A stretch of 64,000 bases of DNA from Guillardia theta CCMP2712 (lineage: Eukaryota; Protista; Cryptophyta), in the NCBI RefSeq assembly GCF_000315625.1, contig NW_005434662.1, positions 402,307 through 466,306 on the forward strand. The letters run 5' to 3'. Below, piece by piece: positions 1 to 64,000 of the stretch. The position numbers and the translations under genes are program-made. Every line of letters begins with the position of its first letter. Positions within the stretch are counted from its first letter, which is position 1. The notes under the pieces were generated by a model. The model was not told the DNA's origin, made no database searches, and saw only the letters and a program-made list of their open reading frames with translations.

Positions 1-520
1 GGAAATCAGGGGGTAGGGGTATAAATATCACCGGTACCTTTGCTGCAGACCCATAATGTTACCGGTGAATAGAACTGGTAAAAATGGGGTGATCCACTGA
101 TTGGGAGGGTACTGAGTTCAAAACATCCAGAATGAAAACACATTCATGTAGGGTTATCGATCCTGATCTACTCTCAAGGGGGGTAGGGGTGCATATTTCT
201 GTATAAGTACCCGGTTGATTTAGACAATTTTCATTGAAATATGGGGGGTAAGGGAGACCACGTTAGTATACATGTGACGTGGAAATATGACCCCCCTACC
301 CCCTATTTCAAACGCACACCCCTTCAATCTTTCAACACCGGTTCTTGGGAAAGTACCCGACCTCCATGATAAACACAACCCTATCTTTTCCTTCTAAAGT
401 ACCCTACCTTTATACTTGAATTGTCGACTTCAAATGTAAAGATGGTAACTCTAAAGTACCCTACCCCAACTTGGAATGACCCCCACGCCCAATGGATAAG
501 GAGCACCCCTCCCATATGAG
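1..520. repeat. GGGGTA/TACCCC-rich low-complexity intergenic island
   Basis: Many GGGGTA/GGGTAG words to ~255, then TACCC/ACCCC words from ~290 to 520; no coding signal. Confidence 0.7.
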
Positions 521-1067
521 TGATACAAACAGCACGTGAACCGGGCGATCAACACCGAGCCTGATCTGGAACATCGTTGTAGCAACGAGGTAAGCCGATG
601 GTATGTGTTGGAATGCCGTGAATTCTTCTTCTTCCAACTATTTCTTGTCTTCCTTCTTCCAGCAAACTATGCGAAACCGTGCTTTACAATCCTGATTTCA
701 CATGATCCTTGTGTGATGCGAACTGTCCGCTGTTTCGAACACCCGGGGCTTGCAAATTCATGAAGATGATGAATCCTTTTTCGAATTCTGCTTCACTGAA
801 ACCAGTGATGAACATTTTCTGGCATGGATTCTGATTCATGAGTACCGAGCTACCTGTTTGAAAGTTTGTACACTGCATGCTGTTTGATCACTTTCATTAT
901 AGCTCTGAAAGCTTCCTGAATCTCATTTTTTTGCGCAGGGATCAGAGGTTAACGAAGCCAAGAGTGGCCTGACCTGTAATGAACAATTCAACACATTTAA
1001 TGAAAAATCCGAATAAAACACATTTTCAACATGACGATGCTTCAAACCACCCGTCGCCTTAACAATT

Positions 1068-2735
1068 TCAGCTTGTGAACCGCAAGTGGTTCTCTTCACG
1101 CCTTCTTCTTCTTCTCCTTGAGCTCTTTGGCTGCATTGACATCAACCCGTCAACACAGGTGTCCATCATGTACAGGAGTGAACCACCGGCAGTCAGGTAC
1201 TTTGAATAGTACTCGGGATGGCACTTGAGCCATGTCAGGCTGGCCGACGGAATGACATCCGTCATGGGCAGGACCTGAGGGGGTCAGTGAGACGAGAGAG
1301 GAGGCAGCCCATAGGAGCAATGCCACCTCCTCTAGCAGGCCAAACCACTTGGCATTTGGCTCCACCTTGTCGAACATTGCACCCATCAAGACAGCCTGAC
1401 AGGCCAGCTGCTGAGGTCTAATGCCAACCATCATGAGAAGTTCGAACCTGCACAGGCCCCCAGATGAGGTCAAAGCCCTCCCCGATGAAGGGTAGGAGGT
1501 ATGTGGCGTTGCCGATCACGAAGTCCATGAAGAGGCAGAGCCACAACTGCAAGATCCCACCGGTGAGATGAGGAGATCAAGCTTTCAAGCCCTCACCTGG
1601 AAGAGAGGGTGTTTCGGAATGAAGAGGGGGAGCAGCTCCCAGGGCTTCGGTCGAGTGCCGACATTGTAAACAAGTCGCTTCCCTACATCTTCTTCCAGGA
1701 TCTACAGCAAATCGGTCAGCCCTTCAAAAATTCAAGGAACCATTGCAACCGAGTCCACGAACGGCTGAAGGAGATTTTTCCGCCCTGTCGTGGACAATTT
1801 AGTGAAGATTAGTGTCCATCTCTACAACCCACCAGGTGGAGAGAGCAGAAGGATCAAGCCCAAGATCAAGGTGTTGAAAAGGACGAGAATCCCTGTGACG
1901 CTAAGGAGGAGGACGAACAAGAAGGTTCAAGAAATGAAGGTGCACGGTTGAACATACATTGCAATAGGAAGGAAAAGAGGCAAACCGATGGTAAACGCGA
2001 TGATACCGAATGGAATCACACAAGCCATTGCTGGAATGAACATCATTGCGACGAACAATCCCATATACTAAAACAGAAATTTCACTTCTCCAACCTGTGA
2101 TGATACGAGACAAACAATGGGAAAGCATCATCTTTTCTGACCTTGTTGTAGATGACAGGAAGAGCTATCCCCACTGTCGTCTCAACCTGAATTCGAGCCA
2201 TAAGTCCACCATCTTGGAGTGACCTTGCGTTACCCGCTTGTACATCGGGTCGATGAAGCTGACGACATTGTCAAAAGTTCCCATGACGACGGCAAACTCA
2301 GGCCGGAATTCCATCATTTCACCCTGTCAGTTGTCATAGTGTTAGCGTAATGGTTGTGCCGTGTTAACATTGACGTTGAAGAGTTGGGCCAACTGAAAAT
2401 CCTGTGTGATCTAACCTCACTCACTCCTCAATTTTTCGTGTAGAACAGCAAAGTCTGACTCGTGTAGTCTGCAATCATTCCATGCTAGATCCCTTCTTCA
2501 TTGGGTAATCATTGGATCTGAGTTCTCATCAGGACTTCACGTGTATGTCGCCATCAACGCAAACTCGGCCAGTCAATGAGAGATTACATTTCGTCTCGAG
2601 CCATGTCACCTAGCCTTCTTGTGATGCCTATTATCTCGCATCATTCACTAGACCCCTTTCAATGATCACTTCATCAACAATCTTCTTCCTACTCGAAGTG
2701 TCAAACACTTCTCGCTCTCTGCCCCGTCGCTGCAT
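1068..2735 (-). pseudogene. Spliced multi-pass membrane-protein gene with multiple in-frame stops; C-terminal exons resemble a small conserved bacterial/algal membrane domain
   Basis: GT-AG exons translate as ILEEDVGKRLVYNVGTRPKPWELLPLFIPKHPLFQ | LWLCLFMDFVIGNATYLLPFIGEGFDLIWGPVQ | AVLMGAMFDKVEPNAKWFGLLEE | VLPMTDVIPSASLTWLK. Upstream exons (ATG 2735) carry in-frame stops at 2631-2633, 2628-2630, 2610-2612, 2498-2500, 2165-2167, 2068-2070 and 1822-1824. Confidence 0.65.
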
Positions 2736-2828
2736 TTCGGAGCCGCTCTCAATCTGATTGGAGTTTCAAAACCGGGCCGTGACGGCCCGGGGCCGGCTCG
2801 GCGGCGGGCCATACAATCTTCTTTCTGA

Positions 2829-2913
2829 TTTAACTTAACTTTGAGTAAAGATTCTTACTGAGCCCGTTGGCAGTTCTACGGGGTGCCGACCTTTTACTCA
2901 AAGTTAAGTTAAA
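2829..2913. promoter_or_regulatory. 21-bp perfect inverted repeat of the AACTTAACTTTGAGTAAA motif between divergent genes
   Basis: TTTAACTTAACTTTGAGTAAA (2829-2849) and its reverse complement TTTACTCAAAGTTAAGTTAAA (2893-2913); ATTGG (CCAAT) near 2757; short CCGG-rich patch 2770-2810. Confidence 0.6.
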
Positions 2914-3000
2914 AATCGGTTCAAGCGCCGGCTGCCTTATCAAAATTTTCCATGCCAGCCACAAGTGGGAACCAGCGACAAGGCGCGCAAGAGAAGGAAG

Positions 3001-3711
3001 ATGGAAGGCCCCGAGGAGGAAGAGGGAGGCAGGAAAGGAAGGAACAAGGGCTCAGAGGAAGGAGAGGGAGCGAGAGCTGACGATAGACAAGGAGAGGGGA
3101 CTAAAAGACAGAGAAAACAAAAAAAGGTAGTGTGCGAGCACGGGCGGCGGCGATCCCGATGCAAGGCATGCGGGGGAGGGAGCATATGTGAGCACGGGCG
3201 GATCCGATCCCACTGCAAGGCATGCGGGGGAGGGAGCATATGCGAGCACGGGCGGCGGCGATCAGAATGCAAGGCATGCGGGGGAGGGAGCATATGCGAG
3301 CACGGGCGGATCCGATCAGAATGCAAGGCATGCGGGGGAGGGAGCATATGCGAGCACGGGCGGAGGCGATCCCACTGCAAGGCATGCGGGGGAGGGAGCA
3401 TATGCGAGCACGGGCGGATCCGATCCCACTGCAAGGCATGCGGGGGAGGGAGCATATGCGAGCACGGGCGGATCCGATCCCACTGCAAGGCATGCGGGGG
3501 AGGGAGCATATGCGAGCACTGGCGACGGCGATCAGAATGCAAGGCATGCGGGGGAGGGAGCATATGCGAGCACGGGCGGATCCGATCAGAATGCAAGGCA
3601 TGCGGGGGAGGGAGCATATGCGAGCACGGGCGGAGGCGATCCCACTGCAAGGCATGCGGGGGAGGGAGCATATGCGAGCACGGGCGGAGGCGATCCCACT
3701 GCAAGGCATGA
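3001..3711 (+). CDS. Cys/His 18-aa repeat (CEHGRxRSxCKACGGGSI) putative zinc-binding protein, probably truncated
   Basis: ATG 3001, basic NLS-like KRQRKQKK, then 11 CEHG..CKAC units. The 11th unit has TGA in place of TGC and the repeat continues past the stop. Confidence 0.7.
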   Translation: MEGPEEEEGGRKGRNKGSEEGEGARADDRQGEGTKRQRKQKKVVCEHGRRRSRCKACGGGSICEHGRIRSHCKACGGGSICEHGRRRSECKACGGGSICEHGRIRSECKACGGGSICEHGRRRSHCKACGGGSICEHGRIRSHCKACGGGSICEHGRIRSHCKACGGGSICEHWRRRSECKACGGGSICEHGRIRSECKACGGGSICEHGRRRSHCKACGGGSICEHGRRRSHCKA

Positions 3712-3734
3712 GGGGGAGGGAGCATATGCGAGCA
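3133..3734 (+). repeat. 54-bp coding tandem repeat, ~11 copies
   Basis: Unit TGCGAGCACGGGCGG(A/C)..CGATC....TGCAAGGCATGCGGGGGAGGGAGCATA repeated nearly perfectly. Confidence 0.95.
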
Positions 3735-4189
3735 AGACAAGAACTGATCATGTGGCATTGATATGCGGTCTTGCTGTATTGACATCATGCAGCATGTGCA
3801 CAGGGAGCATGCTGCCAAGCTTTACCAGCAGGATCCTCAGTAGACGGAGGAGTCAACGAAGTCTGTCGCCTCGAGCGGCCATAGACTTTGTCACGTCAAG
3901 CGTTTTTAGATCGGCTGGACCTGGCAGCTGGGACCAGAATCGGGCCCTGGATTGAGTACTACTGGAATCCTGCGAAGCTTCTTTGTTTCGGATAGAGAAG
4001 AGGAGCAATAAAGGAGCTTGAAGTCAGTCTGAGTCAAGCGGACACTTTTATTCCTCCTTGTCTTGCACTGCCTGATGTGCAGCTGTCACGGATGAGTTGG
4101 CATGGCGATGATCAGGGGCATGTGATGGGTTGGGCGTGACTTGACTCAGGTCGCGCAGGACTCTATCTCTGATCCGGGATCATCATGCG

Positions 4190-5110
4190 ATGATGCACAT
4201 CCGATATGGCCTGTATCCCGGCGCCGGAAGGCCCTGACTGGCGGCTCGGCTGCGGCGCCGTTCAACGCCGACCGGGCCTCCGAGGCTTCGTCAATGATAT
4301 TCCAGCTGATCATCTGTCATTGACATGCGGTCTTGCCGCTGTGCTGTGTTGACATGACTGTGATGCAGCACGTGCACGCCGGGGAGCATGCGGGTGCTGC
4401 CAACTTCGCGGCTCGAGTCCAGGCCCCCGCACCTTCACTGCCTTCCGAAATGGGGGTTTAGAGCGTTTCAAGTTTCGGGACTTCACGAGTCTGGGTGGTT
4501 GATATGACTGAGAATGAGATGACTCAGTGAAGCACGCCGACATCTCTTGCTCCTTACATCCGATCAGTGCACTGCCCGGCGGCGGGCCGGCATGATGAGG
4601 TGCCGCACACGCGGCAACTTTCAGTCACGCCGGAGAGTATCCGATGGCCTCGTCGACCGGACGGTTTGCCATGATGGCGCGGCTGAAGGTGTGCAACGCG
4701 AAAGGTTTGGCCTGTCTGATTAACAATATGCATCAAATGTCCACATTCAGCACCTGCCTGATGAGCTGCAGCTGCGTCTTTTCGGTGCCTGGCAGTGGGC
4801 TGACGGACGGTCGCCGTTCAACCGTCCGGCGTCGGTTTGGCCAGCCGGAGGAACTTAACTTTGAGCAAAGAAGCCACGGTGTGTAGTACGTGCTTTTCAC
4901 TACTGAGTGACTGACACGGGCCGGCGGACCTGTACACCGTGACCTCGCCACTTTCGGCCCCGGCCAGGTCATTACCCCCGGGATCGGATTGTACGGTAGC
5001 CTGGTGCACTGAGAATTTTAACTAAAGTATTAGTTATCCGATGATATCCATGGAATTCGATGGAGTTTGTGCCGGGCGGGATGAGGGGCGCGATCTGATT
5101 CCCCGGGGTG
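4190..5110. other. Degenerate CCGG-rich island
   Basis: CCGG/GGCC/GTCAC vocabulary like the other islands but interspersed with many CATG/TGCA; contains AACTTAACTTTGAGCAAAG at 4852-4870. Confidence 0.45.
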
Positions 5111-5729
5111 GCCACCGCAGGGTAGGGGGACCAGTACCAATCTTAAAACTATATAAGTCCTACAAGCAATTTAAAAAGTACCAAAATTCGATCCTGAATC
5201 TGAAATGGGCCTGTTCTACAACATTGTATATCTTATAAAAATAGTCTATGTAGAGTCCTGGTATGTATGAGGTTGTACCAGACCCCCAAGCACCCATACA
5301 AACACGTTTTTATGTTACTCGATGCCGAGACATGATCTACAAAAGTTTTTAAGAAACCGCTGGACACTCGCGGGCGTCGCCTTTAAAATACTTTTTGTTT
5401 CAGATACCAGAGCGGCCTCGTCAAAACTCAACGTTTGTGACTTCAATTGAGTCCAATTTACAGCAGAATCATGACCAGTCGCTCCTGTGGTGCACTCTAC
5501 ATTATCAATTCTTCGAATAAGAATATAATTCAATTGGATATACCTTTTATCATCGCTTTCCTGGCTGCCTCCATTCAATCAGATTGCGACGGGACGGATT
5601 TCTCGTACACTCATATACAGTTGAAATAGAAAGATTTGAATATTAATGAAATCGAAAAAGCTTTGTTTCGATTTAGATATATCAGAAGCAATTATTCCTT
5701 CAAAATCAGGTCATACGTAGGATCAGTCA

Positions 5730-6330
5730 GAAGGGGGTCATCTTTTGGTGGAGATGAAAAGTTAAAGGTAGGGTCAATGATGTACCGGTAATTCAAAGGT
5801 AAAAATCACCCCTTATCGTGTAGATCAGTTTTGTTTGCCAGGGTACCATACATTACAAGGGGTAGGGATATGACTATAAAACAATTAATCTTTATAAAGC
5901 AGGTCATGGCTGATCAGAACTAGTGGGGTGGGGGTGGTAAGTCGGATCTGATGCTTGTAGGGTGGGTCTTGATTTGAAAGGGGTAGGAGCAAGCTTGCGC
6001 CGCAAGTGGGAGCAAACATATTCAGGGCATACTCCAATTTGTTTCTCTTTTATTTTGAAATTACACCTCATAGATAATAAAGTTTGAATATGTTTTGTAG
6101 AGTTGCCTTGGGCTGAAAGCCTCCTTGAGGGTAGGGTAGTAATGATCTAGCAGGGTGAACAGCTCTACCCACTAGGTGGGTAGGAACTCGAGAAGGGGTA
6201 GGGGTACGATCAGATGGTAGATGCCTACGACCAAAGGTCTTACGTTCATCTATATCTAGAGGGTGGGGTAGTTTTTGCGATATAGCTAGGGGTGGAGTCA
6301 TCCTACGTCCTGACCGCACGCGGCCCGGAA
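5730..6330. repeat. GGGGTA-rich island
   Basis: Dense GGGTAG/GGGGTA/GGGTGG words, non-coding, upstream of the Nudix gene. Confidence 0.65.
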
Positions 6331-6544
6331 ATGAAAGGGATCTAAAGGTACAAGGAAGAGGAACGTAGAAAAGTCAGGTGGTATTGAAAGAAGGAGAACA
6401 GGATAGCAAAAGGCTATCATACTGCGACAAGCTTATTATATAGATATCAATCTGGATACATGATCAGTTGTTGAAATAGTTGTGGATATTATTTTCTTTG
6501 GATTGTCTCTTTTGTCGGGATTCCACCTGGCACAAGGTGTGATC

Positions 6545-8746
6545 ATGGCATACAAATTCAGATCCACCCTAGCGGGATTATTCTTTCTCTGGATTTTGAG
6601 TGGTGGAGATGTTGGGCTGGCGTCCGACTCTTCATGGAAGTGGATTCACAGAGCGTTTGCTCCAAGCTCAAGCCGGCACAGGGACTCGAAGATTTTCGAG
6701 TCAGTTTTGCGGGAATCCACGTCCAAGGAGGCTGGCAAGCCAATCAGGTGGGTTCAAAGAGCCATCGCTCCAACCTCATCGTTGCCTTCGCCCGTTTCTC
6801 TCTCTTCGCATCAACTCCGGGCGACGGAGGAGCACAGATCGACACACAAGTTGTCAAGAGTTTCTGTGGATATCCCGGACGTGGCTCATCCGGTCTTTGG
6901 CTGCGACGAGTTTCACAGTGCTGGATCATTGCGTGGAGGTGTTGCAGCGTTTGTCTTGAATGGGCCTGTTGTTGTCGAGGGGAAACGAACACGTATTTGC
7001 TCGCACAAGCCGAATTTGCGGGCATCCAAATCGAAGATGGTATTTGATGGGTTTGGGGATGCAGCAATGTGGGCTGGTCAAACGATCTCATTGATGCATC
7101 AGAGAAGTAAGACAACGCTTCAAGCGTCGACCAGTGTACTCTCACAACCCTCAAACACCTTGGAAACAATCAAAGCTGGAGTCCTTGGATTTTCAACCGC
7201 CCTATCGAACGCCAGCAAGGTCGAGAAGGAAGAAATGGCTTCAGTTATGTTGCCTTCCGGCCCGCCCTCTCTCAGGGCCTACGCAGGTTCCGAAGGCCAA
7301 AGTAAGCATGCCGAAACTCGCCTGAAATCTTCTGCTAAGATGCACGAATCTTCCGATCCTATCCATTTTCTTGGGTCTTTGAACACTTTGGTGGTGAACT
7401 TTGTATCTTCGCTACATCTGCCGGTTTCTGTCCGTCATGTTTCTGGGATTCTCGATCTGTTTTCTTCATGGCAGAAGCTTGACTCGCTACAGTCCACCAT
7501 TGAGAAGAGGCGAGAGTCAGTCGATGAGTTGGTTTGGCAGAAGGAAACGAAGTCATATCCGTCGGAGGAGGCCTTTCTGTTTTGGACTGGGAAATCATTC
7601 AGCAGAGTCATTCACAATCTCTCGCAAGTACAAAAGGCTTACTCGGACAGCGCAACCTGGTTGTACAGCAGAGCAGTGGAATTAGATCCAAGACATGTGC
7701 CTTGGATCGTAGCAGGGGCCAGCCAGGCAACGATGGAGAAGTTAAACGAATTGAACTCCAAACTTGCAGAGCTGATTGAGTCTGAGATTTACCATCTGTT
7801 CAATCGTTTCGATAGGGAATTGATGGGATTGAAGCGACAGTCGCAACCGGAGCGGGCGAATCCTCCTTCGTGTATGGTCATGAGTGCGAGTGGAGAGGCT
7901 CAGTTACTCAAGTATGGGAGCGCGATTCCTCAGCTCCTCTATGACACGAATGAAAATCACAGGATGTTTGATGCACCCATGATGGTGGCGCTTGACACTG
8001 ATGAGGATGGAAATTTGTACTTGGGCACTCCAGAGAGGAACCGTGGAACCCCCCTGCCACTTGCTTCCGACGTGTTCTGGATGAGACAGATGGCGTCTTA
8101 CGCGAACGAAGTTTCTTCTGGAAGTCGTGCCAATGGCTCGGAAGATGAAGAGCCAGGGCCCGTTACTGTTGCAGCAGTTACTCTGCCTGTGAACTCGAAT
8201 GGTGACGTGCTGGTTACGCAGAGAGCGTTCCGCGGCATGTATGATGGAATGTGGGTTTTCCCTGGGGGCCATGTTGATGGCGGCGAGGCGCTGTCAGCAG
8301 CAGCAGTGAGAGAGGTCTTGGAGGAAACAGGCTTGCGGGTGGTGAAGGATTCATTGAGGCCGCTAGCAGTATGGGAGGGAACCGTGACGTCGAAGAAGAG
8401 GCAGTTTTGTGTTGTCTTCTTTGCAGCCGATGTCAGCGGAAACTCTGAGAACATGTACTTGCAAACAAAAGAGGTTCATCGAGCTACTTGGATCCCAGCG
8501 GATCTCTTGCCACGAATGCTGGATACCCACGTCTTGCATGAAAATGAGCTTGAAGGCTGTGCAGTTGTTGGCAACGAGCAAGAATCGACAAAAATCAAGC
8601 TGTCAGAACTCCAGAAAGGATTGGGCGAAGGTCATAAATTTGCTCTCCGAGCGTATCTAGAATCAAGGAAGGTGGAGACACCGTTGAACCAAGATCCCTT
8701 CTTGGACAGTAGTGATGATTATTCAAGCTCTTATCGTTCCATCTGA
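6545..8746 (+). CDS. Nudix hydrolase (NUDT17-like C-terminal domain) with long N-terminal extension and hydrophobic leader
   Basis: Open 2.2-kb frame. Nudix box WVFPGGHVDGGEALSAAAVREVLEETGL (GX5EX7REUXEEXGU); N-terminus MAYKFRSTLAGLFFLWILSGG is signal-like. Confidence 0.85.
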   Translation: MAYKFRSTLAGLFFLWILSGGDVGLASDSSWKWIHRAFAPSSSRHRDSKIFESVLRESTSKEAGKPIRWVQRAIAPTSSLPSPVSLSSHQLRATEEHRSTHKLSRVSVDIPDVAHPVFGCDEFHSAGSLRGGVAAFVLNGPVVVEGKRTRICSHKPNLRASKSKMVFDGFGDAAMWAGQTISLMHQRSKTTLQASTSVLSQPSNTLETIKAGVLGFSTALSNASKVEKEEMASVMLPSGPPSLRAYAGSEGQSKHAETRLKSSAKMHESSDPIHFLGSLNTLVVNFVSSLHLPVSVRHVSGILDLFSSWQKLDSLQSTIEKRRESVDELVWQKETKSYPSEEAFLFWTGKSFSRVIHNLSQVQKAYSDSATWLYSRAVELDPRHVPWIVAGASQATMEKLNELNSKLAELIESEIYHLFNRFDRELMGLKRQSQPERANPPSCMVMSASGEAQLLKYGSAIPQLLYDTNENHRMFDAPMMVALDTDEDGNLYLGTPERNRGTPLPLASDVFWMRQMASYANEVSSGSRANGSEDEEPGPVTVAAVTLPVNSNGDVLVTQRAFRGMYDGMWVFPGGHVDGGEALSAAAVREVLEETGLRVVKDSLRPLAVWEGTVTSKKRQFCVVFFAADVSGNSENMYLQTKEVHRATWIPADLLPRMLDTHVLHENELEGCAVVGNEQESTKIKLSELQKGLGEGHKFALRAYLESRKVETPLNQDPFLDSSDDYSSSYRSI

Positions 8747-8849
8747 ACAGGACTATCTTCTTATTTATCTGTACAAAATGTTATATGAATGGACTGTATA
8801 TAAACAATTTTCAACGGATTCAGCGTGTGAAAGAAAGAATATTCATTGT

Positions 8850-10049
8850 CCACTTTAGTGTTAATGCCACTGCAAGTGCAGCAGCCCTCAGATCGACCAG
8901 GGATCTCCCCCCAACTGCGCTTTGCCCGTCGCCTTCTCCTTTGGCAACCCCATACTCTCTGCCGCTTTCTTGGCAGCATGCCCGAGGCCTAGCACTTTCT
9001 GCGGAGCGGGATAGTCAGACGACAAGCTTGAACTATTACTGAGAGCTTACCTTGTAGTCAGATGTAAGTTCCTTCTGAATGATGGCCAGGTTCTTGAGGG
9101 CCCTTGTCTTATCACTGGAAGAGCCAGACGCATTGTCGAACTCCTGTCAAACACCAACCGTGTCAAGACGTTCCTGCATCCTCAGTCACATGTCTAACAA
9201 CCTTGGAGAGCTTCAGGAGCTTCGATCCCACAGAGTTTGGGTTATGTACAACTTTCACCTTCTTCTCCCTCTCCGAGTGTCTGCAGAGCTCGATCACAGA
9301 TGGCCTTCGTCAAACAGGAATCTTCTCACCTCGACTTGCGCCTTGATCCCGAAAGCGACTGAGTGTTGCTCGCGCTTCCGTCAGACTGCCTGCCGTCCGT
9401 GCTCGACGATTGATCGTCTCCGGAATCTAAAGAAGAACTTCCAGATCCTGTACCACCCTGAGGAGCACGATCGTCAACGCTACGAAGGAGTAAGGCTGAT
9501 TGTCAACTACCATGGAATCATAGAATGAAGTAGAATCCGAGGCCGAGGAGGAGCCCGAGGAGGAGCCCGAGGAAGTCACATCCCCCAAGGCTGACGATTG
9601 ATCGTCATCCATGTCGCCCATGTCGCCCATGGAGGAGCTCGACGAATCATCCCCATCGCTCGAGCCGTAGATGGCCTCCCAGCTTGCTGACCCCGTGGAC
9701 AGCTCGGACTGGACCCCCTGCTTCAGAATCAGCTCGATGTTCTCTCCTTCCTCTCGTAACCCAGGGATCTCTTCCTCACCTTCGTCTTCGTTGCTGATCC
9801 CGAACCCGATCGAGCGTATCCGATACACATGATGGCCATCACAGCAACCATAGACACAGCTGCCGCCGCACGCAAGAGGCGTCGATTCTTGTGCTCCCGG
9901 TTCTCCATCGAGGCGGCAAGGGCATAATATGGGGCAAAGAATGAAGGAGTGAATGCCTGCTGCTGGTTTCCGTCGGAGGTCACGTAGACGCTGTCCTCCC
10001 CGGAACCATTTCCCTCCCTCAACAGGATATACCGCGCTGTCCCGTGCAT
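8850..10049 (-). CDS. Multi-exon single-pass membrane protein with Ser/Asp/Gly-rich low-complexity region, uncharacterised
   Basis: ATG 10049 MHGTARYILL..., TM-like AAAAVSMVAVMAIMCIGY, GTGAG donor near 9779, next exon NIELILKQGVQSEL...SSSSMGDMGDMDDD; 3' end approximate. Confidence 0.5.
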
Positions 10050-10229
10050 CGTTTCGTCGGGTAACAGTTGGCAAGGAAGTTCCCAAGAGAACAGTCAAAG
10101 ACGCAGCTTGTCAGTGGACAGAGGAGTCCCCTCTCCTCCTCCTTGTCTCTGGGATGTACCTACTCGCTCCTGCTCCCTGCAGCTCCTGCTTCCTGCCAAC
10201 AATCCTTTCGCTGGTTGTCCGCAAATAGA

Positions 10230-10640
10230 TTTGACTACCCCTCCTACCACTGAGTGTATCAAACCACTGATACGATGTTGTCGGTGGGTAGAATCGCTCA
10301 TATGGGTAGGGGTATCGATTGCGAAACAATTGGCTATAAAAGGGTGGGTACTTTTAATATAATTTGGGGGTATAGAACAAAAAAATTGCCATTGATGGAG
10401 GTGGGTAGTTTTCTCCCTAGGGTAGTACGGAAATTGTCACGGAATTACCAGGGGGTGGCAGGGGATATGACGTAGGGGGTTGAGGGGGTACGGTGGTAGT
10501 CCGAAATCTGCTCATCATCCGGCCTTCTCCCCGGCGACCGGACTAGTTGACTTTAGTACCGGCGCCGAGTCGGACTCCCGGATCGGATCGGGCCCGGGCC
10601 CAGCCCCGCGGCCGGGCCGCGCCCGGCCCGGCAGCCTGTA
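10230..10640. other. Adjacent GGGGTA island (10230-10500) and CCGG island (10515-10640)
   Basis: GGGTAG-rich tract directly followed by GGGCCCGGGCCCAGCCCCGCGGCCGGGCCGCGCCCGGCCCGG. Confidence 0.6.
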
Positions 10641-10661
10641 GGCAGGAACTTCGGAAGGCGG

Positions 10662-12377
10662 CTACCCGGCGGCTCTTTCCTTCATTCTGAGCAGCAAGCC
10701 ATCTTTGGGCTTCATCATTGGGATGAACGTGAGAGAGAAGTCCTGCCCAGCAGTCAGCATGCTGGCAGGTGGATTGGACCGGGACTCCGACAAAGAGCGT
10801 ACTGCCGGGTACCGTAGTACTACCTGCCCCTCTACAGCGGAGAAGTCGAACGTCCTTAGGAAGATGGAGAGAAAGATCTTGAGCTCCAGCAGCGCAAGGC
10901 GCTGACCGATGCAGAGGTGAGGGCCAGCCCCGAAGGAATCTAAGTCAAGCGTCAGCAACCCTGGCACGAGCCAGCAGCCTCTGAGCGGCCCAGCTCACAG
11001 TGCTGGGAGGCCTTGCTCTGGGAGGCGAAGGGGCAGAAGTCCTCGCCGCTCGGGCTGAGCTCCTCCAGGCGATTGGTCAGGAAGATCCCAAACAGCACCT
11101 GCCCCGTCCCTTCACCTGGCACACACAGGATTCGGCCTGCCCCTCACCTGATACCCTGCTGGGACCCGGAACCCCTCGTGCTCGAACTCGCAGACAGACT
11201 CTCGGATCACACCGGAGGCAGGAGGGTACAACCGCAGGGACTCCTGCAGCGCCTGCTCTAGCAGCGGCATGCTCTGCAGCTGCACCGACAGGGGATCGCC
11301 CCCTTCCATGGCCCTCACCTGCTCCTCCACCAGCTGCACCCGGAGGTCCTCACGTCGGGCGACCTCCATCAGGAAGCAGGTGGCCGCGCTGGCCGAGGTC
11401 TCGTGCCCGGCAATGAGCAGCATGATCATCTGTGCCGCCAGGTCGTCATCGCTCAAGGCGGTGCCATCGTCTGCCTTGGAGTCGATGAGCAGGTTCAGCG
11501 CGTCCCTGCCCTGCCGGGGGAGCCTCCTCCTCTTTGCGATCAGATCCTTCAGCGCGTTCACCAGATTCGTGCGGGACTTCATCGCGCGGCGGAAGGGAGG
11601 AAACCAAGAGTAGGGGAGCGAGAAGAACGCTCCCTGGATGTCGCCGAACCATTTGCTGTACAGCTCCAGCTGCTCTCCATCCATGTTGTCGCCGATTAGC
11701 ACGAAATAGGCGATATCGAGCATGACGTCCAACAGCTCACCATAGATCCGCATCTCGAACTCTCCCCCTCCTCCTTCTTCTCCTCCTAAGGTCCTCCACT
11801 TTTGCGCATAGCGTACGCACACTTGCTCGATGTACTGCGAGTAGGACGCAACCGCGCTGGGCGTGAAGGCCTTGCCGATGACCTGCCTCGCCCGCTCGTG
11901 AGTTGGGCCGTCAGAATTTGGGAGCACGTTGGGTCCCAGGAGCTCGATGACGCTCTTGGGATAGGTAGAGATAAGCGTCCTGCCCTGGTTCTGTGCGAGG
12001 AACTTCATGGCATCGACTCCGTTCAAGACTACCGATGGCTTCCCTAGGATGTGTGACTTGTAGATCCTGCCGTACTTGTTCAATTTGTGCCGCACGAACG
12101 ATTCCGTGTTCAGCAGGAAGGGGATGGTTTCTCCGAGGAAGGGTAGCCCTGATCGACCAGGAGGGAGAGGAAGCTCCGTGCTGCATGAGATCTTCGCTGC
12201 TCGCCGGTGAGGCACAGCATGCTTGCGATGGAAGAGACTCAACTTGTGAAAGCCCACACGAAAACCGTGACATGACTTGAAAGTTAGCATCATCGTTATC
12301 ATCACCATCATCGCCATCATCGCCATCATCGGTTTCTTCCTCCTTTTCCTCTGCGTCCTCGTCGCTGCCGTCGCCAT
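10662..12377 (-). CDS. Cytochrome P450, CYP120-like, multi-exon, probable bipartite organelle-targeting leader
   Basis: LPLPPGRSGLPFLGETIPFL proline hinge, I-helix LLIAGHETS, K-helix ESLR (ExxR), heme motif FGAGPHLCIG in a downstream exon. Confidence 0.93.
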
Positions 12378-12418
12378 CTTCCACCACCTACCCGGGCCTC
12401 GTTTTATATGTTTCGGGA

Positions 12419-12482
12419 AGGGACCTCTACTGTTTTATAGGGACCTCTCTCTATAAGACCTCTACTGAAAACTTTTCAGTAG
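12419..12482. promoter_or_regulatory. Repeated GACCTCT motifs plus 21-bp palindrome in the divergent P450/transporter promoter
   Basis: GACCTCT x3; CTACTGAAAA-C-TTTTCAGTAG perfect inverted repeat at 12462-12482. Confidence 0.45.
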
Positions 12483-12635
12483 CGGAGCGGCAGGGGGGGG
12501 CAGGAGGAGGAGGAGGAGGAGGAGGAGGAGGAGGAGGAGGAGCATCTTCTGCCAACGCGCCAGCAAGGAAGGAAGAAAGCATCAACCACGGATTAGCGAT
12601 GCTGACATCAACGCTCCCAATCTGACGTCTCAGCA

Positions 12636-13862
12636 ATGGTGGAAGAGGGCGGGGAGAAACAGGAGGACGAGAGCGTTGACACGGCCCGTGTCACGTTGTC
12701 CATCCGCCTGTCCCTGTTCATCTCTGCCGTCTTCATACTCCTCCTCTTCATCCCCATGGCATCGAAGGGCTGGATTGCTGCGCTCGGCGCTTCCATGGTG
12801 TTCGGCTCGTCGAGCATCCCCGCCAAGCACCCATGCTGCAGGATTGTCGGGCCCTTCGGTTTCCAGCTGTGGGTAACAGCAGGGAACGCCATGACAACCA
12901 TGTCTCTCGCTCTCCTCAAGGGATCCCCCGTCCGATGGTCAAGTTGGGGAGCTGCTGGGGCTTTGCTCCTCACAGCCACCCAGTGCTGTGCATGGCCGGC
13001 GGTGGGCGCTCTTGGAGCAGCAGCAGGTCCAGGCATCTGGTGCGGGGTCGGGATGTCAGTTGCGTTCATGTGGGGGACGATCGTCTTCCAGGAAGCCGTT
13101 CGCTCGCTTGCGCTGTGCATTGTTGCTCTGATCCTCCTCTTCTTCGGGATCGTGGGTATATCTCTCGTTCAGTCCAGCATGCTTCAGCGGCTCTTGGGCG
13201 AGTCGGGGGCAACGGGGCTGATGTCGTTCAAGGAGCTTCAGGCAGAAAGCTCAGGGCCGGAGGAGGAGCGTGAGGGAGGGGAATGGAGAGAAAGAGGCGG
13301 AAGGAGAGAAGAAGAGAGCAATAAGACTGGTCGAGCGAGGATCGCTGTGGGAGTCTTGCTGGCACTCATGACGGGATTGTTTGACGGTTCCCTCATGGCA
13401 CCTTTCAAGGCATACCTCGCCTCTCACCCTTCCCTAGTCTCCTCCTCCTCCTCCTCCTCCTCCTCCTCCTCCTCCTCCGACGTCGTCGTCTTCGAGTACT
13501 TGGGCTCCTTTGCACTCGCACTGCCGGTGGTGGCTGGAGGGTCCCTCGTGCTCATCATGTTCTACCAGCATCGTGCCTTAAACTCAGGTCCCGATCGCAG
13601 CAGCTTCAGGCAAGCGGCGTACCCTGGTTTCTGCGCTGGCGTGTTGTGGGCTGTCGGCAACGTTCTGTCGGTGCATGCGACGCTGGAGCTTGGGCAGTCT
13701 ATCGGGTTCCCGATGACGCAGAGTTGTGTGGTGATATCAGCCCTGTGGGGAATCGTCGTCTTCAAGGAGATGACCGCCAGGACTCCTCTCCTCCTCTTCC
13801 TCCTCTCCTCGACGCTGGTGGCGGCAGGCGCGAGTCTCCTCGGCAGTAACTCTTACAGATAG
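12636..13862 (+). CDS. TMEM144/GlcU-like DMT-superfamily transporter
   Basis: About 10 hydrophobic segments in two halves; GIW..VGM...FMWG.IVFQE and LGQSIGFPMTQSCVVISALWGIVVFKEM signatures; poly-Ser from (TCC)n at 13439-13478. Confidence 0.8.
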   Translation: MVEEGGEKQEDESVDTARVTLSIRLSLFISAVFILLLFIPMASKGWIAALGASMVFGSSSIPAKHPCCRIVGPFGFQLWVTAGNAMTTMSLALLKGSPVRWSSWGAAGALLLTATQCCAWPAVGALGAAAGPGIWCGVGMSVAFMWGTIVFQEAVRSLALCIVALILLFFGIVGISLVQSSMLQRLLGESGATGLMSFKELQAESSGPEEEREGGEWRERGGRREEESNKTGRARIAVGVLLALMTGLFDGSLMAPFKAYLASHPSLVSSSSSSSSSSSSSDVVVFEYLGSFALALPVVAGGSLVLIMFYQHRALNSGPDRSSFRQAAYPGFCAGVLWAVGNVLSVHATLELGQSIGFPMTQSCVVISALWGIVVFKEMTARTPLLLFLLSSTLVAAGASLLGSNSYR

Positions 13863-14162
13863 CACAGAGACTGGTCGACAGTGGGGGGGGCAAGAGTTGG
13901 TCAGGAGCCTCTGCGACGACTTGGGCCATCCCGCCTGGCATGCTTCCTGCGCTGATCGCTCTGACAAGGGATATGTGATAATGAACCATCTTGCCCCACG
14001 GATTGACCAGGAAGCAGCCACGGGGCATGACACAAGGAACAAGCAGGAGATGACAGCTGCTGCTGCGCAGGAGCATCTCCTCCATCGCCCTCCATCTCGC
14101 TATGCAACATCGACAAGGTCCGACAAGCTTGCCTACTGAAGCCCTCACATGTCCCTGATCAC

Positions 14163-14569
14163 TTCATCTTGTATTATTATGTACACAACAGACTCTACTT
14201 TACACCTCGCTACCTCCTCCTCCCTGGCTCCCCTTCCCTCCCTGCCTCTACTGCTCCTCGGCCTTGGGCTCGTCGGCCTCTTCCTGTATCCTCCCCGGGA
14301 GGCCGCGCCTCGCCATGGTCGAGCGGATGTTGTCGAGCAGGAAGCACAGGGAGGGAGAGGGCTTTGGGCGCTGGGCGGCCCGGGAGGGCGGGCTAGAAGG
14401 GAGGCGGAAGACAGGGTCGCAGGCGAAGCGGATGGTACTACGGGGCGGGAGGGGGGCAGAGACCATGGAGGAGCGGAAGGGGGATAGGGGACAGTGGGGA
14501 GGTCGGGCTGAGAGGAGGTATATCAAGGGGGGAGGGGGGGAGGGGCTGACTCAATATGGGACGATTCGT
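14163..14569. repeat. ~400-bp direct repeat, copy 1 (contains a minus-strand 72-codon ORF)
   Basis: Near-identical to 14983-15387. Confidence 0.9.
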
Positions 14570-14982
14570 GATTTATTCGCTAGACGATTGTTCTCCATCA
14601 ATATGTCTCCTCATTGACCAGCCGCTCGGCGTCCAAGTCTGATGCGATGGCCAGCTGACCGACAGGATGGACTGCATATCCCTTGCAGAGATGATGAAGA
14701 GGAAAAGCTCGACCAGCACGTGAGGAGAAGCTTAATCAGCCTGAGCTGCAAACCGATAATCGCACAGAAAGACCACAAAAGGACCAGAGGACATAAGGAC
14801 AAGGCGGCTCGTTGTTTTACACTTGCCAGATTCAGAAAAGAGCATGAAACGATCAGAAAAGACTCGCCACCACCACCATGAAGCTCCCAACAGCATAATT
14901 GTTGAACCATGATGACCTGTGTCCCCGTGTCATCCGTTGGAGATCAGATGAAAAGGAGTGGTGTCAACAAGTTCTTACAAGT

Positions 14983-15387
14983 TCATCTTGTATTATTATG
15001 TACACAACAGACTCTACTTTACACCTCGCTACCTCCTCCTCCCTGGCTCCCCTTCCCTCCCTGCCTCTACTGCTCCTCGGCCTTGGGCTCGTCGGCCTCT
15101 TCCTGTATCCTCCCCGGGAGGCCGCGCCTCGCCATGGTCGAGCGGATGTTGTCGAGCAGGAAGCACAGGGAGGGAGAGGGCTTGGGGCGCTGGGCGGCCC
15201 GGGAGGGCGGGCTAGGAGGGAGGCGGAAGACAGGGTCGCAGGCGAAGCGGATGGTACTACGGGGCGGGAGAGGGGCAGAGACCATGGAGGAGCGGAAGGG
15301 GGATAGGGGACAGTGGGGAGGTCGGGCTGAGAGGAGGGCTAGTATATCAGGGGGGGGAGGGGGGGGGGGGGGGGGCTGACTCAATAT
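14983..15387. repeat. ~400-bp direct repeat, copy 2
   Basis: Near-identical to 14163-14569 with a few substitutions. Confidence 0.9.
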
Positions 15388-15628
15388 CCGGACCAGAATC
15401 TTGTCCCATCGAAGCGTTGCGTAGTGAGTTGAGGAACAAGGTGCACGACGTGCAGAGTTGCGTTTTGAAGTGGCTCGGAAGCACGGGTCTCATATTTTAT
15501 CCCCGGCTGGCCGGAAGCGACCGTGAATCGCTGCGACTCCCGAGTCCACCAATGATCCGTTGCCGTAGCGTAGTACGGTAGGTGCCTGCGCCCCCCTCCC
15601 CTCAGAGTCCCTCTCCCTAAGATGCCGG

Positions 15629-15822
15629 GGGATAGGGGACTGTGACGGTGGGGAGGTCGGGCTGAGAGGAGGTATATCAAGGGGGGACTCGTTGAAGGGG
15701 GCGGAGGGGGTGACTCAATACAGTGGGACGATTCGTATTCCCGCGTCAGCCGACACGAAGCGTTGCGTAGAAGAACGTCAGAATCTTAGCCCCATCGAAA
15801 CGATGCGTGGTGAGATGAGGAG
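15629..15822. repeat. Partial diverged third copy (upstream portion of the repeat)
   Basis: GGGGATAGGGGAC..GGGAGGTCGGGCTGAGAGGAGGTATATCAAGGGGGG..TGACTCAATA..GGGACGATTCGT, plus CAGAATCTT..CCCATCGAA.CG.TGCGT matching ~15394-15433. Confidence 0.75.
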
Positions 15823-16009
15823 CCGCGATTCAACGACGGTTGTATCCCCGGCAAATCACTTCTTGTCTGAGCCGGGGTCTGAACAGGTGCAGCGATGATC
15901 TCGAGTAGATAGAGCCTGAGTAGATATCTGTTCAGTCGTCATCAAACTGTGCCACCGATTCCGCTCCCACCGGACTCCGAGGCTCCGAATACTATGATAT
16001 GTTTCAGCA

Positions 16010-16800
16010 GTGCCCGGGCCGCGGGCCTTGCCGGGGCCTTGTTTCACAGTGCCAGGCCCTAGTCAACCCGGCGGCCCAGGCGAAACGGTTCGAGTGACTC
16101 GCTGAGCAGAGAGACTCACCACGCCGGTCACACTGACTTTCAAGTTTCACCGGCGGCGGGGCCCGGCAGTGCGACCGTGACGGTGGTCCGCCGGGGCCGC
16201 CCGGCCCGCCTTTCTCCCGGCCGGGCGCCGGGCCCGGGGGACCGTCCGAGTCCGAGTCGGGGCCGGCGGCGGGACTCGGCCCGTGACTTGAACGGTCCGA
16301 GTCCGAGTGGCCCGGACCGGCGGCCGGGCGCCGTAACCACTGCCACCGCCGGACCGTACTCTGTTACTTGGGCGGCCGCTAGCCTAGTAGTTCAAGTTAC
16401 GGTCACGGTACCAGGCTACTGAACCGGCGGACTCGACCGTGCGTTCAACGGTTGCCAAGCAAGTTGGCTCCGGGGCAGTCCGACCATCGTAACACCTGAC
16501 CGTGACTGTGATCGTCACTGTCAGTTGCCGCGCGGCCGCTCACGGGTCACGGGTGACCCGTGACCGGGCCGCCGGGATCAGCCTGAGTGAGTCGGGGGCC
16601 CCCGGGCCCGCCGATGCAGCCGGGCCACGCCGGTGGCATACGGCGGGGCCGATCTCCGAGGCTGCGGCCGGGCAGCCACCGTCGGGTGGCGGCGGGCGCG
16701 CGCCGGGCGCCGGGCGCCGGGCCCGGAAGACGGGCAGCCTGTGACTCCTCAGACTCGGACCCGGCCCGGCGGGCGCCGGGCCGGCCCACGGCCCGACCCA
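16010..16800. other. Large CCGG-rich non-coding island
   Basis: Very high GC with CCGG/GGCCCGG, CCGAGTCCGAGT and GTCAC/GTGAC words; ORFs here are only R/G/P/A-rich. Confidence 0.7.
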
Positions 16801-17362
16801 GAAACCGTTGAAGACAGTTATATATTACCCTTCCGAGAAGCACGAAGAGCCATCCTGCGGCGTTGATGGAGCTGCAGAAGAGAGAGTGGGAAGGAGGAGA
16901 GAGAGTGGGAAGGAGAAGAGAGAAGAATTTACATGATGAACTTGAGGATGGGTATCAACAGATTCATGGGGGAGGGGGTGGGAATGTAACAGCACAAACC
17001 CTCATAACTCATCACGAATTGCAAATGATCCTGGATTGCAAGCTTGCGAGGGATAGAAAGAAATGAGGATCATGCATGGCAACTGAAGTCATCGAAATAT
17101 GCCAAAGGTCTTAGCTTGTCTAGTTCTTTGGTTTTGGTCTGGTTTATCTAGCTCTTTCTTTTTGGTCCTTTCTTTCATATCATGTTTTTGTTGATTGTGC
17201 CAGACTCGATCAAAAAAACAGACTCTAGCATGGTCTCGCTGTCCATGTGACTGAATATGGGCATGTCCTTGTGTTGTGAATTTGGATCAGAAATCAGATT
17301 GATACAAGATTCATGTTGTGCAGCTCTTGTTCCTGACGTGTTGCCCTGCAGTACCTTTTGCA

Positions 17363-17833
17363 ATGCCCATCCTTCGCCTTCCTGTCATGAGGTAAGCCTG
17401 TTCCGTTCATATACCAACGCGCCTCAACTTCGTCTCGCAGATCTCTCTTCTCGGGTACCCCTCCCTTCGGGATGCCCCACGTCAACCCCACCATCCCTAC
17501 ATGGGGTAAGCCTCTCGATTTCTTGCTCCCTTCCTGCATGCTCTCGTTCAAAGATCTCCTCCACTCGTCTCCTCCCTCCCTCCCTCCCTCCCTCCCTCCC
17601 TCCCTCCCTCCCTCCCTTCTCTCTCTCACTCTCTCCGTTGCCTTGCTGACTGTGCGATAGGCACGGACGATGACGGCAGGAAGCCGTACGAGCTCAGCGA
17701 GGCCACCCTCCACAACTCGGGATACGTTGGCTCCGACAACGCCATGGGCTCTCCTGACTACTTCATCGACTATGCTGACCCCAAGGGACCCAACGAGTCC
17801 CACCAGTGGCTGCAGAGCCATCCTTTTTACTAG
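17363..17833 (+). CDS. Small 3-exon protein (~88 aa), uncharacterised
   Basis: Exons 17363-17391, 17441-17505, 17661-17833 with GTAAG donors and AG acceptors in consistent phase: MPILRLPVMRSLFSGTPPFGMPHVNPTIPTWGTDDDGRKPYELSEATLHNSGYVGSDNAMGSPDYFIDYADPKGPNESHQWLQSHPFY. Confidence 0.6.
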
Positions 17834-17902
17834 AGGGCTGCTCTTTGACCTTTACGAAACATATTAATGTACAGCGTGGAGTTTGACAACCGTATCCTTG
17901 CG

Positions 17903-20900
17903 CTACATGAGCTCTCTCATGGAAGCTGACGAGCCTTTCGCATCCATCATCAGCTTGAAGCGGAGAAGCTCCTCCTCGTCCTCCACTTCTCCCTTCTGCA
18001 ATGCACGTGTCAGTGGCTTGGTGGTGTTCGCTCCCTGTTACCTTGGCGTTGTTGTCCGTTCCACCTCCCGGCGATTTCTCGCCATCCTCTTCCAGTATCC
18101 TTCGCGAACCTTCTCTTCCAAGAGCAAGAGTCCCGGAGGAAGACGTAGATAGCCGCACAGGCCCTCCATCGTCGTTCCATGAGGTTTGCAGGAAGCCCTC
18201 GCACGGCTTTCTCACCTCCTCCTCCCACACCTGACGCTGCCCCTCCGTGTAGGCCTCCAGCGCTTTGCGACTGTAGGAGTTGCCTGGCAAATCAGGGTCG
18301 CTCCAGTAGAGTTCGATGTGCATGCAGAGGTCTGAGTCGCTGGGATGTAGCACGTAGCAGGGGACACAGGCCGGATGGTCTGTGAACGCGTTCGCCTGCG
18401 AGCCCAGCGAGTTGGTTGGTCTTGGCCAAGTCGTCACCTCCAGCAGGGCCTGAGCTCGCCTTGCAGTTCCGGGCTGGAAGGTGCAGACGGCGAGGGGGTC
18501 AGCTCCTCCTCCTTGACAGACGCGATCGGAGTTTCCCAGGTCGTCCACGAGGATGGTAATCTCGTCTGCCCCAGTCCCTCCATACCCTCCCAGCAGCGTC
18601 TGCAGCGACGAGTCTGCCAGGCCGCACAGCAGCCCAGCGGCGCACACGCGCCCTGCTGGGGACCAGCCGGGGACCCTGGAGGGGCTCTTGTACCTTAGAC
18701 CTCGGAGAGCCTGTTGGACAGCAGCCAGGGGTCCTTCGAAGATCATCCTCCTGTCCGCCGTCCCTCCCCCCTCCAGGAAGTGGAGGATAGCGGCATCCCT
18801 CCCCCTCCAGGCCGCCAGGTTGAGGTTCGACACGCCAGGTACTTGCGGCACGTAGAAGGGCTTCACCACCGTCCTCGTGTTCCCTGCCACGATCGGTTCC
18901 TCCGAGCTGACGCCGATCGAGACGTCCCCCATGTACCCGAGAGCGATACTGCTGTCCAGCGCCTGGCCCTGCTGCCTGCTAGAGGTGGAGGGTAGGGAGT
19001 CCGCAAACGGAGCGTCGACGAACAGGTAGCCGTGCAAGCAGCTCAGCTCGACCCGGAGGCGGCGGACGATGAGCGAAGGCGCATTCACCCGATCCTCCCC
19101 GAGGTCAGGGTCTTCGACCTTGAGCCCTGGCACAGAGATCTCCTCCCCTGCCGTTCCCTTCAGCAGGCGAGGGATGACGCTGGTGTTGCCGATGAGGCGG
19201 CTGCGGGAGTTCCACGTGGGAAAGGAGCGATAGATCGCCCAGCCTTGCTCGTGCCATGTCCTCGTGATGACGATGCGGAACATGCTTCCGTACTGATTGT
19301 TGGCAGGCCACCTGAAGTAGCTCCTTGTCCCCTCCACGAAGGGCCCAGCTCCTGCAGTTCCATTGGCCCTGCCGATGGATACCCACCCAACGTTCACCTC
19401 TTCCGCGTTGTACTCTCCTACCTCTGCGTTCCAGTTGCCTCCCACGAACCCCTCGAGCTCGACGATTCCGTCGCTCGTCATGATCAGGAGGACCTCCGAC
19501 ACCAGCACCGCATGGTCCCAAGTGAAAATTACCTGGGCTCTGGCTGCGTTAGGGAGAAATTTCTCCGTGTACGTGAAGTCCCGCAGCGCCACATCGCCAG
19601 GAGCGATCTTGTAGTAGCGATTGAGCAGGAGGCCGACGCCGACGTTGACGTCCAACCCACCGCTGACCCTGTTGGCAACATAGGAGACACCTGCATGTGT
19701 GGTCAATGACCCTGCTGCTGCTGCTGCTCCTCCTCCTCCTCCTCCTCCTCCTCCTCCTCTCTTATCCTTCCTGGTTTTTGTGCTTCTTACCCCGCGCAAC
19801 AACTCTTACAACTCAGCTCTTTCCCCCTTTCTGCTCTAATCCTATAAGACCGTTTTTTTCCAATTGCTCCCCCCTGCCTCTCCCCTCCCTCTCTCCAACT
19901 TTTTTCATTTTCTTTCTCTTCCACTGGCTCCTCGTCCCCTCCTTGTCACCTGAGCTCCTCACGGCACACTCCCCGTCCATGCTCCCCGGGGGGACCGCGA
20001 CAGAAAGGAAGTCAGCTCTTGTCTTGAGGGGAACGTTGATGGTGGGCGGCCTGTTAGACTTCCAGGAGGACCGCATGCCTCGGGGAGCTGACTCCGCCAG
20101 GGCAACGAAGTAGCGGAAGGGAGCGGTGAGGACTGCTGGAGACTTCTGCTCTGCAGCGCCCAAGGGAGAGGAGACTGTGTACTGCACGACTGCGATGAAG
20201 CATGAGGAGAGGAGGAAGAAGCACGGAGTCAGAAGAGCGCTCCTTACCGCTGCTGGAGTAGTCAAAAGGTCCAAACCCCAGGACTCTTGCTAGAGAGCGA
20301 TCCTTGTTGGGCCCGCTGTTGAAGAGGAGCAGGAATTTCCCTCCCCACCACCCGCACGAATGATCTTTGGCTTGTATCCCACCGCCCTAGACACGTCGGT
20401 GAGGGAACGAGGCGTTGGGATACATCATAGAGGCTGGTGAGGGAGAAAAAGTCTGAAGATGAGGGAGACAAACTGGGAGAGCAGGAGGAGGCGCAAGGGA
20501 GAGGAGGGGAAGGGAATCTTGGCTACCTGATCATCGCAGGGCAGGGCGTTGGTGTACTGCCCGTTGATCACTGCGTCCTCCCCGACAGGATCGTAGGTGA
20601 AGGTGAAGGTCATGCTGGCGGGATCAGCGAGGAGGCGTATCGAACCTCCGTGTCCAGGTTGCGAGAACTGAGAAAATGAGGAGGGTCAGCAAGCCGGGAA
20701 AGCAGAGGAGGAGCAGGATGGAAGCAGCAGGAGGAGGAGAGGAGGAGAGGAGGAGAGAAGGAGAGAAGGAGCAGGAGGGGAGGAGGAGAGAACCTGGAAA
20801 GGAGGTGCAGCCTTCCATGCGACACAGATGTCTGCCGTTCCGCGCTGCTGGCCCAGCGGCCCATCATCGCACTTCCAGAAGAAATCGGAGATGGATGAAG

Positions 20901-23900
20901 CAAGAGAGGATGAGACCGCGGCTGCAAGCTCGATGGCGCTGTAGTTGCCGACTGGCACCGAAGCGCTGAAGGAGACGCGTGAGAAAAGAAAGAAGGTGGG
21001 GAGAATGAGTAGGGAAAGAAACATCCCCATTGCTTGCCTGCCTTTCCCGCACATGACAGAAGGAAGTTGATTTGGAAGGGGGTAAGAGTCTACCTGGCGA
21101 CGTAAGGGAGCCTTCGGAAAGTTTCCACGCCTCCATGCTTCATCCCCTCCAAGTTGATCTCGAGCTGCTCAAACCCTACGTCGATCCATCGATCCTCATC
21201 CAATACCTCCATCACAAGTCAGCCCCTTCATCCTCCTCCTTCTCCTCCTCCTCCTGCACCTCAATCCTCTCCTCCTGGCTGGAGTTGGAGCCACTGCCTC
21301 CATCCTCCAAGATCTCCACGTTGATCCTCATCGTCGAGGACCTCGGGCCTCCTCCTCCTGTGTTGCCGTTGTCGTCCACTATCACCGTTATAGTGTCGTT
21401 GCTTGTCCGCTGAGAGCTGGAGGAAGGAACGCTGGCCTCCAGCAGGTACGTCAGCGACGCCAGCGCCTTCTTCACGCTCCGCTCGTCCCCACTGAACCTC
21501 ATGGTCGTGTCCCGGTGCCCATCCCCCAGCAGGAAGTGGAGCCCCGAGCTGCGGTACCCCGGGGGGACCGGCAGAGAGTCGCGCTCCTCCGCCAGGATCC
21601 AGCGGCAGAGTAGGGAGGCTGGAGGATCGAGGAGGACAGACGCTCCTGTGGCCTCTTGGAAGCTGGTCACGGAGTACTTCAGCTTCTGGAACTTCAGGTC
21701 GTAGATCATATGCACATCCTGCCGTACACTCCCTGTCTCATATTCTACTCCTCCTCCTCCTTGTTGCCTCCAGTCCGGCCTGCCTCCGGAGTCGTAACCG
21801 GCCCCCTGTGCCCCGGCCCCAGGAGGGAGTGTAGACACCCATCGGCCTCCTCCATCCTGTCGCCAACCTGGTTTCTGTAGGTCGATACTCTGCTGGACTA
21901 CAAGGAACCACCTGCTGGGGGAGGAGACGGAGATAACCGCATGCCCGATGGTGGCGTTGTACTGCCCGAGGAGAGTCGCAGTCCGGTCGTAGGAGAAGAA
22001 TTGCTTCCTGGCGTACTTAAGGAAGTTCTCGTGGTCGAGGAGGAGAACATCGACGGGTCTGTCCGCCTCCACTCGGTACTGCAGCTCGAAATCACCTTCG
22101 GCGTCGAAGTGAGCATGGAAGGCGCTCCCAGCATGGATGAGGAATGAGCGGACGGGGCTGACGCTGCCGTCAGGATGCTCGCCGGCGATCGAGTTCCTCC
22201 TTACGAAGAAGCTCTCTCCGTACGGCCCTTGCACCCGGTACTCATCCGCAAACCCCCCGGGCAGGCTGCACAGCACGTCCCGAGTGAACGAGCCCCGCTC
22301 CTCCGCGCTCGTGATCTGCCGCCCCGAGATCCACTCCGCGTCCCCTTCCTCCCCCGCCTTCCCTGCTGCTGACGGGGGATGCGAGTCGAGCCATGATCCG
22401 AACCCATGCACCGACACCTTCCCCAGCAAGGAGGAGACAGTGACAGTCAGGTAGCCCTCGTACACGTCCTCGTCCTCCACATGCAGGCCGAAGATCGCAG
22501 TCTCGGTCCCCAGCGGCACTTTGCGGCTGGCAACGCTCCCAGAGTACGGCAGTACAGGCTCACTGAGGTACTCAGGCCAGAGGAAGAGGGAGGGAGGCTG
22601 GTTGTCCGGGCCGGGGAAGATGGAAATGTTGAGGAGAAGGTGATCAGTCTTGCTCCCTCCTGCTCCTGTGTTCCCCTGGTCATCCACATGGATGTTGATG
22701 GAGTCTTGCAGCTCTCCTGCTCCCCCGAGGTCAGATGGAGCTTGATACTTGAGCTCCGACAATGCAGCCTGTGGGGAGGAAGAAGTTAGCAGGAGCGCCG
22801 AAAAGGCACAGGGAGGGAGCGAGCAAGTATAGGATGAGATGGATAGGAAGGGAGGAGATCGGGAAGCGGGTGTGGGCCAGAGGTGAGAGAGACAGACGAT
22901 CTCACAACAGAGGAAGGAGAGGAAAGGAGGACGGAGCAACGGATAATAGAGACAAGATTACCTGGACGACGTCGAGCTTCCCTTGTACCAAGATTCGTTT
23001 CCCTCTGAGCGTGGAGGTCTGGAGGGGACTTGACTGATTCACCTGCAAGGATCCGAAGGAGGGGTAAAGACTGTTGACCACCGAGCGAGGGTCCACGTTG
23101 TAGAAGAAAGTCCCGGCCTATGGGCAAAAAGCCTTCAGCAAAAAGTAGAAAATCGCTCTTCAAGAGTACCAGGGCTGAGAGCCTCGGGAGGCTCGGGAGG
23201 GAGATAAAGCCGTGCGAGCAGTTGAGCTCGACGAGGATGGAGTTATTCATGACATCCGGATCTCTCACTGTGATACCCGCGAGCCTGACCGTCCTCCCGG
23301 ACTCGAGGAGGAGGTAGTACACTTTCTGCTTCCTGATGCTCACAAAGATCTGAAAGACGATCAGTCAGCAAGAATGTGGGCAGACAGCCAAGATGATCAG
23401 CTAGAAGCGCAAGACCAGGTGGTTGAAGAGAAGGAGACAGCACAGCATCGCATTCTACATCTTATCGTCTCCGAGAATGTTCAGAGACTCTCGCTTACCT
23501 CTCCGACTACACTCTCCATGCTGACTGGGCTGACGAGCGGGAAGGAGGTAGCCAGGGTAAAATTCACGGCAGGAATCTGGAAGTTGACAAACCCCAGCTC
23601 CTGTGGGGGCAATCCGGAGAAGTACGGCAACTGAGAGGGCGACCGGCCGTCCGCGTGCCATACCCGGAGCTGAATCCACTGACTGTCCTCTTGCAATGGG
23701 AAGAAGACGAACGTCTGGTTCCACACTGGGCTGGAGGTTCCAGGTACGATGCTCGTTTGCTCCATGGCTGAGTTGACCTTCACCTCTACGTAGGGGTTCG
23801 CAGCTCGGCGGTCGTTCAGACCTGCGGCAACGGATCAGCATCAAGGATCTGCTCTTGTGGGGTGAGGCAGGTTCGCGCAGCGAGTCATTATCACAGTTTC

Positions 23901-24756
23901 CTCCCAACCCCACCAGAGAGAAGGAGGACGAGGACGAGGATGAGCACGAGGACGAGGATGAGCACGAGGACGAGCACGAGGACGAGGAGGAAGAGCGGGG
24001 GGCGAAGTTACCTCCAGGCATCTGACCAAGGATCGACGAAGGCGGGGTATCGAGCTTCCCCGGGAGGAGAGTCAGGTTCCTTGCCTCCACCACCTCAATT
24101 TCGACGCGATCGACAAGCTGAGGATGAGCAACGCTGGCCTCCCAGGGGAGCGACTGACGGTCGCGATCTGCGCGATCCATGGTGCTGGATATTGCGATGA
24201 CAGGGCCAACGTTGACTGGTGCTGACAGCCGAGGGTTCAAGTGATACTTTTCTAGGAGAGAGTGCAAGGCTCCAACTTGAAACATGAAACGGATCTTTGG
24301 TGCATCTCCGATGTACCGGTTGAGGAGGAAGACGTATGGTTCTACAACGTTGGAAGCAACTTCGTTCAACGCTCCCTTCAAGACCCCATTTCTTCCCAAG
24401 AGCGGCGCGGTGCCCCCCATCTGCATGGAGGAGGTTTGATAGTTGATTCCTGTCACGGGAATGTCCATAGAGCTGAAGAGCTGGTAGATGTCTGTGCAGC
24501 GAGGACAGTGGTCAGCATGAAACAGCATCACCACATATCCCTGCTCCTGCTTGCTTGAAGTGAGGTCGTACAGCACTCGTCTGCTCTCGGCATGCTCGAT
24601 TTCGTACGACAGATAAGGCCACTGCCACCATTCTTCCGTTGCTATCGATGTCGATGATGTATCGTTTTCGCCAACTTGTACATACTCCGTGATAACATAC
24701 GCTTCAGCAGCCCTGCAAAGGAGGAGCAGGAGAACGAGTGTCAAACATGGACGCAT
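17903..24756 (-). CDS. Large secreted multi-exon protein: signal peptide, thioredoxin-like CxxC, C2 domain, three bacterial-type cadherin/Ig-like repeats
   Basis: MRPCLTLVLLLLLCRAAEA signal; VVMLFHADHCPRC; C2-like QTSIVPGTSSPVWNQTFVF...IQLRVWHAD; repeats with G.xV.D.D ... AL..L.Y ... D.I.I.VDD.GN(T)G at ~23300-22600, ~22500-21310 and ~19140-18530. Could be more than one gene. Confidence 0.65.
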
Positions 24757-24954
24757 CGAGAGTCACTCAGCCGACACGCTGGGGAGATTTGCAAGTCTTC
24801 ATCAAGTCATCGTCTTCATCTTCTCTCTTCCTCGTTCTTCTCGCTCGATCGTCAGCGGACGCTTGCCATTCTTATCCGTTAAAACGCCATTGTGGGAGCT
24901 CCATCGGGCAGGATGGTGTGGGAGCAAACTTGGGAACTTTGAAACTTTGAAACT

Positions 24955-25130
24955 TCCGACGGCGCCCGGCCCGGCCGGGCCCGTCGCGCCGCCGCCGGCT
25001 ACCCGGCGGCGCCGCCTGGCCGCTCACGGTACTGGCCCCGCCACTTGACTCGGCTGTGACGGCCCGGCGGTGAGCCGCCTTTACTTAAGTTACTTAACTT
25101 TGAGTAAAGTTACCCTACCTGCCGGACTCG
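24955..25130. promoter_or_regulatory. CCGG island plus ACTTAACTTTGAGTAAAG motif between divergent genes
   Basis: Motif at 25092-25109, between ATG 24756(-) and ATG 25233(+). Confidence 0.5.
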
Positions 25131-25232
25131 GGACACCAAACTTTTTTAGTTACGGGTAAAGTTTTAGAAGTTTGGCTGAGGCTTCCCAAGTTCCAAACTT
25201 AACTACTTTTTGACACTTGAAAGCCTCGGCCC

Positions 25233-26273
25233 ATGGCGAAAGACGACCAAGCGATCGCGGCGATACAAGATGCCGGAAAGACGGTGAGCGGCTGAAGATG
25301 ACCAGCGACTTAAGAAGAGAGCGGGGAATGCATTGATGAAATCAAGTGAAAGAGAGAAAATTGAGAACAAGTGGAAGGGAAGCGATCGAGCTTGATCGTT
25401 GGATGGAGGGAACTATCTAGTACATCTGAACACTGAGCACCTGTTTGTTACAGTTGTGGGAGATCCTCGACGCAGTCATTTCAGCCCCGGGAATGGCAGC
25501 AACCGGGTTCAACAAGTACGACCACTCTGACCATCCTCTCATATCTGATGAGTCGCCAACTCCCTGCTGACCACCATGAACGCAGGGGTGTTCAAGCTGT
25601 CCCTCTCCCCGGTCATGGGGCAAAGTTGCCGAACCCCTGCTTGGAGGCAGCGAAGCTCTTGTCTGATCACATCGACGAACTTCCTAAGAGTGGTATCTCA
25701 ATGCCCAACTCACGTCCACATGGCGGGATGAATTTCGTTGACAGGCTTTGTGCAAGTGATAGCGAGCGATGGGGACGAGAGGAAAGGTGAGCATCAAGAT
25801 GGTGAGGCATCGATCGGAGGTGAAGTTTGAGTCCTCCAGGCTCCATCAGCAGCCAGGGATCTCGCAGGTTGAGCAAATCGATCAAGGAGCTCATCGAGCA
25901 GACCGATGCTGTCATTGCAAGCTCCAAGACTCCAATGTATGTAGACCGCAAATCCAACTCATCAACCGAGAAAGGCAAAGCAACAGAGGAGGAGAAGAAC
26001 GAGCTGTTGAGCAAGGTTATGAAGAAGATCCAGGATAAGACCGAGAAGAGCAAGGATGTCGCTGAAGACATGGGCCTCCAAGAGCTGATTGACAAGACCC
26101 CTCTTGCGCTGCTATTGCCCAAGCCTCCAAAGGAGGAAAGCAAACCTGACATTGCAACCGAGGCACTGGCCGAGCAAGCAAGACGGTCGACTGGTCTACA
26201 GGCCAAGCTGAAAGGAATCGTGCAGGGAGTGAGAGAGCGCGCGGGTTCTGAGGAGAAGGAAAGTACGATATAA
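25233..26273 (+). CDS. Multi-exon uncharacterised protein with Lys/Glu-rich coiled-coil C-terminus
   Basis: MAKDDQAIAAIQDAGKT | LWEILDAVISAPG... | SISSQGSRRLSKSIKELIEQTD... ending TAA 26273; canonical splice sites. Confidence 0.55.
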
Positions 26274-26399
26274 CACACCAAGATACTCCTGGAAAACTGC
26301 ATGCATGCCGGGAACTTTATGATGCACAAGAAGATAAATTATGCTACATCTGTGTTGGCCGGTTGTGACGAAAGCCTTTCCATCTCTCCAAAATCTCGA

Positions 26400-28000
26400 C
26401 AGTGATTGTCCAGCTCTTTTCAGTGATAGATCCGGAAAAGAACAATCAGGGTTGCAAGGTATCTGCCAGGGAAATTCAATGCTACTCATCTCAACCGAGT
26501 TCGATCAAAGTCTTACAGAGTGATGGAAGGAAGAATCTCTGCCGCTCCTGACTTCCCTGTGGCAATCTACGGAACATCCCGTCAGGTCCTGCGGAAGCAG
26601 GAAGGTACAGTAGGGACACTCGCCTGGTAGAGCTGCTTGCTAGCGCACTTCTCCGAATGCACTCCAAAGCAAAGATCGTCGCACTCCTGCCATGGCGAGT
26701 CAAAAGCTTCAGGTGGTTCGGAGGGCCTGAACCTGCGACAGCATGAAGAGGCAGTCCTTAGAGAGCAGCGACTTGCACTCCCTGTGGCAGTCGAAGAGGG
26801 GAGTGTAGGTCTGAACATACTGCACGCAAGTTGCGTCGGAGACTTTCACCTTGACCGTATCATTCCTTCCCTGGTCGACCTGTGCGAGACATGAGCATCG
26901 TCGGCAGCATGAGGGCGGGGAGGAAGCGAGACGTTCTTGCCTTCATCGTATCCTTCACTCCGTTCAGGAACGTCACACTGTTCGGTTGCGATTCAGCGCG
27001 GCATTGCAGAGGCAGGACACACTCACGTAGTTGCCTTGCCATGCTTGTGCGACTCATCCGCAAAGTCGTTCAGAGTCTGAGTCGTTAGCGGGTCGTCAGG
27101 AGACCCATACTGCACATCCATGAACCGTCATCACGCTGGCACCCCAGCAACAGGACGGGCACTATCACCTTGTTGCACAGCCCCACGTGGCAGCATTTGG
27201 GGAAGTTCCGGAGACAGAGAAACTGCACGCATGTCATCGTCGTCGTCCCTTGGGCTCAGCATGGCCGCACTCACCTGACGGAAGTTGGCCCGGCACTGGT
27301 GGATGACCGGGAGTTCAAAATGCTTCTCCGAGATCCGCATGTGCGGAACGATCTTCTTGAAGACCGCGTGCGAGTCGAAGTCCAGCTGGGCAAACGTTTG
27401 GTCCACCGAGGGCCTGTAGACGGGGTAGTTGACGTTCTGACAGAACCTCATGGCTGGTGGGACTGAGCACACGGGGGGGGATTGGGGCAGTTTCGGCAGC
27501 CCGACCTTGTTCGCCAGAGCATTAGCTTCCTTAACACTCTGCTTGCGACCTGATCTTGCACGAGACTGGGCCAGCTTGTGGTGAGCATGTCGGACAGCCG
27601 CTGCATGCACTGCCGCATGCGCCGACAAATGCAGCTCGCTATCCTCCTGCTCCCTGTCAGCCCAGGACATCAAGTGGCGCTGGCTCTCGTGTTCCTCCAA
27701 GATTTTCTCGTCAGAATGATCCAAGGAAAGATCACTATCTATCCATCTGTCGTCATCAAGAAGTCCTTCCTTGCCCGCAGCATCCTTGAGCTGAGCGTTG
27801 CCTACATCATCTGCCAGCACGTGTGAGGGAAAATCGAGCAGAAGACAGGCTGAGTACCTCCCAGCGTGTTCACTGCAAGGAATAGCAGAACAGCAGACAA
27901 AACCATCCGAGACACCATGCTCGCCCGTAGACTCAACGAGCTTGAGAGATCGGACGTGACCCGTTGGCTTTTTCACTCAGTGAGTGACGTCAACTTTCGA
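26400..28000 (-). CDS. Multi-exon Cys-rich protein with Frizzled-like cysteine-rich domain
   Basis: CSVPPAMRFCQNVNYPVY...QCRANFRQ | FLCLRNFPKCC...; later exons DCHRECKSLL..DC and CQECDDLC. Ends approximate. Confidence 0.5.
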
Positions 28001-28763
28001 CCCTTCGCTATCCTGTATCTTAGAGGACACGAAGGCGCTTAGTTTCCTGCTCCTCGTCGTACTGTCTTTGTCGTCGTCCTACTCTCTTACTTCTCTGCTT
28101 CTCCTTCTCCTCCAGCTCCTCGCTCTCTCGCTCTCTCTCCCTCTCACTTCTACCCTCCTATGCCTGACACATCAGCATCACTTTATCCCCGCCCTCCCTT
28201 CCTTGACTACCCTACCCCCTCAATGAGTACTCAATCAACTAATTTGCACCGGTAGTTTCAGGTAGTGTTGGACCCCTAAGTTCTACTCACCAGTCGGGCA
28301 AGATGATGCTGGAAGCCGGGAAGGCGATGGATGGCGGGGGGAGGGGGAGCGAGGAGCGAGGAGATCAGCGATGGGTGTGATGAAGCTGAGGAGGACGTAG
28401 AAGGAGATGCTTGGAGCTGTCTGGCGGGATCTGGTCAAGAAGCATCTTGAGATTGAGCAGGGCACGTGTGATCGATGATCCATCCTTGTCGACCCGCCAG
28501 GGGGACTGGGGGGAGATAGAAAGGAGGGTAGAGGAGAAGGAGAGAGTGACCTCATAGGTGAGGTAGGATCAGTCAAGCAGACAAAGATGGTGGGTCCAAG
28601 AACGAAATAGATGCCGCGAGCACACGAGGAGGAGAGGGCGCAAACGCCAGGGACGAGCGGTTGGTGGTGTTGAAACTATGCGATAAATCTCTTCAAGACA
28701 TAGACGACCTCTGACATGTGTTCTTTCAAAGCCTATCCGTCATCTCCAGTGCTTCAGCATAGA

Positions 28764-29266
28764 ATGAGCGCGGCAAAGCGATCATACTCGGGGCTACAGA
28801 AGCAGGTCTTAGGTTTGTATCGAGAGTGCTTGAGAGTCGCGCGAACAAAGTCGGATGACATGAGGGTCGGATCTCTCTCTTCTTCCTTTCCCTTCCCCTC
28901 TCTTCCCCTTCCACTCTCTTTCTCCATTCCCTCTCTTTCTCCATTCCCTGCCTCCCTTCGTTTCTTCATGCAATCCTCCTGCCAACACTATCCCTACCCC
29001 CTTGCCCCTCTCCCTCGAGCACGCTTTTAACAAACCTCGTTCATCTTGACCTCACATCTCACACAGGCCAACGTTACCAACATCGCGCGGGAAGAGTTCA
29101 AGAGCAAGAAAGGAATCCCTAAGAACGAGATAGAGTGAGTTCTCCGGCCTTTCTTTCCACCCTTTGATCAAGCTCGAGCAGGAGGATCGAATATCTGCTA
29201 CGAAAAGGAAGGAAACAGCTTGATAGGATTAGATCGTCAAACGTCGACGGGGTCAGTCGCTCATAG
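28764..29266 (+). CDS. SDHAF1: LYR-motif protein, succinate dehydrogenase assembly factor 1-like
   Basis: 3 exons: MSAAKRSYSGLQKQVLGLYRECLRVARTK.. | ANVTNIAREEFKSKKGIPKNEIE | RIEYLLRKGRKQLDRIRSSNVDGVSRS*; SGLQKQVL.LYR and IEYLLRKG..QL are SDHAF1 hallmarks. Confidence 0.85.
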
Positions 29267-29319
29267 CGCTCAGTCTTTGTAGATTTATGAAGGAGGCATT
29301 TACAACGTGCATGTACATT

Positions 29320-31205
29320 TGCGGCTAACAAGATAGTTTCAAGTACTCCTCCCATGATGTCGAACTGCCATCAACGATGATAGAATCTTTTGTTTGTCAA
29401 AAGAAAACAAGGTTAGCCCCTTCCATAACCATGAAAGTAAGATCAACCTATCAGAGGAGGAGCAGCCACCGGCTCCGGGACGATGGTGAAGACTTTCAGG
29501 GTTCGGTCTGGGCGAATATCTCAGAACAACACAGCAGTGCATATTGAGATAGGGGGTGACCTGAGAGGTAGTCGGGATAGGTTCCATCCGTGAACAGCGT
29601 CACCAGCGCCTCTCCAGCCTGCGGCATCGGAGAGAGAGCACTTAGCAAGACCAGACAAGAGTATGGCAGATGAGGGACCTTGACATGATCCCCGACCTTG
29701 AAGTGAAAGACAAGTCCGGCCTTGAAGTCGATCTTGCTGTCCAGGGTCTCCCGCCCTCCTCCCAGCTTGTTGTTGATCAACCCAACCTCGAACGCATCGA
29801 TAGCCTTTATCCATCCATCATGGTCGCTGAGAACAGCAAGAGAGTGTTTCTGAAACACATTAGGTCAGGAGTGTGCGGGACCAACAAGAAAGCTGCCACA
29901 CAGGCTTTGGATACGATTCTGGAGCGTCGATGTACATCGACGAGCCTCCCTGAGCCTCTATCATCTGTTTGAACTTCTGCAAACCTTCTCCGTTCTCAAT
30001 CTTCAATTCTGGGAGGTAGAGAATCAACGATACAAGGAGAAGAACGTGATATATACCGGCCATAGCTCTCCCTTCCTGATACGTCTTGACCCTCCCGGCC
30101 AACAGCAGCATCAACGCGCATTGTACGATGACCAGCTCGCGCACATCACTTGGACCCTTCAGGTGAGGAAGTTAATGCCTCATTTCTCTCCTCTCCAAAT
30201 TTCACGCCCTCCTCTTCTCTTTCCACTTCCTGACCCCGACTCGCCCACCTAACCCCCATCTACCACTCCTCCTCCTCCCCTCAATCCTCCAAACATCTCA
30301 CTCCTTGTTCACACCTTGCCATTGAGAATGTCAATCGATTCTCGCATCTCGAGCCAGTTTCCAACTGTGTTCCCTAGAGGCTGATCCATGTTCGTTATGA
30401 TGGCCATGGCGTTCCTTCCTGCAGCCTGCGACAAGTCAGAGATGTCCAACAGCTAGAAACAGAGCACAAGGCGTACTTTTCCAGCAGACACCAAAGTCTC
30501 AGCTAGTCTCTTCGTCGCCTCCATGTCCTGCAGGAACGCTCCTTTGCCGGCTTTGACGTCAAGCAGGAGCGAGTCAGTGCCTTCAGACAGCTTCTTGGAC
30601 ATGATAGAGGAAGCGATCAGAGGCAGGCTGGATGTCGTTCCTGTGACGTCACGAAGACTGTACACCCTCTTGTCGACGGGAGCAATGTCTGCGTTGGCGC
30701 CCGTGATCACTACGTGTATCTTGCTCAGTTGATCGTAAACTTCCTGCGTGCTCAGCGAAGTCTTGAGGTTCGGGATCGACTCCAGCTTGTCTAGGGTTCC
30801 TCCGGTGTGGCCCAACCCTCGCCCGCTGATCATGGGGACTGCTACTCCGCACGATGCAACCAAAGGAGCTAGAGGGATGGAAATTTTGTCCCCGACTCCC
30901 CCAGTGGAGTGCTTGTCTGCTGTGTGCATCCCAAGAAAGCTGAGGTCAGACACCTTTCCTGTGTCCATGAAAGCCATTGTCAGGTGGAAAATTTCTTCTG
31001 ATGTCATTCCTTTGAGATAGATAGCCATGAGCAGCGCGGTCATCTGATAGTCTGGGATCTTGCTCTGGTGGAATTCGAACACAAAGAACCTGATTTCCTC
31101 TTCGGTCAACACGTGCCCATCCCTCTTCTTCATGATTAGCTCCACGGCCGAGAAAACCTTCTCTTGATCATGCAATGAGCCGTTCATCGTCCCGTTTTCT
31201 CGCAT
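29320..31205 (-). CDS. TYMP: Thymidine / pyrimidine-nucleoside phosphorylase, multi-exon
   Basis: [77 protein letters not shown] motifs; 3' end approximate. Confidence 0.93.
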
Positions 31206-31454
31206 CCCCACACTGCCACGCTCCTTCAATCTCGTTGCGTTCCTTCCGCGGTATCAGTATCAGTATCAGTATCAGCCTCAACTTGGGTCTTGATCTCAGT
31301 CTGCAAGTGTCTCTTTCTTCAACCTTCCTCTCGCTCTCTTTCCTGCTCGTTTGTCTGCCGCTCTGTTCGCGCTACCTCGACCTCGTTTCCTCCAATCTCT
31401 CAGATTTCCTCCTGCCGCCTCCTCCCCTCCCATCACTCTGCGTACTTTCATGTT

Positions 31455-32230
31455 GGGTGAGACGGGGTAGGGTTATACTACCCACCCCTACTAAAACTCT
31501 TTAGATGCAGTAAATACACCCCGTAGGTTTCCTCAGCCCCCTTTCGGCCCCCATCCCCCTATACTACCTCCAGCAGTACCAGGAGCAGTACCCCACTCTT
31601 CTACTGTGAAAGCTACCCTACCCACATACATTCCCCTTCTACCCCACCCTTCTACCACAAACCACCTACCTTCTTGACTCATAACCCCACTGGTTTGTAC
31701 GGAAAAGCACCCCCTTGCCGGACCGCAATAATACCCTACCCTGGTCTCACCTGACGAAATTCAGTGAAATGCACCGGTGATTTCCCCTCGCATCAAAGTA
31801 CCCCTGTTGAAATGCTAAATCTTGTGTCTGAAATGGAGGGTGGGTGAGAAGGAAATATGACCTCCATCCTGGAAAGGCATGCTGGGGTAGGTGAGTCATG
31901 GATGGACCCCTATTCGAGTTAAGACCCTTGACCCTACCCCAGCAAAGAGGGCCTGTTCGAGGAAGATTGGGGGTAGCAGTAGGAAGTTATGTTCATAGGG
32001 GTGGGTGATACCAAGAGTGTTCCTCTTGGATGAGGTTGCGCTAGAACCAGGATATTGATAGGGTGCATCAGTGGTCGGGGGGTGGGGGTAGTTCCAGAGA
32101 GGGAACGGGTATGTCTGTCATGTTTGGAAGGGGTTTCCAATGATAAAACGATGGTGTCGTAAGTTTAGGGTAGGGGTCGTAGAACAAGAGTGTAGGGTGG
32201 TTGGGGTAGGTTGTGATGGAAACTGGTTGC
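31455..32230. repeat. TACCCC/GGGGTA island with strand switch
   Basis: TACCC-rich 31478-31805 then GGGTAG/GGGGT-rich 31835-32210, between divergent genes. Confidence 0.7.
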
Positions 32231-32433
32231 AAGCTTTGTAAATACCTCGGACGAAAGCGACAAAAAGGAGAAATGCGCAGAAGCAGGAGAGGCAACATGA
32301 AGAGAATATGAGCGCGAACCAAAAAATATGATTTCGAAGTAGAACTCAAGTGAAGACAGCTCATTCGTCCTTGCGATTGCGTGCATGCATATGTGCTTTA
32401 AACAGGAATTGATGGTACGTTTTGTTTGGCTAG

Positions 32434-33660
32434 ATGGCCAAGATCGATACGATATGGCGCAAGATATCATATTTGCATTCTCATCATGACAGATTGTTTC
32501 TGCACAAAGTATGGTATCTTCTCCTAAAGCCCATGGAAGATTAACGATTCCCGAAGGGGCTTGGTGTGGTGGCACTTTTGCACTACATGTATCGTTTCTA
32601 CTCTCTCGTCACGAAGGGTCTGCTACCTTGACACTCTCTCCATACTAATAGACTTCAGGATCCATGGGTTTTAAGACCTTTCCTGACACTTTCACTCTAC
32701 TCGCCATCTTGCTCCATAGCGGTATGAGTGATAGTTTGGAATGGCATATTGGCTGACTTCTGCAAAAGCGCTCTCGCTTTCAGCGTTGATTTTCAAGACT
32801 CCAATTCGTCGAACTTCTTCTCAGCCTATGTGATGCCTTGAACAACACATAGCAAGTGACTGACACCCTACAGGATGTGGAAGGAGTTCCAGCTTCACAG
32901 CATCACTTTCGCAATGCGATCCCTAGGTGTGATGATGCTGATATACTTGGGGCTTCATCGCTTCAGAGCTGTCGTCGTTATCACCTGTCATTATGTAGCC
33001 GACCAAATCACCAAGCGTTACAAGCAGGTCTTCACTGTCCCTCCTGTTTACGAGCTCACTCTGACCGTTCAGGGAACTACCATGAGGGATATGCCACTGC
33101 CAGAGATTCTTGTACCATACTCAAGAGAGATGAACCTGTTCTACTCTACCAGTCAACTGTTCGCTGTTGTGGGTGTCTTAGTCCTGGGTATTGAGGAAGT
33201 CTTCCTCATCTTATTCCCGATTCAGTTCGCTGCATTCCTTCTCACTCTGGTGAGGATCAGAGGTAATCCGAGTACCTCTAAGAAACCTTATTCTGGTTGT
33301 TGTTAGGTTCGCAAAAACATCATCGGCCCTTTCGGTAAGATATCAGATTACTCATCGAATATGCTGCTGGACATTTCTAACAAATTCATTCCAGGCTGGC
33401 ACGCTATGTACACATGGAGCCTGATACTTCCATATCTTTACCTCGCCTTTTTCTTGCCGGTTTGAGTTGTCGGGGTAACACACTTGTTCATAACAAAGCC
33501 ACAGGTACCAAGAGTTGCCGAGCTTCTTTGTATCGGAATTACTGCCGCGCTACTGCGATTCAAGTAAGTGATGACTTTTGGCGAGCATACCCGATAACTG
33601 AGCCTTACTTTGCATAGGTTCCGATGCAGCAAATACATGATCTGTATGAATTTATCATGA
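32434..33660 (+). CDS. Conserved uncharacterised multi-pass membrane protein with His-containing motifs
   Basis: Exons MAKIDTIWRKISYLHSHHDRLFLHK | GLGVVALLHYMYR ... LSLSALIFKTPIRRTSSQPM | MWKEFQLHSITFAMRS.. | GTTMRDMP..FYSTSQ..LFPIQFAAFLLTL | VRKNIIGPF | GWHAMYTWSL; 3' end approximate. Confidence 0.7.
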
Positions 33661-34039
33661 TGAGATATTGCGGGGTTTCTGACTGTCTCTAAAGGGATAC
33701 CTTTATCAACATGTTTGTATTTCATGCCATCTAGGATCGAGGAGGATGGAAGGAGCACAAGCCGCTGGTCTTCCGCGATTTCTTTGGTAGGAATTGGATC
33801 AGTCCGCTCTGGGATGCTTATCGATTTCTAAGTTCTCGATCAGGAGCAATCAAACTTCAGATCCTTCACACTGCAAGCAGAGGCGAACAGTTCGGCAGGT
33901 AGGAATCGTTTTGGAACTGGCTGTGCCTCAGGAATGATCAACTGATCCCTTCAATGCAGATATTGGTGACAAGCAAAAGGATCCGTTTATGCTTTCATTT
34001 CTTACATCCATGATAAAATCGTAAGAAAGGTCTCAGTCT

Positions 34040-34345
34040 AGTCCCTGGCCTAGTTTCCCGGACTCGGAGTCGGACTCGAGTCGGAGTCACCGGGTGACCG
34101 CCGTGCCGCGGCGCCGCGCCGGCGCCCCGCCCGCCCCGCCCGCATGCGGCTCGGCGGGCCGGGGCGTCACAGTTTGGATCACCCGGCATGATCCGATCAG
34201 GGAAGCCGCCTCTGGATCGCCAACGTCGAACTCAGTCAGTCACGGTTATGACTTCACTGAACGGCTACTGCGCGGCCGGGCAAACCAGGCTTGACAGCCG
34301 GCGGCCCGCCGGGCCCGGCCCCTGACCGGCCCTTGATCAAGGCGA
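34040..34345. other. CCGG-rich island
   Basis: GACTCGGAGTCGGACTCGAGTCGGAGTCACCGGGTGACC and CCGG runs upstream of ATG 34447. Confidence 0.65.
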
Positions 34346-34446
34346 TTTGAGGCGGGCCCAGAGTCAGGTATGCTGTACGAACGAAGCAGGTAGGAGGAGC
34401 AGTTTCTAGGCTATGACGGGGTAGAAGGTGGAGGTCGGGGACTACC

Positions 34447-35350
34447 ATGCAGGGGAACGGGAAAAGACATGACCTCCTTGGCTCTTCCTTCCCGTCCCCT
34501 TCGTTTCTCTGCTTTCCTCATTATCTCCTCATCCTGCTCATGGCTCTGAGGTGCCCCCGGGAATCACTATCTGCATGTTCGAGCGATGCGCAAGTACAGA
34601 TTCTTCGCCCATCTTCGGGAGACGTCGTATTCGATCCTGCTCCTGAGCTTGAACTCAGTGCGATCATTCGTGACGATGGGGTAGAGGGTGTGTCCTCATT
34701 CGCATCTCAGGCATGTTTCACATTCTGGCTGCAGATTACCATCAAATTAGAGTCTTGCTCGACGGAAACTATGTCATCGAGCTCCCTCTATCAGCAGGAC
34801 AGGTTGAGTACTCCATTTGTGTTGAATGCACGAACTTTGACTTTCAATGCAGGTGCAACTTTCAGGATTGAAGAACGGACTGCACAACGTCCATGTGCAG
34901 GTGCTATGATCGTGATGTCATCCCAGCACGAGGCTGAAAACAGCAAAGATGGTGTGCAAAGGAAGCGAAGTGGCAAGCTCAACGTCACTCTTTATTTACA
35001 TGACACCCGAAGACGACAAAGGGGATGCGGACGAATGGCAGGTGAAGTTGGGATACTGTGCACTGCAAAGGTCTAACAACAGTTCCTTCAGCTGTCCTGG
35101 GTGAAATCTTTGGATTACAAGCATCGTCTTCGGATGATCTATGATGCTTTCAAGACGGTTAAGCTTCTTATCAACCTGTTCGTCATGATGGACTCACAAG
35201 TTGGTCTGCAGATCGCCCAGAGGCATCAAGAGGAGGTACAGGACCTGCGATCTCAACTGGTTGTTAGCTGAGCATTGCAACCGTAGCCTTGACGCCTTAA
35301 CTGCAGGAAGAATGCCGGCAGGGGCAAAAGCAGGAGCTGTAGGTTGCACT
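34447..35350 (+). CDS. Uncharacterised multi-exon protein with hydrophobic leader
   Basis: 209-aa open frame starting with FLCFPHYLLILLMAL, then VQILRPSSGDVV; further short exons; no family recognised. Confidence 0.4.
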
Positions 35351-35554
35351 GCTTACGTATTGCCTAACATGTCTCCTTGTGACGTTGGATGATTTTGATT
35401 GTTCAGTTCATCGCTCACTTGAAAATAGAATAATGATGTGATACTATGAGTTGATGTGAAAGTAGAATTCTTGCTTCTGAGCGACGACACAGATTGAACT
35501 TTACACCAGAATGAGGCCTCCAGTCCGTCGCACACTGTAGCCGTACTTGAAAAA

Positions 35555-35970
35555 GACCGCCGGGCGGTAGTTGCCAACCGTGAACTTCGGAACGGTTCAG
35601 CCAGCCTGAGGGCCCCGCGGGCGGCCGTGCAGCAGTGCCACCGTGCCACGGTGACGGCCCGTGGCACTCCGACGGCCGGGCGCGGCGAGTAATCAGGCGG
35701 CCAGAACTGAGCCCGGCCACCGTGCACCGGCGTACTACCGTGACCGTACCCGGCGTACACGGTCGCCAGTCTTTTACTCAAAGCCTCCCCGTTAAGTCGC
35801 CAGTACTACGGTGCGGTAGGCTTGTGCCCGGCCCCGCCCGGCCGCCCGGCGGCGGCGCGGCTCAGCGGCTGGCCGGGCCCGGCCGGACCGTCACGGCGGC
35901 GGCCGGGGCCGGGGCCGGCACTGATCGGGATGCCGCATGATCGGTCAGTGATCCCGGCCGCCCCGACGGG
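35555..35970. other. CCGG-rich island with partial TTTACTCAAAG motif
   Basis: CCGG runs; TTTTACTCAAAG at 35772-35783. Confidence 0.6.
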
Positions 35971-36189
35971 CAAGTTGGCTCGGAATGTGGCAGTGAAGGC
36001 AGTAGTGCACTGAGGGGGGTGAATGCAGCAGCTGGTTCGATGCAGTGACAACGGCCGTGACTGCATGTGCTGACTCCTTCGCTCACTAATAGTATATATA
36101 TATCGTTCCTTGATGCCATGAAAGTGACTTATTTCATAATTTCATCTGTAGTAATCTCATTCTCACTGCGTGTTGCACAGAGGCGGCTC

Positions 36190-36605
36190 AATCTGGGGGT
36201 ACTATGGTGGAGGAAAGGGGGTGGGGTAATCTTACCTGGGCAGCCTTACAGGGCGCTGCCCGACAACCGACTGGAGTGGGGGGGTGGAGATCAAGGTACG
36301 TTTCGGAAATGTGTACTGAGCAGGGTAGGGTGGTCAAAGTTTGCTCAGATAGGTGGGTCCCAAACAGATGATGACGGGGGTATCGATGACGGGGGTATCA
36401 ATATTTATATGGTGGGTAGGAGTGACTAGAAGGGTGGAGAAGGTGGGGTGGGTGTTAGAATGATGAGGGGGGGTGGGTGGTAGTGCAGTTGGAGAGGTGT
36501 ATTGACAAAAGGTGCATATTTGACGGGGTACTGAAATCTTATCAGGACCGGTGGTGAGTTACCATACACAGGGTGGGTGGTGAATGGATAAAATAGGGGT
36601 GAGTA
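36190..36605. repeat. GGGGTA/GGGTGG-rich island
   Basis: Dense G-run words, non-coding, followed by a (GAGAGG)n tract near 36700. Confidence 0.65.
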
Positions 36606-36899
36606 AACATGAGCGAAAAAGCGCTGGATGAGGCGATGATGCGAGATGGAGACGAAAAGAGGAAGAGGGGTAGAGGATATGGAAATGCGTAGGAGAGAAA
36701 AAGAGAGGGAGAGGGAGAGGGAGAGGGAGAGGGAGAGAGAGAACAAGGCGGATGTGAGAAGAGGAGAGGAGAAGTAGAAATGATGGAGAAGACCTTTGAT
36801 GAAGTGTTGAAAACTAGCCAGGAGCTGGATCAGCTGCGCATATTGAAAAGGGGGCGGAGAGAGCTATGGCAGCGTTACTTTTGTAGATATTGGTGAAGT

Positions 36900-38200
36900 G
36901 GGGTTGCAAATACCAGGGAAATTTTGTAAAGAGGATATGAAGTGGTTGGGTTTTGATGCAAGCTCATGTTGTAGTTTGAGTACTCTTTCACAAGGAGAAT
37001 GATTGATATGAATATGCACTGCGGCCTTTGGATTCTGGAGGTTTGGTATTGACTCTCATCTTGCAGAGAATTGTCATAGATTTTCATGCCTAATACGTCA
37101 TCATCGTTTGATCCTGTTCCACTGACACCGAAAACCATCAAGAGTGAGTTGTTGCGGTTAATCGCGTGAGGCTCAGCTGATGCTTGTGCTGTAAAAGTCC
37201 TGGACGGCGAGATCTTGTACAAGCAGAGCTCTCTCTCCCTTTGTTCGATGGACTGCTGCGCCCCGACTTGCGCGTGCATGGAAGACCAGCAGCGTTTGCT
37301 GGTCCTTCCGGTGGTTGACAGCAACCTGGGGACGTGAGTCATGGAGGTGTTGGCGCCCTTTCATTCCATGACCTTGGTCGGGATCAGGTCTCAGCCCGAG
37401 ATGCTTGCAGAGGATTGCGATCTATGGAAGCACTTCGACTACAACTTCAACCTCGAGACGGACGGGAGGGTATAACATCTTCGTGCGAGGGAGCCACGCA
37501 TGTAGTAACGTGCGGTGCCTTCCAGAAGGTGAAATGGCCTGAAGGAGCTCAAGGGGAAGGGCCAGGATCGAGCCCGGCGAAAGGTACAGAGGAAGGTGTG
37601 CTGTGCTGCTGAGCTCGTCGGGGGGGGGGGGGGGGGTGCGTAGTGATGGCGATTGCTCGCAGGGGACGAGGAACAACCTGCAATGCTTCCGCCTCCACAG
37701 GTAATCTCGACCCTTGCCACTCTCGGCCAGTTGATGGAGCATGCAGGGAGTGTTCCAGAGGACGCGGAGCAGCGGGGCGTGCTCGAATCGAAGCTCGTCG
37801 AGGTCTTGATCGCGTGAGCGGCTGTTGTCTGTTGACCGTCTGGACAGGTTCGGGCGTCTTCCGAGTACCCCACAAGGAGAACGAGGTTTGAAAGAAGAGC
37901 AAACCACAGCTTCGCTGACGTTTCTTTCAGCAAACACGAGCATCCTCTTTGGAAGAACAAAGAGGTAAGATGGGAAGTGAAGTGAAGGACGTTAGGAGCT
38001 GAAGAATGCTGCAATCACAGTTGTGAGGGGGGTACAGACGCATCTCGAGCGGGTGACTGACAATATTATGTGATGGTGACCAGGCGGGACTGATATTTTT
38101 TGGTAGCGTACAACCGAAAGATTGGGGCGGAGCTTGAGGAGGAAGAGCAGAAGCATCTCTTATTCGGAAGATGCTCATCCGCCTGAAACATGTACAGTAG
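36900..38200 (-). CDS. Probable coding exons of an uncharacterised Cys-containing protein (separate gene or tail of the GT2 gene)
   Basis: Minus-strand open segments with splice signals (..LYPPHNCDCSILQLL | RGCSCLLKE..); no family recognised. Confidence 0.3.
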
Positions 38201-38399
38201 AGGAATTCATGTGCGATTTTAGAGAAGTTTTGTACAAAAGTCAGAATGAAGTCGAAATATCACATTCATATCATTCTCATGACAGATCTCTTCTTGTCAG
38301 CAAGGGAATCAAGTTGTAGATGAGCAGCTCTGAGCGAGAAGAAGAGCGAAGGATCGAGGATAACGGAGAGGCGAGGTGGAGGAAAGGACAGGGCTGGCC

Positions 38400-41300
38400 G
38401 ATTATTTTGGGTATCCAATGTTGTCGAGGAGAGATCGCCAGGCCTGACAAGCGCGAATGAGCAGCAAGCAAGGGACGCTCCTGATTACCCCACGAACGTG
38501 CTGGATGGAGCGGAAGAGAGTCTCGAAGACAGGCTTCGCAAGGTCTCGCTCAACCTGCAGCAGCAAGAGTCATTCTCCTCTCCTCCTCCCACTTAGTCTG
38601 ACAGGTCCGAGGACGTGATCGATCGAAGCGTTACCCTGCGATAATTCTTCAGCATCCACCTTAAGGGAATGCTCCCTCCTCCTCTTCCTCCTCTCTCTGC
38701 TTCTCTCCCTCCTCTCCCTCCTCTCCCTTCTTCTTTCCCTCCTGTCGCTCCCGTCGCTGTTGTTATCTCTCCTTCAACTCCTTGCTTTCCTCACCGCGAT
38801 TGGTTTCCCATCAGTCGTGTAGTAGACCGATCGCATGCTCCTCCCCAGTGACGCTTCAACCTTTCTCATCGATAAGAGAAGAAAGAGGATCGGGAATCGG
38901 AGGACGCGTGATAGAGGAGAAACGCAAAACTCACGTTATTCACTGCGTTGATGAAAAGTTTATCGGCAGCCTGTAGAGATGGAAGTCAGTACTCTCCTCC
39001 TCCTTCCTCTCCTTCTCTCCTCGTCCCCTTACCATCACAGTGTGGTGAAGCTCCTCTTCCTGTGAAGCCGTTGAATCAAACGGGTTGAGGAGCGCAGGAA
39101 ACATTACCAGCCTCTTGGTAAAATTGGAGGAGAAGGAAGTTTGAAAGGTTCCGTTAGCTTGCGATGAGTTCCTTCACGTAAGGTGAGAATGGGAAGAGGA
39201 AGGAGGACGACGATGAAGAATGATGGTTGAGAAATAGGAAGGTGGAAGGAAGGAGGAGGGAGAGGGGAGGAGGGCGGAGGGAGGAGAGAGTATTTACCAG
39301 CTCAAGGCACGGTAATCCACTAAGGTATTGAGGACGGGGGAGAGCGCCACAGAGGAGCCGACGAGCCGGAGGAACTTCAAGGAAGTGCTGGGGGTGCTAC
39401 CCTGCAATGAAGTGTGAGCGAGGAGGACGAGGAGAAGGTAGAGAGGAAGGCGGTGGTGGTGGTGACAGCAAGAGAGGTCGAGGATTGAAGCAGGAGCAGC
39501 AGGAGAGGGCAGAGAGCAAGTTGAGGAGCGGAAGTGGAGGAGTTGGACTAGGAGGATGAATTGGGTCACCTCGTCGAGGGTTCTGTTGGAATAAATAGCC
39601 GTCCACAAGTCCTCCCAGGAGATCCTGCCGTCCCCGTTGACGTCGAACTTGGAGAGAGCTGGAGAAGAAAGATGAGGAGGAGGAAGCGAGGGCTGCTGAT
39701 GGTACTTGAGCTGACTTCAGGGTTGAGGATACGCTGGTAGAAACTGCGGTCGCTTTGCCTGCTCGTGGGGACGTTGGAACAAGAGGAGGAAAGGGAGAGG
39801 AAGAGAGAGGGGCAGATGAGTTTTCGTCAGAATGATTGGTGGGGGGGTGGGGGGGGGGGGGGGCAGCAAAAGGAGAAGGGGAGGAAGGTACGAGAAGGGA
39901 TCTCGAAGGGTCTCATGCACGAGGAGGACGCAGACGGGGATCAGCAGGGGAAATCGTGCGGACCTTGTGAGCAAGGAAGAGTTGGTACGGGCAACGAGGC
40001 CTGGAGGAGCATCAGGTTGTCTGTGAGGAAGTTGCTTCCCCTCTTACCGAGCGAGCGATTGAGCTCGAGGAAAAGTCGCGACTGAGCGTCCGTCAGCCCG
40101 ATGGCTTCGAGCACCTACAGCCTCGTCTGTATCCACGGGAGGAAAGCGGAGGAGGGAGGGAAGGAGAAGAGGAGGAGAGGAGGAGAGGAGGAGAGGAGGA
40201 GAGGAGGAGAGGAGGAGAGGAGGAGAGGAGGAGAGGAGGAGAGGAGGAGAGGAGGAGAGGAGGAGAGGAGGAGAGGAGGAGAGGAGGAAGGGAGAAAAGG
40301 AGGACGGGGGGACAGGAGGATTGGAGTTTGCTGTCACCTTCCTGGCCTCCACTTCAGCCCGAGCCTGAGACCAAGGCGATATTAGTGCAGAATGGTCAGA
40401 GCAGAGAGGGACAAGGAGGAGGGAAAATAAGGCAAGATGTAGAGAGAGGAGGAAAGATGAAAGGGAACGAACCTGCATGATAAGCGCGATCGTCTCCGGC
40501 ACTCCAGGCTCTTGCAGGACGGGGATGCTGTTCCAGGGATCTTGTAGAATCTTGCCGATCTGTGCAGGCCAAGGAGAGGCGGGATGAGAACGGCAGCAGG
40601 GGGGGGGGTGCTGAGGCTGATGAGAGTGACGAAGGCGGGTAAAGGAGGAGAGAGGTCTGACAGGGCAAGGGAGGTAGAGAGGAGAGGAGAGGAGAAAGGA
40701 GGAGGGGAGGAGGAGAGGAGGAGAGGACCTCTTGGTTAACGAAAAGATCGAGAGACCATCCTGTGTTGCCAAGCTCTAAGAGCTTCCCTTCGAGCGCCTT
40801 GTCGATGTCAGAGCAAGGCGGAGCGAGAAACGGAGAGCAGGAAGGAGGGAGACAAGAGAGGCAGAGCATCTGACCTCAACCAGCCGATTGATGAGCTCGT
40901 AGGCTTTGTCCTGGACGTCCTCCGGAAGTGGATCGATCTGTTCGACTATCAGTGCTCTCCCATCTCCATGCTGAGTCCTGCCTGCTTCTGCAGCTCTCGG
41001 GCCAGCTGCAGGAGGAGAAGGGGACCACGCGTCAGAGCAAATTGGCAGAGTGAGGACACGGAGGAGGGAAGGGGAAGGAACGTAGAGAGGAGATCAAAGA
41101 GCGAGGGCGGCGGTGAGGGAAGGACAGAAAGAGAAGGGAGAGGAGGCGTCACAATTTCTCCTGAGGCGATAGCAGCCAAGCCATAGAGCGCGTCCTCGTT
41201 GAGCTTGGAAAGGACCTGATGAAGGTAAGACGGGGGAGGAAGAGAAGCATGCGCACACCAGGCGCGTTGATCTCTCTACTCCCACGCCGAACGCGGGAAG

Positions 41301-42936
41301 ATGCGAGCTAACAAACTCGGGGACCTTGGGGGACAGCACCTGATCCCTTCGATGTCACGGTGGTGCGGGCAAGGTGGCGGAGGAAGTGGACGAGGAGGAT
41401 CGAGCTAGACAGCAGTGCACCTGCAGGGCCCCAACGCTGATGAGACGAGCGTTGGAGATGCGAAACTTGGGGTCGATGGGGATGAAGTCAGCAAGGGTGG
41501 AAAAGAGCTTGTTGGCGAGGCGGAGGAGGCGGAGACCGATCTTCTTGAGGGACCTGCGGAGCAAGCAGGAGAGGAATTGCGGAAGGGCGGTGACTTGTTG
41601 CAAGAACGCACGGATGCCAGATCTGAAGCCCCGCATCATGCTCGAGGCCAGCAGGACAAGTGACCACTTGGCTCTTGATCTGCCAGGAGAATGAAGGGGG
41701 AGAGGCAGGAAGGTAAGGAGATGAAGCTCACCCCTCCCCGCTCAGGCGGTGCCTCCACCCCCTCAGCTTCATCCCCAGCATCCCTCGGAGCATCTCAAAG
41801 ATGGTAGACATCACGCGGACTCTGCTGTCCCTGTCGTCGACCCAACGGACGGGAATCTCAGAGACAACAAGATCGGATCCTCGCGCGAGGAGGAGGAGTT
41901 CGGTGTCGAGGAACCATCCTGTGCTGCGCGTCTGAACCCACGACGTGAGAAGAGAGCGCAAACAAGGAAGAGAAGGAGTAGGATGATGATGAAAGAGAGG
42001 AATGGATGCGATGGAGAAGGGGGTCGCAAGGAATTGAGAGGTGGAAGAACACGTCGAGGAGGACATACCAGGGGAAGAGCCTTATCCAGGAAGTCCCGAG
42101 CAAACACCTTACAGCCACACTGAGGATCTCGGATCTTGAAGTTCCAGAACAAAGTGTTGAGGAAGATTGACAGCGACCGAGACGTCAGCTCCCGCAACCT
42201 CGATCGCCCAACCACCCTCGCTCCTCGCCTGAGCCTGGAAGCGATGGCTACTGGTGAAGTGCCGTTATGGACGCACTCTACAAGCGACGAGAAGTTCTCG
42301 AGGCTCGTTGAGAGATCGACGTCCATGTAGCACTGCAAGGATGCTGTATTGTTCTGCCATGCTGCTCGTAATGCGCGCCCTCTCCCTCGCTCCTGCAGCT
42401 GCATGCAACCCACCCTACCTTGGCCGTTCCTTCTTGCAAACCTCTCGGCAACCTCTGCAGCAACAGACGTGTGAGCTCTATCAAGTGTCGAGATCGTCAC
42501 ATGATTCACCGAGAGTTTGATCTGTCGAGCCGTTGTCCACCACCGTCACACTCCACGCCCATGGTTTGCTCGTCAGGAACTGTGTCAGCTGCACTAGAGT
42601 GTTCTCGAGGACGTGTGCCTCGTTAAGAGCGGGAAGGACGACGTGAACAGAAGGAGGAGGGAGGACATTAGAGGCATGCGAAGCAAGAGGAATCAGTGTT
42701 TCATGGCGCTTGACGCCTGCGGCTCTACACGATGGGAAGGAAAGCTTCGTTTGGGGGGCTGACGGTCCTGCCGGGCGAGACAAACCGAGCGATCCATGGA
42801 AACAGAAAGAATATGATGAGGGGATAGAGAGGAGGAAGAGGAAGAGGAGCAGGAGAAGAGGAGGAGAGGAGGAGGAGGAGGAGGAGGAGAAAGAAAAGGG
42901 TGATCTAAGACGGATAGTTGCAAGGATGGGTTTCAT
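38400..42936 (-). CDS. Family 2 glycosyltransferase (polyprenyl/dolichyl-phosphate glycosyltransferase-like) with long spliced C-terminal extension containing an EF-hand
   Basis: VHVVLPALNEA..VVDNGSTDQT, GRGRALRAAW, YMDVDLST (DxD), IASRL, DPQCGCK, WFLDTELL, EIPVRWVDDRDSRV; donor GTGAG at ~41731 then further exons including LSKFDVNGDGRISWEDLW at ~39600-39660; 3' end approximate. Confidence 0.8.
40168..40287. repeat. Intronic GA-rich 24-bp tandem repeat
   Basis: (AGAGGAGGAGAGGAGGAGAGGAGG)-type units, ~5 copies. Confidence 0.8.
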
Positions 42937-42983
42937 GGCAGCATCGGGCGCTAGAGAGGAGATGGGGCGGGCCGGCTGTAGTG

Positions 42984-43020
42984 ATTGGCTAAAACAACTT
43001 TACTCAAAGGTAAGTTAAAA
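42984..43020. promoter_or_regulatory. CCAAT box plus CTTTACTCAAAGGTAAGTTAAAA motif between divergent genes
   Basis: ATTGG at 42984; one-mismatch copy of the 2893-2913 motif at 42998-43020; between ATG 42936(-) and ATG 43205(+). Confidence 0.5.
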
Positions 43021-43204
43021 AGCACAATTCATTCTAGTTTTTCTCTGCTTTTTTTTTGTAGGCTTTCGCTGCCTTTTCCGTTTCCTAGTATTTTGTTGAG
43101 GCGGGTTCGTAGGTTTGCCTTTCTTTTTCAGTCAATAAAGATGACAGTTTTCCGAACTCTCCGGGCTCCGATGGCAATTTTTTAACCTCTAGAACTTGTC
43201 AAAA

Positions 43205-44039
43205 ATGCTTCACAGCCACGACAAGGAGGATCGGGTGGGGGGAAGAGAGTTTGAACGAGGGAGATTGAGATAGAACAGAGTGCTAGATGATGATGAGATA
43301 GGGGTTTGCTACGAATCATCAATACCTGGCAAGAAGTCGATCCTGCGTACTCACGATTTCTGGTTCACAGCAGTTCCTTGTAGAAGCAAGACGTTTCGCG
43401 GTGTGCGATGGGCATGTGTGAGTCCAGGGACGTGCAATCATGCTGCGCCACTTCTGATGAAGTCGCCGACGAGCGAGTGAGGACAACGGTCAAGGTGAAG
43501 GGCATGCAAGCTGTCAAACGAAAGTCGAGCAGGGTGGGGAGCCAGAGAGCGTTTTCCGAGACGGATGACGTGATGAGGGTGAACATCTCTCGTGCCAACC
43601 GCCCAGGAGGTGGTTGACTGTTAGCTGCAGAGTTACTTGAACTTGAAGAACGAATTGCTCCAGAAGGCTATGGCAGAGAAGGAAGAGGCTAATGCTAGGA
43701 AGGAGAAAGCAAAGAGGATGGAGAAGCTGGAGAAAGCGAAGAGACAACTTGCAGAGCTGAAGAAGAGCATTCGCCAAGATCCTCACTCAGAAGCCAAGCT
43801 TCAAGAGATGAAAGCCATCAGGGAGAGGTCAGACAGGCTCTGCTACACCTGAATCGTTGCACTCGCTTACATTTCTTTCAGGATTTGGAATCTGGATACT
43901 GTCAAGGGTGGACAACAAAGTAGGAGGAAAAGCACCGTCTGAAGAGATGACTCTTATCATGCTATGCACTGATATTACGTCTAGTGTATTTAGGAAAATC
44001 CCATACAAAATTGTTTCAAGTTTCGAGGCTCTGACGTAA
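43205..44039 (+). CDS. Small multi-exon basic coiled-coil protein, uncharacterised
   Basis: ATG 43205; exon YLNLKNELLQKAMAEKEEANARKEKAKRMEKLEKAKRQLAELKK; canonical splice sites. Confidence 0.5.
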
Positions 44040-44199
44040 GTGGCAGTGATCCAACTGGCAGTTCCCACAGGACAGAGTGCAAAATGTGGAGCAAGATCAC
44101 GGGGCACACATAGCATCACAACACGCATGGGATGAACGCACATCTGATCTAGTCTTCATCTAGTCCCTTTAATTACATTTATAGCCTTTGAAAGAATAC

Positions 44200-45999
44200 T
44201 CAAGAATAATCCCCACCACGTACTCGTCCAGAAGTTGAAACTGCGACAAAAATCAGCCCCGTGCCACAGAAGAATGGTATGAGAAGCGTCTCACCTGTGA
44301 TTTGGCTCCAAGCCGCTGGTGCAACCCCATCCACACTGCAACAGGATACTTTGACAACTCCGAGAGCAAGCTTTCTGCCAGTGCGATACATTCTGATCAG
44401 AGAAGTTAGCGTTCTGATACAACCCTAGAAAAGAAAAAGTGCAAGCAAGAAAGGAAGACAGGAAAGCAGATGATAAGATTTCAGCACACCTTGTCCCTCG
44501 TCACGACGACCTGAAGCAACGAGCTTGGTTGCTGCGAAGATGCCCGATGAGAAGAAAATTCCCTTGTAGTCAGGGGTCTTGAACAAGACATTCGCGATAT
44601 CAATTGCAATGAGCAAGACTTGTCTGGATCTGTGATCCTCCAACTTCCAGGTGTTCATTGTCTCCGCTATCCTCTCGATCAGCCCACACTCAATGAGCTC
44701 CTTTCGGTGCTTCGGGTTGTACGCGAGGCTTCGCAAGGGATACAGAACACTGTAGGGCGCAAAGTTGATACCTGCCCAGCTTTTTCCCTCAAGAGAGTAT
44801 CCAAGAATCTCCACCATTGCCGCGACTGTGTGGTAGTGGCTGATCGTTGTCAGCGGCTCGTAGCAGGACCCTGTCAGATTTGCGATAGCCATGGAGGCTC
44901 TGCAGACCCTTGCGTTGTACTTTTCCCCATAACCCGCCTCCTGAATCGCGGGAATCAAAGCCTCCTCCACGATCTTGAGGTCATTCAGCAGCTTCTTTGC
45001 GCTGTCACATCTCGTCAGGCAGTTGATCGCCCCGACTGACACGTTCTTCGCCCCGAACAATCCATCTGTCACCAGTGCCTTGAGCGCCTGAACCAGCCCT
45101 GGATGTTTGATCATCACCAGGCATGCTTCCTCACAGAAGGCTGCACAGTTGTTGATGACCAGCGCCGCATCTTCCTGCATCGTCGTGTATGTTGTGCTGA
45201 GCATCTCCACAAGGCTCTGTAGAGCCCACGAATTCTCTACGATAGCCTTGCAGTTCTTCTCGTTCCTGAATGCAAGTTCGCTCAATGCGCTGCATGCATG
45301 ATATCGAACATGCCACGAAGGGGACTTCAACAGCTGGCAAAGAATTGGGATTCCTCCTTCGTTCCTGATCTGGTTCTTGTTCCATGAAGATCGCTCATGT
45401 TCCGTGTGCGATCGTTCGAAGAGAAACTCAGCAGCGATCGAAGCGTTTCTATGGTTTGGCGACTTGAGCTGCCCACCCAATCAAATAAACAAACAGGAAC
45501 GTGTCATGGAAAGGGAGTCATCTCACCTCACGAATCGCAACACTGATGTCAGGATCTCTATAGCCCTCAGGGGGTTCTGTGCTGCCATCAACGGCCATCC
45601 GTGTCTCACTATCAATATCTACAGCCTCCATCATGCCAGTATCTTCTAAAGGGATCATGTTGGGTGATTAATTCTATCTCATACGCCTTGTCCCGTACTT
45701 CCGATGACCAATTATTGTACTTCAGATCGACCAGAAGATCAATACAGAAGGATCTAGCGTCGGTAACGTCTAACGCTTCAGATCGAGGACTTGACAGATT
45801 ATACACGTCTGGATGTATTTCCAGTGTGTCTCCTTCTTCCGAATCAATGGAACTCGATAAAGCCGCTGTTGCCTTGGACAATCAAAGAAAAAATGTTGTC
45901 CGATCCAGACCAGTTCCCATTAATCCCCTGCAAAGTCTAGCTCACGTTCCCTGCTGTCTTTCTCGGCCGTTTATCCGTGTCCTTCTGTTGGTGCTCCGC

Positions 46000-46034
<35 letters not shown>

Positions 46035-46062
46035 CTGCTTGCAATGCCTCTCCAACTTGCAT
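44200..46062 (-). CDS. Armadillo (ARM)-repeat protein
   Basis: NKNQIRNEGGIPILCQLLKS..VRYHACSALSELAF.NEKNCKAIV..ALQSLVEML..QEDAALVINN: typical ARM helices; upstream exons from ATG ~46062; ends approximate. Confidence 0.75.
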
Positions 46063-46099
46063 GCGCTGGGTCCTTGCGCGATGGCTCAGGTTATAATGA

Positions 46100-47960
46100 A
46101 ATCGAGGAGTAGGGGGGGCAGGGGTACACATGAAAGGGGGTGGGTGGTTGTTGATGAGTGGTTGATCTTATCGGATAGGGGGTGGGGGTAAGACTAACAC
46201 ATTGTTCACGGGGTAGGGATATCAAGTGACCACCACTTCAGGCATCGAAATGATGGGTTAGTGACGTGAATACCCCTACATTTCAAAAGAAGAAACCCAC
46301 ATAAGGAGGGGTAGACATTGTTGATCAAGTGTTGGAGAAGGATTCAACAGGGGTGCTGAAACTGGTCGAGGGGTAATCATTGGTAGGGGGTTTCTGACTG
46401 GGGTGGGTTCTTGGGAGTGACCCCTGGGTGGGGTGGTGGAGCATGGAAGCTTTAGGGGGCTGGGGGTATCTAGAAGGAAAGATTCCAAGTGGTTTGATGC
46501 CGTGAACGGGTAGTCTGACCATGTGTCCGGTAGGGGTGGTCATGAGCGATATCATGAGGGGTGGACAGGTGGGGTAGCCTAGTGAACGACGAAAGATCAT
46601 CAGCCGGGGTGGGTGACTTGTATGATTCTGTAAAAACGGGGGTAGTTTGGGGGATAGAAGGGTGATAAGATTCTCAGGGGAAGGCTCTGAGGTATGGCCA
46701 TCTGACATATGAAGAACATAGTAGAATGATGTACCTAGGAGGTAGGGCTCCCGAAATCTCGCTGGATAAAAGGGGGCAACCAGCCTGCTTTGAGGTACTG
46801 CTGTAGGGGGTGGGTTAAGGTCTCATGTGGGGTGATGATGGAGAATATGAGGGGTAGGGGTATCCAAGTGGTTTTTATGCTGAGAATTGAAACGTTGCGG
46901 TCTTAGAAGGAAATCTCTTCCAAAATGTTTTTAAATTTGTACCACAAACACCCCCTCGCACCTCAGATGGAAAAATACCCCCTCCTCTCTGGTGCATCGT
47001 CACGTTACCCAAGTACCCGCCCCTGCACTACCCTACCCCTCATGTCCTTGTTCTCATGGACGCGCGATTCCTTGACCCTCCAGCCTCTACCTTGCGCCTA
47101 CTTGTCTCATCTGGAAATCGTAAGTGCCTGTAGGTCTGACTGTGCAACCAATCTAGCAGCACCCATCCAAAAGATGTACCCACCCCTCGTCAAGAAGCTT
47201 CAAGTTTGAAGCTCTGGCTATCCTGAGTTCCTTTATGAGTACGGAAAAAAGTACCGTTCACTGTCACGGGCTGCCGACGGTTGATTCCGGCCGGGGCGGC
47301 CCCCGTTCACCAGTTGGCACTGGGGCGGTTGAAATGTGGCACTACTGGCGGACTCTGCGCCGGGAGCCTGACTCACTGGCTGGGCCGGGCCCGGGCGTCA
47401 CTGAGCCTGTGTCATTGTGGCCAGTGACACTGCCAGTGGTCTGCCCGCCTGGGTCCGGGAACGACCGTCGTGTCGGATGATGCGCACGCCGGGGAGGGGC
47501 GCCACGCCACCCGGCCGGGCGCCGGCGCGGTCGGTCGGGCCGCCGCCGGTCCGATCAGTCGGACCGCTCCGAGGCTCACTGAGGCGGCGACAAACGGTTA
47601 CATGACGTTACGAGATGACGTGAGCAGATCCAGCATTCGGCAAAAGTTCTAAATGCACGTGACAGGCCCGGTATTGGTTCGTGGGATTCAGACTGACTAC
47701 TCGGGAAAAGTTCGATAAATTCATGAAAAGCTCTTGATGGTACAGGAAAAGTTCACTAGAACCCCTCAATAGTTCCAAGAAGGTTCTAGTTAAAACCACC
47801 ACCCCACCTCCATTCGGAGAGACCCAGCCCTCAATAATGTACCCCCACCTCCTTCTTAGTCTTCAGTCCCCCCTTTTTCTCCAGTAAAAGTACCCATGTC
47901 AAAACAAAAGTTTAACCCCCTACCTACTCGCTCTGGTCCCCACCCTGTTCTGCTACCCCC
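46100..47960. repeat. Composite island: GGGGTA (46100-46870), TACCCC (46940-47190), CCGG (47265-47600), TACCCC (47760-47960)
   Basis: Word composition switches sharply between blocks; lies between the divergent ARM and Canopy-fusion genes. Confidence 0.7.
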
Positions 47961-48645
47961 GCATCAAGGCGAACCCTCCTCCCGACCACTCCTATGCTCG
48001 TTGCCCCTACTCGGATGCCTCGTTCATCCTCTCTCTCACTCTCCTCCTCTCCTCCTCTTTCAACCACGTGCACATCCTTTTCACCTCTAATTCAGCTCTA
48101 TCGAGCGTTTCATACACTGGCTCTCTTCCGCCGGGTGCTGCTCTTGGCCTTGCCTCACCTGGAATGATGCCGTGTGGTGTGCTCCAGCCCTGCTTGCAAC
48201 ATCATGCTGAACTACGATATTCCTTATCACCCTGAACAGTCTCGTCCGTGTCGGCGATTGTGTTTCCATTCCCTTGCCTCCTTGAAAGTCCCTTCTGTGA
48301 TAAGTGTCACCCGTGATCCTGGTGGATGGTTGCGATCACAACGAGGTAGTGACGAATCATGTCATTGAAAAGTTTCTTGACATATTCCACCCCTTCCTCC
48401 TCTCCTCTGTTTATCTAAACTAGCTCCTCCCGATTTCATATCCTTCTACACAACTCGACCTTTGGAACGATGCAAAGTCACGTCATACCCTCCAACCATT
48501 CCGTTCATCTCTCTTCTCATGCGATTTCCCTGTGCTTGCTTGTCATTCATTCTCAGAGTTCGATCGTTGCACCAGATGCTAGCTAGCTCAAGGAGTCTCA
48601 TTTTACAGCCTCAGGTCTTGCGTCGGGGGTTCCCTTAATTCCGCC

Positions 48646-50862
48646 ATGTTCCGTAATACTTGGGCAACGAAGGTAGATTGATCATATGCGAATTACTGGT
48701 GTGACCTTTGCTCGATCAACAGGCAACCCTGCTGGTTGCCCTTTCCTTGTTATGTTTCATCCTTCCAACCTCCGAGGCTGCGAAGAAGAAGAAGGGGAAA
48801 GGTTGCGAATGTCCTGGCATTCCGCGACGCTCTGAACTCCCGTACGCACAGGCAACAAGAACGCAAAGGGAGCTAAGAAAGCTGGTTCCGATCCTCTCAA
48901 GTGTGGTGTTTGCATCGCAGCTGTTGCAGAGATCCAGAAAGAACTTCAGACTACAGAGAACTCCACCAGCACGCTGGACCTCCGCTGGGGTTTGACAGCA
49001 GAAGTCACTGAAGGAAGGGCAAAGCGCATCGGCAAGGTGGACTAGAGACTTCTTGTAGCAGGCTGTGAATGTTGTTGGTTGCAGGTGATCCCTTACAAGC
49101 GCTCTGAGCTCCGATCCATTGAGGTAGGAGGAGCGCCTTCGAGGCTGCCGAAGGCTGACCCATTGTTGCCGTTACCAGGTCATGGAGAAAGTATGTGAAA
49201 CGATGAAGTCGTACGCGAAATACGAGCGCGTGAAGGGAGAAATACAGCTGATGAAGACCACCAACGTGACGGCCCTCGAGGTAGGATCAGCGATCAATGT
49301 TGCCGGCGCTTCTGAGGCCATGCCAGGCGGAGTATCCCGAGGCTCAACGCATTAAAAGGGACTCGGAGGAATCGCAGAAAGATCGTAGCAAGGTATGGCG
49401 AGGCCTTGGTGGAGGATAACGGGATTGATGGTGATGCAGTTCGAACGATTCTGTGAAGAGCTGGTTGAGAAGAGTGAGGAGAGCATCGTTCAATCTGTGA
49501 GGAATGGCGACAACAACTCCGCCATGGTGGACGCTGTCTGCTACGGAGAGGTAACTTCCTTTCATAGCCCCAGATGACCTCGCTGAATGTTCTGACAGGA
49601 GGCCGTGTGCGGCAAGGAGAGGGCTAAATGCCAGCCAGGCTCCTACAGTAGCTACATGGGACTTGCTCCATGCAGCCTCTGCGAGCAGGGCACGTACCAG
49701 ACGGAGGAGGGGCAGACAGGCTGCGTTGAATGTGCCGCTGGCTTCAACACCTCACTTCGAGGATCCGCATCGGACGGTGAGCTCCGTTTCTCCTCCCCCA
49801 TGCTCCCTGTTTCCTCACCTATTCCTGTCGTCCCCTCTGCTCTCTTCCTCCCCATGCTCCAGTTCGCTTCTCCTGACGTAGGAAGCAGCAAATTGCACTG
49901 CTATCTGCAAGCCTGGAAGCTTCAGCGACAACGGACTAGAGCCTTGCTCTCCCTGCGGCGTTGGCGCGTATCAGCCTGAGGCAGGAAGCAAACAGTGCCA
50001 CGCGTGCCCGGATGGAAAGAACACAGAGGCGACCGGCGCCATGTATGTGACTGAGTGCGTGTCCAAGTGCGGAGATGGCAGGAAGTCTACGGAGGAGGAG
50101 TGCGACGACGGCAACGTGTACCCTGGTGATGGATGCGACCACCAGTGCAAGGTAGAAGCTGGCTCAGCCTGCTCCTTCTTGAGCTCCGTCGGATCCAAGA
50201 GCGAGTGCAACAAGGTGGTCTGCGGAGATGGGAAGCGACAGAACTCCACGGACGGGACGGTGATCGAGATCTGCGATGACGGCAACGTTGCCAACGGGGA
50301 CGGATGCTCCTCGACCTGCGGAGTGGAACCTGGCTTCTCCTGTGATCTCAACAAGGACAAGACGGAGTGCCACGAGGTCAAGTGCGGAGACGGTGTGCAG
50401 GAGATCTCTTCGGATGGCTCGCGAGACGAGAAGTGCGACGATGGCAACGAGAAGGACGGCGACGGCTGCGACAGCTCCTGCAAGCTTGAGGAGGGCTTCA
50501 TCTGCAGCGGACGCTACGGTCAGAGAACTCTTTGCTACCCCGTTACCTGCGGCGATGGGCTCAGGGAGACCTCGGGAAGCAAGCAGGAGGCTTGCGATGA
50601 CGGAAACACGGAGGACGGAGACGGTTGCTCGAGCACCTGCAGCATTGAGTCCGGCTTCCAATGTGAGCCGATGTCGGGAAGCAGGAGGGGAAGGAGCAAC
50701 GCAATGGGTGTAGAAGGCTTCTTGACGCAAGGGATGGACAACTGTACTCGCATCCCTGGCTCGAGCAACGAGACCGGAGGGGAAGAGAAGAAGGAGGGAG
50801 GGTTCTTCTCCAACCTCTTCGGGGGCAGCAAAGCAACGGAGCCGCAGGCGTCGGAGCTGTAA
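48646..50862 (+). CDS. Secretory protein: Canopy/saposin-like (DUF3456) + GCC2_GCC3-type Cys-rich repeats + four DUF4215 (Myxococcus Cys-rich) repeats, C-terminal ASEL
   Basis: Signal ATLLVALSLLCFILPTSEA; KCGVCIAAVAEI..YKRSELRSIEVMEKVC..FCEELVEKSEE..VC (Canopy); CQPGSYS..APCSLCEQGTYQTEEGQTGCVEC and a second copy (GCC2_GCC3); 4x CGDG..E.CDDGN...GDGC...C..E.G..C. Confidence 0.82.
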
Positions 50863-51074
50863 GAGGCCATGGAAGATGCAAGGATCTTTATCATGTCATA
50901 CAACAATAATAAATCAAAGCTTTATCTGTCAAGCTAGCGATCAACAAAGGACCTTCTCCCTACACCTTCCCCACCTCTGTCTTCTCCCCTGCCTTGCAAT
51001 ATCTATATCTTTTTCTTTTCTCTCCCTGTTCCTCGGCCTCTCCTTCCTCGTCCTCTCTCCTCTCGGTCTTCGTT

Positions 51075-54000
51075 CTACCTGCCTCCCCGTATCTTCTGAA
51101 TCGCCTGAATGTGCTTGACCATCTTCCCCTTTCCCGTGGGCTTGGCCAGGCATGAGTTTCGGTGCGCTTTTAGCTCTATCCTCGGGAGTTTCTTGTAGCA
51201 CCAGTCGCACTCCGCGTACACGCCGAACGAGCAGGACATCTTGTGCTCCTCAATGTGCTGGACGTCAAACCAAAGGTCGCATCCTTCGAACGGACAAGAT
51301 CGACAAGCGCGGAAAGGACACGTCAGCTGGTGCTGCTCGACGTCGCTGGCAGGCAACCACTTGCGGCAACCATCGTGTTGGCACTGGGAGCTCTTGCGGA
51401 TCAGCTCGAGGGGTGCGACGTCTCGTTTCTCGTGATGCGCCTTGATATCCTGCAGCTCCACGTACTCGTCCCACGTCATCCCCTCCCAGTCCGAGCCGAT
51501 GGCGGAGGCAGGACGAGAGTCAGACGAGTAGGTGCTGATGACGTCAGCATCCCGCTGCCTGTGCGCAAAACTTCGAGCTACCTCGTGCTGCACGCGGCCG
51601 TGAGGGTTCGCGTGTCCCTCGTTGTACATGATCGGCGATCTCCCCACATGCCCCGCCAGCTCGTACCCGCTGACCAAGGCGCCCTCCACGCTGGTTTCAA
51701 CGAACCAGTCGCCTGCGATGCCGATGCCTGTAGCAGGGTCGAAGGCGCAGAAGGGGCCGAAGGAGGGGTCGGAGTGCTCTGAGATCCAGTAGGCGCTCGC
51801 GGGCTGGTCGATGTTTCCCTCCTCCCACAGTATTGCCTGCGACATGAGGACGTGTATCTGCGAGTTGACCATCCCCAACGCGTGCAGGAACTTCTTGATC
51901 GCTAGCTGACAGACGACCGGGGCGAGCTCGCCTCTGTTCTCCTCCGACCAAGTCGCGGTGAGGTGAAGCGTCCAGGTGTCCACTGGCGTTCCCTGCGGCC
52001 CCACGCTGGGAGCGTTTCTGTGATGCTCAGTGCGAGGGCTTCCTCCCCAGATGGGCCCCTGAACGGCCTCAGGTTTCTCAGCTCGCAGCCAATCGGTCAC
52101 AGAATTCATGGGGTCGTAGGAGGTGAACTTGGATGACTCGCGGTAGGCGCTCTGGAGGGGCGGGAAGGCACCTTCCTCAACGAAGTAGGCGTCGTAGGGC
52201 GAGTAGACCGGATGGCTGAAGGTGACGAGCACAACCCAGACGGGCTTGAACTTGATCAAGCGCGGGATGCTCGCCAACTTAGGCTGACAATCGGAAAGAA
52301 GCTGATCAGCATCCTTGGGAGGAACGCAGAACAGAACGAAATCGAACAAGCCTTGCGACCTGACCTGCTGCTCAATGTTCTCCGTCAAGACCTCGTACTT
52401 TCCAGTCCCAGCCATGGGCAGTACTGCCTGCACCCTCAAGCCAAGCCTTGTGTCCACCTTAGCAAGAAACTTTCTTGCGATCGCGGACATGTCAGGCTTT
52501 GATATCAACCAGGGTGAAGCCCCATGTCCTCGGCCGCTGCTGTGACAGTGACTTTTTCGATGCGGAAGATGAGGAAGCGGCAGGTCAGAGGCTTGCAGAT
52601 GAGAGTGAGGGTCTAAAGTGACGCTGCGCATGTTGGAGGAGGATTGCTTGCTGGCGTTGCTGTCTGTAGTCAAGTGCCGGTGAATCAAGATCGACTCGAT
52701 GTTCCTCTCTCCTTCGATCAAATTGAGCGTGGCTGCGAAGCCCATGCTGTTGCCATCTGTCTCCGACGCCTTGCTCAATATCCCTACCCGGGGGTTCCAC
52801 TCTGCGATGATCGCCTCCTCTGCTAGTCCGGCGAACATCTGCCTCATGTACGGGCCGTTGAAGCAAAAGTAAGGAGCGCCGGACGAGTAGGTGATGCCGT
52901 TCCTCTCCAACGCTCCCAGACGCCCCCCGGCCCTCAGGTCCGAGTCGAACACAACGACTTCGATCCGATACTGCTCACGGATGGTCTTAGCACAGATCGC
53001 CCCAGCCATGCCTGCCCCGATGACGGCGCATCTGGGAGAGTAGTCCTCGCGGTCGGGAATGGGCTCAGCGGGCTCGTGGACAACCTTGCAGATCTCGTCG
53101 GCAACGACGTCACTGACGGGAGCGACGGGTCCCTTCCCTCCCATCAACGACCAGAACTCCTCAGACTCCTGATGTTGCTCCAGGATCGTCAGCTTGCACT
53201 TGACCACGTTCGTCTCCATCCTGTCCACGTACAACTTTTTGATGTACGTCTTGCACGCGTTCCACTCATGCTTGTAAGCGTCCTCGCCCTTCCAGAGGAA
53301 GAGAGTGTTCCAGCTGTCGAGTAGAAAGATGTCTCCAGCGTTCAAGGACTTGTGAGACACGGGAAGAGGGAAAGATCGGATGCTCAACTTGTTTCCTTTG
53401 AGCCGATACAACTTCGCATCTACTCCCCTCTTCGATGACATCAGGTTCTGAGAGGAGGTTGATTCACTCGGGACGCTTTTCCTCCTCAAAGATCTGATAA
53501 TCTTCGTGAAATCTTCTTTCGACATCATTCGGTCCTTCGGCACTTTTGACATGGCCTTATCCATATCGTCAATATTCTGCACAATCCCCAGGAAGCCAAG
53601 AGCAGCTTCGAGTTGATGTGAAGTGAAGGGGTTAGATTCCAGCTCAAGATCGTCATACACCTGAGAGACCATCACCTCTACCTCCTCCTCCATCATCTCA
53701 GCTCTGTAAAGGATCGTCTCGTACGTGAAGTCTTGCTCCGGCAAAATCACACAGATAGCGGAGATGAACCAGGCGCTCCTGGAGTGATTCTCGGCTTCGA
53801 TCATCTCACAGAATTGGTTGAAACTCATTTCACCCGAGGCATCAACGTAGCGGTTGATGAGTTCGAAAACTTCCTCCATCTCTAGCGATAGACCCAGCTG
53901 CTTCAGCGCGTGCCCGATGTCCGCTGCGTCTATCGTGCCGTTGCCCTGGCTGTCGTACTGCTTGAACACGCGCTGATATTGTGAGGCAGCGTTCTTGCTC

Positions 54001-54488
54001 ATCATTTGGACGAAAGGGCCGCCCCAGCTGCTCTTCTGCAGGCGGATGGAGATCCTTCCTCCCATGAAGTGCTTGGTGATGTTGGATGCGTTGGTGGGCA
54101 GCTCAATCTTCTGACCCTCGAGGATCAGCCAAGGCATGTTGTCGCTGTCCGACGACTCCAGCTTCACCCTAACCTCCCACTCCTCTTCCCTCGATTGCTT
54201 AGGGATGATAGGGTAAGGGCTGCTGTGCCAAGAGTTTGGGTCTGACTCATCGAGGTTGTTTCTGGTCAGTAGCGGCGATCCCTTCGTTGACATATAACTA
54301 ACCTTCGCAAACTTGCTGTAATCGATTCGATTCACTGGCAGGGATGCCACCCACGAGTTAAGCCCATTGTAGATGTTGTCTGAATCAAACGGAGCAGGTC
54401 TGTGCCTGTGCGCGCGAGCAGGAGCTTTGATAAAGAAGCTGTTGTCAAGCTGAAACAATATCAAGTAGTCCTTGTTCATGTTGTTCAT
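51075..54488 (-). CDS. EF-hand + gelsolin repeat + renalase-like NAD(P)/FAD oxidoreductase + C-terminal Cys/His (TRAF-like) zinc-finger fusion
   Basis: 1137-aa open frame: VFKQYDSQGNGTIDAAD and DASGEMSFNQF (EF pair); KLYRLKG..SLNAGDIFLLD..LFLWKG..ESEEFWSLMGG (gelsolin); CAVIGAGMAG..VVVFD..AGGR..GAPYF..AGDWF...VEGALVSG (renalase/COG3380-like); CQHDGC..HQLTC, CPFEGC..HKMSC, CDWC..HRNSC. A short upstream exon is likely (acceptor TAG near 54510). Confidence 0.85.
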   Translation of the reverse strand: MNNMNKDYLILFQLDNSFFIKAPARAHRHRPAPFDSDNIYNGLNSWVASLPVNRIDYSKFAKVSYMSTKGSPLLTRNNLDESDPNSWHSSPYPIIPKQSREEEWEVRVKLESSDSDNMPWLILEGQKIELPTNASNITKHFMGGRISIRLQKSSWGGPFVQMMSKNAASQYQRVFKQYDSQGNGTIDAADIGHALKQLGLSLEMEEVFELINRYVDASGEMSFNQFCEMIEAENHSRSAWFISAICVILPEQDFTYETILYRAEMMEEEVEVMVSQVYDDLELESNPFTSHQLEAALGFLGIVQNIDDMDKAMSKVPKDRMMSKEDFTKIIRSLRRKSVPSESTSSQNLMSSKRGVDAKLYRLKGNKLSIRSFPLPVSHKSLNAGDIFLLDSWNTLFLWKGEDAYKHEWNACKTYIKKLYVDRMETNVVKCKLTILEQHQESEEFWSLMGGKGPVAPVSDVVADEICKVVHEPAEPIPDREDYSPRCAVIGAGMAGAICAKTIREQYRIEVVVFDSDLRAGGRLGALERNGITYSSGAPYFCFNGPYMRQMFAGLAEEAIIAEWNPRVGILSKASETDGNSMGFAATLNLIEGERNIESILIHRHLTTDSNASKQSSSNMRSVTLDPHSHLQASDLPLPHLPHRKSHCHSSGRGHGASPWLISKPDMSAIARKFLAKVDTRLGLRVQAVLPMAGTGKYEVLTENIEQQVRSQGLFDFVLFCVPPKDADQLLSDCQPKLASIPRLIKFKPVWVVLVTFSHPVYSPYDAYFVEEGAFPPLQSAYRESSKFTSYDPMNSVTDWLRAEKPEAVQGPIWGGSPRTEHHRNAPSVGPQGTPVDTWTLHLTATWSEENRGELAPVVCQLAIKKFLHALGMVNSQIHVLMSQAILWEEGNIDQPASAYWISEHSDPSFGPFCAFDPATGIGIAGDWFVETSVEGALVSGYELAGHVGRSPIMYNEGHANPHGRVQHEVARSFAHRQRDADVISTYSSDSRPASAIGSDWEGMTWDEYVELQDIKAHHEKRDVAPLELIRKSSQCQHDGCRKWLPASDVEQHQLTCPFRACRSCPFEGCDLWFDVQHIEEHKMSCSFGVYAECDWCYKKLPRIELKAHRNSCLAKPTGKGKMVKHIQAIQKIRGGR

Positions 54489-54986
54489 CGAGAAACTATC
54501 CCTCTCAGGCTACTAATACATCAAGATCGATCTCTTCCTCTCCTCTTCCGGCTGCCCTTGCTCGTGCCATCTTCGCCCTCGTGCCATCTTCGCTCTCGTG
54601 CCATCTTCGCTCCCTCCTTGCCCTCCTCAGACTCCTCAGGTTCCTTGTGCCTACTGGTTGCGCGCATTTTTTTCGCCAGGCCCAATGAATCAGTAACCAA
54701 GTCCGCCTCGTGTATTGAGTAAAGATATCCATAGGGCAGCAAATAGTTGAGGTCATTTGCTTAATGAATTGCTCAGGACAAAACCGCGGAGTAGGTTCGC
54801 CAGAAATAGGAGGATGCACAACCCATGCATAGAGGAAACGCAAGTGGAGGGAGGAAGGGAGGAGGATAAAGGAACAGGATCAGAAGCAGACGCAGAAGAG
54901 ACATACCAGAGAAAGCAGAAAATTTTCGATGATGATGCAATACTCACTTTGATCTTTCAGGCGTGATGAACTGATAGAGACGAACC

Positions 54987-57348
54987 ATGGACGAACCCAT
55001 GAGTGCTGATCGCCGAGCCTCCTGTCAGAGGACGACTCTGCTCAGATCTTCATTCGCCACGGCTGGAGGGCTTGTGCTGCTGCTCTGCTGGTATGTGAGA
55101 CTGCTGCTGTCATGGTTGAAAGTGAGGGTGCTGCTTCCAACAGCGTCGGGTGGATGTTGAGCAAAGAAGGTGGCGATCAAGCCTCCTCGTTGGTTCAGCG
55201 AGGAGATATTGGTAAGGCATCTCGTCCCCATGGACAGCTTGCCGATGTATTGTATGACAGATAAGTCGTGGAAAGCGTTCAAGCACCAGTCGCAAACGGA
55301 GACCTCGTTTGTGGAGGGAGAAGATGAAGTGATGAAGAGAGTCTTAAACCACAAGAACGGCAAGTTGAAGGTCAGAAACCTCCCAAGACGATGAGCGAGG
55401 ACCATGTGAATTGCTGACGAGGATGTTCAGAAATATCAGCTGATGCATCCTGAAATGATAGAAGAGCTAGAAAACGCTATTCAAGATCAGGTTGATTTCA
55501 TCTTCTCATTTGAAGATACATATACGTGATTTCTGAGGTGTAGATTGCCGAGGAAGTGAAAAAGAAATTACATCTGGCTCTTGAGCAAAAAAAGGTTGAC
55601 TCAATTTCGAACGAAAGCAAAACTCTTGATGCAAACGATTAGAATCAGGCTTTCATCAACTTGAACAGAACCATCAAAGAGGTATCTAATGAAAACCTAG
55701 TTAGAGACGTTGCAGTGAGTTTGATCCATTGTCGGAAACAGATGAAAACATCTATCGCACATCTGAAAGGGTTACATGTTGGAGCAAATGTCTCAAGCAT
55801 TACATCGAATCTAGAAGACAGCATCTGTAACTTCATGAATTGCTCGGGCTGGCCAGCTGAAATGAAAGAGGTCATGTAAATCAGGCCCTGATCATTGATG
55901 AGCCTGACTTGAGCTCAGCTCAACAAGGAAAAGAGCGAAATACAAGCGAGGCTGAGCAAATACGTGGCAGAAGTAGATGAAGACAAGAAGGAATTTCACG
56001 ATATGAAGAGCAAGTTCTTCGACAAGTACTTGTCAATGGACATCAAGTCACAACAGAAGCAAGACGAGGTAGTGGGAAAGAGCAGCATGCTTCAAGCGTT
56101 TCATTCTTATATGTTGCAGCTCAAGTACTGGAGACAAGTCGTTGCTGCCTATGAGCATCGCTTAAACCAACCGCGTACAGGTCGACTAATCCGTTCAGAA
56201 GTAAGTGCCTTGACTGGTTACAGCAGCGGAAAACTCGTCAGCCTGCGATGAAGTTGAAACCATCAGCAAAGACTCTGGAAGGTGCTAAGAAACTCGTGTA
56301 GCTTCGATGGAAACTTATCTGCACTATCCAAACTTTCAGGTTGACGGTGAATGCTGGGGCAGGAGTGAAATGCTTCTGGCTGATCAAGTCGAACAAAAAG
56401 GTGATGTAAGAATGTTGTGGAACTTTCACTAAGTTGGAAAGAATGTTTCACTAAGTTGGAAAGAATGTTTCACTAAGTTGGAAAGAATGTTTCACTAAGT
56501 TGGAAAGAATGTTTCACTAAGTTGGAATCTCAGACCCTCAACGTTCAATTCTCTAACGTCAAGAACTATGGGAACTCGAGCATTGCGGTGTTTGTCGTTA
56601 ACACCTCGTCGGCTCCTCTAACGGACATCATCGACAACGTGAGCAAGGCGACTGCGCTGTTGCTCTTTCGCTGACTTCATATCAGATTTATCTTGACGCC
56701 CCGGCGACCACCTTGAGGGGGTATGTTCCTGAGTTATCGATGCAGAGAAACACCAGCGAGGTGAGCGATGCCATCGAACGTGCGCCGGTGACGATTTGTG
56801 TGAAGATTTTGATCCACAACGACTTGGACAAGGAGTTGTTGCATCCTTCGACTTTCAAAGTATCATGGACCAGCTCGTGAGCTACAATCGCACACTTACA
56901 AACACAACACAATCAGAATTGAGCTATATGTAATACACAAACATGTACATGTTCCGAACTTTCGAAATGGTCAATTTGAGGGCAAGAACAACTTGGCAAG
57001 AAATAGACGTAAAAAATAGAAGATACCAGGGACAAGGCAAGCTCTCCAAAACACAGAAGAGTCCAGTATCATGTCTGCTTCCTGTCGTACGGATGGTACC
57101 GATCGATCGATTCAGATGGTTGGTGCTTGACATGCGGCCGGAAATTCTGGACAGCATGATGTGATCCCTGTCGCTGATATGAGCTCATCTCTACAACGTA
57201 TTCGGGTACCTCCCCCACTCGCTCCGTCGACCTCCAGCCTGCGCTGAATCGCATCGCGTCTCCTGCTAGCCATGATTCATTCCCGCAGTCTACCAAGACA
57301 AGGGTCCACCATCATGAGGAGGAGGCAGAGGCTGAACGCAGCAAGTGA
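54987..57348 (+). CDS. Multi-exon uncharacterised protein with coiled-coil region
   Basis: Series of short exons with canonical splice sites (VAIKPPRWFSEEIL.., LNKEKSEIQARLSKYVAEVDEDKKEF..); no family recognised. Confidence 0.5.
56424..56527. repeat. 22-bp perfect tandem repeat x4.7, apparently intronic
   Basis: (TTTCACTAAGTTGGAAAGAATG)4 + TTTCACTAAGTTGGAA, no spacers. Confidence 0.95.
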
Positions 57349-57349
57349 G

Positions 57350-58640
57350 ACTATCACCACCTGTCATTTTGATCTCAATTCACACTTTTCACGGGACGAC
57401 CTCCCACCACGTGCTCCATAGCCATGACCCTCCATGTGAATCCACTCCCTTGCCTGATGAGCTTCAGGGCAGGTCAGCTTCACCATGAGCACAAGAAGGT
57501 AAGTCGTTGCAACCTTGATCCTCCGTGTATCCGCTGGATCTGTGACAGTGGGCAGGCCAAGAAGATCCTTGACAAAAAATGCCATTTCAGACGTATACCT
57601 CAAAGATCGCTGTGTTACCATCCTGTCCTTCATGACCAAAGGTGCAAGTAGGATACATCTCATCCTTGTACACTCTATGAGAAGATTCGTGATGGAAGCA
57701 ATGCATCATCGCATGCTGCTGCATCGTCGACGAGTCGTTGAACAAGATCTTCGGCACCTGAGGCTGGAATGCCCCCAGGCTTCTCCTGGGAGGTCCTCTA
57801 GGGCCCCACTCTGAGCCTGGGGCTGGCCTACTGGTCTCCCCTTGTCTTGGAAAGGCCTTCTTGATCTACAGAAACATGGCTTCAATCGATCAGACGCATC
57901 GGGCTCCATCAAGGGAGCGGGGGCGAGACATCAAGGGAGCGGGGGTGAGACTTCAAGGGAGCGGGGGATGGAGGAGGGACCAACCTCCACCTCCTTTCCC
58001 TCTACCACATGCGGCCTCCCGTCTTGTTGCTGACTGATCAACTCTTCCACCGTCTCCCACTTCTCGAAGGTGATGAACCCGAAGCCTCGACTTCGCCGCG
58101 TATGCTGGTCGGTGCAGACCTGCGCCTCTTTGATGTTGCCGAACCTGCTGAAGTATTCTCTGAACTCGAAATCCTTGACTGTCGGCGCCAACCCACCCAC
58201 AAAGACTTTGTGGACTCTGATGTCAGACGGCACCAGAGGATGCTGCACTCTCTTCTTGGCTATCATCTCGCCGTCTTCACATGCTGGCCCGACTCGAGGG
58301 ATAGCGAGTTTGGCGTCGAGCAACCTTCCTCGGATGTCATGCCGTATGGCAGACACCTGTTCTGCGACCTTGGGGTCGTGGAAACGCACAAACCCGAATC
58401 CTTTTCCTTTCCCGGTGGCTCTGTCTCGCATGACCACAACGTCATAAAGCTTCCCAAACGTCTCGAAGTATGCCCCCAAGTCATGTTCCGTCGTATCCCA
58501 AGACAGCCCGCCGATGAAAAGCTTTCTAGAAAACCTCGATGTGATTCAAACGCAATAGACACGCAGAACAGAAAGGAAAAGGTGGTGAGCCACCGACACA
58601 AGAATGGACACTTTAGCTGAGGGAAGTCTTTCATAACATT
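57350..58640 (-). CDS. Two-RRM RNA-binding protein (hnRNP A/Musashi/DAZAP1-like)
   Basis: KLFIGGLSWDTT..RDRATGKGKGFGFVRF and KVFVGGL..RSRGFGFITF RNP2/RNP1 motifs; ends approximate. Confidence 0.88.
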
Positions 58641-58689
58641 GTGACGAAAGTGAGAGGGAGAGACAGAGTCGGAGTCAGGAAAACAGATG

Positions 58690-58940
58690 AGAGAAGAAGC
58701 AGAAGCATAAGTAGAAGTAGAAGTAGAAGAAGAAGAAGAAATAGAAGAAGTAGTAGAAGAAGAAATAGAAGAAGAAGAAGAAATAGAAGAAGTAGTAGTA
58801 GAAGAAGAAAAAGTAGTAGTAGAAGATTTAGAAGAAGTAGAAGAAGAAGAAGAAGAAGAAGAAGTAGAAGTAGAAGAAGAAGAAGAAGAAGAAGTGAAAG
58901 AAGAAGTAGAAGAAGAAGAAGAGGAAGAGGAAGAAGAAGA
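58690..58940. repeat. (GAA/GTA)n purine-rich simple repeat
   Basis: ~250 bp of GAAGAA/GTAGAA upstream of the RRM gene. Confidence 0.9.
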
Positions 58941-59079
58941 ATGGTTCATCTCATGCTGTCATTCCTCATGTCTTACCCTTGGTGCTCGTTGTTCACCATG
59001 TGAAATTTTGTGGAGGCATATTCTGAGGCGGGTTCCGAGGCGTTCCGGCCAGTTTTCTTTCGGGTCCTGCCTGAGAGTC

Positions 59080-59670
59080 TGCCCGCCCGCGGCGCCGGCG
59101 CGGCCGGCCGGCCGCAGGTTGAAGGAGTTCCGTGCCCCCGGCCCGCCGGTCCGCCGCCGGCCGGCCGGGCCCGGCCGAGCCTCCGACGGACTGAGTCCGA
59201 CTCGGAGTCCTCGGACTGCCATCATGATGATCTGGCACCGTCTGGCGCCATGTGACGGTCCGATCCGGGCACCGTCACCCGTGACCGAAAGCCGTGAACG
59301 GTTCGGAACTGGCGCAGCCTTCAACCGGGCTTTGCCAGTCACGGTTCAAGCCCCGGGCCGGCCCGGACGGCCCCGGGGGGCCCCGGGCTCACCGTCACAC
59401 GGTCATGCCGGGGGCCCCCCGGCCCGGCCCTTATCATAGTAGTATCGCGCCGCCGCGGGGTTCACGGACTCGGATTGAACGGCCCGTTACTCACGCCACG
59501 GTACGGTACGGTACTACGTCAGTGACGCGGCTCCCCGGAGCCTGAGGGCAGCTCGCGGCCGCCGGGGCCCGCGACGGGACTGGGCCGGGAGCAACTTCAG
59601 TCGGGGGAGCCGGGCCCCCCGCCGGGCGCCGCCGCGTCGCCGCCGCCGCCAAGGCGAGTCGGGCCGGAGG
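59080..59670. other. CCGG-rich island between divergent genes
   Basis: CCGG runs, GAGTCCGACTCGGAGTC, ACGGTACGGTACGGTAC. Confidence 0.7.
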
Positions 59671-59989
59671 TTCAGTGTGTCCTTGATTTGAAATAAAAAG
59701 ACAAAGAGTATGCTACATTGAGTACCATGACAAATGTAACTGAAAAATCCAGTACTACCACTTGTACCGCTAGCTGTGGATACTGTCTCTCAAATCAATT
59801 TTACGGTCAAAACGGGTGAGGCGGGTTTGGATTTTGAATTCTTTCCGTACACGCCTGGATCAAACGTCCGCCTTCCCTTTCCCCCTCTACCTGCGTTCTC
59901 CTGCCCCGTCTCCCGAGCACTTCTCTTACTCACCCTCCTCCTGCCCTTGATCAGCTCAGCACTAACTCAGTTCTGCTCCTTCTCCCGAG

Positions 59990-61465
59990 ATGCCGCAGCT
60001 TGCTCGTTCCGTGGTGACGAACATCTTCACCCGAGCCGATGCGGCTCTGGCCGAGTCAAGAGATGGCTTCCCTTTCTCCCAGGCCAAGTATGCAGTTCGC
60101 TGCGTCAAGTATGCTGGCACGACGTCCATAGGCAAGAGAGCCTTCGCTCTCGGAGACTCTGCCGTCACCCTCACCGATCGCGTCATCGAAGCTGGGATGG
60201 AAACCCAGTACTATGCCTCGGCTGAAACTTTCGTCAAGGAGCGGGTGGCGCCGAAGCTGAGGGCTACCCGAGAGGCTACAGTCGCCACGATCAAAGCAGC
60301 CAGGGCCCTTCCTCACAACACGTCCAACTACGTTGTCTGCAAGTACGAGGACGTGAAGAGCGGTGTCATCATTCGCTACAACAAGACCAAGATGATCATT
60401 GTGTGCCGGGTGAACGGAGTTTGGATACGAGTGAAGCTCTTCTTCTCTTCTGGGTACGACCTTCTGAACAACTTCATCAACTCAATCTACTCGACTTTCA
60501 TGTCTGCCAAGTCCAAGGCTGTCAACCTCTTCGATTCTCTCAAGCAAATCGTCATCTCCACCAGGTTTCAGATCACCATGTTCGCTCAGAACAGCTGGAA
60601 GACCGTGACGATGCGGATTGATCGTTATTCCGCGTACCTTCCCTTCATCCAAAAGCAGAATCAGCCTGCTGCGATCGAAGAGCAAGAGCAAGAGCAAGAG
60701 CAAGAAAGCATGCCCAGTCCGGTTTCCTCCCAGATCACAATCCGCAGCAATGGCCCAGCCTCGTCGCAGAATCTCATTGTTGAGGACATTATGTCTCAGA
60801 GGTTCGGGAGATCCCAGGTTGTTTCTTCCTCTCTTCTCCTCCTCAACTTACTCCTTCACTTGCTAGCAGGCAGGAGCAACGAAGCTCGAGCAAGCCTCTG
60901 ACTTGCCAGCCACCAGCAGTCACGAGACAGCCTCCCGCTCGTCTCCTGCCAGCCTCACCCCCAGTGACATGATGATGGCGATCTCTCCGGCCCTCCGGCT
61001 CAACGTCTCATCTCTCTGCAACTCGAGCACCGAGGCTGAGGCCTATGAAAACCCTCCCCCCCTCGAGAGCGAGCCGCAAGAGCTCGACGAGGCCCCCGTG
61101 TTCAACGCCGAGAGGAGGGGCGGCCTGTGGGTTCCGAGCCCGATCATCTCTGAGCGCAAGTCCCACACGGATAGCGCGAAGAAGCTGAAGAGGGAGGAGG
61201 GAGACGAAGACGAGGCAGTGAGGAGCTGCTGGCATGCGAGAGGAGAGCTGACACTTGACCGCAGGGCGACCAGGCCGATGAGAACACTTTTACTCAACGA
61301 CCTATCAAGTTCAAAATCCAGGTGAATGCTCGCGGGGAGCCTGCGGTCCTGAAGGATCTAAACGACGCAGGCAAGCGGAAACTCAAAGACATCAAGAAAG
61401 AAGAAGGGCAAAACTTCCTCAAAGGCACAGGAGCCTATTCAGGTCTTCAACTTCTAGAGCCTTGA
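59990..61465 (+). CDS. Uncharacterised protein with amphipathic helical N-half and Ser/Pro/Glu-rich C-half
   Basis: Long first exon with strong C-ending codon bias (MPQLARSVVTNIFTRADAAL..), then spliced exons to ..GLQLLEP*. Confidence 0.6.
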
Positions 61466-61771
61466 AGACTACGGAAGGCCTGTCGTTGAAGCGAGTCGAC
61501 GTGTCAGTGCTGTACTGACAGTTGTCAGACCTTTTTTTGTGACGGCATGATGAGTAGCGGTCACGTTGGTCATCATGCTCGCGCTTCGCATCAGTAAAGA
61601 TTGACCAGCAATTGACCCTGTAGCCAAGAGGTCCTTCTCCTCCATCCTCTGCCTGTTCGTTTGTGACGTCGAGCATGAGCTACCATGCCCTCACTGTTTG
61701 TGACTGACAACGATGGACCGAATGACGAGACACACGTTGGTTCTCTTCTCTTCCACTCTCTTTTCTCCCTA

Positions 61772-64000
61772 TCATCTGCCAAACGAGTTGCTGATCACAT
61801 AGCCACGACGACCTCCACCCCGGAATGGACGTTGCTGTGTACCATCTGCCTGCGCCTGGTATCCCAGAACTTTACGCTTCAGCTCATCTCTGTCCTCAGC
61901 CATGGCGTTTCCTCTCTCCAGCGACGTTGATGCGATTGTGGTGTCCAAGGGAACTGCGAGCTCCTTGGTGGACGGCTTGTTGCCCTTCTTGGTCAGAAGT
62001 TTGAAGAGAACCTGAGACTCTCCGTCTTGCTTGACAATCTTAGGATGCTCGCTGCTGCTATCCGACGATGTGAGGTCGAAAGGAATGCCCAGGTCAAGTT
62101 GTCTCCTGCGAGCTCCCCCGCTCGCCGCTCGGTTCTCCTGCAACATCTTCTGGAACTCAGCATCGAAGGCCTCGTCCTCGAGCGAGCGTTGTGTGGCCTG
62201 AGGCCGCCAGTGAACGACAACTTCTTCATCATCAGCCTGCATGCAGATGTTAGATGGTGACAAGAGAACATCTGCCTGAACCTGTTCGTCCTTGTAGTCA
62301 AATGCATCGTCCTCCTCAGCATCGTCCTCCACTCGCTGCTCCCCATCATTGTCATCACTGTCCTCTCCTGCTCTGTCGTGCTCCTCCTCATCCTCAGATT
62401 CTCCTCCCTCGTTTTCTCCGGATTCAACGGGTTCATCTTTGGTCGTGGGCTTAACTTCCAGTGCCAGCAGACCTCTCAGGCGGCTCATTTTCATGTCGTT
62501 CTCCAGTCGCGCGATGTTCGCGTCGGCTGCTTCCACGTTGTCGAGACGCTTCAGGTCTGGTCGAAGGGACTCGAAGGTGTCGGATACCGTGAACTCCACG
62601 TCCATAGTCAGCGAAGTTTTCCCCAGCAAGTATCGTTGGAAGTGAGCAAGAAAGAGGTCAAGCCGCTTCTTGGGGATTCCTCGATCGAAATAATGGCCTG
62701 AAGTATCCAACAAGGAGCATACCAGCCTCACTCGGAAGAAGTCGGAGGGCGAGTCGGGCAAGTAGCCTGTTCTTTCTGACCCTGACGAGATGAAGGTGTA
62801 GAGCGCATCAAAGATGATCGAAGAGTCCACAACGAGGTCATTGTACAATTCTCCGAGGAGTTTGACAAGTCCTAGCAGTCGCTGCTGCTTGCTGAATTCA
62901 TTAGCTTGCAGCAGGTATCTCATTTCTGACAGAAGGTCATCGGCGACGTAGACCGCCAATGTGGAATGGTAAGAAGTCAGGCCCGAGATCAACGAGGCCA
63001 GCAGGTAGATCTGGTTGTATTTCATTTTTTGCACCTTGAGCAGGCATTTGATGAGGTATGACTCGTTCTGAAAGAAAAATGTCAGGATCAAATGGATTCC
63101 GAAAGCATCATTGACAATTTCACCTCCTTCCAATCGAGCTTTCTCAGTTGCTTCTTGACAAATTCCAGCGTGCTCTTAGAGAGTTTCGAGAAGAGAAGAT
63201 GTCTGATGTATTCCTGAACAGCAGGGCGTTGCTTTCTTTGGGCACGAGCAGATCTTTCAGGCGGTCGACACAAGTAATATGCGTTCTCAACCATCGTGTC
63301 CAGTCGGCTGTAGAGAAATGTCACAACTCTTCTATTTGGAATAGGCAAGTGGAAACCTGTCCAAGTTCTTTGCGTTCTTTAAGCGCATCATAGTATTGAG
63401 CATGTTCTTCGTTCGTTCGTGTGTTGTTTTGGTTCTGTATAAGAATCGTCCACAGACCTTTACGATAATTTGTTAGCTCGACAGCATTTTCATCCTTCAT
63501 TCACCTCCAGAAGGTTACAAGCCAATTCAATGTTCTGATATGCGAAGTCGTCGATAAAAGCTTGCAGGCAGCTAAAGATCGCAAGCGGCTTTGCCACCTT
63601 GAACTTCAATAGTTCTCCTTGAAAACGCACATTGCGAACCTGGAGAAACAATTCACCGAGGTAATTTCACCCAGTCGACATTGATACCTTTGATTCGATA
63701 TTGGATTCTGATTTATACTTCATGAACTCATTGAATTCTTGCTCGAGCATCTGAGAAAGCATTTGTCCAATATCTGATGAATTGTCAGATTATCTTACTC
63801 CAATCACTCTCTCGCACCTGGAAAAGCTGGTGCCAACACAGCAACAAACCGGGCGTAGTAAGGAATCAGCGATAACGCTGTCCTTGGGACGTTGTAGAGT
63901 GCCCGAGCCAGTTTTCTTCTATTCAATTTGTTGTTTTGCGAACAGAATGTCTGAGCAGCTTGATCGATGAGATCTCTACTTTGACAAGTTGCCAAGTGAG
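61772..64000 (-). CDS. UPF2: Regulator of nonsense transcripts 2 (3' part: MIF4G domains and C-terminal Upf2 region); gene continues beyond the window
   Basis: NNKLNRRKL..LIPYYARFVA, NVRFQGELLKFK, NIELACNLLE.CGRFLYR, MMRLKN, VENAYYLCRPP, LLGELYN, DSPSDFFRVRLVCSLLDTSGHYFDRG, acidic tract, FDAEFQKM, FKLLTKKGNK. Confidence 0.95.

Follow-up and report, generated by a model that had tools for sequence, protein, structure and literature searches.

MICAL-family proteins combine a PHBH-type flavin monooxygenase with CH and LIM domains, and G2-type gelsolin repeats dock on the side of the actin filament. What renalase-family enzymes do physiologically remains under debate. The activity of renalase is the oxidation of 2- and 6-dihydro-NAD(P) to NAD(P)+ with production of H2O2, a repair of the nicotinamide cofactor (PMC12565349). 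In Guillardia theta, a single open frame of 1137 codons (51075-54488, minus strand, numbered within the 64-kb window, that is, the whole stretch of DNA analysed) encodes, in this order, a disordered N-terminus, a calmodulin-like domain, a gelsolin repeat, a renalase-family FAD domain, a conserved linker, and three TRAF-type zinc fingers. This architecture is real and conserved, and its FAD part is a divergent variant of the renalase family; no description of it was found in the literature searched, and the original note likewise knew of none. The features of the locus are as follows.

51075..54488, minus strand: complete intronless coding sequence, 1137 codons plus stop (ORF listing, Hanusia alignment)
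51002..54683, minus strand: unspliced mRNA, approximate extent given by the ends of RNA-assembly contigs, not precisely mapped
54135..54488, minus strand: N-terminal residues 1-118, predicted disordered, with short motifs kept in Hanusia and environmental homologues
53460..54131, minus strand: short beta element (120-154, 238-247) and four EF-hands (157-343) (model pLDDT 67-97, fold matches)
53799..53975, minus strand: EF-hand pair 1, residues 172-230 (Pfam EF-hand_7)
53124..53426, minus strand: single gelsolin repeat, residues 355-455, assigned as G2-type (Pfam, model, fold, alignment)
51639..53036, minus strand: predicted renalase-family (amine-oxidase fold) FAD domain, residues 485-950 (Pfam, matches to solved renalases, alignment)
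52542..52757, minus strand: largest clade-specific insertion, residues 578-649 (family alignment)
51150..51383, minus strand: three TRAF-type CCHC zinc fingers, residues 1036-1113 (ligand pattern, TRAF6 alignment, zf-TRAF)

The frame is one expressed, intronless gene that yields one mRNA. RNA contig X1 spans 50500-54683 and contig X2 spans 51002-53125, with no joints inside the ORF, and contigs from three studies cover it without splicing, while the intergenic stretch 54684-54958 is free of RNA contig coverage. The neighbouring gene (54959-55681) contains five GT..AG introns of 48-60 nt according to the RNA contigs, whereas none is present in the ORF. The original prediction of one uninterrupted 1137-codon frame in intron-dense surroundings, for which RNA data had been proposed as the check on a single mRNA, agrees with the continuous unspliced contig over the whole ORF and with its end-to-end match in Hanusia. 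In the roughly 6% of run X17 that was read, no raw read lay on this gene and the reads were nearly confined to the vicinity of the neighbour's 3' end, a result that does not bear on expression. Above the ATG of the ORF, the in-frame extension is only 7 codons, and the start may be M1 or M4, since the Hanusia orthologue begins at the equivalent of M4. The encoded protein, of about 1135 residues, is probably cytosolic.

The domain order is not restricted to Guillardia. The Hanusia phi protein is 78% identical and collinear over the full length, and the identical order occurs in Hanusia phi and at least three environmental eukaryotes, whose homologues are collinear and multi-exon (contigs including L008, L019, and L020/L021). 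Single environmental exons span residues 74-452 (L020) and 418-1117 (L008), and another (P0051) runs from the gelsolin repeat through to the GxGxxG motif; because these exons bridge them, the domain junctions lie inside one gene. An artefactual gene model, with retained introns or at least two adjacent genes joined into a single ORF, is scarcely credible: the length of the ORF, unusual for this genome, is the only observation in its favor, and it conflicts with the continuous RNA contig, the end-to-end Hanusia match, the exons crossing the domain junctions, and the conservation of the FAD-domain insertions at the protein level in five lineages. For comparison, an environmental exon of V-ATPase subunit d showed 74-76% identity to that of Guillardia over short exons. 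No family match was obtained for N-terminal residues 1-118, and Pfam gave none in residues 1-165, 235-350, or the large insertion (560-665). Feature searches of the ESM Atlas with the N-terminus and with the whole protein returned no match, and the shape search returned gelsolin and calmodulin families only. The full-length AlphaFold2 model, built on a 3-sequence alignment, had a mean pLDDT of 28.

Judging by its sequence, the FAD domain belongs to the renalase family as a divergent member. Pfam NAD_binding_8 (38.5 bits; cut-off 21.9) and Amino_oxidase (26.1 bits; cut-off 19.8) both start at residue 489, and the motifs GAGMAG (491-496), GGR (521-523), GAPYF (537-541), GDW (926-928), VEGA (934-937), and SG (940-941) are present, with the flavin-binding residues G491, G493, G496, and G521-G522-R523 kept. 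Matches to solved bacterial renalases (3kkj, E 5.2e-15; 4zcc, E 5e-14) form three collinear stretches spanning residues 5-321 of these 336-residue enzymes, which agrees with the complete renalase/COG3380-like domain originally proposed; other amine-oxidase families match the first ~80 residues of the domain only. Stand-alone homologues number in the hundreds (320-380 aa) and are labelled 'renalase' in their source records. Human renalase was not detected by sequence, and no stand-alone renalase-like paralogue was found in the Guillardia genome with this protein as query, so the protein could be the cell's only renalase copy.

Several residues that are otherwise nearly invariant are replaced. 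Among the renalase columns conserved at 75% or more in the stand-alone homologues, used as a proxy for the substrate site, 48 of 77 are kept in Guillardia; the losses are D to S535 (99% conserved), W to S780 (97%), and R to A808 (96%), as well as Q to P539, R to W660, H to I886, and H to S536. These seven residues are conserved in 78-99% of the stand-alone homologues, and at most of the seven positions the three full-length members of the clade are in agreement with one another. The His of the renalase 'H-x-W' motif may be an active-site residue; the H to I886 change is counted here solely as the loss of a conserved residue. The domain also carries four clade-specific insertions with invariant His/Arg residues; the motif begun in the largest of them (D635, L636, P639, H643, R644, H647) continues past its end (G654, H655, G656, W660). 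Catalysis is possibly altered or lost, given the replacement of near-invariant residues, and with the conserved His/Arg-rich insertions these replacements suggest that the substrate is probably not simply 2-/6-dihydro-NAD(P). An ordinary renalase, in which dihydro-NAD(P) repair is kept and the extra domains only concentrate the activity at a cellular site, would fit the bacterial renalases as nearest solved relatives, the naming of the stand-alone homologues, the retained FAD-binding motifs and many family-conserved residues, and the lack of a paralogue detected with this query. We consider it unlikely, as the seven replacements are mostly shared across the clade, the insertions carry invariant residues, and human renalase escapes sequence detection.

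The calmodulin-like domain is supported by sequence and fold. EF-hand_7 scored 38.3 bits (cut-off 30) at residues 172-230 (about 53975-53799), where an EF-hand pair had been expected at about 53980-53790, and the calmodulin sequence match reached an E value of about 5e-13. Troponin C matched the fold with Z 14.0 over residues 155-238, and calmodulin aligned over 147 residues across 159-343; the model and these alignments over 157-343 also account for the suspected second, degenerate EF pair. With D-x-[DNS]-x-[DNS]-G-...-E taken as the canonical 12-residue calcium loop, only EF1 is near-canonical, and even this loop is atypical in Guillardia (residues 179-190, DSQGNGTIDAAD), with Q at position 3 and D at position 12. 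The Hanusia loop (DIEGNGTIDPSN) has E at position 3 and N at position 12, and the loops of environmental homologues are canonical (e.g., DVDNSGTVDGGE). The EF2, EF3, and EF4 loops are degenerate. Calcium sensing by this domain is uncertain, given the non-canonical EF1 of Guillardia and Hanusia and the degeneration of EF2-EF4.

At the C-terminus, the ligand pattern C-x(2,4)-C-x11-H-x3-C occurs three times, at residues 1036-1057, 1065-1086, and 1094-1113, matching the three Cys/His fingers initially noticed. A TRAF-type finger is characterised by tandem C-x(2-6)-C-x11-12-H-x3-7-C/H units together with a profile match. In every homologue that extends over a finger of the Guillardia protein, its Cys/His positions are retained; the family profile aligns to ZF1-3 of TRAF6 (TRAF6 residues 73-160) with an E value of 4.6e-4, and zf-TRAF matches 4 of 8 family members (best 1.6e-6). 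The Pfam zf-TRAF and Sina_ZnF scores of the Guillardia protein itself lie under the curated cut-offs (Sina_ZnF 13.6-20.2 vs 32).

A gelsolin-homology repeat, predicted at about 53420-53130, was recovered by both profile and fold, the two tests proposed for it. Pfam Gelsolin (PF00626) covers residues 374-446 (38.2 bits, cut-off 21; E 1.3e-9), inside a fold domain of residues 355-455 (about 53426-53124) modelled at pLDDT >90, and it is above cut-off also in Hanusia and environmental homologues. Foldseek gave TM scores by target of 0.72-0.78 against gelsolin G2 and severin D2, and the VIA fold comparison Z 13-14 with rmsd 1.6-3.4 over 86-100 residues. The repeat is 25-31% identical to gelsolin G2, severin D2, and fragmin F2. 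GD (385-386) and E408 are kept and align with calcium-site residues of gelsolin G2, so that the alignment assigns the repeat to the G2 type. Its N-terminal basic strand 'KLYRLKGNK' is conserved, and the downstream linker typical of gelsolin-family proteins is kept.

Docking of the repeat on actin is weakly suggested by a predicted complex, with a weak score of 0.37 (runs 0.02, 0.37, and 0.56; best control 0.00), contact agreement between runs of at least 0%, and partner pLDDT of at least 78. Of 78 solved complexes, 51 reached the mark set for this score, as did 2 of 108 mismatched pairs; at values of 0.60 or less, only 5 of the 78 solved complexes did so, together with all 4 mismatches that passed. 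The score may also reflect memory of solved gelsolin-actin complexes. As partner, an intronless metagenomic actin (L023:601-1722) was used because an internal exon is missing from the gene model of Guillardia actin (P0172); its protein appears identical to P0172 over the shared parts. Human entries among the actin matches were left aside, and no contig taken to be human entered the analysis. Lone gelsolin-like domains, for instance in Sec23/24, are not known to bind actin, and the gelsolin-like domain of Sec23a is also among the fold matches (Z 10.7). It is conceivable, if rather unlikely, that the protein has no relation to actin and is a flavoprotein of signalling or trafficking, with the gelsolin-fold domain as a protein-protein or calcium/lipid module of Sec23/24 kind, and, as part of the same reading, with the TRAF-type fingers and calmodulin-like domain coupling redox activity to signalling complexes of the ubiquitin or TRAF kind. 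The Sec23a match, the alignment of the fingers with TRAF6 ZF1-3, and the weak actin score (0.02 in one run) would suit it, whereas in sequence the repeat is nearest to the G2-type repeats by which gelsolin, severin, and fragmin bind actin and not to Sec23/24, and the gelsolin-family linker is retained.

Taken as a whole, the one-gene architecture could well encode an FAD-dependent oxidase placed, and perhaps switched, by its non-catalytic modules, a reading that we hold with a little less than even confidence. The gelsolin repeat would dock the protein on the side of the actin filament, calcium would act on docking or activity through the calmodulin-like domain and the calcium site of the gelsolin repeat, and a protein partner would be brought in by the TRAF fingers. 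If the chemistry resembles that of renalases, a hydride would pass from the substrate to the flavin and its electrons on to O2, with H2O2 as product. A narrower version, which we regard as improbable, is a filament-tethered, calcium-gated oxidase, retooled through its insertions and altered substrate-site residues, that modifies actin or an actin-associated protein either directly, by oxidising the amine of a methylated residue as LSD1 does, or by way of H2O2 set free nearby. If true, cryptophytes and related protists would possess a functional counterpart of MICAL that arose independently.

The conservation of this fusion over several lineages offers a 'Rosetta-stone' hint to where a renalase-family enzyme works. 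If the protein binds filaments and turns over its substrate there, it would represent a second, independent coupling of flavin redox chemistry to the cytoskeleton; if not, it would be one more case of the heavy domain shuffling in protist genomes. Guillardia theta is a culturable alga with a sequenced genome, which opens the proposed role of the oxidase to experiment.

The bacterial and plant-type renalases (COG3380; 3kkj from Pseudomonas syringae, 4zcc/4zcd/5krq) are of the same fold family as the Guillardia FAD domain, are collinear with it over the whole enzyme, and share its GxGxxG, GGR, and GDW...E..A..SG flavin motifs. However, the Guillardia domain is ~140 residues longer owing to the four insertions, has seven near-invariant residues replaced, and is embedded in a 1137-residue protein with calcium-, actin-, and zinc-finger-type modules. 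Gelsolin, severin, and fragmin contain the same type of repeat, by Pfam, fold, domain-2 identity, and calcium-site residues, in three or six copies; the Guillardia protein has one, fused to an enzyme and without a G1-type capping/severing repeat. In alpha-actinin and plastin/fimbrin, a calmodulin-like EF-hand domain likewise adjoins an actin-binding-type module, and the EF domains of alpha-actinin and L-plastin are among the fold matches of the EF-hand part (Z 9-10), but their actin-binding module is of the CH type and they lack an enzyme domain. The three consecutive CCHC fingers align with TRAF6 ZF1-ZF3 and have equal spacing; the RING, coiled-coil, and MATH/TRAF-C of TRAF6 are absent from the Guillardia protein.

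Of the original prediction, which had likened the module to MICAL, the domain parts and the single gene are supported (Pfam, fold, RNA), and the functional reading is no more than plausible. A Pfam scan of the ORF gave no match to FAD_binding_3, CH, or LIM at E up to 1, and with a renalase/amine-oxidase flavin domain in place of a PHBH-type monooxygenase, a relative of MICAL is ruled out. A functional analogue that oxidises actin methionines directly and so disassembles filaments is very improbable: the joining of a flavoenzyme to an actin-binding-type module and zinc fingers speaks for it, and H2O2 freed beside the filament could oxidise actin without MICAL chemistry, but these matches are missing and we know of no amine-oxidase/renalase-fold enzyme that oxygenates sulfur. 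What the two systems share is a similar design idea, the linking of a flavoenzyme with zinc-binding domains and a module of actin-binding type, built from different parts: a PHBH-type fold, CH, and LIM in MICAL, and an amine-oxidase/renalase fold, a gelsolin repeat, and TRAF-type CCHC fingers in the Guillardia protein.

The coding sequence of P0001, the 1137-residue protein of the window, was found as the uninterrupted frame claimed in the original prediction, and only seven codons are open upstream of its ATG. Its features are as follows:

51075-54488, minus strand: P0001 ORF, 1137 codons without interruption
residues 578-649, 788-805, 811-834 and 898-910: four clade-specific insertions in the FAD domain
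~51384-51638 (residues ~950-1035): conserved linker from the FAD domain to the zinc fingers

The ORF is single-copy in the 87.1-Mb, 669-contig genome; with P0001 as query, the only matches elsewhere were weak ones to the EF-hands and gelsolin repeat, and no second renalase-like domain was found. Contigs assembled from RNA in three studies cover the ORF without any joint, one of 5557 nt spanning 50500-54683 and a second spanning 51002-53125, and these unspliced contigs bear out the single mRNA expected earlier. The runs represent RNA and not DNA, since the upstream neighbor is spliced in them and intergenic 54684-54958 has no contig coverage in the runs covering P0001.

In the same runs, five GT..AG introns of only 48-60 nt are spliced out of that upstream neighbor (54959-55681), which is strongly expressed, with a contig depth of 730 in the RNA-assembly source X1. 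The product of the convergent neighbor at 50041-50862 (plus strand) is Cys-rich and contains four DUF4215 repeats (PF13948, E 3e-21). This gene shows good expression; its poly(A) site near 50932 and the apparent 3′ end of the mRNA for the flavoprotein are just ~70 nt apart, and one RNA contig crosses both genes.

A Hanusia phi protein of 1132 aa in EukProt, whose Hanusia data we take to derive from a transcriptome, is 78% identical to P0001, collinear from MNKDY through the C-terminal RGGR, and the sole other protein of comparable length in a word search. An exhaustive representative search gave 23 proteins below 1e-30, the best being mostly short, exon-sized metagenome pieces. Environmental contigs carry collinear multi-exon homologues:

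L020/L021: match to P0001 residues 10-1102, GC 54-56%
L019: match to residues 117-1122, GC 65%
L008: match to residues 418-1117

A single exon of L020 (residues 74-452) holds the N-terminal part, the EF-hands and the gelsolin repeat, a single exon of L008 (residues 418-1117) holds the end of the repeat, the FAD domain and the fingers, and the library protein P0051 is continuous from the repeat into GxGxxG. Unspliced RNA, collinear relatives such as that of Hanusia, and exons bridging the domain junctions therefore exclude a fusion artefact for practical purposes, and a gene-model artefact is extremely improbable. P0001 is a real, expressed protein whose architecture is conserved. Adjoining its homologue on the GC-rich environmental contig L019, from a eukaryote, 13111-14409 (minus strand) encodes a Kringle-domain protein, a domain unusual outside animals.

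Residues 485-950 match NAD_binding_8 and Amino_oxidase in Pfam. Among solved structures, as its earlier renalase-like assignment implied, the domain matches renalases of bacterial origin, 3kkj (E 5.2e-15) and 4zcc (E 5e-14), with three collinear stretches that together take in residues 5-321 of the 336-residue chain; other amine oxidases match only its first ~80 residues, and human renalase was not detected in this search. Renalases act as oxidases of 2- and 6-dihydro-NAD(P), yielding NAD(P)+ and H2O2 (PMC12565349). Homologues that stand alone, 320-380 aa long, are numerous, some of them named 'renalase' at source, and in an alignment of 77 of these P0001 keeps 48 of the 77 columns in which conservation reaches at least 75%, every flavin-binding motif included. 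Replacements affect seven strongly conserved residues (D to S535, H to S536, Q to P539, R to W660, W to S780, R to A808 and H to I886), with the three full-length clade members agreeing at most of these positions. Five lineages share invariant residues in a motif that starts in the first insertion, among them H643, R644, H647 and H655, the last lying just past the insertion. Weighed between the retained motifs and these replacements, an ordinary renalase on a scaffold is unlikely.

P0001 is a renalase-family variant whose domain combination appears to be new: in the literature searched, no description of a renalase fusion with gelsolin, EF-hand or TRAF-finger domains was found, in line with the novelty claimed for it. 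Other renalase-domain fusions exist in the protein library, notably ~830-aa proteins with an N-terminal photolyase domain. P0046, P0071, P0145 and about 15 more (790-900 aa) carry a DNA-photolyase/cryptochrome domain followed by the renalase-like FAD domain, a fusion common in this library and one for which no paper was found in the literature searched, and P0039 has an N-terminal 4Fe-4S (Fer4_20) domain in place of the photolyase.

In the N-terminal half, the predicted EF-hand pair was recovered as EF-hand_7 at residues 172-230 (38.3 bits, cut-off 30). An AlphaFold2 model of residues 1-470, built from a 24-row alignment (mean pLDDT 69.5), shows residues 1-118 as disordered, with pLDDT of 67-97 at 120-250, 70-89 at 260-340 and above 90 at 355-455. 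In fold searches, residues 155-238 match troponin C (Z 14.0, rmsd 2.6, 84 residues) and residues 157-343 match whole calmodulin or troponin C over 147-150 residues, so that the suspected second degenerate EF pair corresponds to the second lobe of a calmodulin-like domain. Of the loops, EF1 alone resembles a calcium-binding one; environmental homologues have it in canonical form (e.g., DVDNSGTVDGGE), and it reads DSQGNGTIDAAD in Guillardia and DIEGNGTIDPSN in Hanusia. In these two, positions 3 and 12 are unusual, and calcium binding by the Guillardia domain is therefore putative.

The gelsolin repeat, also anticipated, matches Pfam Gelsolin at residues 374-446 (38.2 bits, cut-off 21) and adopts the gelsolin fold, its best matches being gelsolin G2, severin domain 2 and fragmin F2 (TM by target 0.72-0.78, Z 13-14, 25-31% identity). 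Alignment shows that its N-terminal strand KLYRLKGNK is of the G2 type, that the GD...E residues (G385, D386 and E408), which line up with the calcium site of gelsolin G2, are retained, and that it is followed by the linker found after G2 in gelsolin-family proteins. Conventional gelsolin-family genes are also present in the genome. Complex prediction used residues 350-462 and a cryptophyte-type actin from an intronless metagenomic gene, its protein apparently the same as that of the Guillardia gene model where the two share sequence. The pair scored 0.37 (runs 0.02, 0.37 and 0.56; best control 0.00), which counts as weak support: 51 of the 78 solved complexes and 2 of the 108 mismatched pairs reach the mark, and at 0.60 or under only 5 of the 78 do so, along with all 4 passing mismatches; contact agreement was at least 0% and partner pLDDT at least 78. 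Because gelsolin-actin complexes are solved, this pass may reflect likeness and not binding, and the prediction adds a small increment to putative actin binding. Given the G2 features, a signalling flavoprotein unrelated to actin is an unlikely reading.

One actin encoded in this genome carries the name GUITHDRAFT_166560. In the public Guillardia actin model P0172 (339 aa), a short exon in the middle (profile positions 121-176) is missing and 'RPWIRSS' stands in its place; the genome itself contains all three exon pieces, at G000:C194:704-1820 (minus strand, loci L009/L010).

The linker keeps the motifs GRSPIM.N.G.ANP.G.VQ.E and YSSDSR in all lineages, which matched no known family. It is followed by the three predicted Cys/His fingers (C-x(2,4)-C-x11-H-x3-C), all of which align to TRAF6 ZF1-3 (3hcs, E 4.6e-4) in a profile search with this region; four of eight family members give a zf-TRAF match (best 1.6e-6), the Guillardia sequence alone falling under Pfam cut-offs.

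As to function, we propose that P0001 would act as a flavin oxidase, that its G2-type repeat would position it on actin filaments, that calcium might tune it by way of both the calmodulin-like domain and the calcium site of the gelsolin repeat, and that the TRAF-type fingers would join it to a partner. The MICAL-analogous module of the original prediction holds as an analogy of design only: MICAL combines a PHBH-type monooxygenase with CH and LIM domains, whereas a Pfam scan found none of the three in P0001. We know of no sulfur oxygenation by the renalase fold, and direct MICAL-like oxidation of actin is very doubtful. In pairing a calmodulin-like domain with a putative actin-binding module, P0001 resembles alpha-actinin and plastin, whose EF domains are among the fold matches of P0001.
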